Notes under the pieces: model-generated
Seen by the model: the letters and a program-made list of their open reading frames with translations, nothing else
Databases searched by the model: none
Told to the model about the DNA's origin: nothing
Source: Squalus acanthias
Lineage: Eukaryota
NCBI GenBank assembly: GCA_030390025.1
Contig: CM059432.1
Coordinates: 85,624,001-85,688,000, forward strand
Length of the DNA stretch: 64,000 nucleotides
Direction: 5' to 3'
In this document: piece after piece, positions 1 to 64,000 of the stretch
How the letters are laid out: every line of letters begins with the position of its first letter
Position numbering within the stretch: the first letter of the stretch is position 1
Program-made: the position numbers and the translations under genes

Positions 1-693
1 CAGAGCGCTGGCGAAGCTCATGTAATGTCAGTCAGCAATGGAACACACACACAATGGCACGGGCCAGTTCTTAAAGGGGATGGTTAATCTCACTTTCCAT
101 CCACATCCTGCTAATTGCAGCCTTGAATCTCTGCCTGGAGAGACCTGCACATCAAATCTACTGGAAAGAACAATGGAGAGTACCAGGCAAAGAGCTCAGA
201 GTGCAGCCCCCACAGTCTCTTTTAAATCGATACAAGGAATGGCAAATCAAAATGAACCTGCAAAGTGCTGCTCAGTACCCAAAACTCCTTCACACAACGT
301 TGAAACTCTCCAGAAGTCTCTCTCTCTCTCTCTCAGAATGCGTAGTTCAAAAATGGCACCAACAATAAAAGGCAGGAAGCGGTCACCTTTAAATAGCGCT
401 CCCCCTTACCCTTCATGGCTGCAGAACGCTCCACTCAAACTGTAGTTGCTAGCATCAGGCGGTAAGGCAGGGGGCGCCACTCAATATCCGCTCCGGGGCG
501 TTGCGCACTCGACTGACGTCACGATCTGCCGGCGCAGGAGATCGTGGCGGTAGTGTTTAGCGCCGCCGCAAAATGTCTCGTTAATTTCGCAAGCGGCGCA
601 AACTTCGCCGCGCCTGGGCGCGAGATGCTTTGCGCCCCATTAGCACCCTCTTAAGGCGCTAACGGGAGGCGCAACCAACTGAATTTTTCCCCC
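1..693. mobile_element. Harbinger-type MITE (left end outside the window) inserted at the start of CR1 ORF2
   Basis: Ends in TIR AATTTTTCCCCC (682-693). The body matches the reverse complement of the complete element at 59644-60481 (translations GRKRSPLNSAPP vs GRKRLSLNSAPP). The CR1 reading frame resumes immediately after it. Confidence 0.75.
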
Positions 694-3586
694 TTTGTGT
701 CTTAATGCGAGGAGCATTCGTAATAAGGTGGATGAATTAGCTGCGCAAATAGAGGTAAACGAATATGATATGATTGGGATTACGGAAACATGGCTCCAGG
801 GTGACCAAGGCTGGGAACTCAACATACAGGGGTATTCAATATTCAGGAAAGATAGGCAAAAAGGAAAAGGAGGTGGGGTAGCATTGCTGGTTAAAGAGGG
901 GATTAACACAATTGTAAGGAAGGATATTAGCTCTGATGATGTGGAATCTGTATGGGTAGAACTGAGAAATACCAAGGGGCTGAAAACGCTAGTGGGAGTG
1001 GTGTATAGACCCCCAAACAGTAATACGGAGGTTGGGGATGGCATTAAAAGGGAAATTAGAGAAGCGTGCAATAAGAGCACAGCAGTTATCATGGGCGACT
1101 TTAATCTACATATAGATTGGGCTAACCAAATTAGTAACAATACTGTGGAGGAGGAATTCCTGGAGTGTATACGGGATGGTTTCCTGGACCAATATGTCGA
1201 GGAACCAACTAGAGATCAGGCCATCTTAGACTGGGTATTATGTAATGAGAAAGGATTAATTAGCAATCTTGTTGTGCGAGGCCCCATGGGTTGGAGCGAT
1301 CATAATATGATCGAATTCTTCATTAAGATGGAGAGTGAAGTAGTTGACTCAGAGACTAGGGTCCTGAATTTAAATAAAGGAAACTACGATGGTATGAGGC
1401 GCGAGTTGGGTAGGATTGATTGGGGAATGTTACTCAAAGGGTTGACGGTGGAGAGGCAATGGCAAGCATTCAAAGATCGCATGAATGAACTACAGAATTT
1501 GTTCATCCCAGTTTGGCATAAAAATAAAACAAAAAAGGTGACTCAACCGTGGCTAACAAAGGAAATTAGGGATAGCATAAGATCCAAGGAAAGGACATAT
1601 AAATTGGCCAGAAAAAGCAGAAAACCTGAGGATTGGGAGCAGTATAGGATTCAGCAAAGAAGGACAAAGGGATTAATTAAGAGGGGGAAAATAGAGTATG
1701 AGAGTAAGCTTGCGAGGAACATAAAAACGGACTGTAAAACCTTTTATAGATATGTGAAGAGAAAAAGATTGGTGAAGTCAAGCGTAGGTCCCTTGCAGTC
1801 AGAATCAGGAGAATTTATAATGGGGAACAAAGAAATGGCAGACCAATTAAATACATGCTTTGGTTCTGTCTTCACAAAGGAGAACACAAATAACCTCCCA
1901 GAGATGTCGGGGAACATAGGGTCTAATGAGAAGGAGGAACTGAAAGAAATCAGTATTTGTAGGGAAATAGTGTTAGGGAAATTGACGGGATTGAAGGCCG
2001 ATAAATCCCCAGGGCCTGATAATCTACATCCTAGGGTACTTAAGGAAGTGGCCCTAGAAATAGTAGATGCATTGCTGGTCATCTTCCAAAATTCTATAGA
2101 CTCTGGAACAGTACCCATGGATTGGAGGTTAGCTAATGTTACCCCACTATTCAAAAAAGGTGGTAGAGAGAAAACGGGAAATTATAGACCAGTAAGCCTG
2201 ACATCGGTAGTGGGGAAAATGCTAGAGTCCATTATAAAAGATGTAATAGCAGAGCACTTGGAAAACAGTGACAGGATCGGACAAAGTCAACATGGATTTA
2301 CAAAAGGCAAATCGTGCTTGACTAATCTACTGGAATTTTTTGAGGATGTAACTGGTAGGATAGATAAAGGAGAACCAGTGGATGTGGTGTATTTGGACTT
2401 TCAGAAGGCTTTCGATAAGGTCCCGCATAAGAGATTAGCGTGTAAAGTTAAGGCACATGGGATTGGGGGCAAGGTATTGACTTGGATAGAGAACTGGTTG
2501 GCAGACAGAAAGCAAAGAGTTGGAATAAACGGGTCTTTTTCCGAGTGGCAGGCGGTGACTAGTGGGGTACCGCAGGGATCGGTCCTAGGACCCCAGCTAT
2601 TCACAATATATATTAATGATCTGGACGATGGAATTGGATGTAATATCTCCAAGCTTGCAGACGACACAAAGCTGGGTGGGAGTGTGTGCTGTGAGGAGGA
2701 TGCCGAGAAACTCCAGTATGATTTGGACAGGTTGGGGGATTGGGCAGAAGCATGGTAGATGCAATATAATGTGGATAAATGCGAGGTTATCCACTTTGGT
2801 GTCAAAAACAGGAAGGCAGATTATTATCTGAATGGCAATAGATTGGGAGAAGGGGAAGTGCAACGAGACCTGGGTGTCCTTGTGCACCAATCGCTGAAGG
2901 TAAGCATGCAGGTGCAGTAGGCGGTTAAGAAGGCAAATGGTATGTTGGCCTTCGTAGCGAAAGGGTTCGAGTACAGGAACAAGGATGTCTTGCTGCACTT
3001 GTACAGGGCCTTGGTGAGACCACATCTTGAGTATTGTGTGCAGTTTTGGTCGCCTTATCTGAGGAAGGATGTTCTTGCCATGGAGGGAGTGCAGCGAAGA
3101 TTCACTAGGCTGATACCTGGGATGGCAGGAATGACGTATGAGGAGAGATTGGGTCGATTGGGCTTATACTCACTGGAGTTTAGAAGAATGAGAGGGGATC
3201 TCATTGAAACTTATAAAATTCTAACAGGACTAGACAGACTAGATGCGGGAAGGATGTTCCCGATGGCCGGGGAGTCCAGAACCAGGGGTCACAGTCTAAG
3301 GATAAGGGGTAAGCCATTTAGGACTGAGATGAGGAGGAATTTCTTCACCCAGAGAGTGGTGAACCTGTGGAATTCTCTACCACAGAAGGCAGTAGAGGCC
3401 AATTCATTAAATATATTCAAGAAGGAGTTAGATATCTATCTTAAAACTAAAGGGATCAAGGGATATGGAGAGAAGGTAGGGACAGGGTACTGAATTTGGA
3501 TGATCTGCCATGATCTCATTGAATGGCGGAGCAGGCTCGAGGGGCTGAATGGCCTACTCCTGCTCCTATCTTCTATGTTTCTATGT
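694..3586 (+). mobile_element. CR1 LINE, near-complete ORF2 (APE endonuclease + reverse transcriptase) with 3' tail
   Basis: ORF 695-2758 has [39 protein letters not shown] and LADD. The frame continues past TAG stops at 2756 and ~2917 to 3493. 3' tail TTCTATGTTTCTATG. Confidence 0.95.
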
Positions 3587-4625
3587 AAACAGGGTCTACA
3601 GACAGAGGATCAGCTACCTCAACATGTCTGAGCAGCAGTGCCAAAGGCAGCTCCGACTTTCGCGAGAGGTAGTGGGTGACATCTGCGCAATGCTGCAACA
3701 AGACCTGGAGCCCAGAGGACTAGGTGGACGCCCCTTACCAGTGGCCGTCAAAGTCAGCACCGCACTCAACTTTTTTGCCTCAGGCTCATTCCAGGGATCA
3801 GCAGCAGACATCAGCGGCATCTCCCAGGCGGCCACACACACCTGCATCATGCAGGTAACTGATGCCCTCTTTGCCATCGCGCACAATCACATCCATTTCT
3901 CCAAGGATCGAGCAAATGTCACGGCGCGTGCAGTTGGATTAGCTAATCTGGCAGGCTTTCCAAGGGTGCAGGGCGTCGTTGACTGCACACATGTGGCCTT
4001 TAAGGCACCCCATCGCAATCCAGGTATTTTTGTCAACCGCAAGGGCTTCCACTCCCTCAACGTTTAGCTGGTGTGTGACCACAAGAAGGGAGTTCTGCAT
4101 GTTTGTGCCAAGTACCCTGGCAGTTGCCATGACTCCTTCATACTGCGCCAGTCTAGTGTGCCTCCGCTATTCAGTCTGCCAGACCAACTTCACGGATAGC
4201 TACTTGGAGACAAGGGCTATCCCCTGAAGATGTGGCTAATGACGCTGTTGAGGAGCCCATCCAACGCAGCTGAGGAGAGCTACAACTCCAGCCACATTTC
4301 CACCAGAGCCATAATCGAGCAAACCATCGGTATGCTGAAGATGCGCTTCAGATGCCTGGATAGATCAGGTGGAGCCCTGCAATACTCAGCAGCCAGGGTC
4401 TCCAGAATCGTCATGGTTTGCTGTGCACTTCACAACATGGCACAGTGTCATGGCTTACAGATGCCGGAGGACCAAGTGGCTCCTCACATAGCCTCCTCAG
4501 ATGAGGAGGAGGAGGAGAGAGAGAACGAACAACTTGCAGAGGCCCCTCAACCAGCGGCAGCATTAGGCGAGACCATAGCTGCCCGGAATGCAAGGAACGC
4601 ACTCATCTTGGCCAGATTTGCTTAG
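3587..4625 (+). pseudogene. Harbinger (HARBI1-like) DDE transposase with two nonsense codons
   Basis: One frame with motifs [64 protein letters not shown] and CCALHN. TAG at 4065 and 4197. Confidence 0.9.
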
Positions 4626-4882
4626 CCTGGACAAGCAAGCACTTTTGCCTCGCAGCTTCTTACCAGAGCTACGACAATGGCCCAGACCCAGCGGATCCCT
4701 AACAATGTGACCACCATACTGACAATTGCAAATTATCCTAAGGCCTCATTGTGGAAGTCCCATTAGCGAAATGACAGACGCCACAACTGCAGCTGTAGCC
4801 ATCAGAGTTTTTATTTACACTTTACACCTGATGGCTTTTTCACATTAAACATCAAAATTCACCCAAGTGACTACCCTTGTGA

Positions 4883-6844
4883 CTATTTGTGCAGTTTCTT
4901 TCTCTTACGCGTGCTCCTATGTGGTGCTTCCCCTGTGGCTTCAGCAGAAGTGGAGGCCCCCTGCTCAGTTTGTTGCTGCTCCTGTCTCGACTCCTTTGGC
5001 GGGCGTTCTCTGGGGTTGCGAACCTGCGAGGGCTCGGCAACAGTGTGCTGCTCCTGCGGCTGGGCAGGGGTTGAGACGCCGATCTCAGTTGGGTGCGGAC
5101 TCTGGTGGGGCTCTGACCGAGGACATGTCAGTGGCATGGAAGTGTGAGCGCTTGGAGAGGAGCCCCCACCTCCTTGTTGTGTGCCACCAACATCCCTCTC
5201 ATGGGTTAGGTCCACCTCAGCACTTGCAAGTGGCTTGAGAGCACCTTGCTGCACATCAGGGGGGCCATGGAGACCCGTATCTGCACTGGAAGTCCTACTC
5301 AGAAGGACTTCCATGAAGGTCTGGTTTCTCTGTTCAATAGATGACCATCGCTCCACAAGAGATGCCAGTCTATTCTGAACAATAACCATGTTTTCTACAC
5401 TTTGGCGACTTATCTCCTCCATAGCCGTAGCCATCCTCTCCTCTACTGTAGCCATCCTTTCCACGGAGGTTGCCATCCTTTCCGTGGTGATGCGTTCATG
5501 CGCCAATGACTCCACAAAGGCTCTGCTCATGTTCGCTATGGACTCCTCCATTCGCTCCACACTCGCAGCGACCCTGGAGACAAAACCTGTCAGAGACTCC
5601 TGCATCTGTTGCTGGAGTCCCAGCACCGCTGATCTTATGGATGGACCCAGAGGCAGAGGGTCGACATGCAGCTGAGCCGAGCTAGGAGAGTCCTGCGCCC
5701 TCCGACTAGGACTCTCCACTGCTGTCCCTGTCTCCACCATCTGCTGATGCTCACTTGTGAGCTGTGATACACCAGGTGACAACACTACTCTATGTCCCGA
5801 GGGTCCCACCGAGGTGTGAGTGTCTGCGCTGGTGCTGGGTGCGCTGAGTTCTGCTGACGCTGCGCCCTCAGAGGTTGCAGCTTCCTCTGAGGAGTCTGTC
5901 TGCTCAGGCTCTTCCTCCTGGCTAGTGGGGACGGGTGCTTGCGATGGTCCTGTGGGGGAGTAAAGGAAAGAGTCAGAGATGTTATGCCAAGGTTACATGC
6001 ACATTGCATATTGCAGATGATCATAAATCCATCTGTTAGAGCTTCAGATTCATTATCAGTGACTCATGCAATGTCAATGAGAGAGATGGAACACTATTCA
6101 GTCACCAGCTTGCTCTGATGCACCCGTCTGTCCGTCCCCCACTTGCGTATCCTCCTCTACTCCCACGATCTCCAGGACCGCATCCTCCCAGGGGGTGAGC
6201 TGGGCTAATGAGGGTAGCCCTCCTCCTGTCCTGGCTCTTTCCCTTTTATTGTGAGCTCTCTTTTCCTGCAATGAGGGAGACAAGTGGAGTTTGAGTGAGA
6301 TTGAAGGAGTGAGTGTAGAGAATCCATAACATAGATGCTTAGAAGGAGACAAAGATGGATTGAGGTGGCGAGACTAAGGGCCCTCCCTGTGTGTTGTAAG
6401 TTGTTTTCAAAGCATGACAGTGATAGGGAGTGTGAGGGCTGCATAGTCGAATAGTAAGGTGAATGTGACCATAGAGGGAGAGGGAATGGGTAAGGGTGCA
6501 TGGATGTCAGTGTCAAGTGGGATATGGAGGAAGAGGTTGCTAAAGCTGAGTGCTGGTGAGGAGAGGCAATGGGGATCAGATTGAGGGTGAAGGGAAAGTC
6601 ATACTCACTTTTGCAGTACGTAGAAGGTCATGAAACCTCTTCCTGCACTGGATCCAGGTTCTGCAGGTGAATGATAAGGAGTTGAACTCCTGGGCGATCT
6701 GGACCCACACAGCCTTGGTCTGCTGGGGAGGGTTCTTCCTCCCTGAGGAGGGGAAGAGCACCTCTCTGTTGGCTTTTGCTCCACCAAAGCTTGCAGGGCA
6801 ACGTCATCGAACCTGGGAGCAGACCTGGGTCGTTGGCTGGCCAT
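4883..6844 (-). pseudogene. Harbinger accessory Myb/SANT-like DNA-binding protein gene, 3 exons (6844-6609, 6265-6106, 5949-4883)
   Basis: Motifs RSAPRFDD..LQALV, W..IA..F, RTWIQCRKRFHDL and ERARTGGG. GT-AG introns; exons 2 and 3 join in frame into ORF 4883-5809. One frameshift in exon 1 (~6775). Confidence 0.85.
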
Positions 6845-7123
6845 TCCTGCTGCAGTTGCCTTTAGAATAGAGGTCCAAAAGCTTGGCAGCCTGCAGAAGA
6901 AGCAAGGCTTGTTGCAAACCTTAAATGCAGCAGCAATGATGACGTCATCGGAGGCGACTTTCAGACTGGAATAACTCATTGGCCATGGGTTCCCACATGT
7001 TGGAACTCAATTGGCCAATTAAGTGAAAATCGCATCATTCATCCACATTAATCTGGAGTCGGGTGGGCAACACGAAATGCGGGTAGCACGACCCCAACCC
7101 GCCCCAGTATCAAAATCCAGCCC

Positions 7124-7713
7124 ATAGAGTACAAAAGCGTGGAAATTATGATGAACCTGTATAAAACACTGCTTCAGCCTCAACTGCAGTATTGTGTCCA
7201 ATTCTGGGCACCGCACTTTAGGAAAGATGTGAAGGCCTTAGAGAGGGTGCAGAAAAGAATTACAAGAATGATTCCAGGGATGAGGGACTTGAGTTACATG
7301 GATAGACTGGAGAAGCTGGGGTTGATTGAGAAGAGATTTGATAGAGGTGTTCAAAATCATGAGTAGTCTGGTCAGAGTAAATAGAGAGAAACTGTTCCCA
7401 TTGGCAGAGGGGTCGAGAACCAGAGGACACAGATTTAAGGTAATTGGCAAAAGAACCAAAGGCGACATAAGAAAAAACTTTTTTACACAGCGAGTCATTA
7501 GGATCTGGAATACACTGCCTGAAAGGGTGGTGGAGGCAGACTCAATCACAGCTTTCAAAAGGGAGTTGGATAAGTACCTAAAAGAAAAAATTTGCAGGGC
7601 TACGGGAAAAGGGCAGGGGAGTGGGACTAGCTGAGGTGCTCTTGCAGAGAGTCGGCACGGGCTCGACGGCCGAATGGCCTTCTTCTGTGCTGTAATCATC
7701 CTATGATTCTATG
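7124..7713 (+). mobile_element. CR1 LINE 3' portion, the target of the Harbinger insertion
   Basis: LYKTLLQPQLQYCVQFWAP and [12 protein letters not shown] motifs; tail CTATGATTCTATG. Same subfamily as the 3' part of 36969-38108. Confidence 0.9.
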
Positions 7714-7935
7714 ACCAATTCCTGGTTATCCTCGGGCTCATGTTTTGGGTGCCGCTGCCTCCACAGCACCTAATCTGGGCCCAAATGAAAATCTATCCCT
7801 CTGACTGTTGCTGGGTATAGTTCTGCATGCAGGAACATGTTGATGCCTCATCCAAGTGACTTTTCTTCATGTGTGGGTCTGGACATAACTGTGGAAAGGC
7901 TATTCTATTGTATAGATATCATAACTAAGAACAAT

Positions 7936-10615
7936 GGCCTCAAAATTCGGTTGGGTCCAAAGTGGTGTCCGAGCAGTGCGCGCACACTTCTGGTGCAGGC
8001 TGTGCAGGATGCCCTCTTGGTGAGGGCAGTAGGGCGTTAGGAACGTGCACTGGAAGTATAGTAAGTAGGCAGATCGTGACGTCAATTAGCATGTAACACT
8101 GATTTGACGCCAACGCTGCCATTTTCGTCATCATCGCTGGAACTAACACCCTGTGTTAACCTCGCATAGCTGAACATGCATTCAGCAGCATGAAGGAGCT
8201 CCCACTAGCGTAAAGGCATTATCAACAACTTTCAGGTAACTTGCTTTTTGATTTCTAATCGCTCTGTGTAAGTTGTGGAACTGTTTGGAGCTTTCTAGAG
8301 TTATTTAAAGTTGGTGAGGTGACAGGGAGTGGTGCTGCAAGTGGAGAAGGCCTTGCTTCTGAACTCAAGGGTTCTGGTCAGACCACTTGCTCCCAGTCAT
8401 GGGTGCTATAGTTGTTATTCCCCTTGGCCTGCAGCATGACAGGGAGATGGAGCAAAGGTAGCAAAGAAGTGGACAAGCTGCTCGCAGCGGGAGGAGGAGG
8501 AGGAGGAGGAGGAGAAGGGCACTTAGCAGGAGGCCTTACCCACCTAGGGTCTTCCAAGTGCAATTCTCTTACCTCAACCTGAGTTAGAAGCAGTGTCGGA
8601 GGCGTCTGTGATTTACGAAGGAGGCGCTCACAGAACTCTGCCACCTCTTGCAATCAGACCTGCAGCCTCACACCAGGGCAAGGACAGTGCTGCCAATGGT
8701 TGTGAAGGTGACCGTGGCCCTGAATTTCTTTGCATCGGGATCCTTCCAGGCTGGAGCAGGCGACATCTGTAACATCTCCCAGTTTGCTGTCCACTGTTGC
8801 ATAAGAGAGCTGACAGAAGCTCTTCATGCCAGGAGAGTGGACTTCATTGTCTTCTGTCTGACCAGACAGAAGCAGACAGAGCGGCTTTGCCAGTACAGCG
8901 GACCTCCCCATGGTGCATGGCTCCATCGACTGCACGCATGTGGCCTTGCAGGCGCCGCATATAAATGCTGAGTTGTACCGCAACCGCAAGGGTTACCACT
9001 CGCTGAATGTGCAGTTGGTGTGCGAGCATGCTCAGCATATCATGATGGTGAATGCCCAGTATCCTGGCAGCAGTCATGATGCTTTTATTCTGCGCCAGTC
9101 CACTGTTCCCTCAGTCTTTGAGCCACCAAGACAAACCAGAGGGTGACTATAGGGCGACAAGGGCTATCCCTTGACCATCTGGTTCATGACTCCGCTTCGC
9201 AACCCAACCACCCGTGGGCAGCATGCGTCCAACGAGGACCATACTGCCACATGAAACATCATAGAGAAGACCATTGGCGTTCTTAAAAAGTGCTTCCGCT
9301 GCTTGGACCGCCCTGGAGCAGCCCTACAGTACTCTCCGGAGCATTTGTCCCGATTCATCGTGGGCCATCAATAGGGCACAGCCCTTGTCACCAGGGATAT
9401 GGCCACCAGCTCAGGAGCAGGAGGAGGAGGAGGAGAAAAAGGAGGAGGATGAGGAAGAGGAGGGAGCGGAAGCAGAAGGAAGGAGGCAACCCAGACAGCC
9501 CCTTTCTGGCCGGGATCTCCAAGATCGACTCATTCGCCTGCGGTACCAGTGAACGCAACCCCAATTCCCCATTCAACAACAGTCCCACACCTTACCTTCC
9601 CTCTGTTATTGACCATCACAGCGTCATCTTGGCCACAATGCTGAAATAAAAGCCACCACAAAGCAAATTTTCCAATCAAACTTCATCCATATATCCATCC
9701 AATATTACATCAAACATTCAACTAATCACCCTTGTGCATTCCCTTAGTGACTGATTTGCGTGTGCCTTTGCCTGTCCTAGTGCTCCTACCCCAGTGTCTG
9801 CAGCATGGTTGGTGGAAGGCTGCTGACTTTCAGTGGGGGAGACTGCAGATGGCCTTGCAGGATGACCTTGAGGATCTCTGGGCCTAGTAGGCCCGGCTAT
9901 GGAATGCACCACCTCGGCATGGGCGGTAGCAGTCTGGGCTGGTTGGCTGACAGGCAACAGCAAGGCACTGGTGGAGTGGCAGTGATGGGAGGACGAATGC
10001 TATCATTCTGCAAGAGGACAGAAGGTTGGCCTCCACAGATCCATTGTCATTACCCCGGGGCAGCACCTCAGCAATCTTAGTAATCTGCAGGAGTACAGAC
10101 TGCTGGACTGCTGTGGCATCCTGCAAACCCCTTTCAACACTAATAAACTCAGCCATGATGGCAACAGTCTGTGCTTGCATGAGTTCAATTTGAGCTTCCA
10201 TTGCAGCACTCGGACACAGGGTGGCTTGTGCTTGTGCTGCAATGGAAGCGGAGACTTCGGCTATCAGACACGGCACGATGGTTGGGTCCACAAATGCGTT
10301 AATGGATCTGCCCAGACCTTCAACGCTGGAAAGGATGGGCTCCAAGCTCTGTCAAAAGCCCTGTGCAAGGCTGGAGCTGGACTCCTCCATGCTCCTTGAT
10401 ATTGCATGCAAGCTTTCTGGCAGGCCTGCCAATGCACCAAGCATTTCATTGTGCATGCCCATCAGCGTTCTTCTGTAGGCCACCCCATCGAAGTCTTCAT
10501 ATGAGTCCTGTACAGCAGAAATCATGTGCGACCTCGCCCTCCGGGGAACTGGCACCTGAGCTACCCTTCCTCCCTGCCCTGGCTGCAGGCCACTCGTGCC
10601 CATTGACTCATTCAA
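7936..10615. mobile_element. Decayed Harbinger transposon: transposase (+, ~8400-9552) and accessory ORF remnant (-, ~9718-10615); right end missing
   Basis: Left end GGCCTCAAAATT. Motifs [54 protein letters not shown] and an acidic tail. Homologous to 27992-30894. Confidence 0.85.
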
Positions 10616-10726
10616 AGATAAACTTGCTTGGAGGAGTTACTGTGGCCAACAATGTGATGGAGTACAATTAACATGCAGTTGTATTGACAAAATTATCGAA
10701 GTCGATGTAAAAAGAAAACTGCAAGT

Positions 10727-10866
10727 CTGAAATAAAAACAGAAAATATTTGGAATGCACGGCAGGTTGATAAGCATCTTAAAGAGAAAGGTAGGCTAACG
10801 ATTTGGGCATAATCCTTCATCAGAACCTTTCTTGATGAAGGCACACACCCAAAACTTTAACCTTTT
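10727..10866. repeat. Palindromic Penelope-associated repeat remnant with two inverted, degenerate hammerhead-like cores
   Basis: Starts CTGAAATAAAAACAGAAAAT, as in the 40290 insert. TCATCAG at 10817-10823 (CTGATGA on the minus strand) and TTGATGAAGG at 10832. Confidence 0.5.
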
Positions 10867-11019
10867 AGACCAGCTGTACAAGTACTACATTTTCTATTTT
10901 TATTTAATATATATTACTGAAGCATCCTGTGTTGTCCCTATTTGTGTGAATTCAACTCCTTCACCCTGTCAGGCTCAACATTCCCTCGTTGATCCTCTTG
11001 ATTATCTCAGGGGAACTCA

Positions 11020-12072
11020 GGGGTTTATTTTGGTGAAAGGATGAAAACAGGCGCTAAGTGGGTGTTGTGCTACTAATATACGCCTGTTTGAAGGCCTGGT
11101 TTTAGTCCGCAATTTTGGGGTTAATTGTTGATTGCCATGATTTAAATGTGCTTGGAAGCGCGAGAACAGACACCTGCAGGTTTAGCACTCAAGCGCTGTT
11201 TAGAAACAATTTTCGTGGAGCAGTATACGTAGCATCCACACACTCACTTCCACTGAAAGTGTGAACTGCGCCGGCTGATACACAACGGAACGTTGCAGGA
11301 TGGCTCAGGGACCGAGGGAAAGGGGTCACAGGTTCTTGGACGTGGCATTGGAGGTCCTGGTGAAGGAGGTCCAGAGGAAGAGGAATGTCCTATACCCGCA
11401 GGGGGAAGGAGTCCACCTCGCCCTCCTGTCCCTCTCTCCTGCAGCAGCTGGTGCTGCTCTGCCTGGCCTCATGTCCTTCTCCCATTCCTCCTCCAGACCA
11501 CGGGGGACCTCCTAGCAAGATCCCCATGACCAAGCACTCCCTTTCTCCTGGTGATTCCTATAAGATCTCCAATAAGTTGGAATAGCACAGCACACACTCT
11601 CTTTAGGTGAACTCCTCAGATAATTTCCGGGAAAAATGTTGACAAAGTGTTGGTGAAGTCTTGACAAAGTGTCCCAGAAAGTCTCCCGATGTGTCTCAAA
11701 AGTCCTCTTCAAACGCAGTCTATCTCCGGGTGCAAGTGAACAGAGAAAGCTGAGCATGGTTTTAAGTAGCACTAGAAATCCTTAGCAACAATTTGTTTAC
11801 TCCTGTTCAGCTGGTCGCTGTTAGGAGAGGTCGTTAATTGCAGCGCTAGGCAGCAAAATGTGGTGCAGCCTCTTTAATGAGCACTAGCAGGCAATTTAAT
11901 TGTCAATCTAAGCCTTAACAATCCTTGGGGTGGCCATTCCTAGCATGCTTCAACTCCTTTACCAAGATGGTGTCTTGCGCTAAAGGTGGGCTAAACAGGC
12001 GTTGCTTAAGACCCCATCTTGGCCAACTTGGAGGCTCTTTAGCGCCTAAAGTATACGGGGAAAATCGCCCCC
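11020..12072. mobile_element. Internally deleted Harbinger element with a Myb-like N-terminal fragment (+, ~11300-11410)
   Basis: Imperfect TIRs GGGGTTTATTTT / AAAATCGCCCCC, TSD TCA on both sides (11017-11019, 12073-12075). Translation RERGHRFLDVALEVLVKEVQRKRNVLYP. Confidence 0.7.
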
Positions 12073-12602
12073 TCACTCTTTAGAGGAAAAAAGTAGTTTT
12101 CAAGACTGTTAAAGCTAATGCAAATGATTTAAGCTTTTGACTTCTAAAATCGTTCTCTTTACCTGTCTCCAAAAACGTGAAGCTGCACTTGCTCGAAGAA
12201 GCCAGTGTTTGTCATCCAAAGTCTCCATTGATATGAACTGGGCAACGTTGTCTTTATTCCTGTCACTGTATGTATTGATTGTACTGTAATGCTATTTGAC
12301 ATCTTAGAGGCACAAAAACACAGCAATTGCTGTAATAGTACAGCAGGCAGGAAGCAATAAAACAATTTTGCACTGATGTGCTGCAAGGAAATACTGTAAA
12401 AGCTTCTGAATGTTTAATACTAAAGTAAAGAAGAGTACATTCCATCAGCTGCCAGGTATTTATTCTTCATTGTAAGGTTAATATTTAATGGGACTTTCTC
12501 AAGGATTACATCAAAATCTCCTTAAAAGAGGCAGTCTCATCATTTGTACCTCTTTAAAACCAGTTAAAAATAGCATATAATCAGGAGCGGCAGGGGGAAA
12601 CT

Positions 12603-12920
12603 TGGTGGCGCAGTGAATTAGCACTCTGGATTTTTACCTCTGGGAACTGACATCACATCTGGCTTAGTCTAATGGGATGACAGTTTATTTTCGTTGCTGG
12701 CTATAAGGGACTTATGTCAATTGAGTTTGGGCAGTCTCCAGGTTCTGAGTGAGTTGGAATCTCACTTGGAGGTCACTTGGTGTAAAAAATGGAAATTTCA
12801 AATCAGTGTAGCAGAGCCTGCTCTGCAAAGGCACAATATTAGAGTGGAGTAGAAGCAGCTTTACTCTGCAACTGGCTAGGTACACCTGACCTGGGAATGC
12901 TTGATGTTGACACTGCAGGA
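12603..12920 (+). mobile_element. Degenerate tRNA-derived SINE
   Basis: A-box-like TGGTGGCGCAGTGAATTAGCAC head; the body is heavily decayed. Confidence 0.4.
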
Positions 12921-12967
12921 AGATTTTCTAAATCCTCACCCACCACCAGTGCCTTGGGGACTCTGTG

Positions 12968-13094
12968 ACATAGGCCATTCAGCCCCTCGAGCCTGTTCTG
13001 CCATTCAATTAGATCATGGCTGATCTGTACCTCAACTCCATTTACCTGCCTTTGCTCCATATCCCTTGATACCCTAACCTAACAAAAATCTATC
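12968..13094 (-). mobile_element. CR1 3' tail fragment
   Basis: Reverse complement resembles the CR1 3' end (GATCAGCCATGATCTAATTGAATGGCAGAACAGGCTCGAGGGGCTGAATGGCCTA). Confidence 0.8.
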
Positions 13095-13290
13095 GGAAAA
13101 ACTGTGAGTGCTGGAAATCTGCCATACACACAGAAAAATATTAGAAACATAAAGCAGGTCTGATAGCATCTGAATGGGAAAAAATCAGTTTTAATGCTTG
13201 GCAGAATTCTAACAAAGTGCTTTCACTTGAAACGTCTGCTTATCTTTCCTCTTTCTGATGTCGATCTATCTGCTATGCATTTCCAACATT
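13095..13290. repeat. Degenerate Penelope-associated palindromic repeat
   Basis: TGCTGGAAATCTG head like the 40290 insert. Decayed core CTAACAA-AGTG-CTTT-CACT-T-GAAACGTC at 13209-13236. Confidence 0.4.
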
Positions 13291-14638
13291 GCATAGACAG
13301 AAGAAAACAAAACAATGTTTAAGTTAGCTCTTTTCTCTGGTTTGTTTATTTTTCTGAAATGTTACTGATAGTGAGAACTGCCTCTCTAAAGAGTCTAAAA
13401 CATAGAGCAGCACACAGAAAATGCACAAACCTTGTTATTCAGAATATAATCACAGACCTAATTCTACATCTATGTTCTTAATAGTTAAATCAATGCAGTA
13501 TATGTGTGAACTATAGCCTTCACTTTTCCAAATCATAATCACTTGGTTAAGTTGTAAATGTTCATGTTACTTCATTAAAACCCAATGGCGCCATAATTTG
13601 CTGTAAAAGTGAATCTAACGGTGCCGTTAGTTAGACTTGCCTTGCACGTTTAGGTTTTTAACATTTTTGCGTGGCAAGTTGCTGAAAGTGCGAGCTGATA
13701 ACGTCACCGCGAGGGAATCAGGGTTTCTGGGACCTGAGTGAACAGGGAAAACAACTGTGTGTCTCCTTAACCATTTAGATTGAAGGATTGCGAAATTAAC
13801 AGCACAAGGACTGAGAAGGAAGTATAAATTAGAGTGGATGAATTCAATGTCAAATTGGGTACAGAAAGCTAAATAAAGAGAGGGAAAGAAAGATTGCATT
13901 AAGAGAGAGAAAAAGAGACAGAATGGAAAAGTAAAAAAAAATTAAATTTAAAAATGACTCTAACTACTGTTTTAGCAGGTCCCTTGAAGGTAATCAATCT
14001 GTGCCATGTTTTGTTATTGCAGATCCATAACTAACAACATAAATAACCATAAACCTTTATAGTTACAATCTTTTTAGAAGTATTAATGAATCTATTTAAT
14101 TTACAGATTTCAGTAAGTGTTCCAAATTATTGATTTTTATCATTTAACATCTTAGAACCTAAGACAGAACATGTTTTATTGTCTACTGTACGTAGCATAA
14201 CGCGATAAAGTCATCAGTACAAAAACGTCCGACAATTGTTGACTCCTTATACTAGTTTCAGAAGGATAGGCAGGCTAAATTTTTTATTAGTCTATTTCTA
14301 TTTCAACAATTTTTAAGATACTGAACTTTAAATAGAAGGTCATTAAATATTTTATAAGGAAGAAGGCAGGAAAATTGCCACCTCATTGACTGCACTCACT
14401 CATCTGTCATAATGCCATGTCTATATTTAAACTGTTAATCATAAAATAATTACTTGTGTAATCCCAGGCAAATTATACAAGTTGATGGTGTTGCCTGTGT
14501 GTTACTAGTGCCAGTAGCTAATACTGTAATGTGAAAATGAGGGTCATTTTTTAACTTTGTACTAGCAATTGGAGCTTTACCTGCCAAAGGCGCATATTGG
14601 AAATATGTGTGCGCACTGTGCACAATTTTTCAACCATT

Positions 14639-15382
14639 GGCCCAGAAATTGATCTCGCTCTGTTCCCGCGGGGGTAAGCCTTTCCCGCGATGTCTCACCT
14701 CGCTTATGCTTTTTCTGATCCAGCTCGCACGAAATTGATGTTCCAGACATCAGCTGTGCTGGGCTTGCGTATCCCAGCGGCGTAGTTAATTCGTGCGAGC
14801 TGTGGGATCACGTGACTCAGTTAGAGCCAATGGCAGCACACCATCTTCCATTCATAAGTCTCACAGCATGGCTGAGAGACTTATGAATCTTACACCCCCC
14901 CAAAATAACAGCTAAACCTCAATTAAATTTTAAAAAAAACCCATCACATTAATAAAATAAGTATAGTTAATTAAATTAACCATTTTAAATAAAAAATTAA
15001 ATTTTTGAAAAAATTTAAAATCTTTTAAAAAGTTATAAAAATAAACTTACCTGTCTTTAAAGTCTATAAAAAAGATATACCTGTAAAAAAAAATTCAAAA
15101 AAATACTTAATTCACTACTTACCTTCTTAAAAGCGGGTCTTACTCCTCCTTTTTACATTTCCAAAATCTTCAGTACTTACCTGCGCGTCCAAAGCATGAA
15201 GTGCACAGCGTGCGCGCAGCCTGTAGCGCGCACGCGATGCACTCCGGCCCCGCCCCCTTTTCGGAAGAGCAATTGCCGGTTTTCAGCGCATGCGCAGGGC
15301 ATGCAGAAAACCGGCAATTGGAGTGGGAATACGCGAGAGTACGCAGTGCGTACTCTCGCGCACCGAGATCAATTTTCGGCCC
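14639..15382. mobile_element. MITE with internal hairpins
   Basis: TIRs GGCCCAGAAATTGATCTCG / CGAGATCAATTTTCGGCCC (16/19 match), flanks ATT/ATG, AT-rich core. Confidence 0.75.
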
Positions 15383-15489
15383 ATGATTTGTGCAACATGC
15401 ATCTGAATTGCTGATATGCACTTCTCAGCGGTCAAGGCTCCCTACGGATAGCACAAAGTCAGGGATTAATAATGTGATGTGGACACCAT

Positions 15490-15917
15490 GGGCTGGATTT
15501 TGAATGACCCATGGAGTCGGGTTTGGAGGCGTGTGGGGGGTTAAATTTGCGGGGTCGGGGTTTCCGACCCCATCCCGACTCCATCCCGCCTCCACGCAAT
15601 TTTGACAGAATCAGTCGCGGGGTTCCCGACTCCGTCCCGCCTTCAAGAGGCGGGAGAGGCCATTATAGCCCTTAACAAGCTCTAAATTGGCTCTGTAATG
15701 CCATTTTGAAATGCTGTAGCTAGTTTAACCCTCTTCTGACGTGAAGCACGCCTGGTGTGAAACACTCCAGTGAAACCTGGCGGGAGCACAAGTGGATAGC
15801 TGACTATTGGCTGCAGGTGCACTATTACAATGGAGATGTGATGAAGGTAGTAGTATTAGGTCTGAACGTCGCCTCTGATGCTGCTGCATTGAATGTCTTC
15901 AGAGACTGCCTGGGAGG

Positions 15918-15958
<41 letters not shown>

Positions 15959-16236
15959 ACAACCCCCTTTTTACATCCAGGTCCACTCACATCAAAAGCC
16001 AGGCAGGTCCTCTCTCACCAACAGTCTCTGAGACTAGGCAGTCAGCAATGATGACATCATCAGAGGCGACTTTCAGACTGAAACCACTAATTCGTTCATG
16101 GGTTCCCACATGCTGGAACTCAATTGCCTAATTAAGTGAAAATTGCATCAGGCATCCACATTAATCTGGAGTCGGGGGGGAAACACGAAATGCGGATTAC
16201 ACGACCCCAACCCGACCCCAAGACAAAATCCAGCCC
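15490..16236. mobile_element. Non-autonomous Harbinger derivative of the 3587-7123 family
   Basis: Perfect 13-bp TIR GGGCTGGATTTTG / CAAAATCCAGCCC and TSD CAT. The last ~195 bp closely match 6930-7123. Internal (CT)n at ~15921-15954. Confidence 0.9.
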
Positions 16237-16314
16237 CATGCCACCAGCCCAACGCAGCTGCTATATCTGACAATACACAATTGGGCTGACCTTGCTGGAT
16301 AAAGCACATTAGTG

Positions 16315-18951
16315 CGTGGAGATAAGAAATAGCAGGGGGCAGAAATCAGTAGTGGGAGTAGATTATAGGCCCCCTAACAGTAGCTATACCATAGGACAGA
16401 GTATTAATCGAGAAAGAATAGGAGCATGTAACAAAGGTAATGCAATAATCAAGGGGGACTTTAATCTTCATATAGATTGGGCAAATCAAATTGGCAAGGG
16501 TAGTCTGGAGGACGAGTTCATAGAATGCATTCGAGACAGTTTCCTAGAACAATATGTCATGGAACCAACCAGGGAACAGGCTATTTTGGATCTAGTTTTG
16601 TGTAATGAGACATGGTTAATTAGTAATCTTATAGTAAAGGATCTTCTAGGGAAGAGTGATCATAATATGATAGAATTTCACATTAAGTTTGAGAGTGACA
16701 TTCATAAGTCGGAAACTAGAGTCTTAAACCTAAATAAAGCCAATTACATAGGTATGAGGGGCAAGTTGGTTAAGGTAGATTGGGAAACTAGATTAAAAGG
16801 TATGATGGTAGATAAGCAGTGGAAAACATTTAAAGAAATATTTTAATATTCACAACGAATATACATTCCATTGAGAAATAAAAAATCCACGGGAAAAGTG
16901 ATCCAACTGTGGCTAACTAAAGAAGTTACGGATAGTATTAGATTAAAAGAAGAGGTTTATAATGTTGCAAAGAATAGTAGTAAGCCTGAGGATTGGGGGA
17001 GCTTTAGAAACCAGCAATGGATGACCAAAAAATTGATAAAAAGGTAGAAAATGGAATATGAGAGTAAATTAGCAAGAAATATAAGAACAGATTGTAAGAG
17101 CTTCTACAAGTATGTAAAAAGGAAGGGAGTAGCAAAAGCAAGCATTGATCCCTTAGAGGCTGAGACAGGAGAACTTATATTGGGGAACAAGGAAATAGCA
17201 GTGACCTTAAATAAATATTTTGTATCTGTCTTCACGGTAGAAGACACAAAATGTATACCAAAAATAGTGGGGAACCAAGGGGCTAATGAGAGTGAGGAAC
17301 TTAAAGTAATTAATATCAATAGAGAAAAAGTACTTGGGAAACTAATGAGACTAAAAGCCGACAAATCCCCCTGACCTGATGGCCTACATCCTAGAGTTCT
17401 AAAAGAGGTGGCTGCAGAGATAGTGGATGCATTGGTTGTGAACTTCCGAAATTCCCTAGATTCTGGAAAGGTCCCAATGGATTGGAAGGTAGCTAATGTA
17501 ACCTCGCTATTCAAGAAAGGAGGGAGAGAGAAAACAGGGAACTACAGGCCAGTTAGCCTGACATCAGTCATTGGGAAAATGCTGGAATCCATTATTAAGG
17601 AAGTGGTAACAGGGCACTTATAAAATCATAATATGATTAGGCAGAGTCAACATGATTTTATGAAAGGGAAATCGTGTTTGACAAATTTATTAGAGTTTTT
17701 TGAGGATATAACTAGCAGGGTATATAAAGGGGAACCAGTTAATATAGTATATTTGGATTTCCAAAAGGCATTCGATAAGGTGCCACATAAAAGGTTGTTA
17801 CACAAGATAAGGGCTCATGGGATTGGAGGTAATGTATTAGCATGGACAGAGGATTGGTTAATGGACAGAAAGCAGAGAGTTGAAATAAATGGGTCATTTT
17901 CAGATTGGCAGGCTGTAACTAGTGGGGTGCCGCAAGGATCAGTACTTGGGCCTCAGCTATTTACAATCTATATTAATGACTTAGATGAAGGGACAGAGTG
18001 TAATGTATCCAAGTTTGCTGATGATACAAAGCTAGGTGGGAAAGTAAGCTGTGAGGAGGACACAAAGAGCCTGCAAAGGGATATAGACAGGTTAAGTGAG
18101 TGGGCAATAAAGTGGCAGATAGAGTATAATGTGGGGAAATGTGAGGTTATTCATTTTGGTAGGAAGAATAGAAAAATAGAATGTTTTTTAAATGGTGAAA
18201 AACTATTAAATGCTGATGTTCAGAGAGATTTAGGTGTCCTCGTACAAGAAACATAGAGAGCTAGCCTGCAGTTACAGCAAGCAATTAGGAAGGCAAATGG
18301 CATATTGGCCTTTATTACTAGTGGGTTAGAGTACAAAAGTAAGGAAGTCTTGCTACAATTGTACAGGGCTTTGGTGAGACCACACCTGGAGTACTGTGCA
18401 CAGTTTTGGTCTCCTTATCTAAGGAAGGATATACTTGCCTTAGAGGCGGTTCAACAAAGGTTCACTAGACTAATCCCTGGGATGAGAGGGTTGTCCTATG
18501 AGGAGAGATTGAGTAGATTAGGCCTATACTCTTTGGCATTTAGAAGAATGAGAGGGAATCTCATTGAAACATATAAGATTCTGAGGGGGATTGACAGGGT
18601 AGATGCTGAGAGATTGTTCCCCGTGGCTGGAGAGTCCAGAACTAGGGGGCATAGTCTCAGGATAAGGGGTCGGCCTTTTAAGACTGATATGAGGAGGAAC
18701 TTCTTCACTCAGAGAGTTGTGAATCTTTGGAATTCTCTGCCCTGAAGGGCTGTGGATGCTGAGTCGTTGAGTATATTCAAGGCTGAGATAGATAGATTTT
18801 TGGACTCTAGGGGAATCGAGGGATATGGGGATAGGGCAGGAAAGTGGTGTTGAGGTCGTAGATCAGCCATGATCTTACTGAATGGTAGAGCAGGCTCAAG
18901 GGGCATATGGCCTGCTCCTGCTCCTAATTCTTCTGTTCTTGTGTTCTTACG
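16315..18951 (+). mobile_element. CR1 LINE, 5'-truncated, several stops
   Basis: APE and RT fragments ([21 protein letters not shown]) and tail TTCTTGTGTTCTTACG. Confidence 0.95.
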
Positions 18952-20214
18952 TTAGTCATTGGCATAATTTACTGGTCTCTCATGATGCTCCTGGAATGCC
19001 AGAGATGTATTGCCAGGTGCCAACAACCAGTGAAGGGCTGCTGCCTGCCCGTTATGTATCAGGCACTTTCCTGGGTTAGACGGAGACAGTCGATGGGGAG
19101 TTAAGGGGAACAGCTGGAGCACCAAGCAAGGAGCAACTAGCTAGCTAGGCAAGCCAGGGAGACAAAGTGCAGATGTCCAAATTTTTCAAAAAAGTTGGAA
19201 TAGCAGTGTCCCCTTCCGCACCCATGCCCCTCAAATTGGCTCTGTGTGGATGGAGTACTACTCAGGAACTTGAGCCACATTATGGGCCAGCCGCCTCGTT
19301 TGCATGGAGCGCGGTGACTTCTTGAGCCTAGTCAATTTGTGCACAGGCTTCTATCCCCTTTGTGCTCTCTGCCTGCATTGGGGTGCACTGAACACTATGA
19401 GCATACTGTAAGGCCACTGCACCCAATTTTCTGGGGAACAGGCACTCAATCTGCATCAGGCTTCCACCATCACATACTCTACCTCTAATGTCACTTGAGA
19501 TACATGAATACATTTACAAAGAAAGCAAAATAAGGCAAGTACATTCTGCCATTAAGTGCACAGTATTATTAATAATTTCTTATTATTTTACCAGTGTAGT
19601 GCTGTTAAAGTGTTGAACATAACAGCTGGCTGAAAATGTTGTAATTCCTAATAATGGGCATTTCCTATGATTCCTGTCAGGAGGCTTCTTTTGGAAATAT
19701 TATTTAAATCAATAACAATGGGTTTAAGTTAATAACAATGGTTTGTATCTTTAAAAGTAAAAGTGTTCGAGCGCATTTTACAAATGTGCACTCCAGGCAA
19801 GGAGTGCTCCTTATGATTTTCCTTTCATTAGTGGAGCCTTATTCATTAACGGACAGAAAATTCTGGGGAGTGCACCTGCGAATTCTCGATATGTGCTGCT
19901 ACCTGCCAGAAGCATAATTTCGAAAAGCACTCTGTTATGTAATACTAAACTGCATAAACACCACTGTGAGCTCTCGTCAATTTGTAAAATTTCAAAACAA
20001 AATATTAAAACTGTTGCTTTCCATTTCCTTAAAAACCATGTTGTCTCCCTCTGAATCATCTTTCCTTGTTTTATTTATATTTGTAAAAGGTTCCATTCAT
20101 AATGCTGCAACCTTTCAATGACACTTCCTGCCAAAGATTCAAAACCAACACAATTGTGAAATAAATTATGTGAAATATACTAATCAGTTCTTTGTGTTTT
20201 GTTGTATCTTGCAG

Positions 20215-22296
20215 ATTCTGGCCATCATATCCATCTTGTTCATCGTGTTGTCAACTATTGCCTTGTCTCTCAACACCCTTCCTGAACTTCAAGATATGGA
20301 TGAGTTTGGACAATCCAACGACAATCCACAACTTGCCCACGTTGAAGCAGTGTGCATCGCATGGTTCACAATGGAGTACCTTTTGCGTTTCTTATCATCG
20401 CCAAATAAGTGGAAGTTTTTCAAAGGTCCATTGAATGTAATTGATCTTTTGGCTATCTTGCCATATTATATCACAATTTTTCTCACAGAATCAAACAAGA
20501 GTGTGCTCCAGTTCCAGAATGTTAGACGAGTTGTTCAAATATTCCGTATCATGAGGATACTGAGAATTCTTAAACTGGCCCGGCATTCAACAGGACTGCA
20601 GTCATTGGGTTTCACTCTCAGGAGGAGCTACAATGAATTAGGTTTGCTAATATTGTTTTTGGCTATGGGCATTATGATATTTTCAAGCTTGGTATTTTTT
20701 GCTGAAAAAGATGAAGATGCAACAAAGTTTACAAGCATTCCTGCATCTTTCTGGTGGGCTACTATCACTATGACAACAGTTGGATATGGGGACATCTATC
20801 CCAAAACACTGTTAGGCAAAATAGTTGGAGGACTTTGTTGCATTGCTGGAGTGCTAGTGATAGCCCTGCCTATACCAATCATTGTAAACAACTTCTCGGA
20901 GTTCTACAAAGAACAGAAAAGGCAAGAGAAAGCAATTAAGAGAAGGGAAGCACTTGAAAGAGCTAAAAGAAATGGAAGTATTGTCTCCATGAACTTGAAA
21001 GATGCATTTGCTCGCAGCATGGAACTTATGGATATCGTTGTTGAGAAAGGGGAGGATAATGTGATTAAACAAGAAAACCCCCTGGACAATCACCTTTCAA
21101 CATGCAACTGGAAGTGGGGAATGTCTGAAACAAGCTCCAATAAGTCTTTAGAGTCTAAATACCAGGAGCTAAGCCGGCATAACTCAAATGAGCGGTTGAA
21201 TAACCCCAGCTCCAGCCCACAGCATCTGAATGCTCAGAAGCTGGAGGAAATATACAATCAAATGACAAAGACACAGTCTCAACCAAATCTTAATAGTGGC
21301 AAGACAGAGCAGTCTATTAAATCATGTATACATGAAGAAGAACTAGAAATGGAAGAAGTTCCTCACTCAACTGACACATTGCTCACTGCTCCCACAGAGC
21401 CAATATTGGACATGCGGAGTATATCTAGCATTGACAGCTTTGCTAGTTGTACCACTGAATTTACTGAAGCTGAAAGGTCACCACACCCTTCAAAGATACC
21501 CGAGCAAGTGCATCTGAGATGGATTGCTGGCACTGGTCCCCTTAATGAGCATCAGTCTTTCGTGACTGGGGAAAACAGCATGGTCAGAGATGGTGCTTGT
21601 GAACTCAATGACGTAGAGCAGCCAGGGTGCTCCAACTTAAACAGTACAGTGGAAAGCCCCAAGAGCTCACTGAAAGGCAGGAATCCTTTGAAATCTAGGT
21701 CACTTAAAGTAAATTTTATGGAAATTAAAAGCGGTACTCCTCAGACACCACCAAGTACAGCCAGACCACTGCCAGTGATAGTGACAGACTTATCATTGCC
21801 TTCACCTAAGCATATCAGCACCATTCTGCTAGAGGATAACTCTCCTCAGGGTGAGAGGCTACCCTTGGGTACCGATATACCAGCTTTCCAGCAGGCATCC
21901 AGAAAAGGATCACCACAACTATTGCCTAAGAAGAGACTTGTTGCTTTCCAAGCAAGAGGGAGGAAGAGTTGCATTGATATAGACAGTGGCGAAGATGAAG
22001 AGTTACTGGTGGAAGAAGAGGCATACCACAATAACCAGCAGGAAGCCAGGCAGAACTGCTGCATTGGAGCACTTAATAAGCACAGCAAGGATGAAAACTA
22101 CATTGAAGATGTGTCTGTTGTGGATGCTGTTTCTCCAAATTACACCAGTCAAAACTGCACACACAGTGTAGCAGGAGATGGCAAAAAAGACGGCAACCAA
22201 GCTGGATACAAAATGGAAAATCATTTGTTTACACCGGAAATTCACATGAAACCTGGGGAAGGAGGTTATTCATCCTCATGTGAAACCAGCATGTGA
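20215..22296 (+). CDS. KCNB2: Voltage-gated K+ channel Kv2.2, terminal coding exon (S1-S6, pore, C-terminus)
   Basis: Polypyrimidine tract and acceptor TTGCAG|ATTCTG at 20214/20215. S4 [13 protein letters not shown], pore TVGYGD and PIP motifs. Kv2.2-type residues [15 protein letters not shown] and [13 protein letters not shown], and C-terminal ETSM. The first 15 aa of the listed ORF are intronic. Confidence 0.93.
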
Positions 22297-22876
22297 CTAT
22301 GGATAAAGTAATATTAATTTTTCTGAATCTTTAGAACTGCTAGGAGGATGATGCCTGCTAATAAGAAAATGAAATGGCATAATTCATGTGCCTATGGTAT
22401 TTTTGCATGGCATGATCAATCTTTTAATCCAGCCGCTGTTTGGCTCAAAATTTCAGAGACTGCATTTCTGCAGACAAGGGATTTGAGGACAGTAGGACAA
22501 AACTAAGGGTTCCATGTGGAGTCCAAGTACTGTAAAGTTTGGTGATGTTTCACCTTTTCACTAATAAGACTAGAATCATTTTATGCTACCACAAGTTCAC
22601 TACACTGGAATATTTTAGGATTTGCACAAAGCGAGGACAAAATGTACATGCATGCATTAGAAACCAATATGAAACAGAGGTGCTTAGAGCCTGTAAAATA
22701 TGATTCTTTGTAAATAGTTGGGAATATGCCAAGAACTCATAAAATGAATCAATTACAGTAAAAACAATTATTCTGATGCACAGTCTTTTTCCTTCACAGC
22801 ACACTGCCTGGAGGAGGTTTATAAAGTCTTGTTGCAAAGTTGCAACCAGTAAAGAGAAATAACAAATACATCAACC

Positions 22877-23680
22877 TGGGGTTTCCTCCTGATTTGTGCC
22901 CAGATACACGGACAATCTGGGCGCAAATAAGTTAAACAGCATAAAAGATTGCGTAAATTTGAACATAAAATGACTTACACCCGTAACTGCAATACGCCTA
23001 AGTATCCGCAATCTTTTAAGTGTGTCTATTGAACCCTGCACCTGAACGAGTCCCCGCCCAAAAAACTGGCCATGTCCCATCACCGGAGCACGTGAGTTTC
23101 TTCCAATGAGCTTGTTCGGGGGTGGGGTGCTTCATTCAATTGCGCCCAGATTTCTCAGGCGCAAAGGCACCCGTGGCGACAAGAATCCTGTGCAAGTCAG
23201 CTGACTAGCAATGACCAGAAGTGAATTAAAGCCTCAGGTCTGCTCTACTGCTGCAGAAATCTTACATCCTTAAAAGAACCTTGAAGGATGCCGCATTTTC
23301 TGGCTATTGCTCTGCAGGGAGGGAAAAGTTAAAAATACTTCAGACTCTGTAGAGAACAATTTTAATTAATCACTGTAAAATTACTGTGACAGACATAAGT
23401 GCTGCTTATCTTGTAGTCTCCAGCCTCACTCTGAAGAGGAAAGTGTTTTCCTCACCTTTTATATTACCCCACCCTAGCGCCTTGAGGCCCCATTGGCTCT
23501 GTTCAAGTTACGAATCGATTACGCTGCTTGATTGTGTTGATTCATGGGAAATTTTATGTTCGGGCTTACGTTAATTAATTTGCGCGGAAATTTAGCGCAA
23601 TGTCACCTCAGGCCAGATGGGTGTAGTGTCGGGCGCGTTTTGGGCACAATTTCCCAATTGAGCCCAGGGAGGAAATTCCA
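22877..23680. mobile_element. Old MITE-like element just downstream of the KCNB2 stop
   Basis: Imperfect inverted ends CTGGGGTTTCCTCCTG / CAGGGAGGAAATTCCAG, with TGTGCCC/GGGCACA sub-terminal motifs. Confidence 0.5.
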
Positions 23681-24283
23681 GACATCATTTCATTCTATCC
23701 CAATTGTGTATATGTTCATTAAAAAGGGGGCAGAAACTATTTTACTTAGGATATATTTATTTGTAATAAGAGGATATTAAGTTAAGATTTGCATAAATCT
23801 GTTAGTTTAATATATTTTTGTTAAATCTGAGTTTTGAAAGAATGGGGAGGATTTAATGACCAGGAATCAGAATGCACAGCATTGGTCTCTCACTGGTTTA
23901 TCTTATATTGATACTTGCCAAATAGTCATTACAAATGGATAAACTGTATTTTTCTTGTCAGAATTCTATTTTTATGGGTTATTTGAATAATATATTTGTG
24001 TATTTTGGAGGACCCTAGATTACCACAAAAGTTTAAAGGGTTTTCAGGGGAATAATTATGTTATGTTGCCCTTCTAAACTTTGCTGACTCCAATGTTAAT
24101 GTTATGTGTCCGTTTGTCTAAGTTCTTGTCCATCACAAGATAAGTAATTAAACATATTTTTCACTTCCTCAAAATTGATGACTGGTCAGAATTTAAACTA
24201 CCTACAGTTGGAAATTTTCCTATGGAGCCATCTGACAGTTTATTCTGGAGATTCCTGGTGTATGGTCATTAATTCTCATCATA

Positions 24284-24387
24284 GGGGAAAATTTCCTCTC
24301 TGAATTATGTGTAACAAAACTGTAAAGCTGTTCTTTATAAATGGGTTTACAGTTCTTTTACACATAGTGCACGCAGGAAACTTCCCC
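24284..24387. mobile_element. 104-bp palindromic mini-MITE
   Basis: TIRs GGGGAAAATTTCCT / AGGAAACTTCCCC, TSD ATA on both sides. Internal arms TATGTGTAA..ACTGTAAA / TTTACAGT..TTACACATA. Confidence 0.65.
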
Positions 24388-25695
24388 ATAGATTGTTAAG
24401 TTCTTGTCGTTGTACAGATAATGTACCTGCTAATGTGTAAAATTTCACATATTTCATTTGCACTTTGGTTAATGTCATTGTTTAAGTGGTGTACTGTGAA
24501 TAACTTCTGTACCATTAATTTGTTAACGAGAGAATACTGAAAGCAAATCTTTTAGTTAGTTTTAATCGGTCAGTTTTATTTACAGCATTGATAGGATAGA
24601 TAATTTTCTGATGCACTAAACTAATGCCAGTCAGACACTGTTGAACTGCGTTTTCTGTACACGTCAGTATGTTCTAACACAGTGGAGCCATAATGCAATG
24701 ACTTTAACCTGCATTCAACCTGTGGTTTGATATCTTAAATTGTGGAAGTAATATCATGTTTCTTTCTCACCGAGCAACTAATATCAATTTTTGCTTTCTT
24801 TATTTCTGACAAATAACACTGCAGAATATTTTTAAAATAATGAAAACAAATCTTTACGTTTGATAGCATTTTGATACAGGCTATGTCAGACAGATTGCTA
24901 TGAAGGCATCAGTAGAGTGCGAGTGATATATGAATAGGTAATATATATCTTGAAACTGATAGCTGTTTTTGCTGTTTCATGGAAAAATAACTTTTGATGA
25001 AATGAAAATACCTGAGCACTCCTAATGGAACTGGCTTCGGAGAGCAAGGTGGGGCATAAAAAGGAAAAGTGACTGGAAAAATGTTAACATCTCATATTTC
25101 ATCTGCCAGAGAAGAAAGACTTTGAATGAAACCAGGTGGGATTTTCTGTGTGCCTCTTTGTGCATGAATCATTCACAAGACAGTCAAAATGTTAGCTTCT
25201 ATTCAGATAGGCCACTAATATATACTGTTAATCAAAAATCAGTGAGGCAGAACTGTTAAAATGTAAAGCTTAAGTATTAATAATTGTATCAGGAAAAAGA
25301 TTGATCATGAAAAAGAAATCAAAGTGCCCTTTCTAGCACTAATAACACATTTATAATCACTAGCAAATAATTATTTTAATCTGGGGGAAAGTCATGCTGT
25401 CACAATTTATTTAATTATTCAAGTGTCCATATATAAACCAATAAAATCAGATCTGCAATACATCTGTAGCATGCTACGGGACCCATTTTATTTTTATGAA
25501 AAAGCTAAGCTATTTTTGCACCATATATTGTGAAACATAAACCCCAAATTTAACTCCTGCCGGGAGTCGTTCAGGGGCGATACGGGGCGATCTGGAAACA
25601 GTCCAGTCCTCTGCAGCATGAGCCCCGGGAGGTAAGGATGTGTCATGCAAATGAGGCCTAGGGGTTAATACCTCCCGGGGCAGGGTAGGCACAAG

Positions 25696-26837
25696 GGGCT
25701 GAGTCTTAACTCTCCAAAACAGATGGGTTGGAATCGGGTCAGAAAAAAATCTGAAACAGGAAACAAGCCCGCCTCGAACACGCCCACCTCCGGTTTTAAT
25801 AGAGGCGGGGCGGGGGGTGGGTGACCAATCCGCTTGCGGGAGGCCGGTTGGTCATTTAACTATTGTAATGAGGCTGCCTGTCTTCACTTTAACAGTATTT
25901 CTATATTTAACTCATGTCAGTCGGGTTTCCCAGGCTTCAGGAAACACGGCAGGTGAAAGGAGGTGAGAAGGGCTCAATTCATAAGGTAAGTGCCTTTACA
26001 GGACTGTTTGTGGGCCAGAAGAGCAGGAGTGTTTTCTCCCGGCACAACAAGCTACCCAGTAAACCCCCACCACGATCTGTGTGCTCCCCCCACCATCGGA
26101 CACCCCCCCCCCCCCCACAACCAAGGGACTCCCCGACCATCATCGGACCCCCCTCGCCCGACCACCATCAGACTTCCCAACCACCATTGGACACCCCGAC
26201 CACCAGCAGACCCACCCCCCCCCCCCCACAACCAACGGACTCCCCGACCATCATCGGACCCCCCTCGCCCGACCACCATCAGACTTCCCAACCACCATTG
26301 GACACCCCGACCACCAGCGGACCCACCCCCGACCGCCATCATCCCCCCACTACCATCTGGTCCCCCACCATCTGGTACCCCACCCACCATATCTGCCCCC
26401 ACCATCAGTTCCCTCCGACCACCATCTGCTCCCCCCGACCACCATCGGACCGCCACTCCGTGACCACCATTATACCCCCCCACCCCGACCACAATCTGTT
26501 CCCCCCGCCACCATCGGACCCCCCCTGAGCACCATTGTAACCTCCCCATAATCGTAACCCCTCCCCGGGATTAAGACCCACCCCCCACAATCGGGATCAC
26601 CGCCCACTAGACCTATCTGCTCTCCTTGGCTGCAGCCTTGTGTTGCAGGCTTCCCCACCCAACAGACCTCTAGGCTGCCTGTGGGTGGGAAACCAACAGA
26701 AAAAAATTAATGGAACCCTGCAGTTAAAAAGTGCAGGACTTTCGGAAGGCCCATTCTTACGGGGTATCCGACCTCAAAACAGCACCCCCGCCCTGCTCCC
26801 CCTGCACGTAACGTGCCTCCGGACTAAAATCCAGGCC
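25696..26837. mobile_element. Harbinger-type MITE with a C-rich minisatellite, apparently nested in an older MITE (~25541-27175)
   Basis: Ends GGGCTGAGTCTTA / TAAAATCCAGGCC and TSD AAG on both sides (25693-25695, 26838-26840). Confidence 0.65.
26065..26600. repeat. C-rich minisatellite (CCCGACCACCATCGGAC-like units) with a 111-bp tandem duplication
   Basis: ACAACCAA at 26117 and 26228 starts two near-identical blocks. Confidence 0.85.
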
Positions 26838-27991
26838 AAGGTTTCTATGTCGGGCCCGAAGGAGTGCTCCTGCTCCTTCTGGCCCACAAAGAAACAAATA
26901 AAATTTAATATACTTATTTTTCCAGAACTCTTCTGGCCCCGCTCCTGTCTGCCACCAGGTTGCCATCATCAGGGCCTGATCTTCATATTTAAAGCAGGAT
27001 CCCCTGCCCCTCCTCCCGCCCTTAGTGCTGATGTCCCACTCACCTGCTGAAAAGAGCAGGTTAAAATACCTGCTGTAAGGAGGGAAGGCAGCGGGACCAC
27101 AGCGGCTAAATCGCCACGGCCATTTTCACTGATCACCTGCCCGGTCTACACAGTTAGGCAGGGTTAAAGTTGCCCTATAAGAGTTTCAGTGCCATCAATT
27201 AAACTATTCCTCTTATTTTTTTATGGTAGAATAAGGGTTTTGCACTTGACCACCTTAAAAGTACATTTTAAAAAGTCGATAGGATTTCAGCTGACAAACC
27301 ACCTGAAGACAGCAATGAATTGTTATTTTACCTGGCTTTTAAAAATAGGGCCCACGAAACTTTGCCATTCACATGAGCACTGAGCACTTAAATAGTGGCT
27401 GCAGTACACCAGGTATAAATTAATGTCAAATATTAAAATGGCTTTGCTTACCAGTACACCATATAAATAATTGACTTTTAACACTAGCACAATAGTGACT
27501 CAGGCCCTAAATCTATGGGGACAGATCAGATTTAGTTTGGTAATGTGTCAGAAATAAGACGTAGGGTTCTGAAGGAGAAGAGTCTTCTGATGAGTAATAA
27601 TGATAATTATATTGTTTTGCTGTAGCAATGCTGTTGCACATCTTAACTGTGATATCACATCTCTGGTACATAACTTGATTCTTAGCTGTTTGTGTGTTGG
27701 AAGTAATGATGTTCGTCTACAAGACACTATACCTGTTCTTTAATAGGCGATTTTAGCATTTCAGTTTGTTTTTTGTTTAATAACAGTTGCTGATATGGAG
27801 AGAAAAAGCTTATATTTTAAAGTATTATTACATTGTGGTCTAACTCTTGGCATTCTTTGTCATTCATTTTTACTGAACATAATGGGGGGAAAAAGGCTGA
27901 AGACATTTAGTCCATGTGAAAGGATTTTTGGTAGGTGCCCAGAAGGGTTAAAAAAGGCAGTCAAGTGCAAACAATGTTGTTAGGAGTGTGT

Positions 27992-30894
27992 GGCTTCACA
28001 ATTCGATTGCGTAGCGCCCGTTGTTTGGGCGCTACAGGTGCTGAATTGGGTCCAAAATGGTGTCCGAGAAGTGTGCGCACACTTCTGGCGTGGGCCACGC
28101 TGGGCGCCATCTTGGTGAGGGCAGTAAGGCGGCCGTTAGGAGCGTGCGCTGGAAGTATGGTAAGTAGTCAGATTGTGACGCCAGCACTGCCATTTACGTC
28201 GTCATCGCTGAAACTAATGCCCTGTGTTAACCTCACACAGCTGAACATTTGTTCAGCAGCCGGAAGGACCCACCACCAGCGCTATTTAAAGGGATCATCA
28301 ACGACTTTCAGGTAACTTGTTTTTTGATTTCTGCTGGCTCTGTGTAAGTTGTGGAACTGTTTGCAGCTTTCTAGAGTTCTTTAAAGTTGGTGAGGTGACA
28401 GGGAGTGCTGCTGCAAGTGGAGAAGGCCTTGCTTCTGACTTCAAGGGTTCTGGTCAGACCACATGCTCCCAGTCATGGATGCTCTAGTTGTCATTCTCCA
28501 TGGCCTGCAGCATGACAGGGAAATGGAGTAGAGGCAGTGAAGAAGAGGACAAGCTGTTCGCAAAGGGAGGAGGAGGAGGGGGAACAGGGCTCTCAGCAGG
28601 AGGACTTACCCGCCTAGGGGCTTCCGAGAGCAATTCTCTTACCTCAGCCTGAGCCAGGAGCAGAGTGTGAGGCAACTCCGCTTTATGAAGGAAGTGTTCA
28701 CAGAACCCTGCCAGCTCTTGTAACCAGACCTGCAGCCTCATTCCAGGACAAGGACAGCACTGCCAGTGGCTGTGAAGGTGACCGTGGCCCTGAATTTCTT
28801 CGTGCCGGGATCCTTCCCAGCTGGAGCAGACAGCATCTGTAACATCTCCCAGTTCACCGTCCACTGCTGCATAAGAGAGGTGACAAGCGCTCTGACCAGA
28901 GAGAAGCAGGCGGAGTGTTCACGTGGCTTTGCTAGGATAGCGGACTTCCCCATGGTGCATGTCTCCATCGGTTGCACGCACGTGGCTTTGTGGGCACCGT
29001 GTCTAAATGCTGAGATGTACCAAATGTGCAGTTGGTGTGCGACCATGCTCAGCACATCATGATGGTGAATGACCAGTATCCTGGCAGCAGTCATGATGCT
29101 TTTACTCTGTGCCAGTCCGTTGTTCCCTCAGTCTTTGAGCCACCAAGACAAACCAGAGGATGGCTACTGGGTGACAAGGGGTATCCCTCAACTACCGGGC
29201 TCTCAGCTGGAGGCTCATGACTGCACTCCGCAGGCCAATCATACGCAGCCAGCATTCGTACAACGAGAGCCATGCTGCCACAGGAAACATAATTGAACAG
29301 ACCATTTGGCTGCTGATTCGTGGTGGTTTTCTGTATCCTCCACAACCTCGCCATCATGAAGGCACAGCCTTTGCCATCACGGATACGGCCACCAGCTCAG
29401 GAGCAGGAGAAGGAAGAGGAGAAAGAGGAAGAGGAGGAAGTGGAAGAGGAGGAAGCGGAAGGGGAGGAGGAGGAAGCGGAAGGAAGGAGGCAACCTAAAC
29501 AGCCCCTTTCTGGCCGGGAAATCCGGGATCGAATCATCTGTCTGCGGAACCAGTGAACACACCCCAATTCCCCTTTCAACATTAGTCCCACACCTTACCT
29601 TCCCTCTGTTAATGACCATCACAGCGTCCTCTTAGCCACAATTGCTGAAATAAAAGACACCACAAAGCAAGCATTCCAATCCAACTTTATACATCTATCC
29701 ATCCAATATTACATCAAAAAATCAACTAATCACCCTTGTGCATTCCCTTAGTGACTGTCTTGCGTATCCTGGTGCTCCTACACAGTGCTACCCCAGTGGC
29801 TGCAGCATGGCTTGTGGAAGGCTGCTGACTTTCAGTGTGGGAGACTGCAGATGGCCTTGCAGGACGACCTCGAGCAGCTCTGGACCTATTAGGCCCGGCT
29901 TCGGACTGCACCACCTCAGCATGGGCAGCAGCAGTCTGGGCTGGCTGGCTGACAGGCAGTAGCAAGGGCACTGGAGGAGTGGCAGTGGTGGGAGTACAAA
30001 TGCTGTCATCCTGCAAGAGGACAGCAGAGTAGGCTTCCACAGATCCATTGCCACTCCCCCAGGCAGTGCCTCAGCAATCCTAGTAATCTGCTGGAGTACA
30101 GACTGCTGGACTCCTGTGACACCTAAGCACTGGATTCGGACACGGCAAGGCACATCCAACCCAGTCAACCCTGCAAAGTCCTCCTCACTAACATCTGGCG
30201 ACTTGTGCCAAAATTGGGAGAACTGTCCCACAGACAGTCAAGCAACAGCCTGACATAGTCATACTCACAGAATCATGCCTTTCAGTCAATGTCCCAGACT
30301 CCTCCATCACTATCGCTGGGTATGTCCTGTCCCACCAGCAGGACAGACCCACTAGAGGTGCTAGGCACTTCTTCCTGCACTGAGTCCAGGTACTCGGCGC
30401 TAAACTGCTGGCATTTACCACAGTGGCTATCTGCTCCCACTGTAGTCTGGTCTGTTGCCAGAGGGCCTCCTGGCCCCCTGTGGAAAGAGGACTTCTCTCC
30501 TAGAGTTGACGTCCTGGACCAAGGCCTCCAGTGCTACATTGGAGATCTAAGGTGCATGCTCTCTCCCCTGTTGTGCCATCATTAGAAATTTCTTCTCCAA
30601 TGTCCTCCCAGCCACTTCAATCACCTGTTCCAGGCAGAGGCACCTCCCCTTTAAGAGGTGCAGACTGCCTTTAAGTATTGCAGGCTAGCTTTAATTGGAG
30701 CTAGCCTCGCACGAACTTGGGCCCCCTGCTGAGCCACACAGCAGCTCGTTCAGCGCTGGGCTGAATGCTACAATCATGTAAATTGTCAGGCAGCACGAAG
30801 TTTGCACGCTTCCTGCAGTCCTCCGAACGGGCACAGGTTTATAGCGCATCGCGATCCTCGCACCCGCTTTTGGGCCTTATCTAATTTCTAGGCC
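27992..30894. mobile_element. Decayed Harbinger transposon with both ends: transposase (+, ~28475-29556) and accessory/Myb remnants (-)
   Basis: Ends GGCTTCACAATT / AATTTCTAGGCC and TSD TGT. Motifs VKVTVALNFF and PGSSHDAF..GDKGYP. Homologous to 7936-10615. Confidence 0.85.
30125..30360 (+). mobile_element. LINE endonuclease N-terminal fragment embedded in the Harbinger
   Basis: Translates, with a frameshift, to NIW.LVPKLGELSHR..KQQPDIVILTES...ITIAGYVLSHQQDRPTRG, typical of an APE-domain start. Confidence 0.6.
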
Positions 30895-33800
30895 TGTATG
30901 TTAATGTTTAGTCAACCTTATCTCTTTCACTGGCACAAACCTATGTTAAAGTTCCAATGAAATTTGTTCTAGCTGCTATTAATCTATATATTCCTGTTTG
31001 TACTGTAATATTTACTTTCGTTCAGTGATTATAATGTCACAACTCAGTGGCATTCTGTGAATGAAATGTATTTAAAACCAAATTGAATCCAACAGACAAT
31101 AAAGAAAAGGCTCTCAACCATCTACAGACTAAAGAAGCGCACCTGGAGAAAACAAAACCAGCACAAATCTCTGTCTGTTTGAGAGTTTTTATTTTATCAT
31201 AATTGATCAGTAACGAGAAGCTCTAATGTCAATATTATTTTCAATGCCCCTTTATTTTATATAAATTAGTTCTTTCTGATTAACTTGCAGTCTCATCTTT
31301 CTGAATAAAGATGTTAAAAGTACAGTGCATCTAAATATTTCAATCCAGTCTCACAAAGATGTAGGGAACCCAGTATTATAAGAAAGCGAAGGACCCCTTT
31401 AATAATCATGCACAAGAGATGACAATTATATCAACAAAGTGGAAAACATGGCACATTTTAACCCATTGAGAAAAGAGTTTTCTGCACAGATTTCAGATTA
31501 CATTTTATGCCAAAATCTACAAATAAAGTTATTATCTGTGAAGATCCAAGATTATAAAGTGGAATTAGGTACACGTACTGAACCACAAAAGAGATTTTGA
31601 TCATACAAGCTTTGAATTAAAATAAACAATGTAGAACATTTTTGTTTGGTGGGAAAGGTTACCATATTGCCCAAAGGGTTAAAGCACTTGAGACGGAATC
31701 TTATTGGTTCCTTTTTAAATCAATTATTCTTACCAAATATAACACAAAAAGTTTGGTTCACCAAGAGTATTTGAATTCATGATGATTTTTTAATTGTTAA
31801 AATCAGGCTTGTTACAGCCCAGGAAGATGAATGCTTTCTCTTCAGACAAGATTTTGTGAATTCATTTTGCTTTTGTCAGCACTCCATTATTAAATCATAA
31901 ATCAGACTCCTCTCTCATCCAATTTGTACTGATGTCTTCAATACTCCTGCATTTTACCTTGTTAAAATTCTATTGTGTACTTTTGTATTACTAGATTTTA
32001 CTGAACTGCAAAGTGTTTCTGTACAAATCAGCATATTTATGTGCATGTAGCTGTCTATAAAACTTGTGTGACATCAGAATACTTGTTTAATTTAAGTCAA
32101 AATATATGTAAAGATTAACAGTATTGTTCTCCATTACAGTCTATTAGCATAAACAGGATATCAAATAAATGTGTATACAAATTATCTGCATACTGTCTAT
32201 CTTGTGTACACTGTACAATCTGAAAAACATATTCGCATCCAATTATAGCTGTGCCACAGTCACTGACTTGCTCCAGGAGTTAAAGGTCATCTAGTTATAT
32301 CTATGCAAGAAACAAAGGGCTCCTCAAGCACTTCATACCATGACATGGCAAACAATCAAATGTTCAACAACCATCACATTGGTCTCTATATTTATATAAC
32401 TACATTTATTTGGGTTTCCGCTGAAGCTATGGCAGTAGAGCAGCTGATGCCTGACGCCCTGGAGAAACTCATCCCCCAACATTTTGGTGAAAAAGTGTTG
32501 TAATTCTGGCGTAGGGAACTGGAATTTGTGGTGTAAGTCAGAAACACCAGTTCTGCATCTGTTCTAAAATACACACTAAATTCCAGTAGAATTCGCATCT
32601 GGCAGAAAATGTGCCAACCCCCAAAGTGGTGAATGTGCGCTATTGACAGGATAATGAGGGCAAAACCTGTTGCCCCTGAAATTCTGACTTTTAATGCAGA
32701 ATTGCATCTGACTTAAGTTGCCTGTAGAAAAGAGGAGTAGGTTACCTGCATGACTTGTCAAATGTGGCAGCTAAATTCGCTCTTGGGAAATAGCGCAAAA
32801 TACACAATATATACTTTTATCTGGAATCCTTGTGGACCAGGAGGAGCAGGAGTCCTTGGATCATCCCATCCCCAGCCTTGCCTCTCTCTTCTTCCCTCAA
32901 CCAGCAACAGCTCTGCAAACCACCGCTGCCTCCCCAATCCACCACCCCCCACCCCCTCCCCGCACCCCCCAGCACTTACCTTATGCCGGGTACCATTCCA
33001 TTGGGTCCCCAGCGTCTCCTGCTCCATCCCACCAGCCCTGACGTCATTCCCGCCAGCTTCAGGAAGGAGACAGATTTAATAAATTTAATGAGATCGGCCG
33101 TTAAAATCAGCCGGGCCTCACTTCCTTCATGAATAGCAGGTGCGCCCCCCACTTCAGACCCCCGCACGCTCCATCCCCGCCCGAGTTAAAATCCACCCCT
33201 ACAAGTTTTAGCATAACATCCTCCAACTCGTACTCCACCAATTATAGAATCAGTCTCATATGACACCAAAGGAAAGGTAAGTGAACTGCCATTTATACAA
33301 ATGTTCAGTTTGCTGCTCTTAAGTATAAGTATAGTTTAAGTATAGTTATTTCTTTAAAGCAATACAAGCCTGATTTTATTTCAATCCTTTGTATTTTTAC
33401 AAATTACAAAAAATGTAAATAAATGCTATTTCTGGTCCTAAATTCCAAGAAGATACCATATTGCTTTTAATTCAGTTTTGAGAAAAACTGATAGTGAGAT
33501 TGTTCCTTCTCTTCGATGACCAGCAGTACAGCGTAATCTTTCCCAGTACAGTATATCTAATTACAGCTCTTCTTATATTTTTTATATCGATTCAACTGCT
33601 TCAGGAAAGATTTGGAAGATTTTGACAAAGCTTAATTCCTTTCCCAGATTCGTAGCCCCTATCGATTCGACTTCCCATGTTGCTTCCTGTATTTCACCCC
33701 TTGCTTTCACAGCTACAAAGCCTGTGCGGCAAAGAGTCACATGCTGGGAGCACATATCAGGAATTTGGGTGCGTGCTTCTCGATAAGTTTCCAAATGTCC

Positions 33801-34867
33801 CTGTATTGATGGGTCTGTTTCTGTGTGGTTTGCCTTGGAAGGGATTATAATTATTTCTGGGAGTGCTACACCAGGTGTTCATGATCCTTCATATTGTCTA
33901 TTGCCAGGCAGGCTGGAGCTTGATGTTGCTAATACTTCATAAAATTGGCTGATTCGGCTGTCAGTCACCACTCACACGCAAACTCCAGCCTGTTCTAATA
34001 TTTAACTTTTAGTTGTAAGTCCAATATAAGTTAGCGGCTTGTTTTCTGTATGATTATTGTACAGCAGAACATTGTTATTCCTTTTATCCAAGATTGAGCA
34101 ATCGCATAGATAGCTGAGCATCTGCCAATGAAAGGTTTCTTGTTTATCAGTCGGTTAAAAATTAACTAGAAAAGATCGACAGTAACACTATTTATTTTTT
34201 ACACTCAGCTAATTAAAATAAAAAAAATTATTTCTACTATTTATGTCTTAACTAAAATCATTGTTTCTTTAAAATAAAATGTGACATTTTTATTTCCAAA
34301 GTTAACCGTATTTGACCATGATAATACTGAGGGAGCAGTTCCAAAACCAAAAGTGTCAGGATTAGCATGCTGACTGATTTCCCATATGCAACAACATTGA
34401 GATCTGAATCCCTCATTAATTATAAGTAATTCTTTGTGCACAATGCAGCTCAAATTATTAGTTGACTTACTTGCATACACAAGCCTTTCTTTGCCATCAG
34501 ATTTCTTACATCAAATACCAATGCCTGGGTGCTAAAGGGATTTACTGAAATGGAGCAATTGACATTTTCACGGCCATCTGCTGGGGAGCCCCAAAGCACA
34601 AAGGAAAAAAGTGCAGCTGCAGTTTCTCACTCCAACACTATGATTAAATCAATTGGACACCCAATTAAAGGAGTCTGTCGTTGCAGGATATGAGACGTTG
34701 GAAAATCATCTTCATCCACATCAGAGACACCATACAGACTGTCTTCGTGCAATTTGCTGGTCTTTCTGTTGAGGGGTTCAGCACCAGGCAGGAGAAGGTG
34801 CAGGTAAGGTTTTCAGGGTTTCCATACATCTGCAAACTCCACCCAGCCCTTTCAAAGGACTGATGAA

Positions 34868-35187
34868 GTGACAAGTCAGATACTGTTGCATGACCATTTC
34901 AACATTTCAGAGGACAGTTAAGGGTCAACCACATTGCTGTGGATCTGGGGTCACATATAGGCCAGACCAGGTAAGGGACAGCAGATTTCCTTCAGATGGG
35001 TTATTACGACAAACTGACAATCTGGCAGTTTCATAGTCACAATTACTGATACTAGCTTTTTATTCCAGCTTTATGCAATTAACTGAATTTAAATTCCACA
35101 GCAGCCATGGTGGGATTTAAACTCATGTCTACAGATCATTAGTCAGGCCTTGGATTACTAATCCAGTAACATAACCACTATGCTACC
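34868..35187 (-). mobile_element. tRNA-derived SINE
   Basis: Minus-strand A-box GGTAGCATAGTGGTTA and B-box-like GAGTTTAAATCCC. Confidence 0.65.
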
Positions 35188-36341
35188 ATTCCCTTGTCTT
35201 GCCACTGTCCCCTGGGGCATCCTTATGTTCTTGCACAGTGATAGAATCCTTCACTAACACTGTCAGTAACTCAGGGGTTCCTGGCACCTATGAGATCTGT
35301 CTCCCTCTATTGCTCGTGCAGATGGTCACATAATTCTCCCTTTCTACAATATCCCTTTATCCTGAACTGTAGCACTGCCTCTTGGGTGACCACATTCTGG
35401 AAGCTATCTCTCTGATGCTGCAAAATGTGGCCTTTTGCACTTCAAGCACAGAGATCCTCTGCTTCAGAGACTCATCCTACACTCAGTGCAAATGTCCTGC
35501 CCCTGCATATACTGAAGATCCGTGATGGTCATCAAAGCACACGCCATACACATTGCCACGGTTCCTTGCGCTGCCATCCTCTGTGTCCAACTATCTAACT
35601 TAAAAATGCAGATATTGTGTCTCAACTCCCACCAGCACCAAACCCTTAACAAGAATCAAATACTGTTTACTCACTTCATACAAGCATTAATTATAGAAAA
35701 AAACTCCTGTCCAACTGCACCTCAATGCCTCTAAGACTGAACTCCTGCTGAAGATGAACTCCACACTGCTGACCTTTCACACTCCACTCCACTGACCTCT
35801 TGCAGCTCAAGATTGATCTCTCACTAATCAGCTTAAATTTATACTCTCTTCATTTAAACAATAGATCCCCTTTCCTCCTTTACCCTTCCTCTCACTCTCT
35901 TCACCTTCCCTTCTCACCCGTCCCCTCTCCTCCTGGCCTTCCTTCCTCTGCCCCCTCCCCCTTGTCCCCTCCTCATATTGGTCTAATTATCCCCCAGCCC
36001 TTTAACCCTGCTTTGCCTGAATACTGAATTTGGTCTTGACTCTCTGAGTGTAATGCTACAGGAAGTATAGTAAAATAAATAAATGAAAATATCAATACTT
36101 GTGTCCCAATCACTCCTAAGGTGAAACTCCACACTTCTCTGGCCTTTCATAAAAGCATCATGGGAACTTCCCGATACTACCTGGACATGTATGGCATGCA
36201 ATCGCTTCCTGTTATTGTATGTACCGAGGTTAATGTATGGGTTTCTGATGGCCATATCAGCGCTATCTATAACACCCACGACTCTTGGGAGGCCTGTCTG
36301 ACAGCCAATAAGTGTGGTGTGCCCATTTCACAGGAGGTCGC

Positions 36342-36477
36342 TGTAATGTATTATCACATGGTTTGTCACATGGTTTAGTATGAGCATGCTCAGTTTGCTC
36401 TGGCCTAGTACATAAGCACCTTGACTAGCAACTCATTGTGTCTCTGTCCTTCATTTGTTCTACCTACATATATTACA
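36342..36477 (+). repeat. 5' LTR
   Basis: TGTAAT...ATTACA termini; 6 substitutions relative to 43414-43549. Confidence 0.93.
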
Positions 36478-36968
36478 TTTTTGGTGACTATGATGGGAGC
36501 CCAAAGCTATTTTTAAGGATCATGGAAGGACACAGTGTTCAACCTACGAGTGGAAAAGTTTAAGGTGAATTTATGACACCTAAACTGAATTTTTGTGATG
36601 TTTTACTGTTAACGCTGATGCAGAATTGTCTGTGCTTCGCCTTTGTGTGTATGTAAACACAGCAACAGTGGCGTTGATTCTCACAGGTACACAGGTAACG
36701 TGCTGAGTCACTGTTCAACAGGATCAGAACAATCATGGCCCCGCCTACGGGATTCATTGGAAGCCTCGGCATGTATGACTGAGCTCGCGAACCATTCAGT
36801 TCTTACATTGAGCGGATGGAGATGTTTTTTAAGACCAATAACATTATTGAGACCGAAGGTGCTAATGAGAATGTTCAAGCTCAAAAATAAAGTAATTCGT
36901 GAATGTAAAAAAGCAATTTTTTCGAACGGAGATCGGGCCAGATGACTACGGAACATTGACAAACCTAT

Positions 36969-38108
36969 ATAATAGGCTTGCCAGCAAAGTTGAAGCCCAT
37001 GGAATAAAGAGGACAGTGGCAGCATGGATACGAAATTGGCTAAGTGACAGGAAACAGAGAGTAGTGGCGAACGGTTGTTTTTCGGACTGGAAGAAGGGAT
37101 ACAGTGGTGTTCCTCAGGGATCGGTACTAGGACCACTGCTTTTCTTGATACATATTGGCTTGGATGTGGCAGTACAGGGCATAATTTCAAAATTTGCAGA
37201 TGGCACAAAATTTGGAAGTATATTGAAAAGTGAGGAGAAGAGTGATAGACTTCAAGAGGATGTAGACAGGCTGGTGGATAGGCGGACACGTAGCAGATGA
37301 AATTTAATGCAGAAAAGTGTGAAGTGATATATTTTGGTAGAAAGAATGAGGAGAGGAAATATAAACTAAAGGGTACAATCCTAAAGGGGGTGCATGAACA
37401 GAGAGACCTGGGGGTATATCTGCACAAATCGTTTGAAGGTGGCAGGACAGGTTGAGAAAGCAGTTAAAAAAGCTTATGGGATCCTGGGCTTCATGAATAG
37501 AGGTATAGAGTACAAAAGCGTGGAAATTATGATGAACCTGTATAAAACACTGGTTCGGCCTCAACTGGAGTATTGTGTCCAATTCTGGGCACCGCACTTT
37601 AGGAAGGATGTGATGGCCTTAGAGAGGGTGTAGAAAAGATTTACGAGAATAATTCCAGGGATGAGGGATTTCAGTTACGTGGATAGACTGGAGAAGCTGG
37701 GTTTGTTCTCCTTAGAGCAGAGAAGATTGAGAAGAGATTTTAGAGATGTTCAAAATCATGAGGGGTCTGGACAGAGTAGATAGAGAGAAACTGTTCCCAT
37801 TGGCAGAAGGGTCGAGAACCAGAGGACACAGATTTAAGGTGATTGGCAAAAGAACCAAAGGCGACATAAGAAAAAACTTTTTTACTCAGCGAGTGGTTAG
37901 GATCTGGAATGCACTGCCTGAAAGGGTGGTGGAGGCAGATTCAATCACGGCTTTCAAAAGGGAGTTGGATAAGTACCTGAAAGAAGACATGTGCAGGGCT
38001 ACTGGGAAAGGGCGGGGGTGTGGGACAAACTGAGGTGCTCTTGCAGAGAGGCGGCACTGGCTCAATGGGCCGAATGGCCTTCTTCTGTGCTGTAGTCATT
38101 CTATGATT
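36969..38108 (+). mobile_element. 5'-truncated CR1 inserted in Gypsy gag
   Basis: RT C-terminal motifs and ATTCTATGATTCT tail. gag reads ..YGTLTNL | LAPGKAK.. across it. Confidence 0.9.
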
Positions 38109-38757
38109 CTCGCGCCAGGGAAAGCGAAGGATGCGTCGTTTGAAGACATTGTCGAGAAACTCGAGAACCATTTCGACCCAAATCCATTAGAAATAGCAGA
38201 GAACTATAAGTTTGGTACCAGAAACCAAAAACAAAGTGAAACCATCAGTGAGTACATTGTAGCTCTTAAAAACCTGTCTTTGCATTGTAACTTCGGCACA
38301 TTTTTGGATCGTGCGTTGCGAGATAAGTTTGTGTGTGGACTGGTGGATGAGTGCACACAGTCCAAGTTACTGAACACTCCGAATCTAACGTTTGACATAG
38401 CATGCTGAATTGCCCTATCTATGGAGATGGCATCTAAGAATGCTAGGGAGCTCTGTCCAACTCAAATGACTAGTGCAGCTGGGGTCTACAGTAACAAAGC
38501 CACCACCAAACCTAAAAGCATGTCGGTGACAGCAGTTCAGTGAATTGTTTTCGCTGCAATGGAAATCAATCACCACCGTCCTTGCCAATACAGAAATGTG
38601 AAGTGTTTTCACTGCCACAAGCAAGACCATATTTCAACAGTTTGCAGAGCTAGATCAAAAGTAGGAAGTAAGAATCATTCTAGTGGCAATGCAAAGCAGT
38701 GACAACAAAAGGGAGGAATTCACAATACTGAAGTGAACACACCTGATGTTGAAGACT

Positions 38758-40197
38758 GGGGGGAAAATTTGGGTTGCTTTGCGCCTCAACAAAGCCCCTA
38801 GCGTCCGGGCGCGGCACTGCTAACACCTCCCGCAAAATTCAGCTTCATCGCTGTGTGCAGCGCCCCCGCTCACGCCCCGGCCAAAAGCTTGGGTTGTGCC
38901 CCCTGACCTATCGCCGGGCGATATGTCCGACAGGGTCAGGGTGGCGTTTTTGCAGCCGCGACGGCGCTACTTAAACAGCAGGTATCGGGCGGCCATTTTT
39001 TTTGGCTGACTGCCAGCCCCTGCCCCTGCCCCCTTCCCCTTTTTTCCTCGGGGTGCCGGCCACGATCGCTCAGCCGGCACTCCTCTTGAGTGCCGGGCTG
39101 TTTTCCCGGCACCCCGCTCCCCGGTGGTTCAGTAGGGCTCTGGTGTGCGCAGCGTTAGGCCCCTCCCCTTTAATCAGGGGAGGGAGGCCTGCAATGACGC
39201 GGCGCAACGTGCCGACTCTGTAGGATAGGGTGTATTTGTATGATTTAGTAAAACATTTTTGTATAACTATAATATGTGAAATTGTATGTTAAAAGCCTAA
39301 AAGCCTGTATAAAATGGCGAATGGCTGAGAGAAAAGCAGGATGGGAAATTGTGCTAACCTGACTGAAACTTGCTCTGTTTGCAATTACTGAAGTAATGGA
39401 ATGTAATGCTAAGTTTATGGAGACTATCAGGGAGGTGGTATTCAGTAATGTGATAGAAAAGAGATAAGAGTTGGAGAAGAGAAAGAGATAAGAGAAGCAC
39501 CCCTCAGTGATAACACTATAAAATGGACAGATTGTTTAGACAACATCTTGGGAAATGGTCTTTGGAAAGAGAATATCTAAAGTTAAAAGGGCTCTTTGAT
39601 ATGCACAAAGCGAGTCCGAGTGGGATCAACAAGGTCATAAAACATGTATTGGTATCGGATAGCTGTTTGCAGTCACATAGGAACAGGGAAAAAGGTGTAT
39701 AAAGATACGGATTTTGAACACTGAAGGCAGCGCGAATCCAGAATCAGAATTGAAGGAACTTCAGTCGAGAGAAAACAGCAAGAGAAGAAAGAAACCGTGC
39801 CACAGTCGCTCGGAAGGAATGCCGAGGCTCAAACGAACAAGACTGTGACTATCTCCTTGTTCAGTATTACTTCTTTGTACTGGATGTTTAATGCTTAATA
39901 AACCTGTTTTACTTATACACAATATACCTGTACCCAGAGTGGTTTGTGTAGTCACGGACAAATTATTATAAGAGCTTTTGGAAGCTACAACGCACATGGC
40001 GCTGTTGCACGTAGCGCCGCAAAATTCACTGGTAGCGTCCCAAGAAGGAGGTGGAGCGCTTCCAGTAGGGCCCCACCTCCTGCTTAGGGTGTTGCTACTG
40101 AATTTACGGCGCAGGGGCACTAAATTTTCCGGGGCACGAAAAGTAGCACCCCAATGACGTTAGCACCCCAAAGGGGGCGCCACCGAATTTTCCCCCC
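38758..40197. mobile_element. GC-rich MITE related to 1-693 and 59644-60481, inserted between Gypsy gag and protease
   Basis: TIR GGGGGGAAAATT / AATTTTCCCCCC and repeated AGCGCC/AGCACC sub-terminal motifs. Confidence 0.8.
39219..39989 (+). mobile_element. Solo LTR (771 bp; retroviral or Gypsy) nested in the MITE
   Basis: TGTAG...CTACA termini, 4-bp flanks ACTC/ACGC, TATAAA at ~39698 and AATAAA at ~39897. An AT-rich block interrupting GC-rich MITE sequence. Confidence 0.7.
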
Positions 40198-40278
40198 TAG
40201 GGATCTGCAGTATCTATGCCACTGGCAGCAACGCTAGCAGTCGTAAGAAAGACTTCCGTACAAAACTTTTGATCAACG

Positions 40279-40400
40279 ACCAATATATCGAAATAAAAAC
40301 AGAAAATGCTGGAAATACTCAGCAAGTATTTCCAGCATTTTCTGTTTTTATTTCAGTTTTCCAGCATCCGCAGTATTTTGCTTTTGTACCAATATATCGA
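40279..40400. mobile_element. 96-bp hairpin insertion with 13-bp TSD in the Gypsy protease region
   Basis: ACCAATATATCGA at 40279-40291 and 40388-40400. Perfect 30-bp inverted repeat 40290-40319 / 40325-40354. Confidence 0.8.
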
Positions 40401-40779
40401 TATGTGTATCAACATGGTGGCGGACTGCTCTATCATGAGTAAGGACACACATGAGAGTAAGTTTAATCAGATACCACTTACAAAGAATATCGTAGAGTTA
40501 AAAACCTACTCCGGAGAAATCCTAGAGACATTTGGACAAATGGAATGTACAGTTCAGCACAATGGCCAGTCAGTAAAGCTGCCTATTATTGTAGTGAGCT
40601 ACAACAACAGGCCAGCCCTCATGGGCAAAGATTGGTTGAGAAAGTTAGAACTAGACTGGAAAAACATCTTCAGTGTAGATGCTTCAAAGAAGTGGCTCGA
40701 CACAATGCTGAACAACTATAAAAGCATGTTCTCAAACAGTTATGAGGGCATCACTGGGTATGACGCGCATATCCGCGTC

Positions 40780-41674
40780 ATAGAATCATAACGGCACAGA
40801 AGGAGGCCATACAGTCCATCGAGTCCGTACCAGCTCTCTGTAGAGCAATCCAGTCAATCCTATTCCCCCCCTCTATCCCCGTAGCCCTGCAAGTTTATTT
40901 CCCTCAAGTGCCTATCCAGTCTCCCCTTGAAAACATTGAGTGTCTCCACTTCCACCACTTTCGTCGGCAGCGAGTTCCAGGTCCTCACCACTCGCTGCGT
41001 AAAAAAGTTTTTCCTCACATCCCCCCCTGTATCTCTTGCCCAAAACCTTAAATCTGTGTCCCCTAGTCCTTGTACCATCAACTAGTGGGAACAGCCTTTC
41101 CCCGTCTAGCCTTTCCAAACTCGTCATAATCTTGTACACCTCTATCAAATCATCTCTCAACCTCCTTTGCTCTAATGAAAACAAATCCAGCTTCTCCAAC
41201 CTGTCCTTGTAGCTAAGATCCCCCATGCCCAGAACCATTCTGGTAAATCTCCTCTGCACCCTCTCAAGTGCCTTCACAGCCTTCCTAAAGTGTGGTGACC
41301 AGAACTGGACGCAATACTCCAGTTGTGGCCTAACCAGCGCTTTATAAAGGTTTAGCATAACTTCTCTACTTTTGTACTCAATACCTCTATTTATGAAGCC
41401 CAAGATCCCATATGCTTTGTTAACCAATCTCTCAATATGTCCCTGCCACCTTCAGGGACCTATGCACATTAACTCCCAGGTCCCTCTGTCCCTGCACAAT
41501 CTTTAAAACTGTGCCATTAAGTGTATATTGCCTCTCCCTGTTCCTTCTGCCAAAATGCATCACCTCATACTTCTCTGTATTAAATTCCATCTGCCACTTG
41601 TCTGCCCATTCTGCTAGCCTTTCTATGTCCTGTTGCAGTCGATTGGTATCATCCTCACTGTTTGCCACACCCCC
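40780..41674 (-). mobile_element. 5'-truncated CR1 inserted in Gypsy pol
   Basis: LYKALVRPQLEYCVQFWSP. pol reads YDAHIRV | KSNTKPVYC across it. Near-identical to 61790-62670. Confidence 0.92.
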
Positions 41675-43413
41675 AAGTCTAACACGAAGCCTGTCTATTG
41701 TTGAAAAGTCAGGTGGAGGAAGAGCTGAAGAATCTGAGAGAGAACGGAGTGCTAGTAAAAACTGACAAAAGTGAATGAGCTACCCCGATTGTGGTAGCGC
41801 CCAAAGCAGACAAAACTGAACGCTGGTGTGGTGACTACAAAGTTACTATCAACCAAGCAGTTGACGATGAGCAGTAACCATTACCTACATCGCAAGATTT
41901 GTATGCGGCACTCTCTGGTCAAAGGTTTTCTCCAAGCTTACGCTCAGCTGAATGTTGACAAAGAGAGTCAGCAGTATCTCACTATCAACACACACAAGGG
42001 ATTGTACTCATACACCAAGCTGCCATATGATGTACAGTCCTCCCCCAAAATCTTCCAGGCTACGATGGATAAGATTTTGCAAGGAATTCCCAATTACTTA
42101 TGCAATCAAGATGATGTGCTGATCGCAACAAGCAGCGAGGAAGAAAATCTAGAAGTGTTAGATTTAGTGCTTCAAAGGTTGAATTCCCACAATGTCCAAT
42201 TGAAAAGGAACAAATGTGCTTTTGTGTACCTTGGTCTGAAAGTTGATGCAAATGGATTGGAACCAGTTAAGGAAAAGGTTGATGCTGTCATCAATACTCC
42301 AAAGCCACAGAACGTACTTGAGTTAAAATCTTTCCTTGAAATGGTCCAGTACTACGCACGTTTCTTACCTGAGTTAGCGACCATGTTAGCTCCATTGCAT
42401 GAGCTCCTCAAGAAGGATGTCCAGTATAAGTGGGCAAAAGCGCAACAGGAAGCTTACGACGCTTGTAAGAGAAGTCTCTCTTGCGATGCTCTACTGGTGC
42501 ACTACGACACAGTGTGATGGCTTAAGTTAGCGTGTGATGCTTCTAACTATGGTGTGGGAGCTGTCATAAGCCACGTAATGGATGATGGCCAAGAGAAACC
42601 AATTGCGTTCGCATCGCAAACCCTCACAAAGAGCGAAAAAACTATGCTCAAATTGAAAAGGATGCACTTGCCATAATGTTTGGAATCAAGAAATTCCAAC
42701 AGTTCCTGATTGGCAGAAAGTTTACCCTGATAACCGATCACAAACCTCTTCTAGCAATATTGGTGCCCAAATCTGCCATATCTGCAATGGCCGCATCAAG
42801 AATGCAATGTTGGGCAGTGTTGTTGTCACAATATGACTACACAATTGAATATCGCACTTCAAAGCAAAACACAATCACAGATGCCTTGTCCAGGTTGCCA
42901 CATGAAGACTCATGTGTTGGGAGTGAAGGTGAGATTTTCACACTAGGTGCATTTGACAAAGACTTTCCCGTGAATGCAACTGAGATTGCAATTGAGTCTC
43001 AAAAGGACTCAGTACTGAAAAGAGTGTATGAAAACACCTTGAATGGGTGGACTGATCAGGGTCTGGACACAGAGTTGAAACCATTCCATAACCGTCGTAC
43101 TGAATTGTCTTGTGAACAAGGTTGTATCAAGTGGGGAAACAGAGTGGTGGTACCTACTTCTTTGAGTTTGGAACCAGAACAAAACAGCCCGAAAATTGGT
43201 TTGGTACCAAAACCTTCAGTAAGGAGATCAGGAAGGCTCCGCAAACCTGTTATTAAACTGAATTTGTAGTTCATTTGTAGCATTTGTAGTTGATTTAAAA
43301 GAAAGAAAGTCAGAGTTTTTGTTATGTGGTACATGTAATGCTGGGAAAGGTGGGACCATAGTTTTGTTGTATTTGAGGGGAATATGTACATTTTTTTTTA
43401 AAGGGGAAAGCAG

Positions 43414-43549
43414 TGTAATGTATTGTCACATGGTTTGTCACATGGTTTAGTATGAGCATGCTCAGTTCGCTCTGGCCTAGTAAACAAGCACCTTGACTAG
43501 CAACTCATCGTGTCTCTGTCCTTCATTTGTTCTACCCACATATATTACA
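43414..43549 (+). repeat. 3' LTR
   Basis: TGTAAT...ATTACA termini, preceded by the polypurine tract. Confidence 0.93.
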
Positions 43550-44938
43550 GTCTCTTTTCCAAGTTAAGGCTGTTTTCCTGGTAAACATGGTATCAATCAG
43601 ACAGATATTCACCGCAGAGAGGCTTATCTGGCAGATGTCCCGTCGATAACCTGGAAGGAACTAGAAGCTTAATGCTATAGCGACCTTCACTGTCATGGAA
43701 AGAGCCATGCCAGTCCTCGAGATTGCTTGTAGGTCACTCTATAGCTGATAGTACAGATTGGTCACTGTACCTGCAGTGAAGAGAGGCAATGAAGCAGGTG
43801 TCTGCCGTGCTCTATAAATAAGCTCCTTCAGTATTCATGAGCATTAATGGGCGAAGCTGTAGCTTCCTCATTAAACTGTCCTCGTCTAATTCATGAAGCA
43901 CAATTGGAACATCCAAAAAAGATTTCCATCCTGAAAACTTTAATAGCAAATCAGACACATGAGATCAAGTGCCTGTTTTTGCATCACTCACTTGCCCATA
44001 GTGAGCCTCCACTGCAGTATGCGTACTAAATACAGGGGTCAGCAATATGTAGCTATTCTAATAAAATAGCATAGCTGCCCGTGTGAAGATGTCTTTCCCT
44101 TATGTCAAATAGGGGACATTTCTGACTTAAATTCAGACAGTTTTCAAAATAGCTACATTTAAAATGGAAGTCGTCTTCAGTTTCCAAAATTAAGCATGGA
44201 GAACCACAGACATGTGTCTGGGCCAAAGCCATTAAAAATAGCTTTTGAACTCAAGCTCATGAAATTATTGGTCCTTTGAAAGATGATAGATATTTTATAT
44301 GTTAAATTCAGCTCACTCGGATTCAATTGCTGTCAAGTGTCAAAAGTTCACAGTTTATCTACTTAAGTATTAAAAATTGTTAATAATTTACCATTGAGAA
44401 GAAATAATTTGGCCAGCAAATGGGCCTGCTTAACATCAAAGTAAAGATAGTCATTTAACTGAGGGACAGCCTCATGGTTCCCAGTTCCCTGCATCAAACT
44501 GCCTATACCACATGAGGGAGCTAAGAAGGAGCTACATGAGGGTCATCTGCGATGTAACTTCCACCAGAGACTCAGTCAGAAGCTACTGAAAAGATTGTAG
44601 GATTTTGGACTGTGTCTTGGTTTGAGACAGTTTGGCCCTGAATTCCCTCAAAGATTCTGCCAGACTCCAAAGGGTCCCTGCCAACTTCAGCAGTTCCTGT
44701 TTGACATTGTAAAGGCAGAGCCTCTGCCTAACCCTTACAAAGGGGCGGGGACTCCATCTGCTGGAAGTTCCCGCTTCCCCAGCTCAGAAGGGCCCCTGTG
44801 TATTACTGGAGATTGGTGCATCAAGAGAGATGTGGCATACTGGCCTCCAGATGGGAGCAAGTGGGCTCTACTGGGGAGATAGGGGGTAGGAGGGGTGCTC
44901 CAGGGCAGGGAAGTGGCCTGAATGCTTTAGAAGAGATA

Positions 44939-46502
44939 GGGGTCTAGAAATTCGATTGAACCGCGCCCATTTTTCAGGCACTGAACAATGCTTAAGCGTC
45001 CAATATGGCAGGCAGGTAGCATGCGTTCATTGCGAGCATGAACTGTACGAACCCACCACACTGGTCAAGCTTCTCCTTAGTCATCCAGGGCGCATGCCAG
45101 AACTAATTAAAGCAATGAATAAAAGATTTAAATAAGGATCCTACACTTGTTGAAGAGCAGGAGCGACATCGGCCACCAGTGCCCATAGTTGCCAGAGTTC
45201 TCAGACAGCAGCTCATCGAAGAGCATTTCACGTGACCCATCCCTCCCATCCCCAATACACCAACAGTCCCACAATTCTTACCACCATCCTTACTACCACT
45301 ATCCAATTGCCTTCCTTCAGTCCAGCCTTATGGGTCTTGCCCTCACTTCACCAACACTAAATCCAAAACAAAAAACAAATTTATCAAACAACTCAATTCC
45401 ATCTGTATCTAATAGTTTACAGAAATAATTATGAATCAGCCTTGTGCAAGCCTTTAGTGCCTGTCTTCTATGCTCATTTACCTATCCTACTGCTCCTACA
45501 AAATGTTTCCCCAATGGCTACAGCTTGGGAGGTCGAACGCTGCTGATCTTTCATTAAGGACACTTCAGATGGGTGTGATGGGCGACCTGTAGCATCTCGG
45601 CATGGGCCGAGGCAGTTTGGGCCAGCTGGCTGTGTGGCATTAATCAGGGCACTGGCGGAGTGGATGGCAGGGGAGCAGAGGTGCTATTGTCCTGAAAGAG
45701 GACAGCAGGTGCCTCTCCCATGGAGCCTAGGCCACTCTCCTGGGACTGCGCCTCAGCACTCCTGTGGCTCTGCGCAAGAACAGAGTGCAGGGGTGATGTG
45801 ACACTCTGGAAGCCCATGCCAACAGTGACCCCCAAAGCCAAGATGGCAGCCATCTGAGCTTCCATGGCAGCTGTGAGAGTTGTCAGAAAAGGCTTCATGA
45901 CAGTGGCTGCCACTGTCGTGTTGATGGAGCTGACCGCTCAGTCCATGTTGGACAGAATGGTCTCCATGCTTTGAGTGAAGTCATGACACAAGTTGAACCT
46001 GGACTCCTCCATGCTGGGCAATATTGTGCACAAGCTCGCTGTCCAGAGTACCTAGCATCTCCTAGTATATGCCCATCAGTCTTCTTCAGTACGCATGATG
46101 TCACTCTCTGAGCTGCTGCTTGCGAGGGTGAGATCGAGTGACACTGCATCATCAGGAAGACAGACCTCTTCCTGAAATGGCAGAAGTATGTTCACATCTT
46201 CAGCACCTGATTAGCAGTTGGGTGCAGTGCCGCCTCGCCCCTGCCAATCAAGTTTCAAGGCCAGGATGAGTTTTTTTAAGAAATTGGATTGGCCTCCTTA
46301 CACAGAGGGACAAGGGGAAGCTGGTGGGGTCTTGGGAGAGGCCTGGGCACCCTCAATGGAGGAAAGTCGCTGGGCTTCCCGTCTGCAAGAAGCATTTGGG
46401 TGCGAGGGAATGATCCCATAGTGATGCGGGCGCGTTCCGGCCCCAAAGGAATGAGTTTCACTCAAACTCCAGCGGGACCATGGCCCATGGATTTTTGGGC
46501 CC
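44939..46502. mobile_element. Decayed, deleted Harbinger element with an accessory-ORF remnant (-)
   Basis: Ends GGGGTCTAGAAATT / ATTTTTGGGCCC. 45430-46150 resembles 9720-10560 (AAMEAQ.A..VL.QD motif). Confidence 0.6.
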
Positions 46503-46653
46503 TTTATATCTTATACAGGTCTATTGGTCTGATGCTGATTAGCAGATGAGCTGATTTCCCGAGTGATAATCCTGTGCATCTAAACATAGAATGATGAAGT
46601 AGCAGATCAGTACTTGGAATATCATCCTATCTGCCACACCTAACACTGACCTA

Positions 46654-47534
46654 GGCCGCGATTTTGCCAGCACTCAGAGGGCGGGTTTGGAGGCGGGTCA
46701 GAGGTTAAATTCGATTTGATTGACAGTGGGTTCCGAATCCGCCGTCAACCCGGCTCCAAACAGCTTTCCCAAGTGTCGGGTCCCCGATTTGCGAATTGAC
46801 CCGACACCTAGTGGCGGGAAGCAGATTAAAGGCAATTACCCACCTATTAACAGGTACTTGCCAGTAGTTTTCAGCCTGTTTTGGGATTTTCCGGCTTCTG
46901 GGTTGGCTTTCCCAACGTCCGGACACCACACCAGGTAAGTGTGGCGTGTTGTGAGTCTGCTGTAATGTTTGTGGAATGATGACAGCTGCAGAAGTGGTGT
47001 CAAGATGCAATGTTGCACATGGTGAGTTTCAGAGCAAAGAAAATGTTGGTTACTGCATTTTTAAAACATTTACAGATTTCTTTAGCTTACAAGTTTTTTA
47101 ATCCAACTATATGTCCAGTGCCACCTCATTGGGAGAATCTCTCTCACCAGTGACAGATCGCTTCTGTCACCTCGCCTGCAGCTGCCACCTATTCCAGCAT
47201 ATGGAGGGAGTCACTGGAGAGCCTGGGTGCAAGAGGTCACCTTTGTGCAGTGATTGTCAGTGTTTTCAGCACCTCAATGCTGTCAAACACTGAGAAATCA
47301 ACTGTCAAAATAAAATTGTGCATGGTCCCTTTAAGGAAACCGGCAGATGACGTGTCATCAAATGACGTCATCAGACCCGCTTCCTGTTAATTGGCCGGCA
47401 AGCTCACAGGGCGGGCTTAACAAGGTCAATCAAGGTAAAATCACATCTGTGGAGCAGAGGCAGCTGGGGCGGGACTGGAAACCGGAAACCAGCTGTCCCG
47501 CACCCATCCCGACACCGATGACAAAATCACGGCC
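46654..47534. mobile_element. Harbinger-type MITE
   Basis: TIRs GGCCGCGATTTTG / CAAAATCACGGCC, flanks CTA/CAA. Sub-terminal GGGTTTGGAGGC and ATGACGTCATC motifs shared with the 15490-16236 / 3587-7123 family. Confidence 0.7.
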
Positions 47535-47686
47535 CAAGTGTGTGTGCAGCTTAAAACTTTACAGCACAATGTTATGGTATCTGCCTCATACATCATTCCT
47601 CTGGCTCCCAAACATAAATAAACCAGCATCAGAACCACCCACCCAGATAAAGTCAACCCATTATAAACTATAAACTAAATTATAAA

Positions 47687-48252
47687 CATTCAGCCTCAGA
47701 TCTTCGGGTAAGCATTCTCCAAGGCGGCCTTCGAGACACACGACAACGCAAAATCATCGAGCAGAAACTGATAGCCAAGTTCCGCACCGATGAGGACGGC
47801 CTCAACCGGGATCTTGGGTTCATGTCACGCTACATGTAACCCCACCTGACGTAGAGTCATCCAGACTCGAGTCGTCATTGGCTTGTTCACAGATGTGATT
47901 TCCAGTAAAAAAAGTAAAATGTTTAAAGTTTTTGGTTTTCCATACAGACTGCAGCATCTGACACATTGGACCCCTTATGACCCCACCTCATTGTCTTAGT
48001 TGTATTTTGCTATGTCTTTGATATAATGTCTTCCTGACTGACCTGATTGTCTCTCTGCCGAGGTGTGATAAAAGGCAGTCAGAAAGATTAACTGTAGTCG
48101 TCTGACATTGTACTCTGCACAGGCATTGTTCTCTGTCTATATATGCTGTGCCGATTTGTATTCCTTCACTTCACCTGATGAAGGAGCAGCAGCTCCGAAA
48201 GCTTGTGATTTCAAATAAAACTGTTGGACTATAACCTGGTGTTGTGCGACTT
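47687..48252 (+). mobile_element. Penelope-like retroelement 3' end (GIY-YIG endonuclease C-terminus + 3' region with hammerhead motif)
   Basis: 47687-47839 translates HSASDLRVSILQGGLRDTRQRKIIEQKLIAKFRTDEDGLNRDLGFMSRYM*. AATAAA at ~48214. Confidence 0.8.
48171..48208 (+). ncRNA. Minimal type I hammerhead ribozyme motif
   Basis: TCAC-CTGATGA-A-GGAGC-AGCA-GCTCC-GAAA-GC-TT-GTGA: 4-bp stem I, 5-bp stem II, palindromic AAGCTT at stem III. Confidence 0.7.
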
Positions 48253-48309
48253 CAAACTAGAAAGCAGCAGAGTTACCCCAGAGTTGAGTCTTCCTTCCCG
48301 CTAGGCCAC

Positions 48310-50317
48310 TTTGGTGACACTGTCTCTAAATTGACACACTGCTTGTCTGACATCCAGTACTGGATGAGCAGAAATTTCCTCCAACTAAGTATTGAGAAGA
48401 CCAAAGTCATCATTTTTAGTCCCCACCACAAACTCAGTTCCCTAGCCACTGACTCCATCCTGCTCCCTGGCAACTGTCTGAGGTTGAACTAGACTGTTTG
48501 CAACCCTGGCGCTATATTTGACCCCGAGATGAGCTTCCGATCATATATCAGTGCCAACACTAAGACCGCCTATTTCCATTTCCGAAACATTACCCATCTC
48601 CGCCCCGCCTCAGCACATCTGCTGCTGAAACCTTCATCCATGCCTTTGTTACCTCTAGACTTGACTATTCCAATGCACTCCTGGCAGGCTTCCCATCTTC
48701 CACACTCCATAAACTTAAGCTCATCCAAAACTCTGCCGCCCATGTCCTAACTCGCACCAAGTCCTGTTCACCTATCATCCCTGTGCTCGCTGAACTACAT
48801 TGAGTCCTGGTTAAGCAGCACCTTGATTTTAAAATTCTCATCCTTGTTTTCAAATCCCTCCATGGCCTCACCCCTCCCCTGCCCTATTTCTACTTGAAAA
48901 ATATCATAACCCGGAGATGTAACAATAGTACTCCCTTGTGACCTGAACTGGATATTGTGTGTCTTTCATACGTGTACTTCTTCAATTTCCCAAAAGCGGA
49001 GCAAGCAAACACTTGATGAAGTGAGGCTGGATATGAATTGTTGACCACTTCCTTGTATCGCTTGCCACCCACATCCCCCTTCTCCCCCGCCAACCCTACT
49101 TCCTTCTGTGTCCGCCCCTGGAAAAAACTCTCTCCCAACTCTCTTACAACTGCACTTACGAAACCCCAACTGTCCAGCCTTTGGCCCTCCAATCACCACG
49201 ACATTTCAGCAGCTACTGATCTGCTCAACCACACCCTCACCACCACCTCTGATGCCCTAGTCCCTATTAAAACCATTACTCTCTCTCACCCTGGCTGTTC
49301 CCTCTGGTACAGCCCTCATCTTCGCTCCCTTAAGTCCAAGGGATGCAGACTTGAGCGTATATAGCAGACAACTGGTTTAGCCATTCACCGCCAGATCTGG
49401 CTGAACCACATAAAGCATTATCGGGTCCTACTCTCATCTGCCAAAACTGCTCATTATTCCAGGATCATTCTGGAATGCAAAGATAACCCCCAGCTTCTTT
49501 TCTCTACTGCAAACCATCTTCGTAAATCCCTCTCTCCTGTCTCCTCCACCCACACTTCCAATAACAAGTGCTAGGAGTTCATGGACCTCTTCTTCTCTAA
49601 AATTGAGACCATCCGATCAGCTGCCTCTGCCCCTTCCGTTCCTTTCCCTGCAAACAGCAAATGATGCTCGATCAATTGTTAATTTTAAATCTGATATTTA
49701 TAGATTATTGTTAACCAAAGGTGTTAAGGGATATGGGGGCAAAGGCAGGTATATGGAGTTCGGTCGCAGATCAGCCATGAGGAGCTAAAAGGCCTACTCC
49801 TGTTCCACTAAGGTTCCCCCCTGCCCTAGCCCTGAACTCACATCTTTCTCCAGTTTCTCTCCGATCTCTCCTCATGACATCTCCGCGCTCATCTTGTCCA
49901 TGAGACCACTTCCTTGTTTTCAAATCCCTTCATGGCTTTGACCCTCCCTATCTCTGTAATCTCCTCCATCCCCACAACCCCCCCGACATATCTGCGCTCC
50001 TCTAATTCTGCCCTCTTGAGCATCCCTGATTTTAATCGCTGAATAATTGGTGGCCGTGCCTTCAGCTGCCAAGGCCCTAATCTCTGGATTTTCTTCCCTA
50101 AACCTCTCTGCCTCTCTACCTCTTTTTCCTTCTTTAAGGCGCTCCTTAAAACCTACCTCTTTGACAAAGCTTTTGGTCATCTGCCCTAATTTCTCCTTAT
50201 GTGTCTCGGTGTCACATGTCGTTTTATAACACTCCGGTGAAGTGCCTTGGGACATTTTACTACGTTAAAGGCACTATATAAATAAAAGTTGTTGGTGTTT
50301 TTGTTATTGTTGTTGCT
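48310..50317 (+). mobile_element. L2-clade LINE fragments (at least two copies: 48310-48885 and ~49043-50317) with a CR1 tail at ~49655-49806
   Basis: CLSDIQYWMSRNFLQL and RLDYSNALLAG motifs. TCCTTGTTTTCAAATCCCT occurs twice (48841, ~49911). 3' tail GCACTATATAAATAAAAGTTGTTG..(TTG)n. Confidence 0.75.
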
Positions 50318-51873
50318 TTATTTCACAGTAAGTTGAACATACAAAACAGCAGTTATGATCAGACTCACTTAATTCAATCAATACAACTTATCTTCGCTTA
50401 ATAGTACAAAATAAAGAACATGTCATGCTTCTCCACATTGTTTGGTCAACCTACTTGACTAATATAGATGTCTTCAAGCACTTTTAACATCTATTCTTAG
50501 CAAAAAAAACCCTCACTGTTCCCTCTTTAAAAACCTGACTGCCTGCCCATTGTGTCTCTGTGTTTTATCTTTGTTTACACCTGGTAAACAATCAAAGACC
50601 TTCCAACACAATTGGCGGGAGGTGGTTATTGATTACAGGGACAAGCTAATGAATTGTTTATTGCTTCCAGTCTTTTGGGAAAATACCTCCCATACCACCT
50701 TTCATCTAGTTGCCTATTTTATAAACTTGAGAGACAAAACTTTGCTTTAAAAACCTAACACATCTTTTCTGTGTAAAAATAGTTTTAAAAAATGTCAAAA
50801 CATGGGCCCCAATATTAACTCCGAGGCACGTTGGGAGTGTGGGGGGGCCGATAACACGTGGGAAACCTAGAAGTAATTTCAACGTGTCTGTGGCATTTTA
50901 ATGCAGCCACCTCATTATCATTTTACTTCCGGGTTTGGTGTCGAAAGCGCGACAATGGGCATGATGCAGACCCGCATGACACGATTACAACTCAAGTTTT
51001 TAAAGGGCTAATCCAAAGATGGAATTTGGAGGAGTTGGATGGTTTTGCACAGAGACAGCTATTGTACAAGACGTGCTCAGGATGCTCAAAGGCTGCGTCC
51101 CGCTTTAACAACGTCTCCCTTGATATGCTGTTGGGTGCAGTGAGGAGTCGAAGAGAGATACTCTTCCCCAACAACGGGAGGAAGAAACCTGCTGCTGCTA
51201 CAAAGAAGGCGTGGCTGGATGTGGTCGAGGAGGTGAGCAGCAGGAGTATTGTGCCACGCTCCTGGATTCAGTGCAGGAAGCGCTTTAATGACCTAAGCAG
51301 ATTAGGAAAGGTGAGTACAGTTGCACATTCACCTACAATCTGCTGTGCACATCATCCCAACCCCTCACTCTGCTTTCTAAAGCCTACTTTCTCACACCCA
51401 CTTACCTTGCAAGAGCACCCATCCTTCTCTTTCTATGCACTTTCTCACATCACCATCTATCCATCCTCCATTGCCACTCACCCTGATCCTCATGCAATTT
51501 GATGCCTCTCCTTGATAGTCACCCTCACCAAGTGCACTGCATCCATCGGTGAGCACATGCCATTACAGTCACTCTTAGGTCTGTTCTTTCCCCTGTTGCA
51601 GGAGAAGACAGCACAGAACACTAGGGAGAGAGAGAGGACCAGAGGTGGTCCCCCACAGATCTCACAGCTGACAACTGCAGAGGAGGAGGCGCTAGAGATC
51701 AGTGGCATCTCACCGTCCCTGGCCATCAGAGATGGGAGATGGGGACCTCCAAGCTACCTAGTGACAGAATTAAATATCACCGACGCGCATGTCATACAAC
51801 ACTCAGTCATGTTCACTTGATTTCAGCAGTGAGTCGTGAGTCAAATATGATCATATTTATTATAATAAGTTAA

Positions 51874-52462
51874 GAACATAAGAACATAAGAATTAGGAGC
51901 AGGAGTAGGCCATACGGCCCTTCGAGCCTGCTCCGTCATTCAATAAGATCATGGCTGATCTTCGACCTCAACTCCGCTTTCCCGCCCGATCCCTATATCC
52001 TTTGATTCCCCTAGAGTCCAAGAATCTATCTATCTCAGCCTTGAATATACTCAATGATTCAACATTTACAGCCGTATCGGGTAGAGAATTCCAAAGATTC
52101 ACAACCCTCTGAGTGAAGAAATTCCTCCTCATCTCGGTCTTAAATGGCCGACTCCTTATCCTGAGACTTTGCCCCCTAGTTCTAGACTCTCCAGCCAGGG
52201 GAAACAATCTCTCAGCATCTCCCCTGTCAATCGCCCTCAGAATCTTATATATTTCAATGAGATCACCTCTCATTCTTTTAAACTCGAGAGAGTATAGGTC
52301 CAATCTACTCAATCTCTCCTCATAGGACAACCCATTCATCCCAGGGATCAATCTAGTGAACCTGCGTTGCACCGCCTCTAAGGTATGTATGTCCTTGCTC
52401 AGATAAGGAGACCAAAACTGTGCACAGGACTCCAGATGTGTCTCACCAAAGCCCTGTACATC
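51874..52462 (-). mobile_element. CR1 3' portion
   Basis: [24 protein letters not shown]; tail AAGAACATAAGAACATAAG on the + strand. Confidence 0.9.
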
Positions 52463-52991
52463 TTTCCACCATCTACAAGCCACAAGTCAGGAGTGTAATG
52501 GAATACTCTCCATTTCCCTGGATGAGTGCTGCTCCAACAGCACTCAGATGCTCTATACCATCCAGGACAAAGCAGCCCGTATGATTGGCACCCCATCCGC
52601 CACCTTAAACATTCACTCCTTCCATCACCAGCGCATCGTGGCTGCAGTGTGTACCATCTACAAAATGCACTGCAGCAACTCACCATGGCTAGTTCGACAG
52701 CCCCTCCCAAACCTACGACCTCTACCACCTAGAAGGATAAGGGCAGCAGGCACATGGGAACACAACCACCTGCAAGTTTCCCTACAAGTCACACTCCATC
52801 CTAACTTGGAAATATATCGCTGTTCCTTCATCGTCACTGGGTCAAATTCCTGAAACTCCCTCCCTAACAGCACTGTGGGAGTACCTTCACCTCAAGGACT
52901 GCAGAGGTTCAAGAAGGCGGCTCACCACTACCTTTTCAGGGGCAATTAGGGATGGGCAATACTGCTCACATCCCATGAATGAATAAAAAAA
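52463..52991 (+). mobile_element. 3' end of a second CR1-like LINE family
   Basis: TIYKPQVRSVMEYS and IQDKAARMIG motifs; tail CATCCCATGAATGAATAAAAAA. Followed by a short CR1 tail (~52997-53083). Confidence 0.7.
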
Positions 52992-54935
52992 TGTAGAAGA
53001 TCAGCCATGATCTTATTGAATGGTGGAGCAGGCTTGAGGGGCCATATGGCCTACTCCTGCTCCTAATTCTTATGATCTCATGTTTCGTTGTACCGATCAT
53101 GGGCTTCATTGGTGGGGTGTCTCACGGGTGCCATCAGCCAAGTTTGAAGCAGGTTTCCTTTGTCTCCTAGCAGCCACCCCTTAAGCCTGTTGCAGGTCCA
53201 ATGAGATCAGGGAGCTTGGACAGCTGCAGGATGAAAGCGTCATTGCAGCTTCCTGGGAATCTGTCACATACCTGCATAAATCTTTTCTTGTGATTGCACA
53301 CCAGCTGCACTGTGATGGAGTTGAAGCCCTTGCGGTTCACCAATACTCCTCGTTGATCTGGGGGTGCGCAGATTGCCACATGCGCAATCGATGACGCCCT
53401 GTTCCAGTGGGAAGTTCTTTATGATTCATGTCACCAGAGCAGACTAGAAAAGGCCAAGAAAAATCTGGAAAAAGTTTCACTTTCTGTATGAAAAAGAGGG
53501 AATACTTTGAAATAAAACTATTCCATCTACATTTTCCTTGTGCTTTTACTATATGCAGAGTAGAACCTCCTGAAGGAGGCCTGATTACATCTGTAGATGA
53601 GATTGTGGCCAGCATGATGTAACAGACTGCCTGCAGTGTGACACATGGCCTGAACTACATAGAGTTCCCCAATAGGCTACTTTTATTTTTATCCAGGTCT
53701 CGCACCCCTTTTGAACCTGGTAACAAAAAGCCATGCTCTGCCTCACACCAGAGGCCTTTTGACATATCAGCTGTGGCTCAGTGGGTAGCACTCTCTAGGT
53801 GGGAGGGGCTAGGAGTGAGCAGGTGCTATTGGGTGTTTGATTACTGCAGGGAGTTGGAGTGAGTTTGTAAAACGTTGGTGGTGGGTTTTTTTTTCAGGTT
53901 TTAGGGCCTTTTTGGTCCATAAGCAGCAGCCAAATGGCTGCTGAGCTGGGCCCCTCCGAGGACAATGTTCCCAGGATGAATTTAATCAGGGGAGAAAATG
54001 TTGGGGGAAGGAAGAATAAAAGGCCCAAAGATTTGGGCCGGGACCCCAGGAGGTTTGGAAAAGAAAACACGGTGGCGGTTCAGTGCGAGGATAAGGAGAT
54101 ATGAGCTTGGGATAATATCCAGGCGGTACATGAGGACTGCGGTGAGGGAAGCTGCTTTGCCTGCCGGCCAAAGCCGAATGTTAGGTTCGAGGTGACGGTC
54201 AATGGCCGAGAGGAGGTGGAAAGACTTTTACTCAGTTTGAAGGTTGGAGATAAGTTCTTGGAGGTATCTCTGCTATATCCTGAAGAGGTGGTGGCCTCAT
54301 GCTTAAACCTGCCGGTTTATATTGAAGATGATGTGCTAATAAAAAAGTTGGAGTCGTGGGACATTAAAATTTGCTTGGCAATAAAGAGGAAATATTATCC
54401 AGGAATGCGGGTAGCAGATGGAACCCGTTATGTAAAGGTATGGTTCCCAGAGGGGGTGAAGTCATTGCCATATAGCTTGAATTTTGAGACAATGGAAGGA
54501 GTGCATTACTTCCGGGTACTGCATGATAACCAGGTGAAGGTTTGTTACTATTGTCTTGGACACGACCATCTTGTAAGAAGCTGTCAGACTTGTACTGTTA
54601 TAACTGCGGCGAGTCTGGACACATCGCTCAGAGCTGCAAGGCGGAGAGCTGTGGGGTGTGTCACAAAGGCCCCACCCGCTGTGAGTGTGAGGCAAAAAGA
54701 AGCCCCTTGAGTGATGAGGAGATGGGAGAAGGAGCAGGAGGTATGAGTGGAGCGGCCGGAGGAGCGGAGCAGGCGTAGGACACAGCTGGTGAATGGAAGG
54801 AGAAAAAAGTGCAGGAAGAGGCAGAAAATTGCGGAGAAGAGAACAGGATGGAGATGGTGAAAAATACGCCAAGTATGGTGGAAAAGGACAAAGACAGCAG
54901 AGGGCAGCACGGGCCGAGGACAGAGTCGAGCCAAG

Positions 54936-57511
54936 CCCCGAACAGTAGCAATACTGTTGGACAGAGTATAAATCAACAAATAATGGAGGCCTGTAAAAAA
55001 GGTACGGTAATATTCATGGGTGATTTTAATCTCCATATTGATTGGACAAACCAAATTGGCCATGGTAGCCTTGAGGAGGAGTTCATAGAGTGTATTCGGG
55101 ATGGTTTCCTAGAACAGTATGTAATGGAACCAACCAGGGAGCAGGCTATCTTGGATCTGGTACTGTGTAATGAGACAGAATTAATAAATGATCTCATAGT
55201 AAAGGATCCTCTAGGAAAGAGTGATCATAACATGGTTGAATTTCAAATTCAGTTGGAGGGTGAGAAAGTTGTATCTCAAACCAGTGTCCTGATCTTAAAC
55301 AAAGGCAATTACAATGGCATGAGGGCAGAACTGGCTAAAGTGGACTGGAAAAATAAATTAAAAGGTAAGACAGTTGAAATGCAGTGGCCGACATTTAAGG
55401 AGATATTTTATAACTCTCAACAAAAAGATATTCCAGTGAGAAAGAAAGATTTTAAGAGAAGGGAGCACTATCCGTGGCTAACTAAGGAAGTAAAGGATGG
55501 TATCAAATTGAAAACGAAGGCATACAATGTTGCCAAGAGTGGTGGGAGGCCAGAGGATTGGGAAATTTTTAAAAACCAGCAAAGGATGACCAAAAAAATA
55601 ATAAAGAGAGAGAAGCTGAATTATGAGAGTAAACTGGCAAGAAATATTAAAACAGAAAGTAAGAGCTTCTACAGGTATATAAAAAGGAAGAGAGTAGCTA
55701 AAGTAAACGTTGGTCCCTTAGAAGATGAGAATGGGGAATTAATAATGGGGAACGGGGAAATGGCAGAGTCTCTGAACAAATATTTTGTATCTGTCTTCAC
55801 GGTAGAAGACACTAACAACATCCCAATAATGGATAATCAAGGGGCCACAGGGAGGGGGGAACTAATGACAATCACTATCACTAAGGAAAAAGTACTTCGT
55901 AAAATAATGGAACTAAAAGACGACAAGACCCCTGGACCAGATGGCCTGCATCCCAGGGTCTTAAAAGAAGTGGCTGTAGAGATAATGGATGATTTGGTTG
56001 CAATATACCAAAATTCCCTGGATTCTGGAGAGGTCCCAGCAGATTGGAAAATCGCAAATGTAACTCCCCTATTTAAGAAAGGAGGGAGACAGAAAGCAGG
56101 AAACTATAGACCAGTTAGCCTAACATCTGTCGTTGGGAAAATGCTGGTGTCCTTCATTAAGGAAGCAGTAGCAGGGCATTTGGAAAATCATAATGCAGTC
56201 AAGCAGAGTCAGCATGGTTTTATGAAAGGGAAATCATGTTTAACAAACTTGCTGGAGTTCTTTGAGGAGGTAATGAGCAGGGTGGACAAAGGTGAACCAG
56301 TGGATGTGGTGTATTTGGATTTCTAGAAGGCATTCGATAAGGTGCCACATAAAAGGTTACTGCATAAGATAAGAGCTCACGGAATTGGGGGTAATATATT
56401 AGCATGGATAGAGAATTGGCTAACTAACAGAAAGCAGAGAGTTGGGATAAATGGGTAATTTTCCGGTTGGCAAACGGTTACTAGTGGGGTGCCACAGGGA
56501 TCGGTGCTGGAGCCTCAACTATTTACAATCTACATTAATGACTTGGATGAAGGGACCGAGTGTAATGTAGCCAAGTTTGCTGATGATACAAAGATGGGTG
56601 GGAAAGCAAGTTGTGCAGAGGACTCAAAGAATCTGCAAAGGGATATAGACAGGCTAGGTGAGTGGGCAAACATTTGGCAGATGGAGTATAATGTGGGAAA
56701 CTGCGAGGTTATCCACTTTGGCAGGAAAAATAAAAAAGCAAATTATTATTTAAATGGAGCGAGATTACAAAATGCTATAGTTCAGAGGGACCTGGGGGTC
56801 CTTGTGCATGAAACACAAAAAGTTAGCATGCAGGTACAGCAAGTAATCAAAAAGGCAAATGGAATGTTGGCCTTTATTGCAAGGGGGTTGGAGTATAAAA
56901 GCAGGGAAGTCCTGCTACAACTGTACAGGGTATTGGTGAGACCACACCTTGAGTACTGCGTACAGTTTTGGTCTCCTTATTTAAGGAAGGATATACTTGC
57001 ATTGGAGGCAGTTCAGAGACGATTCACTCGATTGATTCTTGAGATAAGAGGGTTGACTTATGAAGAAAGGTTGAGCAGGTTGGGCCTATACTCATTGGAA
57101 TTTAGAAGAATGAGAGGTGACCTTATTGAAACATATAAGATACTGAAGGGGCTCGACAAGGTAGATGCAGAGAGGATGTTTCCCTCGTGGGGAAATCTTG
57201 AACTCGGGGGCATAGTTTCAGAATAAAGGGTCGCCCTTTTAGAACTGAGATGAGGAGGAATTTCTTCTCTCAGAGGGTTGTAAATCTGTGGAATTCTCTG
57301 CCCCAGAGAGCCGTGGAGGCTGAGTCATTAAATACATTTAAGGTGGAGATAGACAGATTTTTGCAAGATAAGGGAGTGAAGGGTTATGGGGAGCAGGGCA
57401 GGGAAGTGGCTTTGAGCCCAAGATCAGCCATGATCTTATTGAATGGCGGAGCAAACTCGAAGGACCAAGTGGCCTATTCCTGCTCCCATTTCTTATGTTC
57501 TTATGTTCTTA
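54936..57511 (+). mobile_element. 5'-truncated CR1 inserted in the Tx1-like element
   Basis: APE and RT motifs in ORFs 54809-56326 and 56489-57226; tail TTCTTATGTTCTTATGTTCTTAT. Confidence 0.95.
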
Positions 57512-59643
57512 TACGGCTCGGCTGTTTTGGTAAGTCCGTCCATGAAAGAGAACGTTGCCTTGGTGGACAAGGACACTGAGGGGAGATTTTTACGGCTAAA
57601 GGTAAAATTGGAGGAATTTAATTGCGATCTCTTTAATATCTACGCACCGGACGACCATTGTAAGCGTTGCGAGTTTTTTTGGTGGTTATTCACTGAAGTG
57701 GCAGGGGCAGAAAACACTTGTATAGTGGGGGATTTTAACGTATTTTTTTTTATCTCGGATGGACATTTCAGCCCAGATGACCTTTAAGGATGATAACTCC
57801 AGAGGGATGATTGTAAAAATGATGGCAAATTTAAATTTGAGAGACTTATGGCGGGATCGGAACCCCATAAAAAGGGAGTTCTCCAGAAGAGGTTGGGTGG
57901 GTGATGTTTTAAAACAGCCGAATAGATTTTGTGTTAATGCGGGAAGGGTTAAGTTCTGAGGTGATGGAGATTTATTACAAAAAAGTATTTTTTAGTGACC
58001 ACTCAGCTTTGGTTCTTAGAATTAGGAACAGCAGAGTTAAGATCAGTCCAGGGGTGTGGATTTTAAACAATCAATACCTGAAAGAAATTGCTTATAAAGA
58101 AGGGATTTTAAATATAAATAATGCTCGGAAGGAACCTTTATTCTTGAAAGAAAGAAGAGTTTGGTGAGACAATTTCAAATATGATGTCAAAGTTTTTTCA
58201 GTATGTTATGGGAAAGAGAGAGCGGCAGCTAACCGACATCGAGAATAGAATATAAACAGAAGGTTTACAGATATCTGTAAAGCGGTTGACGGAGGGGATA
58301 AGGGAGCAGAGACTAAGTGGGTGGTTTTAAAGGAAGAGTGGGAATTATTGCAAGCTGATAAATGCAAGGGGGCCATTCTCCGTGCAAAGGCTAAAGATGT
58401 GTTGGAGGGAGAAAGATGCACCAGATACTTTCTAGAGCAAGAGAAGCTGTGACAAAGGTTATCATTAATTGGAGAGTTGAAGGTTGGGAAGAAGATCATT
58501 CATGAAAGTGGGGAGATTTTGGAGGCGGCTAGTAGCTTTTATCAAGAGTTATATACGAAAGAAGACATTTCCAAATTGGCGATGGAGAAGGTTAGTGCTT
58601 TTATTGAAGAGGGTTTAAAGGAGGATGAGAGAAGCATGTGTGACAAAGAAGTAGGATTAGCGGAAATAAAAGTAGCAATAAGTGGAATGAAGGGGGGGAA
58701 AGCCCAGGGTCTGATGGACTAAGTGCAGAATTTTATAAAGAATTTTTAGAGATTTTAAGTCCATTACTCTTAGAGGTTTTTAAGGAGATTAAAATTGAGG
58801 GAAGCCTGGCCCCATCTATGAGAAGAGATATCACAAGCTTAGCTTATAAAAAATAAAGGGGATAGAAGGGATCTAAAGAATTGGAGGCGTATCACATTAT
58901 TAAATGTGGATTATAAGATCTTGGCGAGGGTTATGGCAAATCGTATGAAGGAGGTGATGCCGCAGATAATTTTGCCCTCTCAGTCCTATGGTGTCATAGG
59001 CCGGGACATCGCAGACTCTGTGGTCTCATAGAGCTCATGGAAGAGAGTGGGAGAGAGGCTTATGTGTTAAAGATAGATCAAGAGAAAGCCATTGATAGGG
59101 TGTTTATTGAGTTTTTATTGATGATTTTGGAAGCATTTGGTTTCGAGAAAAATTTCATTGAGTGGATAAGGATTTTTTATTCAAACATATTTAGCTGTGT
59201 TAAATGTAATGGTTTTTTATCCAAGTATTTTCCGATACAGAGGTCAGTGAGACAGGGTTGTCCCCTGTCCCCATTGTTGTACACATTGGTAGCAGAACCA
59301 TTAGGTTACATGATGCGAAAGGAACAAGGCATATTCGGGATTGCGGTTCTCAGTTACGGGCGGGTGTCGGTGATACACCAATATGCAGATGACACAACCT
59401 TAACGTTGAGAGATGGGGAGTCAGTGAGGAAAGCTATGGGAGTAGTGGAGGAGTATTGTTGAGCTTCAGGAGCCAGAGTGAATTATAGTAAGTCCAAATG
59501 CCTGGTTGCAGGAAGGGGTAGGGTGAATGGTTGCAGGAAAGCCCCTTTAAGGTGGTGGAGGTTTTGGAAGTTCTGGGGGTGCATATGGGATGAAGAAGGA
59601 CAGGGATGAAGTGGATCAATTAAATTGGGAACTGAAAGCTATG

Positions 59644-60481
59644 GGGGGAAAAATTCGGTTGGTTAGCGCCTCCCGTTAGCGCCTCCGAGGGGCGCTAACG
59701 GGCGCTAGGGACTTAGCACCCGAGCACAGCGATTTTAGCGCCGCTTGCGAAATTGACCAGTCTTTTGCGGCGGCGCTAAGCACTACCGCCATGACCTCCT
59801 ATGCCCGCAGATCGTGACATCAGTCGAGCGTGCAACGCCCCGATAGCGCCCCGGACTGGAAATTGAGTTGCGTCCCCTGCCTTAGCGCCTGCCACTAGGA
59901 ATGACAGGTACAGGGGAAGGTTTTCAAGTCGGGAAGGGGCTGGGGGAGCGCTATTTAAAGACAGGCGCTTCCTGCCTTTTCTTGTCGGCAAAATTTTTGG
60001 TACACGCAGGTTGAGAGGGAGAGAGACGTCTGGAGAGATTTCATGCTGTCCTTAGGAGTTTTGGCCCTCAGCACCACTTTTGAGGTTCCTAAGCACCGAG
60101 CTCTTTCCCTGGGCCTATCCATTAGTGCTTCCAACAAATTGCTTTAGAGGTCTCTCCAGGCCGAGATTCAAGGCTGCAATGAGCAGGGTGTGGCTGGCCA
60201 GCAAGATGGCCCCTCCCCTTTAAAAACTGGACGGCGCCAGTCTGTCTGGCTTCCATGGTACCTGACATTGCCTGAGCTTTGGTAGCGTTCTGAGGTAGCG
60301 CCTCGCTCCCCGACGTTTGCGCCTTAAGAGAGGTGTGTAGCGCCTGATTTAGCGCTCAAATCACCTCCAGGGGCGATAGAGGCGAATTTTGCAGTCAGAG
60401 GCGATAATTAGTGCCGGGCACTAAACTTTGCGCCCAGCCGATATTAGCGCCCCAAAATGGGTGATACCCAATTTTTCCCCC
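59644..60481. mobile_element. Complete 838-bp MITE inserted in Tx1 ORF2
   Basis: Perfect TIR GGGGGAAAAATT / AATTTTTCCCCC and TSD ATG (59641-59643, 60482-60484). Confidence 0.9.
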
Positions 60482-61765
60482 ATGAAAATTTAAAAGATTT
60501 TGGGAATAAGGGAAAGAAGGTGGTTGAAAGTGCAAGGAAGAGCGATAGTGGTGTCAACTCTCCTGCTATCTAAACTATGGTACTTATTGACGGTGGAGGA
60601 TATGCCTGAATGGGTGGAAAAGTCCATCCAAGAGGCTTGTGTGAGGTTTTTATGGGAAGGGAAACCAGCCTTGGTTGCTTACAATACCACCATTGGATGG
60701 AGAAATCAGGGAGGACTCAATTTCCCAGATACTGATTTGAAGAAAAAATCCTTTAGAATCAAATGGGTGAAGAGATTTCTTCAGAAGTCAAACACAAGTT
60801 TTTGGAAGAGTTGTTTTGAGCATTTTTTTAAATGAAGTGGGATAGGAAGGCAGGGGATATTGTATATGGAATACAATTATATGTTTTTGAAATCAATTAA
60901 ACCTCTCCCTAGGTTTTATAAGGGGGTTGTAGAAACTTGGGCCTAATTTTTAAAAAGTGTGCAGTTTATGCCCAAGGATGCTGAGGAATTTTTAGAACAG
61001 TCCTTATTTTTATTTTTAAACAGGTGGGTCAGTATTGAAGTATTATTTAATCAAGCTGGTATTATATATGTGAAAGATGTATTATATGAAGTAATTCCAG
61101 GTTGGTTGCCGGAAGCGATAGTGAGGGACATGGTTTGGGAGGAGGATCAGGAGGTAGAGGAAAAAGCAATTATGATCATGTATGAGAAGATTTTGAGATC
61201 AATGACACAGGATTAGATGGAAGAAATAAATGCGCAAATCTCCAAAGGAAGTAAAATGCGTGCTGCTTTTCCAAGCTTTCTGCTGGAGAAAGGGGAGGAG
61301 TTGGTCCAATTTGACAACTGTAATACTTGAGATTTCTATGGGGTATTTAGAGAATGGAGATTCAACACACCTGCTGGTCAGGAGTTTTGGCAGGGTATAT
61401 ACCCACTGTTGGAATTCAACAGGATTTGGAAGGGAGTGTGGACAAATTTTAAATGTCAAGAGTGGATTGAACTGGATTTCAAATCGGCTCACAACCGGAT
61501 TTTTACCATGACGGTCTTATGTAAGATTGGGTGAGTGGAGGTGGCAACTTGCCCAGTGTCTGGGACACGGAATGAGACTCTGTCCCATTTACTGGTGTTA
61601 TGTCCGCAGTTAAAGGATTTTAAGTACTATGTTGAACAGTTGTGTGAGATTTTTTTGCTGGGTGGGAACCGAAGAGTGAGAATGGGAATCCCGTGGGACC
61701 TAATTTTGAGATGAGGATTGCAGGAGAGTCTGCTTGAGTCTAGCTGAGCGGCAATTAATTTAAGC

Positions 61766-64000
61766 ATAGAGTCATAGAGTCATATCGGCACAGAAGGAGG
61801 CCATTCGGCCCATCGAGTCCATGCCGGCACTGTAGAGCAATCCAGTCAGTCCCATTCCCCCGCTCTATCCCCGTAGCCCTGCAAGTTTATTTCCCTCAAG
61901 TGCCTATCCAGTCTCCCCTTGAAAACATTGAGTGTCTCCGCTTCCACCACTTCCGTTGGCGGCGAATTCCAGGTCCTCACCAATCGCTGCGCAAAAAAGT
62001 TTTTCCTTACATCCCCCCTGTATCTTTTGCCCCAAACCTTAAATCTGTGTCCCCTAGTCCTTGTACCATCAACGAGTGGGAACAGCCTTTCCCCGTCTAG
62101 CCTATCCAAACCCGTCATAATCTTGTACATGTCTATCAAATCACCCCTCAACCTCCTTTGCTCTAATGAAAACAAATCCAGCTTCTCCAACCTGTCTTTG
62201 TAGCTAAGAACCCCCATCCCCGGAACCATTCTGGTAAATCTCCTCTGCACCCTCTCAAGGGCCTTCACATCCTTCCTAAAGTGTGGTGACCAGAACTGGA
62301 CACAATACTCCAGTTGTGGCCTAACCAGCACTTTATAAAGGTTCAGCATAACTTCTCTACTTTTGTACTCAATACATCTATTTATGAAACCCAAGATCCC
62401 ATATGCTTTGTTAACCACTCTCTCAATATGTCCTGCCAACTTTCAGGGACCTCTGCACATTAACTCCCAGGTCCCTCTGTCCCTGCACACTCTTTAAAAC
62501 TGTGCCATTAAGTGTATATTGCCTCTCCCTGTTCCTTCTGCCAAAATGCATCACCTCACACTTCTCTGTATTAAATTCCATCTGCCACTTGTCTGCCCAT
62601 TCTGCTAGCCTTTCTATGTCCTGTTGCAGTCAATTGGTATCATCATCACTGTTTGCCACACCCCCAAGTTTGGTGTCATTGGCAAATTTAGAAATTCTAC
62701 TCTGTATTCCAATATCCAAGTCATTTATATATATTTAAAAAAGCAGTGGCCCCAGCACTAACCCTTGGGGATCACCACTGTCTACCATCCTCCAGTCTGA
62801 AAAACAACCATTTACCACAACTCGCTGTTTTCTGTCCTTAAGCCAATTCCTTATCCAAGTTGCCACTGACCCACCTAGTCCATGACCCTCAATTTTGTTA
62901 ACCAGCCTTCTATGTGGTACTTTGTCAAACGCCTTCCGAAAATCCATGTAGACAACATCCATTGCATTCCCTTCATCAATCCTCTCTGTTACTTCATCAA
63001 AAAATTCAATTAGATTAGTCAAACACGATCTGCCTTTTACAAATCCGTGTTGGTTCTCCTTAATTAGCTTAAACCTCTCCAAGTGCCCGTTAATTTTTTC
63101 CTTGATTATTGTTTCTAAAACTTTACCCACCACTGATGTTAAACTGACCGGCCTGTAGTTACTAGGATTGTCCTAACACCATTTCTTAAACAATGGTGTC
63201 ACATTTGCCACTTTCCAATCCACAGGCACCTCCCCCGCATCTAGGGAAGATTGGAAAATTATGGCAAGCCCTTCCGCTATCTCCTCCCCCAATTCCCTTA
63301 GCATCCTGGGATGCAGGCCATCTGGACCAGGCGGCTTGTCCACTCTAAGCATACCCAGCCTTTCTAGTACATCCTGTCTATCAATTTTCACCCCTTCCAT
63401 TGCTTCTACCTTTTCCACTTCTACCGATATTTTGTTAGCATCCACCTCCTTAGTAAACACCGATACAAAGTACTCATTGAGTATTCTAACCTTGCCCAGC
63501 GCCTCTAAGCATATATCACGTTCTTTGTCCCTATTGGCTCCACCCCGCCTCTTACTACCCGCTTACTATTTACATGCCGGTAGAAGATTTTTGGGTTCCC
63601 TTTTATGTTAACTGCCATTCTACTCCCATATTCTCTCTTTGCCAATCTTATTTTCATCTTCACTTCCCTCAACTTATTGTATTTGGTCTGGTTCTCCCTT
63701 GAAGAATTCACCTGACATGCATCATACACCCTTTTTTTTTGTTTCATCAGCTTCTCTATCTCCCTCGTCATCCAAGGAGCCCTTGCTTTGGTTCCCTTAC
63801 CCTTCCCTCTTGTTGGAATGTACCTAGCCTGTACTTGAAACATCTCCTCCTTAAATATCACCCTTCCTAGTTGGGCCAAGAACATATTGGTCAAGGAAAT
63901 TCTCCTGAACACATTTCAGAAATTCCTCCCCCTCCTTTCCGTTTACCCTAGCATTATCCCAATCAATATTTGGGTGATTAAAGTCCCCCAATATCACCAC
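61766..64000 (-). mobile_element. CR1 LINE running off the window end, with an internal deletion near 63865
   Basis: RT motifs DFRKAFDKV, PGPDGLHP and YCVQFWSP; 3' tail CATAGAGTCATAGAGTCATA on the + strand. Confidence 0.93.

Follow-up and report, generated by a model that had tools for sequence, protein, structure and literature searches.

The question raised by this locus is whether a 38-nt sequence at the 3' end of a truncated retrotransposon, in a shark genome, belongs to a known lineage of self-cleaving RNAs, and whether the family that carries it, or this copy in particular, could make any use of it. We addressed it within the whole stretch of DNA that was analysed, 64 kb in length and hereafter called the window, through protein and RNA relatives, shuffled sequences, folding predictions, contigs of public runs and the literature.

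Anatomy of the 38-nt motif

A 38-nt minimal hammerhead (min-HHR) occupies 48171-48208 on the + strand, and every part of it was confirmed base by base. Its features are given below, with those of L001, a distant relative described further on, where relevant.

48171-48174, + strand: stem I 5' strand TCAC, pairing with 48205-48208; its outer pair T-A is A-T in L001
48175-48181, + strand: catalytic core CTGATGA (C3 to A9), with T as N7 at 48179
48182, + strand: unpaired A typical of min-HHRs, between 9 and 10.1
48183-48196, + strand: stem II, 5 bp, first pair G-C, pair probabilities 1.0
48183-48187 and 48192-48196, + strand: stem II strands GGAGC and GCTCC, around a 4-nt loop II, AGCA
48197-48200, + strand: GAAA, of which G12-A13-A14 begin the segment 48197-48204
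48199-48204, + strand: self-complementary AAGCTT, with the inner palindrome AGCT at 48200-48203 (A15.1 to U16.1)
48204, + strand: T as H17; the TT of the UH is 48203-48204 and the predicted cut follows 48204
48205-48208, + strand: stem I 3' strand GTGA, pairing with 48171-48174

The original prediction had proposed this core, the GGAGC/GCTCC stem II, the TCAC/GTGA stem I and the AAGCTT, all of which were found on the + strand where it had put them, and it had assigned the cleavage site correctly, after the H17 at 48204. Its palindromic stem III has to be narrowed: AAGCTT is indeed present, but stem III can be formed by the inner AGCT alone, as the active core requires A14 and U17 to be unpaired (numbered as in PMC4209133, Fig. 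1). This AGCT is its own reverse complement, which gives a palindromic 15.2-16.2 and no stable helix III, and G 48183 with C 48196 provides the G10.1-C11.1 pair, also present in L001.

The host element and its protein relatives

The motif lies in a short element copy, which we describe as follows.

47687-48253, + strand: 5'-truncated Penelope-like copy (endonuclease end, 3' pLTR and tail), ~567 nt, delimited by contigs and protein likeness
47687-47839, + strand: last 50 endonuclease codons and TAA stop, without RT and without the GIY-YIG motif
48138-48144, + strand: TATA-like box TATATAT, putative promoter, 30 nt before the Inr-like A
48166-48170, + strand: Initiator-like TCACT directly before stem I, putative start at 48168
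48209-48253, + strand: 3' tail, with the block 48224-48234 shared with L001

Protein likeness begins at the His codon at 47687. A search with the last 51 residues of the remnant as query retained 14 of 25 candidates; 12 of these 14 were inspected as sequences, all of them containing the same endonuclease-end stretch, and 6 of the 14 were scanned with Pfam. The shark protein P0001 (643 aa, with an RT domain, PF00078/RVT_1) is 92% identical to the remnant and ends in the window's peptide, and P0004, 82% identical, carries GIY-YIG (PF01541). The remnant thus matches Penelope-like retrotransposon proteins, as had been proposed from the letters of the window. It had also been said to end in a GIY-YIG-type C-terminus about 330 nt before the motif: the distance from the TAA stop (47837-47839) is 331 nt, whereas the GIY-YIG motif itself is absent from the copy, and Pfam found no domain in the 62-aa remnant.

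Longer relatives show RT, then a C-x4-C-x2-C linker, and the endonuclease last; by eye, the linker stands before the endonuclease in P0001, P0005, P0007 and P0010-P0013. A CX2-5CxxC zinc-finger linker between RT and endonuclease is given as defining Neptune and Nematis (Craig et al., PMC8557442). Judged from this linker, the family is of the Neptune or Nematis type, and judged through P0001 and P0004 it is an EN+ Penelope-like element with a predicted single ORF encoding RT together with GIY-YIG at its C-terminal end. The same Penelope endonuclease end was also seen in three shark gene models, P0002, P0005 and P0014, which include XRCC5 isoform X2, FAM204A isoform X2 and one Pyrin-domain model; these ends are either exonised copies or annotation errors.

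Within the 64-kb window, the remnant was the sole tblastn match of P0001 and blastn found no second copy of the element; the window contains no second motif, and the truncated copy lacks a second, 5' pLTR. A possible target-site duplication was not accepted, the AAACTA behind the 3' end recurring, by eye, near the 5' junction and not at it. In viral contigs, the degenerate DNA pattern of the motif gave 0 matches and protein alignment retained 0 of 110 candidate stretches, and no match was obtained in plasmids and phages.

Conservation in a distant relative

Among the 604 metagenome candidate stretches listed by a protein-based scan, at least one, the locus L001 (65% to the protein used as query), allowed the motif to be compared over a larger distance. 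L001 was located via its protein, independently of the RNA motif, and its own motif stands 273 nt behind the stop, as the sole descriptor match in its 1360 nt. Pairs were compared by position, as two-sequence MAFFT alignments put a misplaced gap in the core. All 8 compared pairs were kept between L001 and the window, two having changed on both sides (stem I outer T-A to A-T; stem II third A-T to C-G) and one on one side (stem II fourth G-C to G-U). GAAAGCTT is identical in the two motifs, and differences are found in N7 (A in L001) and loop II. The check by core conservation and covariation that had been suggested for this motif was thus partly favourable: two compensatory pairs were found, in evidence spanning two sequences, the window copy and L001, whereas the pattern within the family, presented below, is consistent with constraint and not significant.

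The conservation is not confined to the hammerhead. Indeed, 48164-48242 is the only significant block common to both 3' UTRs (75% over 81 columns, E 1.7e-9; next E 0.23), and it spans from the Inr-like TCACT through the tail, well past the ribozyme. L001 also has TATATAAA 29-31 nt before its own Inr-like A, with TCACT at L001:976, and the spacing from TATA to Inr, ribozyme and tail is the same in the shark element and in L001, at about 65% protein identity. A TATA and Inr pair has been described in rotifer pLTRs (PMC3846280), and by analogy the two boxes would be the promoter of the pLTR. The tail may be a protein-recognition or RT-start region, a role suggested after PMC11167929; no ATG occurs in the window copy downstream of the cut site.

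Two features of L001 were noted in addition. In L001:976-1075, stem I can be extended by 5 pairs over a bulge via the Inr-like sequence, which is not so in the window motif, and behind the tail a TACTAAC (1065) followed by CAG resembles a splice branch point and acceptor. A further locus, L002, was the one retained by protein alignment among 19 candidate stretches in prokaryote genomes. It is an animal-type Penelope element (L002:1-1304) on a contig of a bacterial symbiont assembly, a contig that is probably host DNA, and its sequence ends ~27 nt after the stop.

Chance occurrence, folding and Rfam

The bare core CTGANGA-N(3-30)-GAAA was not enriched in the window, with 9 matches for 6.2 expected and 16 of 100 shuffles reaching 9. 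By contrast, a full minimal-hammerhead descriptor (stem I of at least 4 bp, stem II of at least 3 bp, core and UH) applied to both strands of the 64 kb gave one match, 48171-48208. Among 300 dinucleotide shuffles, the relaxed descriptor was matched in 8 and a strict one (stem II of at least 4 bp plus palindromic stem III) in none, in a test that is biased in favour of the motif, the descriptor having been composed with the motif already known.

The 38-mer alone is predicted to fold into stems I and II at -12.1 kcal/mol, with pair probabilities of 0.65-1.0, and 7 of 200 shuffles were equally stable; with flanks, the folding energy was ordinary (z -1.40 and z -0.39). This predicted fold has type I topology, with a 4-bp stem I and a 5-bp stem II (helix II thus having at least 4 pairs), and stem I stops at 4 bp, short of the canonical type I hammerhead, in which helix I has 6 bp and loops 1 and 2 are in contact. 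Rfam at gathering score gave no hammerhead in the whole window, its one match being to a potassium-channel family, and at E<=10 over 47600-48400 it gave no hammerhead and two chance-level matches. The motif had been expected to be missed by protein-based annotation; Rfam scans likewise miss such motifs.

Variation among copies in public runs

Copies of the family were judged from contigs of 4 of 23 public runs, aligned to 47560-48420. Two of the runs, guessed to be RNA, consist of contigs in which neither strand nor ends are readable. The four runs gave 13871, 2155, 123 and 1746 contig records, mostly 90-99% alike, and the window copy thus belongs to a very abundant family. In all four, coverage starts at ~47686 (bin 47676-47704) and continues to 48253, behind which 114 contigs of run X1 depart with mixed letters (agreement 0.47). 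It is because the contigs span ~47686-48253 and then give way to mixed flanks that we describe the locus as a 567-nt 5'-truncated copy of this family. The window copy departs from nearly all others at several sites, e.g. 47789, 47877 and 47977.

Among the 40 substitution sites listed, to which 55 more add, 34 fall in the element and two in the motif, at 48179 (N7) and 48191 (loop II); among the indels listed, those in the motif affect loop II only (48190-48191). None of the 34 listed element sites touches the 33 constrained motif positions in the 4 runs (P 0.12; 0.09 for the UTR alone), and P is 0.014 for both in-motif sites landing within the 5 tolerant positions. In X1, roughly two thirds of the contig depth, which is not a copy number, has C at N7, and loop II is variable among copies. 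The tail beside the motif is equally invariant. Variation at the level of copies fits selection on the motif but is not significant alone.

In 4 of 4 runs, contig depth rises by a factor of 3.0 to 6.1 from the preceding bin to the bin that starts at 48198. We did not count this rise as copies starting at the cut site, because depth of contigs does not measure copies and other families sharing the tail, like L001, explain it equally well. A small number of contigs, with other letters upstream, enter the element at 48169 (5, X16) or 48173 (2, X15); these could be copies starting at the Inr or hammerhead, or other subfamilies.

Comparison with known hammerheads

Cervera and De la Pena (2014; PMC4209133) described min-HHRs in the pLTRs of metazoan Penelope-like elements (PLEs), by thousands per genome and mostly as single truncated copies, the hosts including fish, coelacanth, frog and reptiles. 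In Table S1 of the same work, 5'-truncated PLEs with the 3' motif alone are the common case. The window motif matches the published core (CUGANGA...GAAA...UH), type I topology and short stem I, contains all four features by which the min-HHR is named (9/10.1 nucleotide, G10.1-C11.1, palindromic 15.2-16.2 and covariation), and occupies the same place in the pLTR behind the PLE endonuclease (PMC4209133). The earlier statement that Penelope-like elements carry minimal type I hammerheads is thus well illustrated here, in all features compared.

In Fig. S3 of PMC4209133, the GCUU ending of the window motif recurs in the painted turtle and Philodina rows (2 of 56 min-HHRs) and its stem I, UCAC/GUGA, in the lamprey row; in this comparison the GAAA column was placed from the consensus line, the rows having been extracted apart from it. 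Cartilaginous fish are absent from the 56 rows of that figure, and no structural difference from the min-HHR as presented there was found. By description, the motif also resembles the small PLE hammerheads of Lunse et al., which have a very short palindromic stem III and cleave as dimers according to a review (PMC6765202). A literature search for shark Penelope hammerheads gave no shark host among its matches, where 'shark' denotes a shape. The kind has been in print since 2014, and the cartilaginous-fish host is new to the 2014 table. A single copy matters little, as one shark example added to a class with thousands of copies.

As for activity, min-HHRs did not cut as monomers and cut at a low level as dimers or trimers (PMC4209133). 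The motif of PAc, a Poseidon element of the green anole, is reported to cut only with the element's protein; in that report, insertion in vitro persists in hammerhead mutants, and the cut site coincides with no RNA read end (Frangieh et al., 2024; PMC11167929). Like the window copy, PAc carries in its pLTR a hammerhead limited to stems I and II, behind which a tail closes the insertion; it differs as a member of Penelope/Poseidon whose ORF starts inside stem II (PMC11167929), whereas the relatives of the window copy carry the Neptune/Nematis linker. Animal non-LTR retrozymes also use pLTR-derived type I hammerheads, which need dimers in vertebrates (PMC7229834; 10.64898/2026.07.22.740005), and a 2026 preprint reports hammerhead retrozymes in one chondrichthyan genome among 35 species (10.64898/2026.07.22.740005). 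Retrozymes are tandem non-coding repeats, unlike the window, where one copy in 64 kb is joined to endonuclease codons. The self-cleavage proposed in the original prediction has been demonstrated, weakly, for homologues only, whereas the window copy is single and truncated, with no second motif in the window.

Proposed mechanism and alternative explanations

The motif is almost certainly a homologue of PLE min-HHRs. Taken as a whole, the locus is very probably a genuine min-HHR in the 3' pLTR of an abundant shark PLE, with slow cutting aided by a dimer or by protein, the window copy being a passenger. From a mechanistic point of view, transcription would begin in the upstream pLTR of a tandem or full element, at the TATA/Inr immediately preceding the motif, and stems I and II would then fold in cis. 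Two copies would pair their palindromic AGCU, or the element's protein would hold the fold, a partner or a protein being needed because stem III cannot close on a 2-nt loop. The core would then cut slowly after U17 (48204), trimming the element's RNA. We infer the promoter, the dimer formation, the cleavage and the inertness of the window copy alike. Measurable cutting by the family motif, as a dimer or with protein, is likely. It is improbable that, in the animal, the window copy has any effect by cutting RNA; it is probably idle because it lacks RT, has no partner motif in the window and lies among other repeat fragments behind Kv2.

Nearest-neighbour models, which ignore the tertiary contacts of the core, gave -21.7 kcal/mol for the double hammerhead versus 2 x -12.1 for two monomers, and lower energies for competing forms (-24.3 kcal/mol with A14-U17 paired; -29.9 kcal/mol for a stem-II-swapped dimer). 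Such modelled energies do not favour the active dimer; they fit a weak or helper-dependent activity, and equally a motif that no longer cuts. H17 as U and the GCUU ending are no defect peculiar to the window copy, since L001 shares them, as do 2 of the 56 rows of the published figure.

The best-surviving alternative is a motif of hammerhead descent that the family retains not for catalysis but for protein binding or a promoter-proximal role (as Inr, 5' leader or tail recognition). The extent of the block shared with L001, from Inr through tail, would suit such a role, as would the predicted energies, in which the active dimer is not the lowest form. CUU is moreover not the best triplet, which is GUC (PMC2238771), the anole hammerhead mutants insert normally in vitro (PMC11167929), and Naiads spread without hammerheads (PMC8557442). 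However, the conserved part of the motif coincides precisely with the catalytic consensus, N7 and loop II being free to vary and the stems covarying, and in the anole motif cleavage takes place with protein and is abolished by C3G or G8C (PMC11167929). We consider a non-catalytic role unlikely.

It is far less probable that the window copy itself is active or co-opted, its RNA coming from its own TATA/Inr or from Kv2 read-through and being cut via pairing in trans with other copies. Core and stems are intact despite several copy-specific differences elsewhere, and the copy is on the same strand as the last Kv2 exon; yet it sits amid further repeat fragments, ~26 kb downstream of the Kv2 stop (22296), and where copy-specific changes are so few, chance alone would be expected to leave a 38-mer intact. 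Least probable of all is a chance look-alike, for which the chance frequency of the bare core, the unremarkable fold with flanks and the missing Rfam match could be invoked, but which is opposed by the rarity of the full descriptor and the expected place in a PLE and contradicted by L001, where the motif is kept with compensatory changes.

Within the preferred reading, that of a genuine but weak min-HHR, a role may tentatively be considered, although we hold it to be rather doubtful. The hammerhead starts 3-4 nt behind the putative TATA/Inr start, and in this PLE lineage it might act as a built-in 5'-end switch: the cut would take away no more than the initial 35-37 nt with their cap, and the conserved tail would then stand at the RNA's new 5' end. 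If this were true, and if cutting depended on the element's own protein or on a second copy, the outcome would be a copy-number-sensitive, negative-feedback decapping of transposon mRNA, for which truncated copies, being numerous, could provide trans partners, and the role of PLE hammerheads would become testable in a 120-nt construct. The family is in any case of some use as a test system for PLE hammerhead function, because that question still stands (PMC8557442; PMC11167929) and because promoter-like boxes, ribozyme and tail lie within ~115 nt and are conserved in L001.

Surroundings of the element

Upstream of the element, a Kv2 (KCNB-type) potassium channel has its large last coding exon at 20122-22296 (+ strand; Pfam Kv2channel, Ion_trans). 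This exon contains the Rfam match K_chan_RES, a potassium-channel RNA editing signal (20779-20892, 91.5 bits), which may just reflect conserved pore and S6 codons.

A second high-copy repeat, 48318 to about 48900 (+ strand), begins 64 nt after the Penelope copy, and 138 contigs join before 48318. We take it to resemble the end of an L2/CR1-type RT; Pfam gave no match. Of 14 frames scanned with Pfam, 8 had no match. Further mobile-element remnants were located at 41798-43269, 50855-51502, 54779-56326 and 58917-59462, in that order RT with RNase H (LTR), a Myb/SANT-like frame, endonuclease with RT (LINE), and RT. Near-perfect palindromes were also observed at 40290-40354 (65 nt, 92%) and 15270-15320 (53 nt, 83%).
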